Below are positions 1-64,000 of a stretch of DNA of 64,000 bases, piece after piece. The stretch lies in assembly GCA_965113315.1 (NCBI GenBank), contig OZ220376.1; one strand, written 5' to 3'. Position numbers and translations under genes: made by a program. The notes beneath the pieces are model-generated. The model had not been told where the DNA came from. It saw nothing but the letters and a program-made list of their open reading frames with translations, and did not search any database. Every line of letters begins with the position of its first letter. The stretch's first letter is position 1. Origin of the DNA: Podarcis vaucheri. Taxonomy: Eukaryota.

Positions 1-174
1 CCTCCAGTTCTGAACACAGCATTCTTTCAAGTTTGTTGTAAGGCAGCCAGAAGTGGGGCACTTTAACTTATTAGTAAAGAGATATTGTGCATTCCCAGGC
101 TGTGAACCTTACCTCTGTCCCAGGCAAGTAGGTCAAAAACTTTCTCACTACACGGATGGCCTTTAACTGATTAA

Positions 175-392
175 GGATAAGGCTATATCAATGGCTCCTA
201 GTCACAGTGTTGAATTATCTTCTCTGTCAAAGGCAGTATGCCTCTAAAAACCAATTTTGGGTACACAAGCCAGAGAGTGGTATTGGGCTCATGGGCTTCC
301 CATTGGGACATTTGATTGGTGACTATGGGAAAAAGATAGCTGGATTAAATAGGCCTTTGGTTGGATCCAACAGGGCTCTTATTTTGCTCTAA
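175..392 (+). mobile_element. Decayed CR1-type LINE 3' end/3'UTR
   Basis: Resembles the squamate CR1 3' terminus (ggcta..tcaatggct..tag...ggcagtatgcctct...gggcttcccattggg...gctggattaaataggcctttggttggatccaacagggctctt); recognised by eye. Confidence 0.6.
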
Positions 393-399
393 AATAATC

Positions 400-605
400 C
401 TACCTAGATTTAGTTTATTTACCCTCATCCAGTCAGTAACTGAATCTAAACAGGCACACAGAGACCTAAATGCTAACTTAAATATGATGTAAAGGAGAAA
501 TAGAGCCAAGTCATCAGTTTATATTGATGACAGCTGACCCATATAACCTTTCCCATAAGTTTAATATAGATGTTAAATAGAATGGGTGAAAAAGAGAACT
601 CTAGG
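400..605 (-). mobile_element. L2 LINE reverse-transcriptase fragment
   Basis: Minus strand reads SPILFNIYIKLMGKVI..CHQY-(x)DD..LYFS..ACLDSVTDWMRVNKLNL with frameshifts, matching L2 RT motifs (LSPxLFNIYM..CHQYADD..WMxxNKLKLN). Confidence 0.7.
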
Positions 606-2342
606 CTCGGCTAGGGGTGGACATTTCTGAAGATCTTGATGTTGAGCTAATCCTCCCAGATTTTTTCTAATTCTATCTTGCTTCTTGATCGTCATTAGAG
701 GCAAGTTAAAATAATGACAAATTTGCTTTTAAAAATGAAAAATCCTCATGTATTATATGCATTATTATACCTATAATATTATATTTATATTATATGTGTA
801 TACGCTCCAGCTTTCCTAAAATAACATATATAACCATTTTCTTTTTCTAAAGAAACCAAATAATTTTCCTTTACCACCTTTTTTTATAATCTTCCTACAA
901 CAAAAAAAAGATAGCAAAAATCCAAAACTACATTGTGACAAAGCACAGAAGCCACAACAAAAACAGTACAGAACCTTTCAGACTTTATCCTAAAACAAGA
1001 AGTTAGAAATAGCATATCACCAAACCTATTTTGCTATGTATCACAAAAATGAAAATGAAAGTGATAAAAGAGGTGCTAAGGTACATGCAGTTCTAGTGCA
1101 TTTAGTTATATGTACTGTCATATTTCTCAAGCTTGTAGGATGCCCTTTTTGAGAATAAAAGTTTATTTTCATTCTCAAAACTATTCAGTGACAACAATTT
1201 TGGGCAAAAAGAAAAAGAAAAAAGTGACTGGGGGTATTGGAGCGATAAATGGTGTTGGCTTGTTTATGTGTTGCCACAAACTCTGTGCAGTATTAACCAT
1301 TTCCCTGTACTCATTAAAAGGCACAGCAGCTGTTGGGCGGGGCACAGCAGGTTGATCTGAGACACTGCAATTCCAGAGTATTTTTCAGAGTATTTCCATA
1401 AAAGCTGTGTGTGTGTCAATATCTACCCAATATTTTTTTTATAATACTTTCAAGTTAGAGAAAAAAGTATTTTGGATAATGAAAAGTTAAATTGATCTTT
1501 TTGGAGAGAAAATGGTAGAAACAAGTGTTCCATCACATTTTAAAAGTGTTTATTTATTTATTGGGCATGGAGGTGTAATTATAAATAATACATGAATTAA
1601 AAAACTTACATGGCATGGCTTAATTTCTAAATAGCATAGTCCCCAACTGCCCCCAAAATATCGTGGCCATCACCAAAACCCATCTCACTATATAGACTTC
1701 TCACAATATCATGCAGAATCATGATCTCTGCATTCGGGAAGGGGGGTTAGGGGGAGGAGGAAGAGGTAAACTGGCCCCTCATGTTGACACAGCTGGATCT
1801 ATGGGGAGGGGAGGGGTTACCAGTTGCTGCTGCTGTGCTCTTCAGATCTGCTTGTCAGTACCACTTAATGCATCTGACTACGGTGATGGGGGAGGCAGGA
1901 GCGGCTTAGCAGGGCCCGGCTTGCACAGGGACCCTTCTGTGGTCATAGAGACTACATTGTTGGAAAGGAAATGCCGCATTATAAACATCCAGTGCTGGTG
2001 CCTCCTCTGGTGCCCAAGGTGTACAGATGGAAGCCTCATGGTTTTATCACAAATAATCTCATGCACCCACATATAACGAAGACATTTGCCGATATGGTAA
2101 CAGCCATTGGGGCAGCTCAGCCAGCCCCACCCTTTCCCTGTATTCCATAAATACAGTATAGGGGGAGTGGGAGGACTGATGTAGAATAGAATGTCCCTAT
2201 TTTCATCTGAGAAATGTTGGAGAGTTTGAAATAGGATTGGAGTCAATGTTGCTTGAAAATCATACTTGGACACTTTTGCATGGAAGCTCTTTCCCTTTCC
2301 ATAGGTCTGCAAAGAATATTTGATGTTTTTTCAGTGAGGAGA

Positions 2343-2648
2343 CAGTGGCGCTCTGCACATGTGGAATAGCATACTTTCCTAAATAAGTACTGGAAGCTAG
2401 TCTGGCATCTTCATTGCATATCTTTAGGCATCAGACAAAAATATCCCTCTTCTCCCAGGCCATTTGCTAATTAAACAATCTATGGCCTTTTAGTTAGAGA
2501 GTGTGTGTGTGTGTGTGTATGTGTGTTGGAGGTGTTGTTTTTGTTTGTTATTATGGTATTTATTTTTGTGGGCAGTTTTTATATTGTAAAGTGTCCTGTG
2601 ATGTTTGGATGAAGGGTGGTATGAAAATGTGAATAATAATAATAATAA
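2343..2648 (+). mobile_element. L2 LINE 3' end with (GT)n and (TAA)n tail
   Basis: tttaggcatcagacaaaa..cctcttctcccaggcc..tatggccttt..tttatattgtaaa..cctgtgat..ggatgaagggtggtat..aataataat. The same 3'UTR occurs at 19600-19781 and 41395-41470. Confidence 0.7.
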
Positions 2649-2672
2649 GTAGTAGTAGTAGTAGTAGTAGTA

Positions 2673-3013
2673 TAGTGGTGCCCCGCAAGACGAATGCCTC
2701 GCAAGATGAAAAACTCGCTAGACGAAAGAGTTTTCTGTTTTGGAGGTGCTTCGCAAAACGAATCTCCTATGGGCTTGCTTCGCAAGACGAAAATGTCTTG
2801 CGAGTTCCTGCGGGTTTTTCCCCTCCCCCCTTTTCTAAGCCGCTAAGCCGCTTATCCACTTATCCGCTAAGCCGATAAGCCGCTAAAAGCCGCTAAAAGC
2901 CACTAATAGCGCTAATCCGCTAATCCGTCAATGGGCTTGCTTTGCAAGACGAAAAAACCGCTAGACGAAGAGACTCACAGAACGGATTCTTTTCGTCTTG
3001 CGAGGCACCACTG
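2673..3013. mobile_element. Tc1/mariner (pogo/Tigger-like) MITE
   Basis: TIRs tagtggtgccccgcaagacgaa / ttcgtcttgcgaggcaccactg, with TA on both flanks (2671-72, 3014-15). Contains repeated cgcaagacgaa-like subterminal motifs and an internal (taagccgc)n-type minisatellite; CpG-rich. Confidence 0.9.
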
Positions 3014-3634
3014 TAGTACAGTAGTACAGTAGTACAGTAGTACAATACAACTGAAGAAACATATAGTACTTATAACTAATAAACCTACCACTGAAGACTA
3101 TTTTGTATAAGTATGTAGAAATAGCTCACACTAGAAATAAAAAGATTACATAAGAAGCAAGAAAGGTTTTCTGGAGCTAGGCTAGACAGCACAATAATGA
3201 ATGGCTGCCATCTAAAAACAGGATCTGTGTCTATCTTCTATTCCATACTATTTAGTATGTAGAAAGTCATCATAACTTTCTACATAGGAAATTTACAGTT
3301 AAGTTATAGCTAATGTCAGAGCAAAAAGAACTAACTTCCTTAAGGATACTAATTTTGTCATTTGTAATTTTCAATCAAGTAAATATACAATAGTTGAATA
3401 GTTTGTAGCTGTTAATGTAAATCAGCCATTTGAATATTCAAACACTTAAACTGGCTATCTGTAGTATTGGATCTTTTCATTCTTTGTTTGAAGTAATAAT
3501 TCCACTTCTTTTGCCTGAGGCTCTTAGCTGGATATTGGCAACAGTGAATCTGTTTTAGTATATTTGAAAATCTACTGATGTTAGGTATATATTTAAGGGA
3601 CTTCAAAATAATTCAATACAGCATAGTCCTGTTA

Positions 3635-3997
3635 GGGACGCGGGTGGCGCTGTGGGTAAAACCTCAGCGCCTAGGACTTGCCGATCGCATGGTCGGCGGT
3701 TTGAATCCCCGTGGCGGGGTGCGCTCCCGTCGTTTGGTCCCAGCGCCTGCCAACCTAGCAGTTTGAAAGCACCCCTGGGTGCAAGTAGATAAATAGGGAC
3801 CGCTTACCAGCGGGAAGGTAAACGGCGTTTCCATGTGCTGCGCTGGCTCGCCAGATGCAGCTTGTCACGCTGGCCACGTGACCCGGAAGTGTCTGCGGAC
3901 AGTGCTGGCTCCCGGTCTCTAGAGTGAGATGAGCGCACAACCCTAGAGTCTGTCAAGACTGGCCCGTACGGGCAGGGGTACCTTTACCTTTACCTTT
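3635..3997 (+). mobile_element. Sauria SINE, full length
   Basis: tRNA-like head (gggacgcgggtggcgctgtgg; B box ggtttgaatccc), Sauria body, (acctt/accttt)n tail, and 10-bp TSD tagtcctgtt (3624-3633 / 3999-4008). Confidence 0.95.
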
Positions 3998-5487
3998 GTA
4001 GTCCTGTTGAAAATACTTACTGAAAGCAATTCAGTTTTTATGTCTTGTTTTTATTTAATAGTGTAACTAGAGAATTCCATCGGAAAAGTTGTTTCTTTTT
4101 ATTATTTTTGTACAGGCTTTTGCCTGTTATTATTTGCTATCTTTGTGTGTCTGTTGTAATCAAAAGTATATAAAAACATGTGCTCCTTAGGTTCTTACTC
4201 TGGGATGTCTCCTTTCAGTCCGGTTATCTTTGAACTGATAGACTTTAAAAATGCTCAGAGTTGCTAACTTAACAATTGAAAACTTCAGTCAACAGAATAT
4301 TTATGGAAAGGGAAGAAACTTGGACAGCCTGATTGAGCTTACTATGCATGTCACCATTTTAAACAGACATGCCCCTCAAAATAGCGGTTGGTCAGTTTTT
4401 TGGCCGTTTTAGGGAATTTATTCCATGGATTTGTTCAGAATCATGGTTGGGGGTTGCCTGGTTATTCCTGCTCTGCCAGCCAGTCTGAAAGGCAGGCTGA
4501 CTTCTTCCCTCAGTAACATGGAAGACTTTGGAGAACCTACCAACCTTGGTTGGAGGGAGGAGCTATCTTGAGGGGAATAATGCCCTCCAGGATCTACTGG
4601 AAATAGAAATTGGTTTCAGATTTTATTTTAGGGCACATGCTCTCCCGCTACACAAGCTAGACCTAGTCGGTGAGCCATGAATGATTATGGTAGGATTCAG
4701 TTTCAGTACTTGTTTGATACTAATATTGTTGTAACAAAACCATAATAGCTTTACCCTAGTGTTACTGAAGAACCTTACACTATTCACATGGAAATGACAC
4801 GCTTTTCTTAGTTTGCAAATATGAGGCTGCAAAGTCATGAACATTTTCAGGATAGAATTTTGAGGACTTCTGAGTAAATATGTATGGGACGGAGATGTTA
4901 GCTAAATAAAGTGAGTTTCACTCATTATCTCGACTGAGGTTAACAAATGGTTAACCTAGACCGAGGTTAACAAATGGTTTCACATATACCAAAAGGTAGA
5001 AAAAATGAGTGACTTAAATACAGTAACTTACTATAAGCAAAGTGGATACACTACATTTGAAAACATAGTTGATGTCAACATCCTTTTTCAGATAAGCTGT
5101 GTGCTTTAAAAGATAAATGTTATGCTAAAATGCTGGGAAACATATCACAAGGTACTCTTCTGAATTCAAAATATGATGCACAAGTGAAACTTTCTACCAG
5201 ATGGAACCAAATCCATAAACCTCTTGAAGTAATTGTGTAGGATGTGTAAACAGCTGACAATCTATAAGCCATACACTCATGATTTATGGAATGAATATTC
5301 ATTAATGTTTGACTTTTAATGAGAACCATTCAACGAGTGTTTTAATTTTGGAGTCTAAACTTCTGTTTAATTTCTCTTGTGGTATTTCAGTTTCTACTTC
5401 CTACCATTTTATAATGTTGATCACTTTCATAACAAGCATCTTTTTAAATCCTCTTAGGTGCCGTTTATTCTTTCCCAGTAGTTGATA

Positions 5488-5560
5488 CTCCTCCTCCTCC
5501 TCTCCTCCTCCTCCTCCTCCTCCTCCTCCTTCTTCTTCCTCTTCCTCTTCCTCTTCCTCT
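5488..5560. repeat. Compound (CCT)n/(CTT)n/(CTCTTC)n microsatellite
   Basis: Directly visible; it produces the KRKRK/EEEE run in ORF 5454..5723. Confidence 0.95.
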
Positions 5561-5646
5561 TTGCTCTCTCCATCTCCTCCCCAGTGATTTTAACTTTCTT
5601 ATACCATGCTCCACTTCTAGCATGATACTTAAAGTGTGTAATCAGC

Positions 5647-5702
5647 CATTTAGAGACCTGCGGGTATAGGGTGGTATATAAATTCAATAAATAAAATAAA
5701 TA
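5647..5702 (+). mobile_element. Heavily 5'-truncated L2/SINE 3' tail insertion
   Basis: agagacctgcgggtatagggtggtatataaattcaataaataaaataaa flanked by the direct repeat tgtaatcagc (5637-5646 / 5703-5712). Confidence 0.55.
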
Positions 5703-6196
5703 TGTAATCAGCATCACCACCATGGACAGTCAATTTGCTTGCAGCAAATCCTACTGGTCAGCAAGGCAGTAGGAGCTGCAACCAATAGTGTAACAAACTC
5801 ACAGAGTAGCTCTAGATTAAACAAAACAGGTAGGTGGTAACCATAAGAGTGGGAGTGAAAGAGCCACCAGAAACACCAAGAATTGAGCAGGTAGATGGAA
5901 GCAGGGGAACCAGAACTGCAAACAGACATAGTGGCATTGTAGTGACATTTTAAAATATAGAATTGAATATAACACAGATATCTTACAGCAATAGATGTCC
6001 TACCAGTGCTCTCCATATTTTAGTGTTACTCAGAGTCTAGTTTGCAGGACACTTTGAATTAAATTTAACTGTCTACATATTTAATGCAGTTGCCCCTCTT
6101 GTGGAGGTCAATGAAAAGTTCTTGCCTGCCTAAAATATACAAGGAAGATATATTTCACTGAATGTATTTACTGCATGCCTATGGGTTGGTGCATAA

Positions 6197-6553
6197 AGGT
6201 AAAGGTACCCCTGCCCGAACGGGCCAGTCTTGACAGACTGTGGGGTTTGTGCGCCCATCTCACATCTATTGGCCGGGGGCCAGCGCTGTCCGGGGACACT
6301 TCCGGGTCACGTGGCCAGCGTGACATCGCTGCTCTGGCGAGCCAGAGCCGCACACGGAACGCCGTTTACCTTCCCGCTGGTAAGCGGTACCTATTTATCT
6401 ACTTGCCCCCGGGGGTGCTTTCGAACTGCTAGGTGGGCAGGCGCTGGGACCGAGCAGCGGGAGCGCACCCCGCCGCGGGGATTCGAACCGCCGACCTTTC
6501 GATCGGCAAGCCCTAGGCGTTGAGGCTTTAGCCCACAGCGCCACCCGCGTCCC
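6197..6553 (-). mobile_element. Sauria SINE, full length, young
   Basis: Complete reverse-complement copy with intact B box (ggattcgaacc on +), CpGs retained, and 17-bp TSD tatgggttggtgcataa (6180-6196 / 6555-6571). Confidence 0.95.
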
Positions 6554-7719
6554 TTATGGGTTGGTGCATAAGGATCTTCTAAATGTTATACACCTTGTGT
6601 GAAATACTGATAGGGTTGCTGTTTGGTGACCACTAAATCAGTCCTATGTTTCTGAGAGATGGGTCTTAAAGAGAAACAAAAAAGGAGTCTCCTTTTGCTC
6701 CTTCAAATTGGAAGTTCCAAGAAAGGCATTTTTCTCTGTAGAAGATTCACGAGTAACTTATCACAGTCAGAAAACTTACAGCTTTGGACTAAAATGGGCT
6801 TCACTAGACAGAGTCTTTATGAAAGTGGGTTCACTACTGAGCGTGCTCCAGCATGTGCTATAAGAAGTGGAACTTGGTGCATGGAGGGGACTTTCAATAA
6901 ACTGTCCACAGCAGATCAAGAGTATATTAGTGGCTCATTATAGAGACAGACTTTCTAAAGCTCATCTGTTATGACCACAAGATCCTCTGGCTTTAGTTAA
7001 GCTTCATGAACCAAAGCTTTGCTTCACAGATGATTGAAAGGATTGCTTCCTTTCTTTGCTCCAATATCAAGTTTTATGTGCAGAATTTTCTCCAGTTGGG
7101 CCAGGGGAATCAGTGACTCCAGTTCATTTATCAGGCAAAACAGTCCCTGAGATGTGGTAGGAGCTTTCAGATTGGCATGTCGTAAAAGGAAAAGTAAGAG
7201 TAACCTTAGTATCAACCTCATTGAACCTCTTGAGTTCCAAGCTGAACAAGATGCAGGTATTTTTTCTCCTTTGACACAGAGACAAATTAATTCTGTCCAA
7301 GAAGTTAAATATAGATAAATTTCAAGGGAAAAGGTACTTTGAAGCCTGTGAGTACTCAGAAACACATTTAAGATATCACGCTAAGCTGGTTCACTAAATC
7401 AATGCCTCCCACTGTAGTGATCCCATTCTCTTCCAAGCAGTCCCTTTGGCTATTAATTCAGATCCTTCAGTGCCAACCTCTTCTCATTCTTCAGTATCAA
7501 CAACGAAGACTGTGATGGTGAAATTTCATCACTACACTTCCACCGAGACCAATGTAACTGCTAGTCAGAGAGTTGCAGATAATATTTGTAGGAATAAATG
7601 GAAGTCCTCATCCCTAAGCCCAGCACTCCTATTGCTCTAGTCACAAATACATCATGTACAGTGTGCCAAATGTACAGATTAAAAGGAAAGGGTGGAACCT
7701 TTGATGTAAGGAAGCAAAG

Positions 7720-8170
7720 GTCATTGTGTGGGTCTCCTGCCCTTTTCTTTATAGAGGTGGCCATACCAGATTCACTTTTAAGAGGGGAAACCATGTTCCC
7801 TCTTGTGAATGAAATTGACTAGAAGTAAAACTATTTTAAAAGTTATTTAGCCATGAGGCATTGCTGCTAGAGAAAGTGGTGCCATTGCTTGTGTTATGAA
7901 CTTTTAAAAGGTTGCATATTTTGTGTTTCATTTTTTCAGTCAACCACACGGGATATGAAACTGCATAGAGCTTTACAGGGCCTGCAGCTCCTGCCCTGAG
8001 CAGGGGACCCCAGGGTTTCTGTGTGGTTCAGGGATGGGACCAATGCTCTTTTTGACCATCATAGGTTGGCCACAGTAAGGGAATTCTATTTACAAATTTG
8101 TATTCTTTTCTCATCAGAAAGATATTTTATATCAGATTTTTATGTTGTCCACCACTAGAAAACTAGAAAA
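7720..8170 (+). mobile_element. Possible DIRS-like RT N-terminal remnant
   Basis: Frameshifted reads WV..LYRGGHTRFTF, EALLLEK/GAIACV..YFVFHFFSQP and VREFYLQICILFS/HQK resemble DIRS RT motifs (WVL..GYxIxF; EVxxLLxKGAIExV..FYSxYFxVP; LKDAYxHIxIxPxH). Very degraded. Confidence 0.35.
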
Positions 8171-8700
8171 GAAAGAGAGAGGGGTTACAGGCAGATGAGT
8201 TTCTGACATTGCCACTTGTGATTATTTCTCAGTCAATTTTAGTCTGTACTGGTTTCAAGCATTTCATGACAAGGCTTCAGGCTCTGTGGCTTTGGGGATT
8301 TATTAACTGAACATCCCCTGAACTGATGCCTTTGGAAGCCCAGTCCGTCCCCAGTACTGCTGGCCTTTATCTCCAGGGGTATGGCCCCAGAATGTCTGAT
8401 GCCTGACCACAGCATGAGTTTACTAAACCAGGTATGGACTGTCAGGTGCCTCTTGGAACACCTGCCTTCATTGCTGCAATAGTCTTGACAACACTTGTTG
8501 ACTATGTGGCCCAGAGGGTGACAGATTCTGACTTTGGCTTGTAGACCACTCTCATGAATTAGCTATTGGGTTTCTTTTTTTTTAAAAAAAAGTTTTTTAA
8601 ATTAAAGTTTGAAAAAAATCCATATGCAAAAGTTAACACCCAATAACAAGGTGTTGGGTTTCTAACAATTCTACTCCTGTAAAGATACCATCCGATTCTA

Positions 8701-8999
8701 GGGACGCAGGTGGCGCTGTGGTCTAAACCATTGAACCTCTTGGGCTTGCTGGTCAGAAGGTTGGCAGTTCAAATCTGCATGACAAGCTGAGCTCCCGTTG
8801 CTCTGTCTTAGCTTCTGCCAACCTAGCAGTTTGAAAGTGTACCAGTGCAAGTAGATAAATAGGTACCACTGTGGCGGGAAGATAAATGGCGTTTCCATGT
8901 GCTCTGGCTTCTGTCACAGTGTCCTGTTGCTCCAGAAATGGTTTAGTCATGCTGGCTACATGACCTAGAAAGCTCTCTGTGGACAAACACCAGCTCCCT
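8701..8999 (+). mobile_element. Sauria SINE, older subfamily, 3'-truncated
   Basis: gggacgcaggtggcgctgtggtctaaacca head and gcaagtagataaataggtacc core; CpG-decayed; no tail. Confidence 0.9.
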
Positions 9000-9019
9000 A
9001 TGAAAGGACCACTGAAAAG

Positions 9020-9755
9020 ATTATTGGGTTCAAATTAGGCCACCTGAGCGAGTTTTGGCTTAGCATTGGATATCACCCATATCATCCAACCCATCTGCTG
9101 GACAATTACCAGAAGGGTCAAATCTGCAGAAGGGTTGACATATGACATATATCAAATAGGTACAATCCCAACAGGTTCACCGCATTGGGGAGTGCTACGG
9201 TCCTTGGTTCCCATCTCAGTGTACAGACAGAAGCACCTTACACCAGGATTTCTTTAATGAGATACCCCACCACCTTGGAGAGGAAGGCAGAAGCTTATAT
9301 CTCCTCCTCTGACACAGACTAAAGATCTTACCCAATGTTATATCCCCCAAAGTTGTAATGATTGCTGTGAGGTAGGCAATAACCCCTAGATGGGCCCAAT
9401 TAGCCTGAGGGCAAAATTTTTCCCTGTCCTTCAATCTGGCGACCAAAGTGATTCATAGCAAAGTTGAATAAGATATAACACACAAGTGAAAGATTGCAAC
9501 AATGAATTAAGGGAGAGATCTGAAAGGCAACGGTGGTGTCGGTCAAGGAGGCAGGCCTGATTTTAAGGCTGTGGAGCAGGCCTGAATGAAGATTCCTTCA
9601 GGATTCCCAGTCAGCTCTGCCCTATCAAGGTCCCACTTCCGGGCCTATCTGCCATTGGCCCAGCACGGAGAGGCCAGATGATGGCAATGGGACTGTGTCG
9701 GGCTGCAACTGTCACACCATTTATAGGTAAGTGAGCAGAGATTTCTTTCTGCCAA
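9020..9755 (-). mobile_element. Non-coding repeat, possibly Ngaro/DIRS terminal region
   Basis: Minus strand has gggaaaaattttgccctcaggctaattggg..ggggttattgcctacctcacagca and ends ..gtggcctaatttgaacccaataa, resembling squamate Ngaro-type terminal motifs as I recall them. No coding motif seen. Confidence 0.3.
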
Positions 9756-9849
9756 ATTATAGAATCAGTGCCTAGAAAGCTTCTCAGCATGGACAGTCTT
9801 GATACCAAGCAACACCCTTGTTATTTAGAGAGCTTCTTGGCTTCAAGCT

Positions 9850-10620
9850 CTAGCCTTATTAACCAGAGTACCGCAGGCTCAGTACCAAGGGGTTTCTCAG
9901 TGCAGATGGCATTGATACAAAGTCACAGAATCAGAAACCACATGCCTTCTCATCAGCAGCATTTGAGCACTCTGATGACACGGACTTCCTTTATTCTTGA
10001 TTTCAAATGCTACTTAGAGCCCATGTTCATGCTTTCCCAAAAACTAAACTACACGGCATTGGCCTTCAGTAAAAGCAAAATCTTAGCTACTAGCATCCAG
10101 ATTTATACCCTAATGGAAAGAATATCAGAAGATGGACCTTCTGAGCAGAGAAATGTTATGACGGGGAAACCCAAATATGAATTGTGGAACAGAATCTTCA
10201 GTCACCTTCAGTCATTCCCTTTCACACAACAAACAAGGTTCTGAATGAAGGGAAATTTCTGGCATGCTCTCAACCCCGATGCTACTTTTAACATAAAGGC
10301 CATCAAGGACTCTAGCTCTGACAAAATTGTTCTTATTCTTGCTAGTATTGCTTGCTGCTTTCTAATCCTCATCATTAGGGGCCATGACAGTGCTCGTAAA
10401 GAAGAACAACTAGTTTGTACTTTGTAAAGAGACTCCCTGATGACTTTGACAACATACTCCTAGTTCAGGCCTAGATACTGAGTTGGAAGAACTAAGGGTT
10501 GCAGGGGCCGTGCTGCTTTTTCATACTATTATTGTCAAAACATGTACTTTGAATTCACACAGTTCTCTTCTCTTTGCTGATAATTGCTAGCAAGATTTCT
10601 GGACTTGGCTTACACAGTGA
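9850..10620 (+). mobile_element. Probable DIRS-like RNaseH / methyltransferase / tyrosine recombinase remnant
   Basis: In DIRS order: KLNYTALAFSKSK (~TDNxTAxAYINKQG), FIP*W..MDLLSRE (~HIPG..ADxLSR), *MKGNFWHALNP..KAIKDSSSDKIVLILA (~W..YAFPP..KIxxD..ILIA), VLFSLLIIASKISGLGL (~FLVAITSARRVSELxAL). Confidence 0.45.
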
Positions 10621-13231
10621 CAGTGAAGACTGTGAAATGAAACTCCCTTCCTAGGGAAATTTTAGCAGTCTCTTCTGCTTTCTGGAGTTAGGTAGACACT
10701 TTAACACTTTACTTGGCCTTTGGAAATGCAGTAAGACCTGCACTAACAGTTGAAACTTTCATACTCTCCCTAGTATTTCCCTTGAGCTGCTGCCAGTCTC
10801 CTCTGCAAGCAATTTAGCATGATGAGAGGTCCTATCTCCTAGGCTGCTGAAGCTTCTTGGAGATATGCAGCAGAAGTTGTGAACTTTATTGTTTGTTAGA
10901 TTTAGTTTTGCTCTGTACTTGTGTATTTAGATTATTTGTTTAGTAAGTATGAATTTACTAAGGGCTGTCCCTGTGTAGACTGCTCATCAAATGCTCCTAC
11001 CTACCACTCCATTGTCAACCCTCTCCCTTTACATTTCACCCAAAGTATCTGTTCCCCTATCCCCTCACAACTTGCCCAACCCCACTTCCCCATAGCACAC
11101 CCCAAAATCTCTTCCCCCATCCCCTTACAGCTCCTCCATCCCAGTACTCCTCCCGCCACTGCTGCAACTGGTGGTGGGAGGGGAATGAAGGGGAGAAAAG
11201 TCTTATTCCCCTTTGTCCCGTGCACCTTTGCAAGTTTCCTTCTGGCAGTGGCAGGGGGAGGATGAAGGACAGAAAATATTTCTTCTCTTCATTCCCCTCC
11301 CTGTTGCCAATGCTCATGTCAACAGCAACAGGAGGAGAATGGGAAGGCCTGCTTGCTCACACTGATGGTCTGGTCACTCATGCCACCTGCCTGGCCTGCA
11401 GGCCAGCCTAACCTACTCCAATATCCCTTGTATTCTAACATTAGGAATTATTTTGTTGCCTTGGTGGTCCTGGCATTATCCAAGAGTGACAAATTGAAAT
11501 GGCTATGAATGAACCAATAATACTTTGATTGAAATGATAAGAATAAGAATAATTAATAAAATGCAAAGGTCATAGATCTTTTTGCTAAAGACTAGTGTAC
11601 TTTTTTTTACTCCCTGCCAGACAAATATTATAAAGTCTCTTGAGTTTTCAAAAGTAAGTTGATAACATCACTCATGGGAATATTGTTTGATGGATAAAAG
11701 TAGAGTGAGAAAATATTAGTTTGCTGCATGGAGGTAGTTTCTGAATTCATTGGCTTGTGGCCTGTGAAAACAATGTTCCTTTTTCATTAGGGATGTGTTT
11801 AATATGTGCTTGAACGATTAAAGAGCATTATCATTCTATATGCATTTTAAATATATATTTGAATAGGAACAATTGTGGTATTACAGCCTGTAATTACATT
11901 TAAATTCTGACCCTACACTTTTGGAGGACAAATTGGAGGCTAATGGAGTGTCAGTTGTTTCCTCCCTGTGCAGGTCATTGCTGAAAGATAAAACATCACA
12001 GGCATTTTTCTGCTTGGTGCCATGGATGATCTTTGAGCAATTCTGCATCCAGTAAACATACTTCTGTACTTCTTATGAACTAGTCCCTGTAGATGTTGTG
12101 TGGAAAACCCCACATCAGCAGTTGCAAACATAAAAAGGTAAAAATGCTGTGGCTGAAGGCTGTAGCTTGAGGCGATAATAGCAGAGTTGGTATGTTTTAA
12201 TTGTGCTGATTCGGCAGGAACCAAACAACTTCAGTTTATTGATTAAGTAAGCCTGTTTTAAAGACCCAGGTTTAAGGAACATAGTCTTGTTTGTTTTAAA
12301 AAAGCAGGGATCTGTTTTCATTGGCAACTTACAAAGGACGTTTATCATCCAAAGCACACTCAGCATAGCAGTTGTGTTTTACATTTTTTTAAATTGTGAC
12401 ATTCTTTAGAAACACCATCTGCAAAATATTTCTGTATGTAGATCATGTATGAATTGATTAAATCATTATATAGTATTTAAGGTCCTAGTATATGGGTAGC
12501 TATTTAGACACTTAAGTCAACCAAAAAATAAAAAGCATGTTTTTACTTGGCATTACATTTCTAAACCATGGACTCCAAAATGAGAGTACGGTAATTCATT
12601 TCAGAGTGTTCAGCAAGGAGGAAAACAATTTTAAACAGTTAATTCAAAGTACAAGTTAGAGGAGATATGGGGGGGATTGAGTGCAATTTATCTGGTGATT
12701 TAACATCTGTCTGATAGCCAAAAAGTCATTTGAAAACAGTAGGAATTCTCTTTGATGCAAGTAACTTAAAAAGAAGACTACAACAGAGTAGAAAACTGTA
12801 ATTCTTTTGTAAAAATAATAGTTCATGTCACTTGAAAACACAACTATAGTAAAATTTGGCATGGCTGTTGCAGCACCATAGCAACCTCCGCTGGCTCCTG
12901 GGTTGGACCAAAGTTGTTGAGCCTTTTTTAGGAAATCAAAATTGATGAGCTTTTTTTTTTTTTAAGAGCACCTGCCAATTCACTGATAATGAATATTTCT
13001 CAAGACTCTTTTTTCAATTGTTTCTTAGGTTCACTTTGTGGTTTTAAGTAGATGTTTAATAAGCTGTAGAAATGCATTAAGATTGTGTTCACAGTCATAA
13101 AGCCACACTCATCAGAGAGCTGGGATGGGTTGTGGCTATTAAATGTACACTTGGTGGCAAACTTGGACTTCTGTTGTATGACACAGCTCACTTAAGCTGC
13201 AGCAGTGAGTGACTGATCCTGGTTCATTACA

Positions 13232-13595
13232 GCTCCTTTTTGGGCAAGGTGTTTGGGAAGGTAGTAGTGGTCCAACTTCACACATGCTTGGAGGAAGCTG
13301 ATTACTTGGATCCATCCCAGTCTGGTTTCAAGCCTGGCCATGGCACTGAAACTGCTTTGATTGGCTGCGGTTGATAGCATTTATTGGGAGAGAGTGAGCC
13401 TGCTTGTTTTCCTTGATCTCTCATGGGCTTTTGATACCACAGAGGCGTCTCAGATAGGTGGGGGTTGTGCCCACTGTAATTCAGTGGTTCCACTCCTACC
13501 TCTTGGTCTGTTTCCAGAAAATAAGCATGGGAGGTTACTGTTCAGCACCATGTGAGCTGTCCTGTGTATCCCACAGGATTCCATCTTGTACTCAA
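13232..13595 (+). mobile_element. L2 LINE RT fragment (internally deleted)
   Basis: Translates ..VQLHTCLEEADYLDPSQSGFKPGHGTETALI..VSLLVFLDLSWAFDT..PQDSIL, the start of an L2 RT domain. Confidence 0.85.
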
Positions 13596-16500
13596 GGGTG
13601 ATCCAGATATTCACACTGCAAGACACAGAACACGTGGGCCACAAACTAAATTAAATTTCTATATCATAAATTAAGGAGTTATTATTTAATATACACAATT
13701 AATATAGTTAATTGAGAATACACACACAATTAATAGTTTTAATATTTTTATTTATTAAACAAAATTTAATACGCAGACAGATATATGGGGTAGTTTGTCC
13801 ACTTTTGGTCCACACCTTGCACTCAGCTCTCACCTGTGGCTCCTAGAAGGTGCCAGAATGTGGCAGGAGCCACATCTCAGGAAATGTGAGTTTGACTCAT
13901 TTTTGCAGAGGTTTGATTTAGTACAAGCCCAGTTGCTATCCTTAGGATAGCAAGACTGTTTTGGTTAAAAAGAAGAGTGATTTGTGAACTTCCTTTGGAA
14001 GGAAAAGTCCCACCTCCTCCACTGCCTAAAACTTTTGGGGGAAAGCTGGGACACATGATAGACACAACATCATTTTGAACTAAATGTGCATACATTTTTT
14101 TATCCTTATTATTAAAAATAGAATTACAATGCTACTATGGCTGTCAATTGCTTGGCAGGTATTGGTTTCCAGGGCAAGCACTGGTTGGAGTGCTGGTGCA
14201 TGTGAACTTTGAGAGACAGCTATGAACTGCCTGCCAATTAGTGTACCCTAAGAAAACTATTTTTGGGGGAACTTCAATATAGAGAGCTGTAAAACAGAAT
14301 ATTGTAGTATGTAGTATACTATAGCCAGACTGCAACATCTAATGATATCCTTCTCTGTCTTTCCTTTGAACATCAGGGTTCCTCCCCTTCCATATGCTGC
14401 ATCACAAAAGGCTTTTTAAAATCCTCACACTTTCAAGAGCAGTTTGCATGCAAAATAGGTAAGGCTTGAGAAATACAATTCAAAAGCCATCAGGTACATG
14501 AAGGTAGTTGGGTGGGTCTTTGGATCTCGGCCTATATGGATCATGATATAATCTCTGTTTGTAGCATCACATACACTGCTTCCTCTTAAAATCATGTTGA
14601 TGTAAACTGTTTGTGTGTGAGACAGATGATGCAAAACCCTATTCTGTAACCGAAATGATGCTGGTTGTACTCTTTGTAGTAAGAACACAGAAACTGTGTA
14701 GTGTATTAAAACAAAGCCTTGGGTGCAAGGTTTTTTGGGGTGGTATAGATGGTGGAAGAATATATTATGATATACAATCTTTTGAGTAGAATTTCCTCCA
14801 GTGTGCATTAGATGGTGAGCAATCTGCTGAGCTTAGGTTTTTTTTAGCTGCTTTTAATGATAATTTAGCACATTAGCTTTTATAACAGATGTAGAATGCT
14901 ATATTGTTCTGTTGCTAGTATTTTATATTGGTAGAAGCATATACACAAAAATCTAATTGCTTACTCCAAAAGGAATTTTGCCATCCATTGCAAATCATAA
15001 TGGAGGTAGATGGTGTTCTATTACTTTTCTAGTAAAGCATTTCATCGTTCATACTTCTGCAGCCTGCAATTCTCAGCTTATCGTTACTGCTTGTAAATAT
15101 TCAATTCTACAGAATGCTAGATAAAACCTTCAGAGCTTGGGGATATTCATATATCAATTTGTCTATCAACTCTTCAGTAACTAAATTGGGATACAAATCG
15201 GTTCAGTATATGAACAGATTGAAGAGGTCTGGTTTTTCTTCTTCTTCACTTCTTCTTAAATTCAAGCCCACATTTATTATCCAATAAAGTGTTCTAATAT
15301 TACTTTATGTAACTGTGTAGGGGTAAAATTGGTTTTGTCTAAGGAATATTACTTTCTGTTGGAAAAAGGTATGCTCATTTTTCCCAGACAAAAGAAGTCT
15401 GGCCATCATAAGTGTTTGTTACAAGTGAAGATAGCTCCTGTGGTGACAGCAAGTGACAGACTTAATAACACTCCTGACTTTAAAGTTACCATTTTTACTT
15501 GGTATAGCTCAAGCTTTTGAAAAGTGACAAAGCTCTGGCTCTTTCCTTGATGTAATTTTCAAGAGGAACCTTGACTGCAACCTGTAGTTTGAAAGTTATG
15601 CTTCTTTCTTTGTTAGAAATAGATCAGTAGGTTGCAAATGCACACAAATTTTTCTTTTGCTTTGTGCACACTAGTCAAATTACTATCTGAGGGGTAAACC
15701 GATTTAGCAGGTGAAGAACATACTATTGTTAATAGGGATGTTTATGTCCCAGTAATGCTGTGAAGGACTTGAAAAGCATAGTTTGTTAATAGGGAAAATA
15801 TGCCTTGTGGGCAGAATTCTATTGGTTCTAAAGTTTTGTGCTCTATTGGATACACCAAGAGAACCAAACAAAAGTATTTCTCCTTGCTATATAAAGCAAT
15901 CCTTTGAGAAACTGGCTTTTTAAAATATTGCAGAGACACAGGATACCTGTGTTTTCTTAACAATGGTCAGGTTCCAAAGAGTCCTTTAGATCAGGAATGG
16001 ACAGAAGGTTGATTTGAATTCTTAGGCGTCCTGACCCCATGGGATAGGTGGTACAAGAAGACTTGGCCAGTTTGGTCCTGCAGGAATCTCCCACCATTGA
16101 TCAATTTATTTTAGTCACTGCATATTTGCCTATATGGTTTCTGTGGGCCTTTACATTCCATAGAGTGCAATGAGGGAAATTGCTCACTTAGATCAGAAGA
16201 CGGTTCAGCTGACTGTGCAAGAATACCAAAATCTTGACCAAAGTATCACTAAAGCCATTGTAACAATACTGGAACCCTAAGAGTGTATTCCTTGAGCAGT
16301 GGAACAAGAACTTATGAACTGTGATATAGCAACACGTTTTGCATATAACCAGGAGTTTGGTTGTAAAACTGGTTTGGGTGCATATTTCACATATTCATTT
16401 GTTTCCAATATACAATACTATTTTCAAGTGAAATGAGATATTTTTTTAAAAGAGTCTTCTAGGGGAGCAAGTCTATTACGCTAATAAAAATGATACTGTG

Positions 16501-16964
16501 CAAACCTATTAATAAGACTTCATCAGCCACATTCTACATCTGATTGCTTGTTTTATGCAAAATCTTTCCAGATTTTCAACAAAGCAGCAGATGACAAAAT
16601 TGTTCCCAAATGGTTCTAGAGACTCTGGTACTAAAATACTGTATGGGGCTATGTCTTTACAATTACCATTTAAATAGGAAATTCTGATCCAGGGCATGGT
16701 ATTTATTCAGAACCTCATTTAACAGGGCAACCCCTTTGGTGAATTTTTTTTTTCATGCAAAATGATTGTTCATGCTATTTTTCTTAAGGTGACATTCATC
16801 TAGGAAAAGATGGCTGTACCTTATGCAAGAGTCAGTCAAAGTCCCAATAAGTGATTTATTTGAAAAGAAATAGATTTAAGAAAACTGAAGGTCTATTTCT
16901 TTCTTTCTTTCTTTTTTGACTAGGTGTCAGTATTCTAAGAAATGTGAAATAGAATTGGAGTTAT

Positions 16965-17086
16965 TTATTTATTTTATTTACATAATTTATATTTTGTACC
17001 TTCAATATAGATTTATATTCTCAGGGCAGCTAACAGTCTTCTAAGAAACAAAGAATACAAATAAAAATAACCACCATAGTAATAAC

Positions 17087-17123
<37 letters not shown>

Positions 17124-17180
17124 GCATACAAATTAATACAGCAAATTAAACTAAACAGGCAATTTAAACAGATGATAAAA
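16965..17180 (-). mobile_element. L2/SINE 3' tail with (TAA)n microsatellite
   Basis: (attt)n tail on +, ctcagggcagctaaca terminal motif, and (taa)n at ~17080-17122. Confidence 0.5.
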
Positions 17181-19344
17181 TAAAACTAAAATATAGTTCT
17201 AAAGAATGCTTACATTAGCTTAAATAGGATGACAGTTGTGCTACGTCTTAGTATGTCCCACTAAGGTCAGTGATGGGCAAATGTATTGTTTGCTACACAA
17301 TCTGGCAGTGCAATGCCATGTTTGTATTCCAATAGATTTTTCATTAATTTTCATTAGTTGCTGAGTCTTACTGATATCGTTACTGTTCATTTAAAGTAGT
17401 ATAATTGTAGATATTAAAATGCTGATGCTATATATTTTATCACTGGTTTTGTACTCAGCCTTGTGAGGGCATTTGTCTTGAAAGGTGAGGTATAAATCTT
17501 TTAATATGCACACAAATAAATGTGACCCATAGGCTACAAAACATAGCAGCAGGCAGGGAGTGGAGGGAAGTGTCACCTTGAGGCTGATTATTACTGTTGT
17601 GCCACTATAATCTCTTGATTGTTGCCCCTCTCTTAAAAACCCCCAAACAGTAATGCAAGATCAAATCCCTGACCAATCAAGATATTTAATGACAGTTAAA
17701 CTATTATCATGAAGCTCCTGATTCACATGATATGGTAAGCCCCAAACGATGGCTTAGTGGAAGCACACAAATGTGCATGTTCCTAGAGAGGCACTTGCAG
17801 CTGCTTTCCTCCTCCATGACCCTCTTCTTTCTGTCCCTCACTGAGCTAAACCAAGGCTTGGTACATCATGGTACATCCACCCTGGGCCCTTCTTCATTAT
17901 CCAAGAGTTTGTTCTTGTTTACAGCTAGTGTTAGAGAGGTGCTTGACCGCAAGCCCAGGACCAGAGAACAAACTAAGTCAAACCTTGGCTTAGATCAGCG
18001 AGTCACAGGAATAAAATAAAATTAAAAAATGACTGGGGAGCAACAGAGTGGCTGAAGGCTCCCTTGTGTGTAGAAAATTACCCAGTAGCTCTAAACTTAA
18101 ATCTATGAACAGCAAAGGGAAATGTCCCTAATTTACAAGAAAGCACAAAACAACTCTCTATTTACTTGCTATTTATATGGTGAGCTGTGAGTAGAACACT
18201 TCTGGGATAGAAGGAAATGATAGAATATGCAATGATATATTTCTCTTAGCTTTTATTGAATGGAGGAGTTTTTATGTGAGCCCTTCTATATCAATCTTAC
18301 ATATAAAATACTTGATTGTCCAATTACTGCATTTGTGTTTTTCTGTCATTAGCTATATACTTTTATCCAGTGAACAAGTCAGCCATTAAGCAGCAGGTAG
18401 CAAAAATGATACATGAAATTTGGGAAGACATTTGTGTGAGTGACATATTGTGGGTGATGTGACATGAAGCAGGAAGATAGATGCTCAATCAATATGGTTA
18501 TGAACTTATTGATCCAGGCTCCTGAACTACACCCTTCTTATTTTAAGCATCTTTACTTAAGAAATACTAGTATCTGTTCCTTAACTACAGTAAGAGCCAA
18601 TCCATTTTCTTCTTTCTTTGCGAAGCGATTCTAATGATAGTTTCTTTATACCTCACTACTTCATGTCATTCAACCAGAACAGTGTACAGCAATTTACTTA
18701 CGCTTCCTATTTGACAATAATGGTGTATACTGAACAAATTAGCGCTGGCCATGGTTGTATCAAATGGTCATTGGTTGAACACAATGAGCAGGGCAAACAC
18801 TTGATGCAAAGCATTCTACTGTCATGGTCAGTCCAGCATCTGGTAAAGTTTGGGGTGGTGGTGATAGTTCCTCCCTGCAAGAGTGATGGGCCCATTTGGA
18901 TGGTCCACCTCACCCAAAGACTAATAGAATCATATCGTTTCCTTAAAATGCAATATGAGTGCAGCATAGCTTGAATGCTTAAGTGTTGCCATTGTTGCTA
19001 TTATTCTTTAGTATGTGATATCCAACCTACAAGATGAAATAGGAGCGAGCCATTTTTAGGGGATCTTTGCCCTTAGAAACCCTGGTTTGGCATTTGAGAA
19101 TAATAAACACAGTGAGCCTGTCATTCTCAGTAGCTTTGGCATATTTTGCAGAAGGTTGTGACAAGGTATTTCCAGCAATGCCTCTTTTTCTGCTTCATTG
19201 TCTCATCATTGATGCTGCAACACAGTACATGTTTCAGAAGACTCTGCTTTTCTGGATAGGTAGAAGAGGCATTCAAGTAGCAAGAGTTAAAAGGAAGGAA
19301 CTGAATGCTCAGATTCCTGCTAGTCACTTACAGGCCCAATCCTG

Positions 19345-19781
19345 GCCTGACTGCAGTGGCTGCCAATTAGTTTTGGGGCCCAACTCAAAGTGCTGGTTTT
19401 GACCTATAGAGCCTTAAACGGCTCAGGACCAAGGTACCTCAAGGACTGCCTCTCCACATATGAACTGACCTGGACCCTGCGATCATCATCTGAGGCCTTT
19501 CTTCATGTGAGAGGTCTGGAGGATGGCAGCATGATAATGGGACTTTTCAATGGTGGCTCCCCCCTTATGGAATGCTCTTCCTAGGGAGGCTTGCCTGGCA
19601 CCTTTATTAAGTGTCTTTAGACTCCAGGCAAAAGCATTCCTCTTCTCCCAAGCCTTTGGCTAATTACAAAAAATCTATGGCCTTTTAAACTGTATATGTG
19701 GGGTTCATTGTTATTTTTTGTTATTATGTTATATATTTTTGAGTTTTTATATTGTAAACTGCCCTGTGATCTTTGGATGAA
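19345..19781 (+). mobile_element. L2 LINE ORF2 C-terminus and 3'UTR
   Basis: LQWLPI..KVLVLTYRALNGSGPRYLKDCLSTYELTWTLRSS is an L2 C-terminal motif; it is followed by the L2 3'UTR. Confidence 0.85.
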
Positions 19782-20729
19782 TTTTTCATTTGGAACTATT
19801 AAAGATACTGAGCAGATGTGATATAGTTTTCTAGGAAAATCCTGCTGCTGTGTTAGTTATCATTCATCCCTTTACATTAATTTTTTTGACTATTGAATAG
19901 TTTTTGTTTTGTTCTTTCATCCAGAGAATAATCAATACACAAATGCTCACTGGAGATTGAACAAAAGATGGATGTCTTCCAGAAAGAGATTTAATCAAGC
20001 AAGATATATATAAGCTAGTGGGGATGGCAGTTTTATCATTCCTTAGCCTTTCTGACTGACAGGTTAGTGCGAGAAAATGACATTACAGCTGAATATCTGT
20101 AAAATTTGAGTATTGCTTGATTGAAGACTTTATCAGGATTTAAATTAACCCTTGCTGTGAGTAGCTAAATAAGTCTGCCGTTCTCTCTCAGAGTCATTTT
20201 GTTTTGTCATACATACTCAAAACCATATCTATAAACAATCTGTAGGATTAGAGAAAAATAGGTTTAAATTTTTAATTATGTTAACTATGGCATAAAGATA
20301 ATAAGCCATCTGATCACTGTCTGTTTAAAGGCTAGAATGAAGCTCTGAGTGCAATATCCACTTGGCCATCTAACATTCTAATTATGTGTAGAAGGGAAGC
20401 AGTTGTTTAAATCACATTTTGATGTCTCTGAAGAGCATTTGTGCATTCATGGAATGTGTACTGCTCCTCAGTGAAACTCCCATGCAGTCAGTCTACCAGG
20501 AAACCATGTGCTGTGCTGCAGTTTGTCTACTGAGTTTTCTTAACAACAAGTGTGGTTTATTGAAATATTAGCCATGTTTAAAATACTTTTTTTTCTCTAA
20601 TGGCCCCTGCATGCAGACTGAGAAGTTTGTTTTCAAATTACTTGAAAACCAATTTACAGCCATTTCAGTCTTTCTTTACCCTTGCAAAACTTTGCATCTT
20701 GGTTAAAAGTTACATACTGAGTTGACTGT

Positions 20730-21088
20730 GGCCTGGTTCACATGCAGCATCAAGCCAGAGTTTAATATTTTAAACAAACTACAGTTTAAAGCTAGCAAGG
20801 AATGTGCTAGTGCATTCTACTCAATAGTGCTTGATTTGTTTCTCTTCTGCTCCTACCCATACCACACTGGGAAGAAAGAAACCAGAGTTTGACTCCTGGG
20901 CTTAGCACTGCATGCAGACGACCACTTATTATTGGTTTCTCCAAAGAAATCATGAGTGGTAAGCCAAGAATAAACATTGACTTCCAATTATGGTTTTTTT
21001 GAGAAGTGAACACTGTCTTGTTCATGTTAAGCCTCATTTTAAACAAACTATGGTTTATTTTAAACTAGCATTGTGTGCAAATGTAGCC
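20730..21088. mobile_element. Old PIF/Harbinger-type MITE
   Basis: Degenerate TIRs ggcctggttcacatgcagcat.. / ..gcattgtgtgcaaatgtagcc and repeated ttttaaacaaacta motifs; resembles the element at 28915. Confidence 0.5.
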
Positions 21089-21434
21089 AGTGTTTGAATT
21101 ATGAAAGCCAATGCAAGGGGGATTTGAATGAAATCCATAAACTCCGCCTTCTGGCCAAATTGTGATTTTTCTGTAGCATTCTAAAAACTGTAGCTAAGAA
21201 GACATCACAAATAAATAAGTGAGGACCTCCTCTGTGTCCCGCTCATAATAATTCAAACATACTTTGTTTTCTCTCAGTTTAAATGGAAACAACTGAAATA
21301 GTAAGTGGTTGTACTGTATATTCCTATTCATTAGTTTCTGAGCTGAAATGTTTGGAAGGCATTATACTATATCCTCTAGTAAATGGGCAATGATAATTAT
21401 TATTACAATTATCTCAACATGGTGAATATAGTCT

Positions 21435-21577
21435 TCTCCCCCATTTCATCCTTGCAACAACACTGTGAGAAAGAGGAGGACTGGCCCAGGGGCATCCAAG
21501 GAGGTTTGCGGCGAAGTGGGAATTTGAACCTGGGTCTCTCAGATTCTAGTAAAATCTCTATGCACTAACCCACACTG
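21435..21577 (-). mobile_element. MIR-like (Squam3-type) SINE fragment
   Basis: atccttgcaacaacactgtgag..gactggcccagg..gggaatttgaacctgggtctc is the reverse complement of a tRNA head plus core. Confidence 0.7.
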
Positions 21578-22427
21578 ACTGTACTGTATTTTGAAAGTAT
21601 TTCTATGGTTTAAGTGAAAGTTTAATGTAATTTTAACTAGCCTGAAGGAGATTATAACTTCGTTGAGCTTTAACACAATATACTTCTTTGGGTGACTATA
21701 GAATATGTGGAATTTAAACTCTTGTGATCTGAGCAAACAAAACGAGGTGAAATAACAAGCTGCAATAGTGCTGTTTATGGTGCAGCAAAATAGTTCATAG
21801 TGAAATTTTATTTCACTTTTCTGGGTGTCTGGTTTGTAGGGAAACTAGCCTCATATAACTAACATGCTTAAGTCTAATTAATGCATGAAGGAAGTAAGCT
21901 ATCCTGCAAAACTTAACTAGGTCACTCCCCCTCGCCTTGGGAGGGAAATCATCAAGCCTGTTGTTCTTCCTGGTCTACCAGAGAAGCTCAATGTGTGAAG
22001 AGGTTCTGAGCTGATTGCTCCAAGTTCAGACCACATGGCTCTAACAAGCCTTTCTTGAGAGTTCCTATACCAATAATTTAGACACTTCATCACTGTGACT
22101 AAGCCAAGTTTTCTGACTCATGTATGGACACATGAACCTGACCTTTGAAGAGCTTGTAAATTAACCATTTTTTTTGGCCTTTTTCTATGCTAGGGGAAGA
22201 CGGGAACTTTGGAAGTACCAGAAGGGCATATTTGGGGGGAGCAACAATCTAAGGGGACACTTTTGGAACTCACAAGAACACATATATTAAAGGTCTAACA
22301 GCCTATATTCCCATGCTTTACATTGCTGCATATTTTGTGATTTTAAATCAAAGAATACTTGCCCCAAACCTGGATCTTGGCATCCAGGAATTCTCCTTTT
22401 ATGCCTATTTTTTCATGCATCCATGGA

Positions 22428-22660
22428 AGTGTGCAGTGTATAAAGTTTGGAGTAAGACTAGGAAAACCTGGATTCACACCACTGCTCAGCAATCTAGCTC
22501 ACTGAGTCAGTCACAATCTCTGTGTAAACTACTTTAAGTTTGTGTAAACTACTTTACACAGTAGTTACAAGGATAAAATGGGGTGTGGGGACCATGTGTG
22601 CTTATTTGAACTTCTTGGTGGAAAGGGAGGATATAATGTAGCAAATAGAATAAATAAAAA
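22428..22660 (+). mobile_element. MIR-like (Squam3-type) SINE
   Basis: Decayed tRNA head (gactaggaaaacctggattcaca), core ..ggataaaatgggg.. and L2-like tail ending aataaataaaaa; internal tgtgtaaactacttta duplication. Confidence 0.7.
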
Positions 22661-23559
22661 GTAGCATTTCCTCTCAATACACATGTGCATACTATTCACT
22701 TGATCCTATTCCTGAAGTTCATTATTATGATTATTTAGCACTTGTCTGTTTAGTAGGACCCATACCCAATTATTCTCCTTTTACTGGTTATTTCAAAGTA
22801 GTTTTCAAATGAAAGTTTTTGAAGAATGCAAAAAAAATTCTTGTTATCCATTGACCTTTTGCAGATTTGTGTTCCCTGTTCTGCTCTGTGATGACTTATG
22901 GATTCACTGAACAGTTTGCTTGAAGGCATTTTTCTTATACTAGCCATTGGCATGAAAAGGCCGCTTTGATCTTCAGAATATTTTAACTAAAAAGATTAAA
23001 AGCAAAGCTAGTGGGCATTTATTTTCTGTTGAAAGTGGGAGTTCTTTCTTTGTTCACCTCCTGCTCAGTTTGGTTTAAATAGCATCCCAACCCAGCTATA
23101 GACATGAATGGGAAGACCCATGTTGGAAGAAATGTGTCTCCTGCTGTCATGCATAGTTTGCCTTTGCTGTTTTAAAGGAAAGTCCATGTAAACACAGGTG
23201 CAGAGGTAAGAGACATTTGTAAACAGTTGGTCCGGAGGCCCATAAAATGCAAATGGATTAAAATATAGTGGAAGGTATAATTTGTCATAGCTTTGATGCA
23301 TTGCTGAAATGATCTGTTAAGAGGTGCCTCAGATATGTTAGAGGTTTCAAAAAGAAGCATTTACAGTCTGCCCCTTCATTCCTAACTTGACTTCAAAATA
23401 GTCAGAAAGGAGCCCTGGATAGTTGCTGTCCTTAATCTTGGTAAAAGCCAAATCTAAACTTTGAGCTGGTGTAGATGTTTATACCTAGGGAATGTTGAAG
23501 TATCTGGCCCTTCCAACTACCAGAATCAATGTCTCTGTTGTTCTCTAGAAAAAATTGCC

Positions 23560-24158
23560 CACCCCACAACATGCAAGCAGAGGCTCTTATTTGTAAGTAA
23601 GAAAGAGATTTTGACTGAGGCAAATAACAGGTTCAGCAGCAGACACAAGGCTTGGGAGTCATGGTTCAGGAGTTCCAGAGAAGGGGGGAAAGTTCAGAAC
23701 AGGATGGAAGCAACAATGACGTTTCAACAAGTTTCCATGTTCTGCCTGTGAAACTTTTAAAAGCAATGCTTGATTAACTCACTTGTGAGATTTACTCACC
23801 TTGTGGGAATGTCCAGCCTGCAAATGTGTCCTCTTCCTGGATGGGTGGGTCTTCTTCCACCTGCAAAGCAGTGCTGGTTCTAGGCAGCAAGATTGCATGC
23901 TTCTGTTGGAACTCCTGTTTGTTTCCTTCAGCCTCTGGCTCCACCATTCCTCTTGGCTGCTCAAAGCTCTCCGGAGCCCCCACTGAGGCTCTTCACTGTG
24001 CAGGAAATTTGGGGAGAGGTGGCAGTGGCATCCCTGCTCCCCCTTTCAGACTGGCTGTAGTTGGTGAGAAAAGAGATTTCCCCCCTCCTCTGACCCAGGT
24101 TTCTACCATGTAGCCCCCTCTCTGTTTCTACCTCCTCCTCTTGCGTCAGAGCCTGACA
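23560..24158 (-). mobile_element. Probable Gypsy-type LTR remnant
   Basis: Minus strand starts tgtcaggctctgacgcaagaggaggagg, followed by a purine-rich body and a tttaaaa TATA-like box. The other terminus and a TSD were not found. Confidence 0.45.
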
Positions 24159-26394
24159 ATTCAAGCCTTATCTCAGCATTGCTGTGAGGCTTATGACAGA
24201 ATTCACAGCCTGCAGACAATGATCAGAAACAGCCATTGTCCCTATGATTTAATGTAGAAAGAGACTCTATCTGCTGTATAGAAAGCCTACTCTGGTTTGA
24301 ACTCCAAAGATAAAACATCAATAAAACTGTGGCTTAAATAAATGAAACTACTCTTTAGAATATTATAATTCTGATGGCTTGTTCACATATGAATTATTTT
24401 ATTTAATCTTAAAACCTTCTCAGCTCCATGGTAGCTGCTCATTATTGTTTCACAATTAATGATTAGATGCTGACCCTACATTTTCAGAATTGTCTGTTTT
24501 TCACCTCAGTTGTGAATTCAGAATCTGAATTTGATATTCTAGTGGATGCTTTCTCCATTGTTGAATTCAAAAGTAATTTCATATACCCAGACACTCAACC
24601 TCCCCCCCCCCGGAAGTCTCACATTTAAACCCAATTCCAAATTTTATGTTGGTCTATGATTTTAATATGTTCATTAAATTTTTTTGGTTCTAATACATTA
24701 ATTTTATGGTGAGATTTGGTATTTCGTATTTTCCCTACAACAGTATAACATAATTCTATACTAAAAACATATGATGGCTAATTCATTATAAAGTGACAGA
24801 AGTTTATATTAATTTTATATTTAAAAGCTTTTATTGTCCTTAATTCTGGTGATTATACAACACAACAGTGTTGGCTTTACGTACAAGTAGTTATCAATTA
24901 TTCAGTCATGAGAAAAATGACTGAGGTCCAAATGTCCTATTAATTCATTTCAGTCTAGAAAATTTCTTATAATTGGCTTGGCAAGAAGAATGAGTGAGAT
25001 TAGTTGCTAATGAGAAGATAAGTATAGTAATTTCTGCATGATGTAAAACTCTGATTGTCAGTAGGTAGTAATAGGGATTCAGATTATTTTTCATGGGATC
25101 TTGCTTCTTTGTGAGAGATCATTAACATTTTCTGATATTGTAAATTGAGTTATTTCACACCTGTACTTTTTTCACTAGGCATTAACCCTCCAGCCACAGA
25201 TACTGATAAGTTTTGCTAATTAGGGAGTCATTAATGCAGTTAGGGAGATGAGCAATCAATTATGACTCGTTCTAATAATCTAAACAAAAACTTAATTGCA
25301 TAAATTCATCATGTTCTTTGAATCTTTATCAATGTAGCAAAAATGCCCATGCAATTGTGAGCAGCAAATCTTTATCATGTGACAGTACCAATAGTTTTGT
25401 AAAGTGATGGTTTCAGTGACTGTTGAAATTCAATGGTTTTAATAAAAAAGATGCCACTTTTATCCTGTTTTCACGCCAACAATATAGTAGTAGTAGTAGT
25501 AGTAGTAAACAAATGAACCATTTTGTTGCATGTCCTTTGTCCTAGCAAGAATGTTTCCATTCAGTTTTATAGGCAGTCAAACCACGCTGTGCTCCACAAA
25601 GTCTTCCCACCCCCCCCCCACCCCACAGTTTTCCAATTTTCTTTTTCCCAAGATGACACATACTCAATTGAAACAACATGGCTTATTACCTTTTAACATG
25701 GTTGTTGCTGAACTTTCCTCTGTTTTCTGTGCCATAAAAGGTTATCTTTTTGTAGAACTCTATCCAGGTGTTAACTGTTTTGCTCCAGAACACTGACACC
25801 AATTTTACAGTAATTGACTTTAATCTCAGAAAGTTCAGTTGTCTCTATATGGACTTTTCCATCAACTTCTTTTTTAATGTTAACATATGAAGTTACAAAC
25901 AATTGAAAAGCCCTTCTAAGAAGACAAACCAAATTAGGACTATTAAACCTGACAAAAATGCAATGCATCATCTTGTGGAGCAGACTGTATGACAGAAATT
26001 GAAGGTAGCTCTGCTTGCCTCCAGAAGCTTATTTATTTGTGACAAATGCAGTCTCAGGCAGAAGTGGAAGTATAAGTCAAGTGAAGTATCGGAAGACAAA
26101 GAATATTTTATTAAATATATACTGTAGATAAATAGAAAATAGAAAAAGTACAGAAGAATAAAGAACATTGTGTTTAGCAGTGCAATCTTAAGCTCACTAA
26201 GGAGAAAGACCTCATTGAGCTCATGTGATCTATATCTGGGTAAATAGGGAAACTACCAGGGAAATTCCTACTCACAGTGAAATGCGCTAGCTAATCATAA
26301 TATAAATTTCAGTTATTAATTTCCTCCCATGAAGCTACTCAAATACGAAAGCCATTACATATATAAAAAACAATTTTAAATCCAATACAGATAC

Positions 26395-26635
26395 TGACAA
26401 GGATAAGACTTATTGAAAGAGCAAAGTCTTCAACACTAAAGAGACGATAGAGATTGTGCTTGCCTGATATGTAATGGCAGGGAATTGCAAAAACTAGGTG
26501 CCACCACACCAAAGGTCCATTTCTGACACCCTGCAGAACTGACCTCCTATTAAGATGATATCTGCAGGATGCTCACTCCTGCAGAACACAGGGAACAATT
26601 GCATATAGAATGGCTGAGACTATCTTTAAGGTCTT
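26395..26635 (-). mobile_element. L2 LINE 3' ORF2 fragment
   Basis: aaagtcttca..gcctgatatgtaatggcagggaattgcaaaaactaggtgccaccacaccaaaggtcc is the reverse complement of the L2 (FSVxAPxLWNSLP) region. Confidence 0.6.
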
Positions 26636-27201
26636 CTCATTTTCTAGTTAAAAACCACTCCATTTAGTGACTAGTTGGATGTTTGAAATGGAACACTAAT
26701 ATTCTGTATGTCTGTTCAGACTTATTGAATGGAATGGGCCTTATTCCCAGGGGACTGTGTGTAGGGTTGCTTCCTGCACACTGCTTAACTATGTGGTGCG
26801 TTTCTGGGTATCTTAAGAAGGGGTAGTGGTGACCATGTTATGGAGTGACATCTGGGGATTTATGTGTGAATTAAGACCACATATTCAAAACAGTATTAGG
26901 CCTGTAATTATTCGTAAATAGATTCTCAGGTAGCTTGTGTAGTTCCCTAATGATACATGACTTGTATCATTTGTCATGGGAAACAGCCAGAGGAGCCTGA
27001 GCGAGCCATCAGAGGAATGTCAGAAGACTGCTGCTGCATCCAGGCGAGGGCCCTGCATTAGTCACCTCATGGGTGCAAAAGTCTGAGGTCCTAATTGCTC
27101 TCCCATTGTAAATCCAGAAAGAAAAATCTGCATCTAAATAACACATACTTTATCGGCCTTGAGAATCTCCAATGATTATATTTATTAACTTTGCCTTCTA
27201 T

Positions 27202-27233
<32 letters not shown>

Positions 27234-28914
27234 GCACCTAGGTTCCTCAAACCTTTATTAAATATATCCTGTTATTGCAACTGGTACATACAATCAGCAG
27301 AATTAGTGGGTAATGAGGTGGCATTGCACATTGCACCACTTGAGATTGCAGGACAATTTGCATTTCTAATGTCCCTTCGTACTGTGAAAGTATGCATCTG
27401 TACTGGAACTATTTTTCAACTATTTTATCTATGGGATTGATTGTAATTGTTTTATATATGAAACTGTTTTAATTGGTTTTACATTTTTCTTGTTTCATGG
27501 TTATAACTGCTTTTATTTGTTTTATAACTGTATATTTTGCTGCTGTAACCTGCCCCGGGACTTTTTGAGTAAAAAAGGGTGTGTGTGTGGGAGGGGGGAA
27601 TCATAACAAACAAATAATTAAATAACTTTTTAAAAGACCCCAACAAAACTTGCCCATAAGTAGAAAAACTGTCTGTAGGTGTAGGCTATCCCTTTTCCTT
27701 TCTCCCTGCAGTAGCAGCTTTCTATATGCCAGAACAAATATTCAAAAAAATGCAAATTTCCAAGGAGTCTGAACTGTCACAGGGTAGAGCAGGGCTGGGG
27801 CTTCATTCCTTTTGGCAACTATCATAGGCCAATGTGCCAGGGATAGGCAGGGCCAGAGGCAAAAGTGAGAGAAGTAATGAATGCACATTTTACTTTTGTA
27901 TACTCACCATTGGTATAATTAGAAAGCATTACGGCCCTTGAATGAAATTACAAAATGATTTCAACTGAAGATCACAATGCAGTTTGCTTTTATCCATCAA
28001 GAATAAGTAGAAAGTGGCACACAATCTATGTGTAATTTCTCTTACACGGCAGAAATGTAAACATTTGGAAAGAAGTACCCATAGTACTGCTGCCTTGGCT
28101 GTGTGAAGATTTTATGGGAATGGGATGAGCAGATTTGCGGGGTCAATATGTTCAGTTCTGTTGATGAATTCAGGCAATGAAAAGCTGCATTAGAATAATG
28201 CAACTGGGAAGTTCAAATGGGATCTCTAACTAATAAGCACAACCAGCAACTTGTCACACTTATTTGCTGACTGGTGATGTTTATATAAAGGGACATCTGG
28301 AGTTTACTAATTAAACTGCTTATAAGTGATAAGTAATAATGATTAATTATCACCTTGACAATCAAAATCATCATCCTTTAGAAACTTTTGTTTACAAATG
28401 CAGAGTGCATATATGAAAGCTGTCACCTTGTTAATAATTGAGCTATTTTCCCAGATTTAAAACAGCACCAATAATTTCTGAGAAACAGACCAGTGTTTTT
28501 CTCCTCTCAAAGGGGGAATCAGATATCTGGTTCCTGCTTGCTTTGTGACAAAACAATAAAAGAGGTAATGGCTCACAGTTGTGGAAACCTTTTCACCCTG
28601 AGGGTCACATTCCCTCATGAACAACCTTCTGGGGGCCAGATGCAAAAGCTGGTGTAACAATGTAGGTGACAGAAATCTGCACATAGCAAAGGTTTCTATA
28701 CAAACACATATAACTCCATCTCCCAACACATGGCCTTTCCCCAATATCAAACTTCGCACTCTAATCCTATTCCTCCTTTGACCGGTATCTCCAAGAAGTC
28801 TCAATGGGGCTCATTACACCCTTAATGTCTAGTCAGTATGGGTATTAATAGTTATATTTCTCAAGAATCTATATTAGCCTATATGCAGGAATACAGATAT
28901 AATCTACATACAGT

Positions 28915-29187
28915 GGCCTTGTTTGCATGCCATGGTAAACCAAACTGTAGCTTATCAGGCCCCTGGGAATGTGCTGGCTCCTTTTCCCAGTCCTTTTAGC
29001 ACAGAACATGGCACACCATAAGGTAAATTATAGGACAAACCAGATCATGGTTAAGGAGGAGAGTGTCACCATGTGCCAAAAATCCAAGGAAGGAGCAAAG
29101 GTGGTATGAGCTCCTCTCTGAGAGTCAGCATGTTTGTGTGGTCTCAGTAAGCCATAATTTGGCTTACTGTGGCATGCAAGCCAGGCC
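28915..29187. mobile_element. PIF/Harbinger-type MITE
   Basis: ~40-bp TIRs at ~32/40 identity (ggccttgtttgcatgccatggtaaaccaaactgtagctta / taagccataatttggcttactgtggcatgcaagccaggcc) and 3-bp TSD agt. Confidence 0.75.
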
Positions 29188-30090
29188 AGTGAGAATGGGA
29201 AGCTTTCCACAGCTACTAACAGCTGAAGGAGGAATCATTTTGCCCCAGTCTTTCAGCTTTTGTCTGTCTACTCTCCTTGGTATTACTGCATTATCTGTCT
29301 TGTTGGGATTAATTTGATTGCTTAAAAACAAGGCAGCATTTTTTCCTTCACAAAGTGATGGGAAAAATTCATAGAACGAAAAAAGGGAAAGTTAATATAT
29401 CCTATTTTTGTAGGATTATGAAGTTATGAAAGCACATTGTCCATAATGCAAAAATCACTATGAATCAAATTTTGTAGTCTGTGTGTTTAGTCTCTCAACC
29501 ATTTGATCCAGCAATGGTTGAAAGCTATACATGTTTGTGGCTACAGAAATTTATTCCTGGAAATTTCATGGCACTGACTGTTTCAAGATCTATGTAAGAA
29601 AGAAGTAGGCAAAGTTAAGTGAACTTGATTTGACTTTACATGCATGCTGAGAGGGGAAGTAGTGGAGCAGACATATGCTAAACCTTTTTTACATGGATCC
29701 CAGGGGCAGGAGAATATAACAAAAGCTAGCCTCCAGACTGGTAAGGCCTACCCATGCCCCTTCTCAGCTTCTTGAGTTCCCCTCAGCAACACATCCATGT
29801 CCCTCAGCAGCCATTTAAATTTCATTGAGTTCAATAGGAAAGTGGGCATAGAATTGCAGCCTAAACTGCTGCTGGTGGGAATGTTGAGTGCTGAAATACC
29901 AAGAGAGCAATGAGGTCTTCCTGCCAGTGTTTCTGATACTGGAATATGAACCATTTTGCTACCATGTAAGCCTGGGTTCCATTTCCTCTGACATTCAAAA
30001 ATGCATATAGTGCAGCAGTACTTAAACACTAGCAAACTGATAAATCTCTGAATGGTTAGTACCAAACTGTTCTTATATTAATTCATTCTG

Positions 30091-31562
30091 GAGCAATCCA
30101 AACCAATTACAGATACAATATGGAAGAGCAAGCTGCCACTGTTCTCAAGAAAGAAGTATTTTCTAAAGCAGGAAGGTTCATGTCACAAAAGTGAATAATG
30201 GTCATGCTTTTTTCTCCAGATTGTACATAGTACAGTGATCCTGAGATGGCTGAATACATGTTCAGGCATGAGAACCAGCCAATGCCTCCACTGTTTGCAA
30301 ACTCTAGTGAACTCTGGTAGCAAAGCAGGCCATCTCTTGCAGCTCAATACACTAGCAGATGAAGCCTTTGTTTTATCACTTGTCTGCTGCCCTGAGCTTG
30401 TTTGGGAGGAAGAGTATACTATTAATTAAATCAATCAATATAGTTTAATAAACAAACAAACCCTGAAATTGTCTTTAGTGGTCCCAGATAGAGGTGTAAT
30501 AGATTGAATGATGTCATTGGGAACTTCACAAGCATTTCAAGAATACACTGACAGTTTCCCTGCCCTATATTTTGCAATGCCTAGAGTATGTGGACAAACT
30601 AGACATAGTGTGGGATGCCTACATCTAAGGTAGGCAGCAAGCAGAAAGAAAAGAAAAGAGGCAAAAGTGTGAGGTGCCTCCTTTGCTTTGATAAAGATAA
30701 AACTGATCTGTTACATCTGTTGACAGAAAACGTTAATTTTTTTAAAAAGGCAAAGAAGTGTACAACACCTTGGAGTTTCAAGTACCATGGTCACCAGGCA
30801 AACAGTACAACAATTGCATTGAACCATGCTTTCATGAGGAAGCTGACGCAAATATGATGTTGCATGCATCAGGTGCACCACATACCAGTCAGCAAATGTT
30901 CAGGAAAGCAGAGGTAGCTGGATTTTATCATCATTGTGTTCAGCTTGTAACACATTTCAGTCACTTTGGTGTGGGCAAACACCACCAGCGCATGAAATTT
31001 CAGTCAGTTTGAACCCAAGGTAAACAAATATGTTATCTATGTTAATATTCCCCAGGTACAATATGATGTCTTCCTTTGCTGAGAAAGCCAAAAAGCTAGT
31101 TTGTGACATATGGAACATATTTCCAGATGTCTCAAACATTTCTAGCAGTAGCCCTGACAAAACCATGGTACTACTTTTAAAAGGTTTTTTGTAGTTCTGC
31201 ATGGTAGAACCAGTTGATTGTGTGAAGTCAATCAGGCAGGGAAGCCTCTGTTTTCAAGAAGGTCATGATACCTAGAGAATATTCTCTGCCAACACAGGCA
31301 TCTGTCACATACCACAAAAATGGAAAGTATGTATGGAGGAAAGATTTCAAAGAGATCCAAGGTAACCAAGTCCTGCAAATTGAAGGTGGGGAAGGAAAGG
31401 TGGAATCAAGGGCAACCAAAATGGATAAATCTTGGCCAATCTCAGGAGAAGTGCTATGAACTGATACATTAACTTGCATGTAGAGGCCCATGCAAATGCT
31501 GCAAGGCCAGCCTTAATTGCACTGCTCTTTGGCACTGTGAAGGAAACTGTTTTCATAAATAA
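30091..31562 (+). mobile_element. Fossil AcademX-type DNA transposon protein (C-terminal half: XPG/PIN-like nuclease + Cys-rich finger), pseudogenised
   Basis: Colinear motifs across frameshifts: KPITDTIWKSKLPLFS; FFSRLYI; FRHENQPMPP; GTSQAFQEY..LPYILQCLEYVDKLDIVWDAY..KRGKSVR; DKDKTDLLHLL; PCFHEEADANMMLHA; FGVGKH..PAHEI; SSFAEKAKK..IWNIFPDV; RFFVVLHGRTS..VNQAGKPLFS..LENI/LPTQ; PSPAN*RW; CYELIH*LACRGPCKCCKASLNCTALWHCEGNC, then a stop at 31560-62. Confidence 0.85.
30368..30460 (+). mobile_element. L2/SINE 3' tail inserted within the Academ fossil
   Basis: ctgccctgagcttgtttgggaggaagagtatacta..aataaacaaacaaac interrupts the coding motifs. Confidence 0.6.
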
Positions 31563-33286
31563 TTTGTCTTGAATAATAGGGGAAATACTTTGCAGAGTGA
31601 ATGTATGACATAAACAGAACAAGTTTCTAGGTTTCCAATTGATTTGTGAAATATATACATTACCATGACTACATTCAGTCTCATAATACAATATCAATTT
31701 GCATGCGCGAACTGTAGAGAAATTTTAATCAGATTGTGTTGCTTTTAATCCCATTGCTTCCTGTCTGTCATAGATAATATGTGTGGAGTGCAAGGTGTCA
31801 GCCAGAGGAGGGACTCAGAAACAGTACAGGACCCAGCAGCACAAGATAGGAGAAAAGGGCTGTGGTGCACTCAACCACAAGGGAGCAAAGAAGCTACAAA
31901 GTGATTGAAGAAGCCAGGATGAAGGGTGGAGCTAGTAGGTAGGAAAAGCGAAAAGAGGGAGCAGGGGGAAGATGAAGGAGAGAGGGCAGATGCCCAGAGA
32001 GAGCAGGAGGCTCAGAGAGGAGTGGTACAAATGGCAATACAGTGCTGATGCTGCCACCAGTTGGGCTTAGCAGGTATTGATGATTGGGAACGAAGGCTAA
32101 AGCAGCAGCAGTAGCCTGGAATGGTGAGGTCAACTAAATCAAAAGCAACACATCCAGCTCACATAGCCAAGCATCTTAAGGGAAGGTATTTTGTAAGAGA
32201 CTAAAGAGAACAGATAAAATCAAACTGGCTGCATTGTTGGTGTTTTTGTTGTTGTTGTTGTTTTGTCAAGTGGAAACAGTCCTCCATATCATGTTGGAAG
32301 CCCAACCAGACTTTTTCCTGTGCTCTTCACTATGGAACTCTGCTGATCTGGAACCCTATGACAGAGAGCCATCTCTGGAAAGCCCAAGTGCTGTGACACC
32401 GTGCTTCCCAAATGATGAAACAGCTGTTTGAAGTTCTTCTCAAAGTGTTATCAGGATCATAAAATGAAACCTTAAGGAAGACAAACTAAAATCAAACAGT
32501 AGTGCTCCATGTACCAAGGGGCTTAATCTTTTTGAGGAAAATGTGACAGTTTACATTTTTGGTGCTTTAAAGGGCTGTAATTCATTCTGTCTTCTGCTGA
32601 AATTAAACAAATGCAGCTAGGCATGTGGCACATATTTTGTGGAAATACTGCACAATGTTTATGGCTCATTGAGAAAGGTTATTTAGTATGAATAAATTCA
32701 AATCTCCATCCTGATTAAACATGACAGCATAAATAAGTTAATTTATAAGAATATAGAACATGCTTGGATCAGCTAATATCTTTATTTGACCAATATCTGC
32801 TGGTGGTGAGGCATGCTTTCTAGAGCATTTGGTCCAGGTTTGTGAGTCTAGAAATGCTTATTGATCCCATAAATGCTCACGTTATTCTATGTTGCTATGT
32901 AGCTATTTTCACAGAAAACCATGAAGGTTCAGCAGTTGATTTCTTGTAATTCAAAGCAATTCTAGTTTTCGCAAATATGTTTTCAATATTAGTGCTAAGC
33001 TTAACCAGTTGTTTACTAGCAAAATAAATCAAATGTGAAAGAAGTAGGTTTTTCTTCCATGGGACCAGCTTTATCACTTATCTGAGCCAAGTGGATAATG
33101 ACTGTGTGCTCCTTGGAGATTATATATCTGTGCTTTGAGATGGAGACAGTGGGATAAGGAAGGTGGGTGCTCTAGGTACAACATTCAAAATTTATGGTTT
33201 GTTAATATGTCACATAAACTGAAGACAATAAACAGTACCCCTTAATTGCAAAAAAGTAAAAGCCTGTCACTGGTTATTACTTAGAC

Positions 33287-33995
33287 CAGGCTTGGGGAAC
33301 CTGTGACTCTCCAGTTGATGTTGACTACAACTTCCATCAGATCCACCCAGCATAGCCAATATTCAGAGATAATGGTAGTTATAGAATAATAGAATTGTAG
33401 AGTTGGAAGGGACCCCATAGGTCATTCCTGCAATGCAGGAATCTCAACTAAAGCTTCCATGACATATGGCCATCCAACATCTGCTTAAAAACTTCCAAGG
33501 AAGGAGAGTCCACAACCCCTGAGAGAGTCTGTTCCACTATCAAACAGCTCTTACCACCAGAAAGTTCTTCCTGAAGTTTAATTGGAATCTCCTTTCTTGT
33601 AACTTGAAGCCATTAGTTCGAGTCCTACCCTACAGAGAGGGAGAAAACAAGCTTGTTTTATCTTCCATGTTACAGACTTAAGATATTTGAAGATTTGATT
33701 TGTCTGCCATTCCTTGTTTTTGAAAAACCCATACTGGGTCTTAGTACTCACAACATCCTTTTCTAAGTTCTCATACTGACCATTTAATGATCTGTTCTAG
33801 GACCTTTTCTGGTACTGACATCAAGCTGACCTTTCAGTAGCTACCTGGATCATCCCCTTCCCCCTTTTTGAAGATTGGGACAACATTTGCCCACCTCCAG
33901 TCTGGAGGGACCTCACCTCTTCTGCAAGAATGCTGAAAGGTTATAGGTAGTCTATACTTAAAAACATATGAAGGACTACAAATACCTCATATCTT
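33287..33995. mobile_element. hAT MITE split by a CR1 insertion (left part 33287-33383, right part ~33946-33995)
   Basis: Left caggcttggggaacctgtgactctccag..gactacaacttccatca and right gtagtc..aaaacatatgaaggactaca resemble the two halves of the intact MITE at 60040-60176. Confidence 0.55.
33384..33945 (-). mobile_element. CR1 LINE, 5'-truncated and internally deleted
   Basis: Minus strand: GEVPPDWRWANVVPIFKKGEGDDPGSY*KVSLMSVPEKVLEQIIK..QYGFFKNKEWQTN joined to IFKYLK..GRTRTNGFKLQERRFQLNFRKNF..WNRL, ending in an attcta-type tail. Confidence 0.9.
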
Positions 33996-36900
33996 ATTTA
34001 GGGTGCAATCCTAATATTGGTTGCTGCCTATCAGGGCAACAACAGTATCCATAGCCCTGCTGAGCCTACCAGCTGGTAGAGGTGGAGGAGGAGACAGATT
34101 GCTGAGCTGATACCATCATATGGTAACAGTGGGGCTGGCTTGAGGTCTGATGAATCCCAGACTGGCTCAGCCCCTCTTTTTTCTAGAATGCCCCATTTGG
34201 GGGCATTTCACCTTATTGTCACCACCAGGGATCCTGTGGGTGTAAGTGGGAGTTCTGCACTGGTGAAGAGGCAAAGGTGTTACTCTGCAGACTGAGGCTG
34301 GAAGTGGATCACCTCTGCCCAATCCAACGCCATCCCTGGCCTGACACAAAAGGGCATTTGGAGGGCTCTGCCAGGTGGAAAATCAGATTCAGGAAATGTT
34401 ATTTTCACTGAAGACTTTTTGAAATTTAGGGGAATTAAACACAGCTTCTTTGGACTAAGCAAATACATTTAAACACAAGAATTAAGACCAGTTGATACAA
34501 GCCTATTGCTGTGACCCCTGATCAGTGGCTGAAGTTGATGGAAGTTGTAATCCAATAACATTTGAAGAGCCAAAATACTGTAGATACACTGTATTTTTTC
34601 CGTGCAGACTATAAATGTTTGTAATTTGCTGTGATTGTGATAAAATTATTCAGAGAGCACAATTTTGTCAGATTAAAATGCAGTCCAATAGCTTTGTGAT
34701 AATACAAATGAATGAAACCTTTCTCTTCTGAATTAGTTAATGAGTGCAATGCCCTCTATATTATATTTTCATACACAAATGTCTGAAGACAATAAAAGCT
34801 CTGTAATTTTCTCCTCCTGCTTTTGTAAAATACATCAGAGTACAAATATCTCTCTCTTTTTGTTCCATGTGAAACACTTTATGCTAATGGAAAAGTTAGT
34901 TTCATTGGGTAATCTATTTTATGTAAATTATATGAAGTGTTCCAGTCAAATGATGTTTGAATATTTGCTAAGTGTTTCTGAAGTAAAATATTTATTGGCA
35001 CTTACACTATTAAACATTGCAGTACTATTAACTACCATATTTCTGGGGTGTGTGGGTGTGTGAAAAGCGACATTCCCTCTTGTTTGTACCAGCTTTGGGG
35101 AGCCAGGAAGTGAAATAATAATATATATACTGCAAAGTTGAATAGCCTAAGCGACAATAAATATTCCTTTAGGGAAAAGTATGTCTTAAAGATTTCAAGC
35201 AAATATCCATGACAAATATTGATGTTTAGAGGTGATGAAAGAAAACTAGATGCTCACAAAATCTTTCTTGAAGGTACCTTTGTTTGTTTTATTGTTGTCA
35301 GTGGCATTAAAGGCACGTCCAACCTGCTTGTACATTATTTCCCCCCACAGTGATGTATGATCTACCGTCCATAATAACTCTCTTTTTATGACTATAGAAA
35401 TCATAGCTGCTTTATGATGAAAGAAATGCCTAATAGTCACTCCTGTTCGAAAGTGGGTTTCTGAAACAGCAGGAGTGAGATGGTTTTTGCAAATTGCAAT
35501 ACAATATTAGATACGGAAGAGTCTGAACTTGTAATGTCTGTCCCCTCCCAGAAATGACATTTAATTATAGTACTAGCTTTCCAGATAGCAGGTACTCAGT
35601 ATGGTGTATTTTAAGATTATGCAATTTGTGGGAAAGGACATAAAAAGGACTTTTTAAGAAGGGGGTAAAATATATGCACTTTGATGAAGAACCTTTAAAA
35701 CATGCACTGGCTGTCAGGGCAACAGCTTTGCTTTGGTGTACCTTATTTTCACATGAAAGTTGTTTTTTTTAAAAAATCATTTGACAAATACTGTCAAACA
35801 TGGTAACCCCATCTAATCCCTTCACTGCACATCTTAATCCCTGATGGAGTGTTCTCAAATAGATGGGCTGTGAGGTTAGGGAGTTTTCAGATGTGATGTC
35901 TCTGCAGTCGTCTCCCACTGACAGATGCAGTGACCTTATCACACAGACAGCTCTATACAGCGTGACAGCTCAGCCATCTGGCTTGTATTGATCATAATTG
36001 ATTTAAGGAAACTGATCCTCCAAAGCTAGATGTTGTTAAACCCCACAGCAAAACTTGACATACTTTTTATTTGGAGATTTGGACCCTTAGGGTTCTCTAC
36101 TCCAAACCCTTTGTTTTGTCCAGTTCAGTGGCTTAATTCTTCCATGCATATCATCCCAACTCCGCTAAAACTTTATTATATTAATAGAATGTATCATACA
36201 TTCTGGGATAAATAGAAAATGATATAACTTATACATTTCAGCTTTGTTTGATCTTTAATTAAAACTGAAATGAATTGTAAAAATGGCTGGTTAAAATTAC
36301 TTTGTTTTTCTACAAGGATAGTTAAAGGTTTTAGGTTACTCTTCTTTTGAAAGAAGGGAGGAGGTATTCCCTCCTGCAAAATCAACTAAATTGCACTGCC
36401 TCCCTTCTGTTGGTAAGAATAGAGTCTTACAGAACTTGTCTGTGCATCTGTGGTTGATAGAGAGAAGTAGTCACCTGACACCACAATTTTACTGGGTGAC
36501 CCATTTTCCTTTGCTCACGTGATTTGAAATCAAACCATGTGGGCAAAAGAACAAGTGGTTGCAACTGCTGCCATGATCATTACCAAAAGTAAATGATGTG
36601 CTGCCACCATTAATCAGTTGATCCATCACGCCTGCAAATTCCACTTATGGCCAGGATACATCTTTATCTGTCCCAGATAAAGGGTATGGAAGGTGAGCAT
36701 GGCATGGCCAACCAGTCTTGCAGGTCAAATGGGGAACCCTGAGTGGCCAGATTGGACCCACAGGCCAGGGGGTCCCTCACCATGGCAAGATCTACTGACT
36801 TATTTTGGCAGCCTTCTTGGTATTCTGATTCCCCCCCCCCAATATTAGAATTAGAATTGTTTTCTGTCTTAACAGTATTTTGTCTAAGCAACAATTGGTG

Positions 36901-38156
36901 CCAATTGCTGTCCAAAATTCATTCTCATTCTCTCTCTCTTGGGATAGGAAACAAATTTGAACCTGCCCCTTCCCTTCATACCCCAATCTGTGTAGATGAA
37001 TGTTTTCCCCATGTAGCATCCAGGCTTCCATCTTGCCTTTGCCTTATGCTGTCAGTCAGTAAAACAACTTGTGAACCACACTGATGCTACTACAGATCCT
37101 CTGATGTCCTGCTGCTTCTCTTGTGCAGCAGCTTTTGGTTACCTGTCAGCATGGTAAAGTCTCTAGTACCCAAATGTATCCATACAGTTTTGGGGGGAAA
37201 AGTACCTGCCATGGGATTGACTTGAACAAGGTATATTCCAATGTCTTTTGTGTTGGTTTGTAATAAACCTGGAGCCATTGTTTAACCCAGTCACCTAATC
37301 TCTTCTGCAATCTGTTTGCAATAAAGTTGTTTTTTTTTAAAAAAAAAATATGATGTCAACATTTTGTTCAGCTGCTTTTATTTGCTGCGGAATAACTATT
37401 ACCATATTTCACTTCAGACATGAGGAAATAATTCTGGCCCAGCAATGAAGACATACTCCAGTTCAGTTTGTATACTTGTGCACATGCTAGAACAATCCCA
37501 GAAGCAAAAACAATAGCATGAGACACAGTAGATGGCAACAAATGGGGGGGGGATATGTATTGGAAGGGTATAGACTGCTCTGATGCAAATTGTCAATTTA
37601 GGAGGGATTTTCTTCCATATCAGGCTAGTGATTCTTCATTGTTGCTTTTACATTAGTAGCAACTGAATGTTAAATTTTAAAATCTTCCGCATCAGTTTGT
37701 AGCTGAATTGTAGCTGTATTTGTAGCTGAAACTCCTTAGATTTTTTTTTTTTACAAGTTCACCAAGCATAATAAAATGCCCCTTCATATTTTTCGCACTT
37801 CCAGCAAACATTGGGAACACCTTTATACATTCTAAATAATTTAACCATGTTTACTCTTGGCACATGTTAACATCTTGTTCCATCTTTATATCTTTCTTAT
37901 ATGGGCTATTCAGTTAGAAATGTATACATACACCCCAGGCTGAGCTTCAGTTAGATGATATTCAGTATATACTGTTGTATGATTCTTCTAATACATTGCA
38001 TTTCTCTCCATTAAAATGGCAGTTTGTGTAAAGATAGCTGCACCAGTATCTTCACTTTGCAAATTGTGAATGGGTATAAACCAGAAATATTTAAATTATA
38101 TATAATTGGTAGGATCTTATTTGAAGAATTTAGTTAAATAGATGAAGGAGGGGGGA

Positions 38157-38158
<2 letters not shown>

Positions 38159-38200
<42 letters not shown>
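38159..38200. repeat. (GA)n microsatellite
   Basis: Perfect GA run of ~21 units. Confidence 0.98.
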
Positions 38201-38203
<3 letters not shown>

Positions 38204-38829
38204 GTGTTTACTATGATTTAGGGATTCATCCAGTGTATTACAAGGAATTAGAGTATTTAGACATTTACAGCTTCTTAACAGATTCAATTTGTGCTGGAGA
38301 TAATTGAAGTCTTTCCAAAGCTGTGTGCATCCCTAACATGCACAGAAAAGGACAGCTTACCATAACTCTCAAGGGCTCAGTAAAAGGCATGGTTCCTCAA
38401 GGATTTTGCAGAATGATATAGAACAATGCAGTCTAGCTGTTCAGAGATCTCATTAGCATTTCACTAGTATAACAAATTGAGGTGATTGTCCTTCCATTTT
38501 TTCTCCATGAAATGCAGTACTCTCTGAATTTGTTCTTCTGCCTAATTAATGACCTATGGATTGCAAGGTGTTTGGAAGAGTTATATTGCATGTCTCCAGT
38601 CATTCTACACTGCTTTCTTTAAATTTGCAACCACTATCTTCAATAATTCTTCATAATGTCTGGATAGGATTAATATTTTGTTTCCAAATCAGAATTGCGA
38701 GTGGTAATATGCTTTAGTGGACCAGCTCAACACATATAATTTGTGAGTAGGTTCAGATGATTTCTGATTCTTTTTATAACTTTCAGTTCTTATTTGAGGA
38801 AATGTTTTCTGTTCCAGGTTCTACCTAGA

Positions 38830-39193
38830 ACTCAGACATAAGGTCTCCACAGATATGAGCAGGACCCTCCTGCAGATCTCTATATTTCCAATGATCCTGA
38901 TGAGTCAATAGGTCTGGACTGTGTTATAGCTTTCAACATTCCCAGCTCCTCCAGAGCTACTGGAGTAGAGGAAATTGTGAACCAAGGAGGAACCTTGGAG
39001 CATCACTAAAGTACCGTAAAAAGCAACTTGGAAGGAGGAAGAAGTGCATGGAAACATGTGCTTTGAGCAGAACTTGAGTGAGAGCCAGGAAGGGGCAAAG
39101 GCCTTATATAAGTTGCCACTCTGAGGTGCTTCATTACTGAAGCAACAACTCTTATCTCAGCTCTAGACTTCCTAAGCTGTCTCTTTTGAGACA
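38830..39193 (+). mobile_element. Possible LTR remnant
   Basis: Purine-rich body, then ttatataag and gcaacaac, as in the 54070 LTR; termini not resolved. Confidence 0.3.
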
Positions 39194-39201
39194 CTAGTTG
39201 C

Positions 39202-39621
39202 CAGGGTCAGCCTAACACATTTTGGCAACTGAGGCAATCCACAAAATGGTGCCTCCATCTGCCAGGGAAGAAGGGAGTGAAGATCTACATTAGGAACAAG
39301 GGAGGGATCAAATCAACTTTACCCAATGGCTGAACTGGGAATCAATGGTGGGTGCAGACCTCAGAGGGCAGCCCCCACCATTTCCTCTGTGGGGGTGGGA
39401 GGAGAACACCAGTGCCTTCTATCTGCCAAGAGGCCACTGTGGAGGCAGCACTGGGGTGGGCTACTGAGGAAGCAGCAGATCCAACCCCCAAAGAGTGTGC
39501 TGCAGCCGCTGCTGGCACTATGTCAGCAGTGACAGGTGGTGCGTTTCCAGATCGGCTGCCTCTGTGGATCCTTCAACCTGAGGTAGTCACCTCACCTTGC
39601 CTCATGGGCAGGCCAGCCCTG
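39202..39621. mobile_element. Non-autonomous hAT element
   Basis: TIRs cagggtcagcct / aggccagccctg and perfect 8-bp TSD ctagttgc (39194-39201 / 39622-39629). Confidence 0.8.
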
Positions 39622-40792
39622 CTAGTTGCCACAAGGTGTGCCGCTGTTTATTTGTTAAAATTATTCCTATCCTGTTTTTCATTGCAAGCAATTTCAGAGG
39701 GGGTTTACAAACTTATGTTACATTTAGCACACACTGTGGGAATTTAGGTGGGCTGTATGGTCCTGTGAGAGGCTGGTCAATGTGATGGGTGGGGAGTGAG
39801 ATGGGTTTCAACCATAGCCAATGCCATATAATATTCCCTTGTGCACAAAACTGAACTCAGGTGCATCAGTTAAAAAAAACAAAGATCTTCTGACAGCAGT
39901 GCATAAATAGTAATCAGAAGGACCCTACAGAGAATATGCATAACAAACAAGGCCATCATTCAAATACTAGGACTGTTATCTATTTGGTGTGAGAGAGAAA
40001 ATGAAGACCATATCTTGATTTGTAGCTGACCCTTACTGCTCCTGATGTATTCTTTCAAAACTCATAATATCCTTTTACAAGTATTGTGCTTTAACAGGGT
40101 TTGTGCAAATCATGGTGTTGTAAATATGTCCTAGGGGACATCTGTAAACACATCAACAAGTGTCTGCTTTTCTATGGAGATCTGATTACCATGCTGAAAT
40201 TACAAACAGCATAGACACAGTTACAATAATGGTTACAAGCGCTCTTTGGATCTGAAATTTCATAAATTTCATTTTGGAGCAAGAGGTCCCCAAGGGCTGG
40301 TTAGATTTATTTAATTACGTTGTACAAGACTTGGGTAATAGTTTTAGATCAAAGTATAAAAATCCACTTCGAGGCAAATTTAAAACATAATTCAAAGTGG
40401 TAGATCGCTCAGTTTGTCAGCATTTGCTCTCTGGCAAAATTTATAAAGATAGGTGTGGAACTAAAAGTATACAGATTTCAACCATTTTATTATAGGGGTT
40501 AAAAAAATAAAAATAAAAAATACCACTGATTATTATTATTTTCCCCACAGCACAAGGTGGTATTGCAATGCTAGCAGTGAAACAAAGCAAAACTCTTCCT
40601 TGCTACCACAGTCATATAATATTAACCCTTTTGCAAGCAAGAAGGAATCTTGCTATTTATTTTTATTATGGGAAAAGCTATAGCAGATTGATTAAATTAT
40701 TTATAAATAATTCTGTTTTGCTAAAGATATGCCAGATATTTTATTTTTCATCAGACATGAAATTTATTTCCTGGTTTTATAAATACATATTC

Positions 40793-40882
40793 TGGGGTGT
40801 AAAATTTATGCACACTTATTTAGAAGTAAGCCCCACTGAATGCAATGCAATATATTTAAAAACACACATAGGATTGCACTGT
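40793..40882. mobile_element. Short palindromic squamate MITE
   Basis: gggtgtaaaatttatgcacacttatttagaagtaagcccc..cataggattgcact; related decayed copies near 26177, 26695, 29810, 46294 and 51325. Confidence 0.5.
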
Positions 40883-41394
40883 TAAGCATACAGAAATTGT
40901 TGGCTAAACTACTAGACATCAGTGTAGACTTCAGAAGATCTTAAGTCTGTGGTTTCCATACATCCTGTTACCTTTTCTCTCTTGTTCTTCCTTATTCAGT
41001 TCCCTTTAAAATTTTGCACCAGAATTCTTTTGTTGGCTCAGCAGTGGATTTCTCTCTCTCCCTGGTGCTTGGCAGAACTTGGATTTAGTTGAAGCAGAGG
41101 CTGTCTCTCCGCATAGCTCTTGTAAAACTCTGTGATCCATTCAGGAAATAAGTCACCAATAATCTTTTCTACAATACAAAATGGTTGCTTTTGAGCTCAA
41201 GTCAAGTGATAATACTGCTGAATTGTGCCTCAAAATGTCAGTCAATACATTTCAGTATATTTTTGGGAAAAAATTGCCTTATTGGGAAACCAGGAGAAAC
41301 ACCAAATACTACAGTTCAAATGTATTTCTTAAAATAACAAAGCATTACACTTGAGGACAAATAACTGTCAGCTCTAATGTTGAGTGTTCTGTTG

Positions 41395-41470
41395 AGCTGT
41401 GTTTTTATATTGTAAACTGCCCTGTGGTCCTCGGATGCAGGGTGGTATAGAAATTAATTAAATAAATAAA
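41395..41470 (+). mobile_element. L2 3' terminus
   Basis: tttttatattgtaaactgccctgtggtcctcggatgcagggtggtatagaaattaattaaataaataaa. Confidence 0.65.
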
Positions 41471-43346
41471 CTACCTCAGATTTTAAATGTGAATATACTT
41501 TCTTAAAAGACATAATCACACGAGGGTCTCATGATGCTGAGTTGAATTGCACCATCAACAAGATGTCTCCCAACCCTCCAGAGCAGGTCTGTGGGAGGCG
41601 GGGGGGGGGGAGGGAAAGCCCTGTTATGTTAGTGAGTGACCTTGTGCTGGTTTCAGCCTTGTGCTGGTGTGTGTGCACTGCGTCATGTGATTAATTCTGT
41701 GGGGCGGGGCTTACCTGGGCCCCCACAATATTTTATTCAAGTTGGCACCCTTGCCTTCCCCTATGCAAGTAAATGGGAGGATCTCCACTGTGTTGCCGAG
41801 AATCCATGTAGGGAGAAGCAGAAACCCACCCACCATCAATTACTCTTAGGGTGAGAGGGCACTTCTTGGGGGGGGACATTTATTTCAGTACAGTCTGTTC
41901 TGTGCATTTATGCTATTTCCCCCCTGAAGCCTTCCCCTGTGATATCTATTGTACCCATCCCCGAATGGTAATGTTTGCCATTGTGGAAGAACCACTGTGA
42001 CCATCATTCTCAAATTTGACATGCTTCGTCCCTTCAGAAGGGGTGACTATGCCTGCAAGTATCAGCTTATTTTGGCAAAAGATGAAAACGTTTTCTGGCA
42101 GAAGATGAAACCCCCCTAGAAGTACCGGTATCTGGCTACAATTTGGCAGGCTTAATCCATTATTGATGAGCCACTATTCCTGAAAATTTCATATGCTTTT
42201 GTGAAAAGGTAAGGGAATCCATATTTATTTTCCCCATTATCTAATTTGGTCCCAAATAACAAGGCAATTTAGAAAGACACAGCTCTGAAACAGATCAGGC
42301 TGCCTCCCAAAGCTACAGATGCAAATCAAATCTTGTGGCACATGTATTGTATACCCCTAGTTTTTGCACCTCATATTGGAAGCAGTTCATTTTGAATTAG
42401 AGTGAGTTAAGTGAGATATTCATGCAAAACTAAATTGGCTTAGGCTAAATGGATATCTATTACTTTGGGATAGAAAAGGTAAACTATCATTTAGCCTGCA
42501 TTTCCACTCACTTTTGGTGATCTCTCTGTGCTCAGAAACTCCTGAAATCTTTCCAACTGCTTACCTCAAATGAGAATTGCAAAAAGTGAGTTGGTTAGGG
42601 CATCTCCCACCTCTGTAAATTAATGGGCATCTCTCTGCTAGCCCATTCCAAACCGACCTATCAGGCACCCCTGTGCATCGGGACCCAGGAGAAGCACCTT
42701 AATAGCAGGAAGAATAATACGACAATTCATTGCTGGAAAACAAAGGTGTCTACTCTCCTTTGCAATCCAGTTTCTGTTGTCAAGTTAATAACCTTTCATT
42801 TCCAAATAGACAGAGATGTATAAGAATTTCATACTCTGTTTCAGATTCATAATAGGTACATTTTAATATGCCCATCAAAAGTAAATTAGAGTATAAGCAA
42901 ATATTCAGGTACTGAAATTCTTGCACAGTTTGAATAAGTCCCCATCAAGGAAATGATTTCTTAACAAACTCCAAGAATTTAACTTAATAACACTGATTCA
43001 AGGTATTTAATATTTTTTAAAGCTGCAAATTCATTCTGTTTGAAAGGCTAAACTTAAAGAAATCAGAACTTTAAATATTACAATAAATCCATTAAGAGAA
43101 CTGAGATTATTATTACTGTGTATAAATAACATTGGCACTAAGACAGAAGTATTCATTTTATGTCTAAAATAAAATGCCTTGAACATGACAATTATTTTTG
43201 TTTACTTAAGCTATTTATACACCTCTAGTGTGCCCAGGGTACCCTGATCTCCCTACTGCCCTGCCCTGCTCCCGCTTCATAAGCAGCGTTGACACTAAAG
43301 TTGGTAGGGTGCTTCTATGGCACTGCCCATCATGCAAGGTGCTCCT

Positions 43347-43538
43347 GGTCATAACTCAATAATAGACTATCTGTTGCATGCAGAAGATCCCAGATTCAAT
43401 CCTCAGCATTTCCAGGCAGATTGGTAAAGGTTTCTTGCCTGAAACGACAGGTGAATTCCTGTCAATTGATGTCAACAACACTGAGCTAGATGGACCGTTG
43501 GACTGACTCTATATGAGGCTGTTTCTTATGTTTCTATG
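43347..43538 (+). mobile_element. tRNA-derived SINE with CR1-like tail (Squam2-type)
   Basis: Head ggtcataactcaat..gcatgcagaagatcccagattcaatcc; tail ctgagctagatggacc..ctgactc..cttatgtttctatg. Confidence 0.75.
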
Positions 43539-43875
43539 AACTCAAACATACCGTCCTAATAAATATTGCTTCCATGTCATCCTTATTTTTGCCTTGTTGG
43601 AATGTCATTGGACTAAGCTGATGCAGTTTTCATTCTTCAGAATTCAACTCCCCAGAGCGTCTCAAAGCTAAAATTTAGGTTGAAGAGCCAACATAGCACT
43701 CCTGATATCAGTGCATGAACTTGAACATTAAGGCACCCTGTAGCTCACATCCTGCCACTGTAGTTACTATGGTGCATTCTGAGCCAGTGCATTTTGTCCT
43801 GGTGCAGGACAATTATGTCTTTTAAGTGTATTTTTAACCAAAAAGAACAAGCACCCGCCTGGCTTTTAAATCAAT

Positions 43876-44500
43876 CATCATCAAACCTTTACTGGCATTA
43901 CTTACAAACATTCAGAATAAATGGGCCAATGCGATCTTGTCGCCATTTCAACAGTTACAGTCATTTGCCAAATGGAAGAAGAGACGGGCAATTTATTTCA
44001 CCTCTGTGGGACTCCAGCAAGGGCAGGGTCCTGTAGCGGCAGAAAATCAAATAGAGGAACTTGGCTACTGTCTTGGTGAACTCCTGGTCTCTTCCCTGTA
44101 ATAAGAAGCGTATAACCTCTGTCTCTGGCTTCCATGTTGGGATACATAGGTGGTCTAAGAGTTGTTGGGGAGATCATCATATATTTTACAATTAAGGGCC
44201 ATGTGAGCTAGAGTTTCCAACAGGTGGGCATCACATGGACAGATCCTATCTCCTTCTGCCATACCTGCAAACTTACCCCAAAGGAGGTTAGAAGGATTAC
44301 AATTGAACCTAGCCAGCAAAAAAGCCCTTCTTTCTTGCGGGTTAAATTGTAAATAATTGTAAATAATTAAGGTTGAATTCCTGCACCCAGGAGAGTCAAA
44401 AATAAAGAGGGGAACATGTTTTTTCTGAAGCTGAGATTAGTTCCTGGCGGTCCCACAGCCTAGTTTTTAACATGGCCTTGGCGATTGGAAAAGCCACAGC
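43876..44500 (-). mobile_element. RTE-X-like LINE 3' fragment with CCHC knuckle
   Basis: Minus strand: PQERRAFLLARFNCNPSNLLWGKFAGMAEGDRICPCDAHLLETLAHMALNCKIYDDL..RFLLQGRDQEFTKTVAKFLY; 3' end gtaatgccagtaaaggtttgatgatg; 11-bp TSD tttaaatcaat (43865-43875 / 44501-44511). Confidence 0.8.
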
Positions 44501-45289
44501 TTTAAATCAATGAGCGGCAATTGCAGAGGAAAGGAATACATCACACAATAGAAAAGGCAGAGCAGGGAATGTAGCAGTTTGTGGTAGCATTGAGAGAAGG
44601 ATTCATATCCTTAGTATGACTATTGAGATACTTCAACTATGCCCCTATTTTCATTTGCTTGATATTAAGTTTTATTACCTGAAAGAACTCTGACAGCAAG
44701 TGAATGCTCATGTAACTTGCTATGGAGTTGCTAAGGGTTACAACAAGACGGTCCTGTTATGATGAAGTTCAGCAAAATACTGGTGTTGATGAGCACTTAC
44801 TCATATAAGCTGCTCTGCTGGGATCAGTAACTTTTCATTTTTCACTACATACTTCACACATGCTTACTATGTTTCATCTTGAAACTCCTTACCTTGATCA
44901 CAAACTACCTTTCCACAATTTAGTCAGGGCTCTGTATTTTCCATTGCTTGATTAAAGCAAAGCATTAAACAAAGGAAGCCTGATTTTAGATTTATTCTGT
45001 CTCTCATGTATTTGTGAGCTGCTGATCCATAATGATACTTCACTGGCATTAATTTTTATTTTATTATATCTAATGGAGCAGTCTCTTGCCTTGCCAGAAA
45101 GAATGGAGCTGAATAGTGTTTATAGGCTATTAATTTTTAAATGCCCTAGCAATTTAAGGTGCCATGCAGATACGGTTAATGCCTTTCAGGAAGCCACTGT
45201 TGTGCATTCTCAAGACCACACACATTTGTTAGAGTGACAGTCTTGCAAATCTACCTTCAGGACTGAGTCCAGAGAGTAGCATAGAGAGG

Positions 45290-46040
45290 CTGTCTTTCAG
45301 CAACCTGGCAGCTACACTGTGGGGTGCTGCAGGGACTATCTCTGGTACTACTTAATATCTACATGGAGACGTTGCGAATGGTCCTCAGCAGTTTCAGAGT
45401 GAGGTGCCTTCAGTATGCTGATGACACTCCGCTCTACTACTCCATAATATCTGAATCCGGAGAGGCCACACAGTCCCTGGGGCATTGCCTGAGCACAGTG
45501 GTGAAATGGAAGGGGGAAAATGAGTTTGAACCCCGGCAAGATGGAGGCACTGTGGGTGAGTAGCTCCCACGTCTGAGAAATTGGTCGGTTGCCTACTCTG
45601 GATGGGGGTGCACTCTCCCCGAAGGAGCAGGTTCACAGTTTGGGGGTGCTTCTGGATCCAGTTCCATCACTGGACGCTTAGGTAGTAGAAGTGTGCAGTT
45701 TACTAACTGCCACTGGTTTGACAACTACAGCTGCTCCTGAAGCAGAAAAGCCTTGCCACAATAGCTCATGTATTGCTTATTTCAAGACTGGATTACTGCA
45801 GTGCACTTTATGCAGGGCTTCCCTTGCGCTTGATTGGGAGGTTGCAAGTTACTGCAGAATACTGTCCCCCTGTCAGCTTATAACACCTGTGCTCAGAGAT
45901 CAGCACTGGATGCCAGTCTGCTACCAGGCCAGGTTCAAGGTGTTACTGTTAGTATACAAAGCCCTTCATAACTTGGGATCTGTTGCCTCTGAGATCACCT
46001 TACCCAACATGTGCCCACTCAACCTCTTCAGTTGGTGAAA
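45290..46040 (+). mobile_element. L2 LINE RT/C-terminal fragment
   Basis: GVLQG..LLNIYMETL..CLQYADDTPLY..; later HITP-like LITPVLRDQHWMPVCYQARFKVLLLVYKALHNLG. Confidence 0.88.
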
Positions 46041-49000
46041 TTGGTACTAAAGCCCTGGTTTCAGGAGAGCTACTGCCAGAACAGTACAGTTTCACCAGAA
46101 AGTTTCCCTCCATTCCTAATGGAAGGACCGGAGGGCTCCTGACCTCTAAATGACTTCCTGACCTCTAAATGACTTCCGTTTCATGAGAGTGAAGGTGCAG
46201 GTGGGCAGACATGAAGCTACTTACAAGGAGGTACGGGGAGTGCTCTGCGCTTGGATCTTGCTCTGCTGCCACAATCTGCCCCATAGAAATATGGGGATTG
46301 TATCCAAACTCAGAGTAGACAAATTAACATTATTAACTTAGGTCTATTTAATTTTAATCAGTCTATTCTTAGAAAAACTTAGTTGGGATGCAAGCTACAG
46401 AAATTGCACTGGACAGAATATATTCTTTCGACCACCTCAACATGCCACCTACTCACATAACTCCCCCCCCCCAGCTAAAAAGCAAGCGTTCGGGCTGTGT
46501 GTGAGAGAGAACGTGCATAGACAGATTTTTCTTTTTCTTTTTTATTTCATTTCATTTTTAATTGGTATACTGTCTTTCTACATTGCCACACACAAGGCAA
46601 AACCACAAAATATACAACACAGATCACACATCCTGCAACAATCTGATCCAATGCAAATAAAACACGATGAAAAGATATGACATGAGAGGCTACAAGAGGT
46701 AACTTCAGTTCCCTTGTATGGGATCTCCAAAATCTGGAGCCAGCCCTAATTAAAAACCAGGAATGGTGTAACAGAAAATGATCGACACAAGGGTCTCAAA
46801 ATGTACACAATGTTTCATCAAATTTGATTGTTACATAAAAGTGGCTCCAAGTGTTTTTCAGAAGTAAAACTTTTCTGTAACTGCAGAGTCAGGTTGAATT
46901 CTTGGCTGGCCTAGGCAAGTGACAAGTGAGCTTTTTGGAGATAGCTAAGTGGCCCTTTGCTGAACAGAGAAGGGAAAGTTTATATGAGGTCTTATTTCTG
47001 TCTGATAAGTGCTGTATGTAGCATAATGTAAAACTCTTGACTGAAGGAAATCCCAGGTGTAGTTTCCCTCAGATATGAGATCACAAGAGATTTGTGGTGC
47101 CTCTGTCATATTTTGCTTTATTTACAAATATGCAAGCTAGAATTTGTGGACACAAACTGGCGCTCCTATGAGGCAGGCTCAAAGACAGCAATTTGGACAT
47201 ATCTTTCCCAAGACTGCACCCCAATTAGGGTCTGCTAAAAACTCTCATCTCATTCCTTCTCTCTGTTTGTTTTTTCTGCGGGCTTTCTGGTTTCCACATG
47301 CAGGCCTTACACCTAACTCTTCTCCCAAGCTCCATGTAAAATCTAAAGACTAGTTTTTCATTTCTTAAAAGTTCCATAAATATTCTACTTTGCAGCTCAA
47401 ATTTCTGTTTCTTGACCGATTGCTATTTCTGACTATAAAACGTGCATGGAGGAGCACAAAATAATCTGCCATTAAAACCACAAAGTTGAAAAAAAAATTG
47501 AGCCTAGTAAAACACCAGTACAACTGTCATATAAATATGCATTATTTTTAGTGTATTTTTTGGAATTAGTTTAAGGTGGGGGGAACGGTGCCTAACCCTG
47601 ATTTTATTTTTAACTAGCTTCTGATGAAGAGTATCTCAAATGATACTGGGAAACACGTCATTTACAACTTTTGATATGAAGACATGTGTTACAAATGAGA
47701 ATAAAGTACCCCAAGAATGCAACAAAAGCAACACTGATCAGTCAACCACTCAATGCTCTTCTCTGAAGCTGACTCTGGAGATAGGATTAGAACGTCTGCA
47801 AAACAATGCTTCAAATAGCCATCTTACTAAGTTGTCTTAGAAGGATACCACCGCCAATAGTATCAAAACCTGCTGAAAGATCAAGTAAAAATAACAGGGT
47901 TGCATTTTCCCTGTCCTCTTAATAAAGGTCATCCATCAGGGTGACTGGGGCCAGTTCACTTCAGGAACCAGGCCTCAAACCAGATTGAAATGGGTCAAGA
48001 TAATCAGTTTCATCCAAGAATATTAGTGTGTACCAAAGTGTTTCATTTGGCCTGTTTTTACTCCACCCCCCTTACAAACTCTTCTGGCTTCTGTAGCCAA
48101 CAACAATTTGCATTTTGTCTTATATAGCAAACTGGCCAAGTCTAATCTAGGGGGGGGGGGAATTGGCGCAAGACACCAATGTTTTTGGCACCAGACAGAA
48201 TTACATGGACTTCCAAGGTCAAACTTAATCTTGAAAATGCAAGCATTTCTAGGTGAATTGAGTTGGATGGGAAGTCGTGTATGCCCCTTCTGTATTTTAA
48301 ATAAGATCTGGGGAACAAGATGTGCTAGGATTTTTTGTACTTTCTGAACAAAAAAAAATTATATAGTTCTGTTTTTAACTTGGTGGATCATTGGTAGAAG
48401 ACCAAATTCTTGGCAGTTCTCTCCCCCACCAATAAATTTAAATAGCCTCATTTCCAGATATTGTGATGGTAAAACATATGGAAATAACAATGAAGCTGCT
48501 GTTAGGAGCTTTTACCTATATTCATTTTATAATAGAATTTTGATTTACTCCTCAGACATTACCAATAGTTTTAAGCTTTTGTGATATTAAGTCTCCTGCA
48601 TTTCTCTCATTTAAGCTGTTTTTCTATTATTTCAATTTTCCCTTGATAAAAAGGTGCTTCTATAAACATAGTTGACAGTAACTTTATGGGATCAATTTCA
48701 TTTTTAAATCTCTCTTGAGAGGTACTTAGCATTTTGTAGCATGACTTCTGAAGAATGCATCACCTTAGAAATTCAAGCACCATGTCTATCCATTTTGACT
48801 TCCAATAGTTGTAGCTGCCAGAATGCATTTAAGTTCAATTATGTTTGAACTGCACCAACACTGCAAGATTCTCTAGTGACAGACATTAGGCTGGATACAA
48901 GAGTGATAATGATAGTCCTAGAAAAAGACAAGGGTGCAACACTGGTGGAATCTGGAAAGATCAGTAGTGCTGTTAAAAATGCATTTAGGGCAGTCTGCTT

Positions 49001-49090
49001 GATGGCATCAAGCAAATTATGCTGCCCTGGGCTCTTTGGGGAGGAAGGGCAGAATATAAATTTAGTAAATGTATAAATGCAGCATGTGGA

Positions 49091-49154
49091 AGAATCATAG
49101 AATTGTAGAGTTGGAAGGGACCCCGAGGGTCATCTAGTCCAACCTCCTGCAATG
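49091..49154 (-). mobile_element. CR1 extreme 3' end
   Basis: agaatcatagaattgtagagttggaagggaccccgagggtcatctagtccaacc, the same terminus as at 33384. Confidence 0.85.
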
Positions 49155-49262
49155 AGTGTTTCTGTCCTGCTTGTGGGCTTCCCAGAGGCATCTAGCTGGG
49201 CACTGCAAGGAACAGGATGCTGGATTACATAGGGATTTGGTCTGATCCAGCTGCAGGGCTCG
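49155..49262 (+). mobile_element. CR1-type 3'UTR fragment
   Basis: gtcctgcttgtgggcttcccagaggcatctagctgggcactg..aacaggatgctgga..ggtctgatccag; same family as 175-392. Confidence 0.7.
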
Positions 49263-50400
49263 TCTGAAGAAACCATGAAAATATATAATAAGGGAGGAAC
49301 AACAGTGACCCTTGACTTGGCTGTAGCCCAGCAGCAAAAAGTGTGACACTCACACGTGGTGGCAGCAGAGTGCCATCTTGTTTGGAAAACCCTAGTGAGG
49401 AAAGGCCCATGGGGCCAATAGAGCACCTAAGAGCATCTTTTAAATTTGCATTCCAATGCTACCAATGTCAAGTCTGTTCAATACAAAGAAGAATTTGAGT
49501 TCCTGTGATCTGTATTGCTTGGGAGGGAAGCAACATTTCAAGAGGTAGAAAATAAATAGCATTGATTTCAAAGGATGAAAAAGAATGAGGAATTGTTTAC
49601 AGGAAAATTCCTGGGCTCCCCAGGGAACCAGTGGGCTTATCACAGACTTAGCCTTTGAGCATTAGGCAGATGTTGAAACTTTATTTCAATAGATTGGTCG
49701 CTAGCCCAAAATAAAATACATCTTCAAAGCTTTCTAATGTAAAAGTACTCAGTTACATGTTTGATATGAAACCAAGTATTAAACAAAATTGTAGAATTTG
49801 TAATCACTCCATTTGGGATCAAAATAATTACTTTCACTGAACTCAAATATTTATTTGTCCCCTATGGTGCTTTGGTTTTAAGAAAATTTAAAAAATTTGA
49901 ACAGATCCCAGTTACTCTTGAAATAATTCAATTCCAAAAGTAATTTGCCATGCACAGTGAAATACAAGCCCATTCATTTTCTTGAGTTATGTGGTTATTC
50001 AGATCCTGGCCCAATGTAATATTAATTCTTTGTAGTAACTTTAAATAGAGACATCTTTATTTATTTTGCATATTTCATAAATTTATATACAAACAAACAA
50101 ACCCCAAAACCATTAAAGCTGTTTACAAAAAGACATGAAACATCTTTTTGGATAGTACTTTAAATTTGATGTTTTTAATTTTGTATTCTGTATCCTTTTA
50201 CAATTGTAAGTCACTTTGAGACATTTTATGCAACAATTGGTGAAAAAATGCAGTAAATAAAAATAATTTATTAGTGATGTGTTGAAGGGAAATCTATAAA
50301 AAACTATAATGATATTGTTCAATGAAAAGGGTAATCTGGAATGTGCATGAAACTACCACATCCGTTTTTCTTTTTGAAAATATATTTTATTTATTGTAAT

Positions 50401-50855
50401 AAGGTAAAGGATCCCTGGACGGTTAAGTCCAGTCAAAGGCAACTATGGAGTTGCGTCGCTCATCTCACTTTCAGGGCGAGGGAGCCGGCGTTTGTCCACA
50501 GATAGCTTTCCAGGTCATGTGGCCAGCATGACTAAATGGCTTCTGGCACAACAGAACCATAGCTGTCAACTTTTTCCTTTTCTTCTGAGGAATCCTATTT
50601 GGAATAAGGGAATTTATCTTTAAAAAAGGGAAACGTCGACAGCTATGAACAGAACACTGTGACAGAAACCAGAGTGCATGGAAACACCGTTTACCTTCCT
50701 CCACAGCGGTACCCATTTATCTACTTGCACTGGTGTGCTTTCAAGCTGCAAGGGAGGCAGGAGCTGGGACAGAGCAACGGGAGCTCACCCCGTTAGCGGA
50801 TTTGAACTGTCAACCTTCTGATCGGCAAGCCCAAGAGGCTCAGTGCTTTAGACCA
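50401..50855 (-). mobile_element. Sauria SINE (older subfamily) interrupted by a MITE
   Basis: aaggtaaagg tail and a body colinear with 8701-8999 apart from a 90-bp insert; the first ~20 nt of the head are missing. Confidence 0.9.
50558..50647. mobile_element. 90-bp hAT micro-MITE
   Basis: TIRs catagctgtcaac / gtcgacagctatg (12/13) and perfect 8-bp TSD aacagaac (50550-57 / 50648-55). Confidence 0.9.
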
Positions 50856-51552
50856 AGTCAACAAAGCAAAAACATTCTATCAGAACCTCTTGTGTTTTAC
50901 CATATCCTTTGCCACTCCAATATATAAAACTATAAAAGTTGGACAGCTAATTAATTGCTCAGTTTCCTACCCCCACCCAGTGATGCAGGTTACAAAAAAT
51001 TAGAACACATTGCCTCTGATTTCCTCGGCCTGGCTTCTATGCTTTCATTTTCAGAATCTACAGTACAGTTTTAAATTAAAAAAACACTTTCCTGTCATGA
51101 AGGCAGGTAATCTTATTACTACTTGAACCAGCTGCCATTCATCTCCTTTAGTTTCTAGTATCCCTGATCTGTGTATTTTACGCCAAACCATGTTTGATTG
51201 TTGCTTGGGGCCCAGCGTCTGGTAGTAATTCCTGGAACCTTTCTGAATATATAAAAGTACATGTCTATACCTACTTAAGTATGAATTCCTTTTTGGCTCT
51301 TGCCCTGTATATACCCTCTCCTTTACAGGTAATACAACACTATGTATGTCTACTTGGAGGTAAGTCCCATTCTGAGACATGCCCAGTGGCATTGGTAATA
51401 TCTTAACAAGTATATTCATGATTTTACCTGCACATTGAAAAATGAGTAGCCAAGTGTGAAATCCTTGTGTGCGTGTGTTTGTAGTCAGCCACAATTGCAT
51501 TTAATTAAAACAAGCTTCTTTTGGGGATTATTGACTGTACACAAGGGGAACC

Positions 51553-52158
51553 TTTATTTATTATGTATTTATTTCAACAACAATTTCTGTACTATTTCTG
51601 TAGCAGTCTCTAAGTGGTATACAATAAGAAAGAAACAAGAAAAAGAAACAATAGAGATAAAATCCGTTAAATTTAGTGGGGAGACGGCGACTTTGAATGC
51701 CTGTAATAAAAAGGTCTTCACCATGTTCTCAATGTTCAACAGGGAGGGGATCTGTTTGATCTCAAATGGGAGGGAATTCCACAGAATCTGGCCCACAATA
51801 ATGAGCACATGAGTCCTGTTGGATACAAGCCATGCATCTGAAGCATGGAAGATCCCCCAAAGACTTAATGTGATTTGGTAGAACACAGCTTTCTAAACCT
51901 TTCATGTAAGTGACACACTTTTTGGAAATGCATCATTTTGTAACACAGTAATCCAGTAATTTCCTAGCAAACTGGAGGAGAAACTAACTCCTTTCTAGCC
52001 CTGGGAGGATTGTGGGAGTGTTTTCAAGGCACACCTACAGACTGCAGCCAATACACAAATGTGTTGCAACACACAGTTTGGAAAGCTCTGAGGTAGAGAT
52101 TTAAGGAATCAGGTGGTGCTTAAGGGCCTACAAGAACCTTGATTTTGGCCTCGTGGCA
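51553..52158 (-). mobile_element. L2 LINE 3' end interrupted by a MITE
   Basis: ORF 51569..51886 reads ..GQILWNSLPFEIKQIPSLLNIENMVKTFLLQAF (L2 C-terminus); (attt)n tail on +. Confidence 0.8.
51884..52090. mobile_element. hAT (Charlie-like) MITE
   Basis: TIRs cacagctttctaaac / gtttggaaagctctg (13/15); TSD tggtagaa / aggtagag (6/8). Confidence 0.75.
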
Positions 52159-54024
52159 TAGAAGCAGTAAATATAATAATTATTACTGGCTAATAACGTA
52201 CTTATGGTAACTTTATACAGTACATTTGCTATCAAAATGTTTTTGCTAACGTCTCCCAATTACTGGTAAAATATTTTTGCTAAAAGCAGTAAGGAATTTA
52301 TTGTAACGATGACACGAAACCCTATTGTATCCATATTATGGAGAGATAATACTAGTTCTTTGAAACTTCATTTTTTTCAACATGTCAATCGCTTTGACAA
52401 AGTTGTGCTTCATATTTCCTGTGGAAGATGCATTACAGCTATGTAAATGACCATATTGTAGCCAGATGCTGCAAGCTATTGAGAATGCATGCAGAAAACA
52501 CTCTAATGCATTTTGATTTAATGTGTGTTGGTTTAATTGAAAATGTATCTGTTTTGCTGTTAGCCTTCTGAATTGGCTTTTGTCCAGTAAGTGTTTTCTG
52601 TAATCATGAAACATGCTAATTTAATCTATTTGCACCTGAAACCAATTTCAGAATTAGCACCTGTTAAGCATTGCCTGAGGATGTTAAGCAAACAAGGTAA
52701 AATGCAGCTCATTTGCTTTTTAATGAGCAAATAATAGTATGTTATTATTTGAATCCACCTTACATCAGTCACAAAGGTTTGTGGTTAAGTGTGTGCTTCC
52801 AATGATATGTGTAACTACAGAGAGAGGCCTTAATGTTATAATCCCTTTTCATTATATGTGAATGTAAGCAAATGTAAACAAATGGCAAGCCAGGGAATTC
52901 TTCTTAAAACCCAGAACAGTAATACACAGCTGTAAATATCTGATACTATCAGGTGGCAATAGATAAAAAGAAATTGTATGAGACATAGCCCAGCCAGAGA
53001 GGAGTGTAAACTTGCAGTTGTCATTGAAAACAAAACAGCAGGTCTCCCTTTTCATAATATCCAATAGAATGTGCCTCATAAAGTATGGGGTTTGCTGGCT
53101 GCTGGGGGAAGCACATGGAGATTCAGAACACTATAATATTAAACAGGCTAAATTCATTTCAAGGGTTTTAAAGCTGCTATTCAGTCAAAAAGATTCCTAG
53201 ACAATCTTCAAATACCCCTGCCCTTAGAGTTACAATCTAAAAGATATGACACATAAGGAAAAGGGGTTGAGAGAGAGGAGGAAGAACTTATAATCTGTTA
53301 TTAAAGGGAAGCTGGGAAGCTCAATGTGTATTTGCCATTTTCATAGCAGCCACAAATTTAGTATAATGTTTAGTTTGGTATATCACAGCAAATGCATTGG
53401 AATACATACTAGGTTTAATTTAGAAGTTTGTAGGTCTACTCAGCTGTATAATATAGGCACTGAGCATAATTCATTGGAGGGATGGGTATATTCCTTCCCT
53501 GTATACCTTATAAAAATTGATCCACATTCAACAATCCTGCCATTGGTTTTTTTCTTTTCTTCTCTTCTCGGAAAGCATGGAGTAGTAATTTTTATGTATT
53601 CTCAGTTGTGTTAAAAATTGTGTAAACCAGTTGTGTAAGCCATTTCATCAGTTTCAGAACTAAGAGACACAGCACTGAAATGGGAACTCACAAAAAATCC
53701 CCCTAAACTTGGGGAAGAGCTTGTGAAATGGTAATGAGAAATTGGAATAAGATTCTCAGAACATTTCTTTTTAAAAAGAAACATATTTCTAATCCATTTC
53801 CCAAAAATGCTCCAAGGTCAGCATCAGGAGCCAACAGAATAAAGTCGGGAAAGGACAAATGAAATGACAGTGAAGATAGAGCCTTGCCTGTCACCAGATC
53901 TTCAGAGAGAGAGAGCCTTACAAACCAGAGTGCTGGGGGATAGGGGCAAGGAAGAGAGTACCCTTCTTGCCTTGCTCATTGGGCATTCTTTTCTGTCTTT
54001 CCAACTTATCCTAGCATCATGCCA

Positions 54025-54787
54025 GAAGGTAAGGAACACTGCTCAAGTGCCTAGGCAAATGGATGATGCTGTCAGGTGTGCGTGCAGGAGCCAGGCCCTG
54101 TGACCAGGACTGGGGCCTTCCTAAGTTTGTTCTGGAGAGGCAAGGCGCGGCCTCACAGGTGAGGCTGATTGGTAACTCACAGCTCTTGGTGGCAAGAGCT
54201 GGGAAGGGATATAAGGTCGGCATTTCCCTTCAGCTCTTTGCCACAGCAACACGTTCTTTGCCTTGCTGTGTTTGGTTCCTTGACCCCTTGCTCTTTGATC
54301 CCCTGACTTGTGACTCCTTGCTTCTTGATCCTCGGACCCTTGACTTCTTGACTCCCCGCGCTCTGACCCTCGGACTCTTGGCTTCCCAACTCCTGGCTTC
54401 TGGACTCCCGTTTTTGCTCCTACCCCACCATCTTGCCCCAGTCCCGATGTCCGCAGCCGGGACTTAAATTGCCTGTGAACTGGACCGTGACAGATGCTCC
54501 CCCCTCCCCATTGCTGCAGTCAGGAAGATAGCAGATATGCAGTTGCCAAGACAATGCAGGGACACCTTTGTTTCCAGTGCTGTGCACTGCAAATGGGGAC
54601 AGGATGTTGCTGCCCAATTATCTAGACAATTGGGCAACACCCCCTCCCTCCCCGCTATGAGATATGAGCCAGGAAACCAGGGATATGGGTGTTTCTTCAT
54701 TTCCTAGTCACACCATATTCCACTATATATGCCGGCAAATAGCAAGATCCATCCAATTGCCTGGGCAGGCACCATTTCCTGCCTTCT
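54025..54787. mobile_element. Old fold-back/palindromic element split by the solo LTR
   Basis: Degenerate inverted ends (gaaggtaaggaa..tgcctaggcaaatggatg / catccaattgcctgggca..ttcctgccttc) lie about equidistant, once the LTR is removed, from a 26-bp near-perfect palindrome at 54611-54636. Confidence 0.5.
54070..54492 (+). mobile_element. Solo LTR (Gypsy-type)
   Basis: TGTCA...TGACA termini, 5-bp TSD gatgc (54065-69 / 54493-97), inverted CCAAT (attgg ~54168), TATA at 54210, and a pyrimidine-rich ttgaccc/ttgactc repeat tract. Confidence 0.88.
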
Positions 54788-56577
54788 TACTGGAGCCACA
54801 AGATGCCAAGGAACTGGCTACTTGCTTTTGGTGCCTTGCTGCTTCCGTAACACAGAGGCAGCAAACCTAAGATACATTTTGGGGAGTGTTTGGGAGGGCA
54901 TTTTATGCCCAGATTCATTGCCTTGCATTCACAGCATTTTACTAGCAGTAGGAAAAATAAAGCAATTGATGGTGGAGGGGGAGATCTTGCAGAATGGAAC
55001 TGAGTTGGAGTTTGCAAACAAAGAAGAGGAGGAGATGGCAGGAGAGGGCCAAAAGAAAGGAAGGAAGGAAGGAAGGAAGGAAGGAGCATGGTAGGAAGAA
55101 AAGAAAAGCTGTTCATGTCTTTCTTGTGGCAGAGAGAGTGAAGAGAAATGAGAAGAGGTTTGAGGGTTATTTATTCATTTCTGAAACAGGTGATGATTGG
55201 TGTTCCAAAATGAGAGGGCAGCTGAGCTGTTGGCAGGCACCAGCCTTCTGAGCTCCATCTGGATTATCAGGAGTTCAATAGACCTCACATTTCCAAATTC
55301 ACTTTGATTGATTTACAGAACAGAAGGGGAATAGTATATGCTTGCGCTTTGATTTAAGACCTGTTTTGATATGTGCACATATATGCTTGCCTTTCCTGGC
55401 AAAGCAGCTATGATAAAACTAATTGGGACTATTTCCTAAGCTCATACATCCTTAGTCTAAGGTATTGGAACAAATGAATTCTAGCATACGCATTGGCAAA
55501 GCTATAGAACAGAAAGAAGTACCCTTGCTAGTTGGATAGAGAAAATTAAGGTTTCCTGAGGTTTTGCATTAAAAAATAGGAAATTCAAGAAAAATATGCT
55601 CTCTAACTCAGCTTGAAAAAAGAAGTGGTGAGTTAAAGCTTTCTTCCACATAAGGTTTAGAGAAGCACCTATGTAAGCATAGTGAGTACAGTTTTACTTT
55701 CCAGTTTTTTTATTAAGTTCCATCTAGTCTTATTTCCTTTCAAAATTGTAATGCAGGTATTCTAAATGCCAGCTTGAAACAAATATTCAGGTTCCTTCAG
55801 ACAATAAGGAGGCAAGACTAATAAGACATTGTGTTACTTAGTGCTGTGCACAGGCACAAGGCGAGACTCTGCTGTGTGTAACACAAGGCATAAGTGGGTA
55901 AGATTGATTTTCAAGAAGTTTAGTAGAAAATATCTGGCTAGACACTCAGAATTCAGAGTCCACAGATAACTTACTGATTTAAGCAACTCATTTCTATTTG
56001 TTGCTTAAGCCAAGGAATGAATTTTATTCTATTGCTAGAATTTGATTGGTCTTAATGTCCAAACTTTATACTGTTTTGATTGTCAGCTGTGTTTGCTCCA
56101 TGAAATAATGGCAGAGGGAGTAGATGTAGTAGTGACATAAGACATGTGGCTGTGATAAGAATCTGGTGAAATGAATTATCTTGTTTTCTGTTTTGTGACA
56201 CTTGTTGAGAGACAGCAATGAAGGTATTGTTAGGATATATTTCAGAATCTGTCTCTCTAACTTTCTCTTTCTGATCAGGTGGAGTGTGATGAGTGACCTC
56301 AGATTTGCAAAAAGCTGTGATATAGCACAATTGAAAATGTAACACGCACCCATTCTCCTCCGCAGTTTTTGAAGTATGTGACTTAGATTATTAATAGCTT
56401 TTTCTCTTAGGAAACTTATTTGTAGTTTTGGGTTACACATCCATCTGGTACAATTTCTGAATTGTCATTCAAATGATGTATCATGCAACAGAAACAGATG
56501 ACTGTAGGCTCTTGTAAGATGCTGCAGAGAGTTTAAAAAATGAGCAGTAGAAAAGATTGTTTCCTGTAGGCTCAATA

Positions 56578-56858
56578 AGGTAAAGGTACCCCTGCCCGAA
56601 CGGGCCAGTCTTGACAGACTCTGGGGTTTGTGCGCCCATCTCACATCTATTGGCCGGGGGCCAGCGCTGTCCGGAGACACTTCCGGGTCACGTGGCCAGC
56701 GTGACAACGCTGCTCTGGCGAGCCAGAGCCGCACACGGAACGCCGTTTACCTTCCCGCTGGTAAGCGGTACCTATTTATCTACTTGCCCCCGGGGGGTGC
56801 TTTCGAACTGCTAGGTTGGCAGGCGCTGGGACCGAGCAGCGGGAGCGCACCCCGCCGC
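56578..56858 (-). mobile_element. Sauria SINE, young, 5'-truncated
   Basis: About 5 differences from the 6197 copy over ~280 bp; 12-bp TSD gtaggctcaata (56566-77 / 56859-70). Confidence 0.95.
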
Positions 56859-58348
56859 GTAGGCTCAATAGGACACAGAAATTCCTCTGGAGTCAATGTT
56901 AAGAGTTTATTAAATGTTGGCTCAGTTTGGACATGCACTCTGGCTGTTACAAAGTACGCATAAAATATGGATGGTGGTGAGTGGAATAGTTTGATATTGT
57001 GCTATGGGTAGCATGTTCTGGACTAAGCAAAGGTCTCCGTGTCTGGTTAGAAGTTTAAAAGAAATGGTTAACTGAATGAACAAAAAGAAACTTTTGAAAT
57101 ATCTAAGCTTTTAAGAATGACTTAAGTAGAAGTTACCTTTCAGTTTGCCCATATTCATGCTTCATGTGGAATCACTAGTCAAAGATCTATTATGCAGACA
57201 AAAAAGATTTGTGACAAATGTATAATAGTGTGTATTGTACAAATGATTTAAGCAGTAGCTTCCATCTATTCAACTTCAATAGAGAGCATTAACATGAATC
57301 TATGCAAAAAATTAATTTTTGTACAGCCATAACGCTTATATGAGCTGTACATTCCTGAAGCTGATTAAAACAGAGTATAGACTTCCTAGGAATTGTATTA
57401 TACTGTTTTTGTCAAATAGATAATTATTTTACTACTTTAGTTCAAAGGTAAAAGAAAATGTTGAATTTTCATGTTTCCATTCTTACTTTCTACCTCCATT
57501 CTGATTCTTTATCTCATCCCATTTTCCTGTGTCATCCCTTTCCTTCTCCCTTGTTTTCAGTCTCTCTGTCTTCTTCACTTCTGCTTTTGATTAAGTATTT
57601 CATCTTCTCCACACACATACACACTCCCAGCTGTAAAGCTCCTAATAGACAGCAAACATTTAAGAGTTCTTCAGAATGGATTGGTTAATATACCTTAAGT
57701 GAACTGCAATGATGTATGTAATATTACACTGTATGTGTGTTGCTTGTGCACTGACTTATAAGACCTACACACACAGTACTAGTAAAGACACACAGAAAAC
57801 AGAACTAAAATGCAAGCCTAGCCTAAAAAACAGGGACAAAATGGTGGTGGTGGGGATAAGGAAAGTGACATTGCCTAAGTAACTAATACACTGACAAGAA
57901 ACCTTTTTCGTATAAGGATGAAGCTGAGATTGATTGGGAAAGGTTGGATAACAAATAGATATAAGGCAGGGTTGGGTATTGTGATGGAAACAAAGCACAA
58001 GATGAGAAAATGCCACCAAATTTGAAGAGACAGAACTTATAAAAGAGTGGAGGTAGAGTAAGCTTGCTGCAGTTTAAGACTTCACCATTCCTTACACTCC
58101 CACCCCCCACCTTACACTGTGATTGGAGAAAGTTGGGTGATATTCTAGCCCTGGACTGGAGTGCTCAATCAGCAAAGCCCAGTTCCATTCTATGGGAAAT
58201 TATATTGCAGCCAAAATAAAATGTTAGGTTTTGCTAGATAAACAAAAGCACATGGAGTTCCCCTGTAAATTCCTAGAGAAGGCGCTCTGTGAGGTCATAT
58301 CCCCTGCTTGCTCTGGTGGGAAAATCAAAAGGAAAATAATCCTTACTA

Positions 58349-58582
58349 CAGTGGTACCTCGGGTTAAGAACTTAATTCGTTCTGGAGGTCCATTCTTAAC
58401 TTGAAACTGTTCTTAACCTGAAGCACCACTTTAGCTAATGGGGCCTCCCGCTGCCGCCAGCGTACGATTTCTGTTCTCATCCTGAAGCAAAGTTCTTAAC
58501 CCGAAATACTATTTCTGGGTTAGCGGAGTCTGTAACCTGAAGCGTATGTAACCTGAAGCGTCTGTAACCCGAGGTACCACTG
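58349..58582. mobile_element. Tc1/mariner (Tigger-like) MITE
   Basis: Perfect 18-bp TIRs cagtggtacctcgggtta / taacccgaggtaccactg, TA TSD, and repeated taacctgaagc motifs. Confidence 0.93.
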
Positions 58583-60039
58583 TACTTCCTCCCTGCTCAG
58601 AGCTCGGTCTCTTTCTTTGCCATGTAACTGTTTGTTTTGTGCTTTCCTGAGTACAGACTCCATTTTTTAAAAATCGTAACCATGTATTTTGTGATCTAGA
58701 AGTATATTCTGCCTGCCTTGTTTTTCACTGCTACTTACTGATGAAATCAAGTCCGAACCTTTATGTCAGTAAACAGCATTGTACTGCTTACATTATAAAG
58801 TTATTTGTGATTATTTTGTTTAGAGGGATAAAAAGGGGAAGACCCCGTCCTGGATAATTATGAATAAGGTTAAGTACCCTTGTCCCACCCTTGTCACATT
58901 TTATGCTGCAAAAGGGATGGTAAAAGGAAGGATATATATATAAATATTATCCTATCGTGGCCTCCAAATCCATCTAACTCATTCCTTCTCCTCTCCTTCC
59001 CTTGGCATTCTCATTATATGGAGCTGTAATTAATACTGGCAACATTTTACAGACTGTATCTCTGCCTTTAGAGAGATGGTTTTTTCATTCTAGATCAGCA
59101 CAACCCACTACAAAATATATTTATTGGGTCTACCTGCTGTGAAGTGATTTGTAGCTGCCTATATGGATTCAGCACAAATTGTAAACAAATCTGTTTGGGA
59201 TTTGGACAAATTGGTTGCAGAGCTGTAGTATCCATGTCGGAGTGCAAAATTCACAGTGAGAATCAGTTCTTCGTAAAATGCAGAGTGCTAGTCCCCTCCC
59301 CCCCAATTTGCAAACTGTTTCTAGTTCACGAATAAGGATCAGAAATTAATAGGAAAGGAACAGCATACAAAATAAAATGTGAAACAGCGCAAAGCTACTT
59401 TTGGCATTAAATATGAAGGTGATGACCTTTTCTAGTTTAATGACTGACAAACCTGAACAGAATAATATCAGAAAGGAATGGGATATATATGTTGCCTTTA
59501 ATAACTGAAAATGGTTGATCTTTGTGACTGAACCAGACATTTCATGTGATATGGCCACATTGCCTTGGAATTTGAAAACTGTTCTATTATGCTATTTGGG
59601 ATTTAATTTCTCCATTCTTTCACATAAACTTTTCTGTACCGCATCTTATGCCTACTTCAATTGTCTAAAAAAAATCAGTACCTTAACTGGTCCTTTCAAA
59701 AGAGCTAAGGTGGTGAGCATGATATGGGCACATCAAGCAAAAACACAAACTGATGCTACAATTGCACACATACACCACAAACACTGTGCTCAATATTCCT
59801 CCAACCAGGGTCGCCAAGTGGGTGGGGGGCACTCTCCTGAAAATTTTCCATGAAGGGGCTAGCCCTCTAAGTTTTGTGCTGGCCATACAGCATGCATACC
59901 ATGGGGCTTGCTCGTGTCACGTGCACAAGACTTGGGGCATCTGCACAACACATCTGCTTCCTGCATCTGATAATTTTAGCTTTTGAGAATGAAGCTTTCT
60001 TTCATCCATTCTGGGTTCTGTTTCTTGGTTATGCTAAGG

Positions 60040-60176
60040 CAGGCATAGGCAAACTCAGCCCTCCAGATATTTTTGGACTACAATTCCCATCATCCCTGAC
60101 GACTGGTCCTGTTAGCTAGGGATGATGGGAGTTGTAGTCCCAAAACATCTAGGGGGGTCAAGTTTGCCTATGCCTG
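60040..60176. mobile_element. hAT MITE (near-complete hairpin)
   Basis: Perfect 16-bp TIR caggcataggcaaact, inner inverted repeat ggactacaa.tcccatcatccct, and TSD tgctaagg / tgctaaga. Confidence 0.9.
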
Positions 60177-60192
60177 TGCTAAGAATTCACAG

Positions 60193-60447
60193 CAGGGCCA
60201 ACCCACCCATGGGGCAGACTGAGGCAACTACCTCGGGTGGTGGAATCCCAATGGGCAGCACCCACTTGGCCATTCCGGCTGTCCCTGCCACTGCTGCTGG
60301 GGAAGTAAGGAGAAGTGGAGACGACAGCTTCCAGCTAGATCCTTCACGGCCTCAGTAAGTGAGGCTTTGGCAGAGGGGCAGCAGTGTGGGGGTGGGCAGC
60401 ATCTTGCCATTTCAACTCAGTCAGTGAAATGAGACGGGACACTCCCG
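60193..60447. mobile_element. Non-autonomous hAT element
   Basis: Starts cagggcc (like 39202), decayed right end, perfect 8-bp TSD attcacag (60185-92 / 60448-55). Confidence 0.7.
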
Positions 60448-60699
60448 ATTCACAGAGTACTGTGAAATGGACAGAGACTGGATTTGAACATTGTGAACTG
60501 GCTCCCCTGTCCTTGCTTTCTCCTTTAGTGAGCTACATAATATGAAGGCCCCCCCTCCATGTAATGAGAAAAGTATTCAACTGTACCTGTAATGAAGAGC
60601 TGTTTGAAACCTTATAAAATCCATAAATGCAAAGTACACTCATGCAAAGGGACATACAATGCTACCCAGAAACTGTTGATTGAAAATTTATGTGACTGC

Positions 60700-61170
60700 A
60701 TTCCATTTCTTACCTGATCAGTACTCAAAACTTTATTTGGAGGTGACAGAAAGGAACCTTTGTGCATTCTATAGCATCTCCTCAAGATTTCTTAGGAATG
60801 GAAACATACTTCTTCCCAAGGAACTCTCAAACTTTCCTTTTAAGTGTAGAAAGGGGCTTCTGAGTTCATAGTTCAGACTGCACCTTTTATTAGAAAATAT
60901 TCAGTTATGATTTAATGGATTAGTGCAGGTCTGGTGATATAATTCTTCATGCCCCCTAGTAATTGAAAGACCTTTCTAATCTGAAGTTGGAGCATGTACT
61001 GTGGCATCTAATCCCTCTGGAGAACTCAGAATCATTTGCCAAACTCAGCTGGTCTATTTACTGAAGGGTCTTGGTAAAGCATGTTGAATCTTATCAAGCG
61101 AAGATTTTACTCTGTCCATTTCACCACCTTTCCCAAAATTGCTTCCCTTCCCTCTGCTTCTAGGCCAGCA
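60700..61170 (-). mobile_element. Possible L1 ORF1 remnant
   Basis: Frameshifted minus reads LEAE..*NLRLIRF..LERSF..TRPALI..FLGKKYVSIP..FLSV resemble L1 ORF1 (RRNNLRIxG..IERAxR..PRPxI..xGxxIxIxP). Confidence 0.3.
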
Positions 61171-61817
61171 ACGCAGGCAACTCAAAAGTACTTTTGAAGA
61201 TTTCCTGTTCTTAATTAACAGCATGATTGAAAGTGTAGTGGGGAACGGATAGCATATTACTTAGTAATTTTGTAATAATGTACATTAGGCTTTGCTACAA
61301 AGGGAATAATTATGTATTCTATTGGCTTGTATATAAGCTTTTGCTTGCTATGGAGTCAAATTGTTGATACAAAGGAAGTCTCTCTCCCGAACCCACACAC
61401 ACCATCCCATATTGCAGATTTAACCTGCTAGTATTGGGATTTGCATTTGATTTGTTTCTGTAAAGGTAACTGAGGAAGATGAAAAACATTATACTGATCA
61501 GTTGCAATAGGTTCATTAATTATATTATCAGCAATAATAATTTTGTATGAAATGACTTTTTCTTCAGAATGTAAAAAAGGTATGTGTCCCTGAAGAACTG
61601 AAGGGCTAGAAAGTTCAGGAATTACTTCAGGGCTCAGAAAAGCTAGAAGACAAAACAAAGGAAAATAGAAATAAAAGAAATCTTTGTAGCTGGCAATTCC
61701 ACAGCTTCTTAGCCTGATGTCATAGAGTATTCCTTTGTTAAAACCAAGCACTAAGGATCTAAATGGTTGGATTTGTCTTAGTATTGCAGGGAACCATTAT
61801 CTAGAATTGTTTTATAG

Positions 61818-61957
61818 CAGGGGTGAGGAACTTGCAGCCCTTCACATGTTTTTGGATTACAACTCTAACAATCTCTGACCATTGGCTATGGTTGCTGGGG
61901 CTTGATAGGCGTTGGGAGTCTAACAACATCTGGATGGCCACAGGTTGACCATGCCTG
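61818..61957. mobile_element. Older hAT MITE, same class as 60040
   Basis: caggggtgaggaac..ggattacaactc..gggagtctaacaacatctggatggccacaggttgaccatgcctg. Confidence 0.7.
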
Positions 61958-62079
61958 CTCTAAAGAAGGCATGTGACCACTGGCTATATCAGCTTCTAAG
62001 TTCATTCTGCACTCAATTATAAAGTTCTCATTTCAGAAGATTTCTTAGAGATTTCTATTTCCCAAGAGGGAAGACCTGG

Positions 62080-62495
62080 GAGTATACAAATTTCACTGCT
62101 TTTGCAGGTTTCTGTATTGTTTCAGAATCCTCTTTTGACCAAAATGTCTCATAACTGAGGTAAAATGATCCTATGGGGTAAATTGCGGCCTTGGGCCATG
62201 TTTTCATGAAAAGATGTATAATACAGAATGGTGGATATTCAAAAACACCTGACCACTACATTTGGGGTTAAGAGGATTTACTTCTTGGAGATTCAAAACA
62301 ATCAATAGTGTGCCTGCTATTCCATAACCAACATTGAATATCTTGTGGTTTCCATCTGGGGAAACAGTAGAAATGTTCCTAGTCATATTTACCGGTATGT
62401 GTATCGAGGGAAATAAAATACTTAGTAAACTCTCAAATTGTTGTGAGCCAGGGGAATAGGAATTTATAATTGTCATGGTTGTGATAACCTTTTCA
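62080..62495 (+). mobile_element. Possible L1 ORF2 C-terminal remnant
   Basis: ALGHVF..IQ/VDIQKHLTTTFG..LLLGD..KQ*K..EIKYL..*PF resembles the L1 C-terminus (TLxHxFW..IxxxL..LLG..WK..WxPF). Confidence 0.3.
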
Positions 62496-62949
62496 GATTG
62501 AAATCTTGCTTATTTTCCATTTTGTTTGAACTCAGTTTGAGTGTATGCTGATTAGTTAGTGTAACTTACAAATGGATGATTTGTACTTAATGTGAAAAAC
62601 AAATCTAAAGGCGATACAATTTCTTGAAGGGTTTATATCTTACAGAGCATCAGAGTGTTTTATAAACTTTAAAACTATATTCTTTTAATAATGCTTTAGT
62701 AGGTCCATTAAAATTAAACTTCTAATAATATTGAATTTTGAGGACAATTTTATTACAGCGCCATTTGAATTGTAGAAGTTCAGGTGTCAGATGGAGTGCT
62801 AGATAATATCCAATGACCTTAAACTTTGACGAGTACAGCTGGAGTTGCCACGTGTTCCTGGTCATGGACAGGCCAAGACCATGGATGGTTGTACTTAGAT
62901 CTAGACCTGAAGGTATTGTTCAGTAGGTGCTTGACTAGGCAAAGGCAGA

Positions 62950-63200
62950 ATACCAAGGCTCCCAGAATTTAAAATCATACTACCTGCCAGTTGTAGGAAT
63001 TGGTATTGGTCAGAAGCCCATTTTCCTTCTAATCTGTTTAGGCATCACCAGGTTTATAGTAGCTCACCAAGTTAGACCTCAATATTTCCTGTTCAAACCA
63101 TGGAGCCGAAGAAACCCCTTGTTGTGGAAGGTTGATCTGTGCTTCAGCACAGTAAAATATAATGCAAGTATTTCAGCTGCAATTGTTGAGGACTTATTTT
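62950..63200 (-). mobile_element. Possible old L2 fragment (APE-RT linker)
   Basis: Minus strand SSAPWFEQEI..MPKQIRRKM resembles L2 APWFTxEL..MKRxxRRL. Confidence 0.35.
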
Positions 63201-64000
63201 CAAGCTTTTTTTCTTTTTACTCATCAGCTGTAGAGAGGCAAGTGCCCAAAGGCGCCGACAACAGCTTTGTAACATACAAAAAGTGTCGGTTGGGGGACAG
63301 TAAAAGAATATGGGGAGAAGATTAAGCTAGAAAGAAGAAACAGGAAAATATCCCCAGAGTGGAATTATCTTTCTATTAACGTAGGTGTTGGTATAAACTA
63401 ATGAAAATGGATAGAAAGAGATAATTTGGGTAACTATTTGGTTTTTAGACATCAGTTTCATTGGATAGCTCAGCAGTTTCCTAGAGGGGGGAAAAGCGGA
63501 CTAGTGGATTTATTCCACAACTGCCTTTCACACATGCTGGCAATTCCCATTGATTTGAGAGGACCCTGGGGCAAACTTTACTTACTTGCTTATGGGCTGC
63601 AGCATGCAAACTGTTCATAATTAAGTTATATAAAACTTTTATGCCTTTTTCTCCATAGTTCTGAAACCTACTGTGGGTGGGTTTTTTAAAAACACATTTT
63701 TCTTGTAGTTTTAAAGAAAAATGTTACTAACAGAAGTTCTTTGATAATAGAGGTTTTGCCATGGGCATCAGTGAAGCCCGAATTCTCTTTCAGAGTGTAC
63801 TAAGCCTGGAGCAGTGAGTATTTTCCATTCAGTGCCTGTATTCTAGATTCTATTAGTTAGATGGCTGTTCCACATTGAGCTTGACTTGCCCACTGCTATA
63901 CCCAGGAACCTCTCTTCTCAAGCTCTGCTCCTTCTTCACCCATAATGTCCACTGTTGTTCTGCATCCTGGAAGAGGAGACTAGGGGCAGATCTTGGACTC

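Follow-up and report, generated by a model that had tools for sequence, protein, structure and literature searches.

The window, by which we mean the whole 64-kb stretch of DNA that was analysed, carries on its plus strand a decayed coding segment that aligns with the last third of an Academ transposon reading frame, together with part of a non-coding arm. The features are listed here with the evidence for each.

30085..31559, plus strand: decayed last third of an Academ ORF (linker, XPG/FEN1-like nuclease, and terminal Cys cluster); profile alignment, alignment to the protein P0029, and tblastn
30085..30367, plus strand: linker before the nuclease (profile positions about 1022-1110); profile alignment
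30368..30460, plus strand: probable retroposon 3' tail insertion of the L2 or L2-partner SINE type, end approximate; DNA matches
30461..31345, plus strand: remnant of an XPG/FEN1/EXO1-like nuclease; profile alignment and the fold of the homologue P0028
31455..31562, plus strand: C-terminal Cys cluster and stop codon; motifs and profile alignment
31563..31720, plus strand: first ~160 bases of the non-coding right arm; DNA homology with other copies

The DNA was aligned, with frameshifts allowed, to a reference profile of 36 intact full-length homologues (1531 positions). Positions 30085-31559 pair with the profile from position 1022 to its last position, 1531, over 459 aligned codons and at a score of 217, compared with a maximum of 24.2 in controls comprising the rest of the 64 kb on both strands and the reversed or complemented window, which bears out the initial annotation in its claim of a colinear AcademX-type fossil. 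The closest intact protein, P0029, agrees with the fossil at 206 of 453 codons, across 8 stops and 11 frameshifts, and a reversed-profile control in this comparison scores 23.8; the number of stops varies from 5 to 8 with the reference protein. Protein identity to the decayed window copy is 45% for P0029, 44% for P0021, and 41% for P0176. A phmmer search of 1.84 billion proteins with one frame, read as X at stops, returned 8 matches at E ≤ 0.001 (best 7e-7), and tblastn of these relatives placed colinear blocks on the window between 30088 and 31571. The X-read frame had no match in a word-indexed protein search, and Pfam on three X-read frames gave weak unrelated matches only.

The peptide motifs quoted in the initial annotation were checked in translation and lie on the plus strand where it had placed them: DIVWDAY at 30602, HEEAD at 30833, SSFAEK at 31069, CRGPC at 31479, and CEGNC at 31536. 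Its remark that open reading frames reveal only scraps of the protein also holds, as the longest plus-strand frames at the fossil fall below 120 aa. Among the acidic motifs of the nuclease, D-x-VWD (30602) and HEEAD (30833) are retained and the TDTD-type and GCD-type motifs are lost; the Cys-rich finger occupies 31473-31550, and the corresponding cluster of the homologues is named Tesmin/TSO1-like CXC in database entries. An XPG-type nuclease and a C-terminal Cys-rich finger are typical of AcademX. The fossil had been placed at 30091..31562, which is the right location, with homology beginning ~6 bases earlier and non-coding homology with other copies running past the stop to about 31705-31725. 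It had further been called an ancient, heavily deleted copy; the fossil is real, and internal losses amount to only 51 of about 504 codons relative to P0029, so that truncation at the two ends, and not heavy internal deletion, describes the copy.

At its 5' edge the fossil breaks off abruptly at profile position 1022, past the DDE domain. This edge is a truncation and not the end of the element, since two other genomic copies (L057 and L135) extend further upstream; the DNA before the fossil (29400-30100) matches none of the fetched family copies. At the other side, the remaining ~400 bases of the right arm and the terminus are missing. The DDE half and the TIRs had been noted as not seen, and accordingly no second profile match above 24.2 occurs on either strand of the 64-kb window, and a repeat search over 22000-40000 gave no inverted pair bracketing the fossil. 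With no DDE half, no termini, and 11 frameshifts, the locus does not hold a complete autonomous element. As for host genes, none of the 19 window ORFs of at least 120 aa matches Pfam.

Other repeats lie nearby. A small MITE-like element, separate from the fossil, occupies 28911-29191, with 44-bp inverted arms (28911 and 29148) that are 80% complementary and 193 bases apart. The segment 33381-33939 is a very high-copy repeat, whose depth is thousands of times that of its flanks in related organisms. Decayed reverse-transcriptase-like peptides, presumably of the L2/CR1 type, are visible in frame translations of the plus strand at about 14000 and at 45300-45900.

The reading frame of the fossil is interrupted at 30368 by an insertion of 83-87 nt in the profile and P0029 alignments, which ends in a short A-rich microsatellite. 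This piece alone accounts for 19 of the 27 DNA matches of the window to its own genome, 11 of which were aligned. In one copy of the insertion repeat (L014), the upstream peptide resembles what we take to be the end of an L2 ORF2. A tail with an A-rich microsatellite fits a description of squamate L2/Squam3 tails given in a passage of PMC7983390. By this resemblance the insertion is probably a later retroposon tail of the L2 or L2-partner SINE type, and the initial annotation, which had proposed such a tail at this position, is supported by the repeat matches and by the gap in the protein alignments.

With one phmmer relative as the query, we retrieved 383 long relatives, many of about 1520 aa, whose named hosts include sea anemone, soft coral, sponge, molluscs, annelid, lobster, thrips, hagfish, and hake. 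The homologue P0028 was modelled from 98 sequences (pLDDT 89). Its residues 700-1060 match EXO1 (Z 15.0, rmsd 3.8, 263 aligned), XPG and FEN1 (Z 12.0 each), and GEN1 and XRN1 (Z about 12), and Foldseek agrees on the nuclease fold. Residues 1-537 match the P-element transposase (Z 10.0, rmsd 7.1, 355 aligned, for a two-domain model of the homologue and not of the fossil), followed by Hermes (Z 7.5) and RAG1 (Z 6.9), with Transib and integrases also matched. In the alignment A1, D497, D669, and E890 are invariant, as are the Cys residues of the C-terminal cluster. The homologues are thus predicted to combine a DDE transposase, a 5'-nuclease, and a terminal Cys cluster in one protein of ~1520 aa, and the XPG-like nuclease and Cys finger that had been read from the fossil are upheld by the profile alignment and these fold matches. 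Pfam on nine homologues gave nothing except DUF6589 in three of the nine, and PDB sequence searches with P0006 and the alignment A2 gave nothing useful. Some database labels are misleading: in the set P0009/P0220/P0242, a thrips protein carries the name kinesin KIF4, and the other two are assigned to a bacterial MAG, with host contamination as the probable cause.

The genome contains at least 31 other Academ-like loci (searches of the own genome give lower bounds), and every one examined is broken or partial. Fourteen of them belong to the family of the window copy. In DNA alignments, 13 of 16 tested segments (12 loci) match the window at scores of 99-360, compared with a shuffle maximum of 35, and the loci L049, L065, and L066 score 31-34, within that maximum. 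Right-arm homology adds two further loci (L132 and L092), which brings the family to at least 15 copies. The DDE domain is represented in these copies by its end only: L057 and L054 reach this part, including the region of the third catalytic residue (profile 869-1049), with best matches to P0021 and P0029. Divergence at codon positions 1/2/3 is 0.43/0.38/0.42 between the window and L050 and 0.37/0.35/0.34 between L051 and L053. Such near-equal change within the family indicates neutral decay, as expected from one master. Pairs with L004 show a mild third-position excess (0.41-0.52), and on account of such excess in some family pairs subfamilies may exist. A third-position excess marks pairs drawn from different lineages, as between the window and L066 (0.58/0.39/0.69).

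Three copies (L051, L132, and L092) of the four that reach it have a common right end ~0.6 kb after the stop, with CACTA as the last bases before unrelated flanks; the fourth (L053) ends similarly, with changes. For the left end, genome searches with right-arm pieces returned right-arm copies or the query itself only; in one such search a young, unrelated repeat took over the results. None of the three N-terminal loci matches the right arm. Among the genome copies no left end, no copy with both ends, and no target duplication was found. It is worth recording that L054 and L055 (G000:C1:40745050-40753690) are one family copy, in which an internal deletion joins profile position 901 to 1355 and whose two parts now lie about 8 kb apart because of later insertions, among them a 438-bp near-identical duplicate. 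At L002 (about 330-1170), five tandem units of ~150 bp lie just upstream of a family copy.

At a probability of roughly 0.93, we read the window stretch as what remains, after truncation at both ends, of a dead cut-and-paste DNA transposon of the Academ type (AcademX-like) that is present in many copies; its insertion likely dates to the Mesozoic, and it would have decayed free of selection from then on. When active, the element would have encoded a single protein of ~1520 aa. The fold match suggests that the DDE domain would excise the element at both ends and join it to a new site. The most likely task of the FEN1/XPG-like nuclease would have been to trim flaps or gaps that arise in the insertion intermediate, and such trimming would agree with the 3-4 bp length of the target duplications reported for AcademX. 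DNA binding is the likely role of the Cys cluster. One master would have spread to at least 15 sites and died, after which the copies each lost pieces; the window copy would have lost its first two thirds and its right terminus and gained a retroposon tail.

Phylogenetic trees were built from the C-terminal 580 columns, the careful tree with 38 of ~230 usable rows. The window family is sister to the intact proteins P0029, P0021, and P0176 (FastTree 0.999; IQ-TREE 100/99). Where at least three copies overlap with a majority, 140 of 181 positions match P0029 (77%, a value biased upward by a few points), compared with 53-60% for other homologues; the intact sister elements are about 70-77% identical to the family. 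Other lizard fragments group elsewhere: L066 joins proteins of hake and whelk (99/99), L049 and L052 fall in another place, and L047 is very distant. AU tests, from which L047 was excluded for its long branch, reject joining the other lizard fragments with the family (p 0.005, 0.022, and 0.004), on fossil rows with long branches, filled to 20-42% except for the window row, under a simpler model (mixture off), and for groups defined after the first tree. The Academ fragments of this genome hence appear to represent at least three lineages and not one clade. The tree of homologues also ignores host kinship, as Academ proteins of hagfish (P0231) and sea slug (P0214) are 77% identical; those of hagfish and lobster (P0079/P0233) are 64% and those of hake and whelk (P0124/P0274) 66% identical. 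These three pairs are likely, on sequence grounds, to reflect transfers between phyla.

L049 (C27:5.088 Mb) and L052 (C42:45.291 Mb) form a second Academ family, the least decayed, with 1 stop and 1 frameshift over 262 codons in L049. They are only 0.16 apart, which corresponds to ~50 Myr on the rate scale applied below to the window family and suggests a much younger family. L047 (G000:C18:112666800-112668830, minus strand) aligns over 633 codons and is only 24% identical to the profile; since it shows no more than 1 stop and 6 frameshifts, it is probably a younger insertion of a different, much more distant lineage. A "628 aa open frame" in this region (C18:112.667 Mb) was considered as a domesticated gene and rejected, the longest frames being 177 and 190 aa with 6 frameshifts. 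The longest DDE-half fragment, L061 (G000:C41:11098400-11099800; profile 401-837, 414 codons), is closest to homologues other than those of the window family.

The mean pairwise distance within the family is 0.36 in local DNA alignments (18 pairs, biased low) and ranges over 0.40-0.67 in profile-guided codons (biased high), which gives 0.18-0.3 substitutions per copy. According to Tollis 2018 (PMC5798147), the path to anoles from a root at 415 Myr has 0.71-0.73 substitutions per site, or about 1.7e-9 per year. With this borrowed rate the family is likely Mesozoic, at about 100-175 Myr with a wide error, rates of 1.0-2.5e-9 giving 70-300 Myr. The initial annotation had suggested an old amniote family; an amniote age is within the error, which reaches about 300 Myr, and is not favoured, as the divergence of the copies points to a Mesozoic burst.

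How the family came to the lizard lineage can be read in two ways. We lean slightly towards a Mesozoic horizontal entry whose source was another animal and which was one among several separate Academ invasions: the family groups firmly with intact elements and is closer to P0029 at agreed positions than to other homologues, a single clade of lizard fragments is rejected with L066 beside hake and whelk proteins, L049 and L052 form a much younger family, and the homologue tree disregards host phylogeny. Against this, the hosts of P0029, P0021, and P0176 could be vertebrates, even reptiles, and the reptile side consists of one genome with short fossil rows, long branches, and groups defined after the first tree. 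Alternatively, several Academ lineages may have been active since the amniote ancestor and have died at different times in the host lineage, which we regard as possible, at distinctly less than even odds. An Academ protein fossil of 152 bp is shared by human and turtle and predates the amniote split according to Table 3 of Frith 2022 (PMC9004415), a paper that also argues for vertical descent of many patchy TE types; several coexisting old lineages would also look non-monophyletic, and the age stretches to about 300 Myr if substitutions run as slowly as 1e-9 per site per year. Such long descent would hardly yield about 70-77% identity to intact elements elsewhere or the close cross-phylum pairs, and an amniote-age insertion would leave copies about twice as divergent. 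Repeated horizontal entry of Academ into lizard ancestors is plausible from these comparisons, as is the transfer into squamates that the initial annotation had offered as an option. The fuller scenario is tentative, at a little under even odds, namely that Academ invaded squamates horizontally at least three times, from different branches of an Academ tree made up mostly of marine animals. One of these entries would be Mesozoic (the window family) and another as late as ~50 Myr ago (L049 and L052), and together they would have left an overlooked fossil layer in a land vertebrate group.

The window stretch is present in 8 organisms from 10 studies, and no RNA data set is listed among its recorded holders. 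Contigs of six related organisms span both the fossil and its flanks and differ there by 1.2-2.4%, similar to the 1.2-5% of neighbouring DNA; three of the six have 16 extra bases at 30674, and other indels lie near 30735 and 30821. As far as this six-organism comparison goes, the insertion is fixed and unconstrained, and no function of the window copy today is detectable. That the fossil was exapted as a constrained remnant, either a regulatory element or a non-coding exon, might be suggested by its being the longest family fragment found (459 codons compared with at most 205 in other copies) and by two short contigs that fall on it, the runs behind which are guessed to be RNA. We judge this very improbable, because the fossil differs among related organisms as its flanks do and is still accruing indels, and because the RNA label is a guess for contigs of depth below 4, which are no evidence of expression. 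A processed pseudogene of a host FEN1, XPG, EXO1, or GEN1 nuclease, a kind of result that the initial annotation had listed among those that would overturn it, is suggested by the fold of the homologous domain and can be dismissed with near certainty, given that Pfam XPG_I finds seven loci in the genome and none at the fossil, that all sequence matches belong to the transposase-fused family, and that homology extends to the linker and the Cys cluster and on into a non-coding arm, whose terminus is common to several copies.

The copy itself is ordinary dead DNA, and its value is as a record of past Academ activity. It extends a little-studied transposon superfamily to a probable lizard in which several unrelated Academ lineages were active at different times, and this several-lineage picture is the part worth following; if the intact sisters come from invertebrates or fish, it would mean repeated transfer into a land vertebrate. 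The host is taken for a lizard on account of SINE motifs and of the resemblance of the retroposon tail to squamate L2/Squam3 tails. The fossils also supply dated insertion markers and show how much ORF-based annotation misses. No report of Academ in squamates was found in the literature searched: the word does not occur in the reptile papers covered or in the main text of PMC7070016; tables of Repbase, Dfam, or RepeatMasker may already list lizard Academ repeats.

Among known systems, the closest is AcademX, reportedly a lineage of the Academ DNA transposon superfamily in work attributed to Kapitonov and Jurka (2010) and Kojima (2020). In AcademX, a DDE transposase is fused to a 5'-nuclease with a terminal Cys cluster. 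The source element appears alike in its ~1520-aa protein of DDE domain, XPG-like nuclease, and Cys cluster, and in a right arm of ~0.6 kb ending in TA; the window copy differs in being a dead remnant of 1.6 kb, in which the DDE half, both termini, and a target duplication are missing. The family has the letters CACTA at an end in common with EnSpm/CACTA elements. Those elements begin with CACTA, whereas the fossil family has it as the last bases of its right end, and the protein is unrelated by Pfam. The intact P0029, P0021, and P0176, its sister group (100/99), differ in their intact frames. According to a passage of PMC10045372, AcademX encodes a nuclease and makes 3-4 bp target duplications, and AcademH encodes a helicase and makes 9-10 bp duplications; our use of the name AcademX rests on the architecture together with this passage. 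AcademH has the superfamily and a related transposase in common with the fossil; it was rejected as an identity because its partner domain is a helicase, whereas that of the fossil has a 5'-nuclease fold, and no helicase family was found by Pfam in the nine homologues. Academ in amniotes is already known from Table 3 of PMC9004415, where the fossil, like ours, is an amniote Academ protein remnant seen only by frameshift-aware comparison; that one is 152 bp long and older than the amniote split, whereas the window copy is 1.5 kb long, one of at least 15 copies, and apparently younger.
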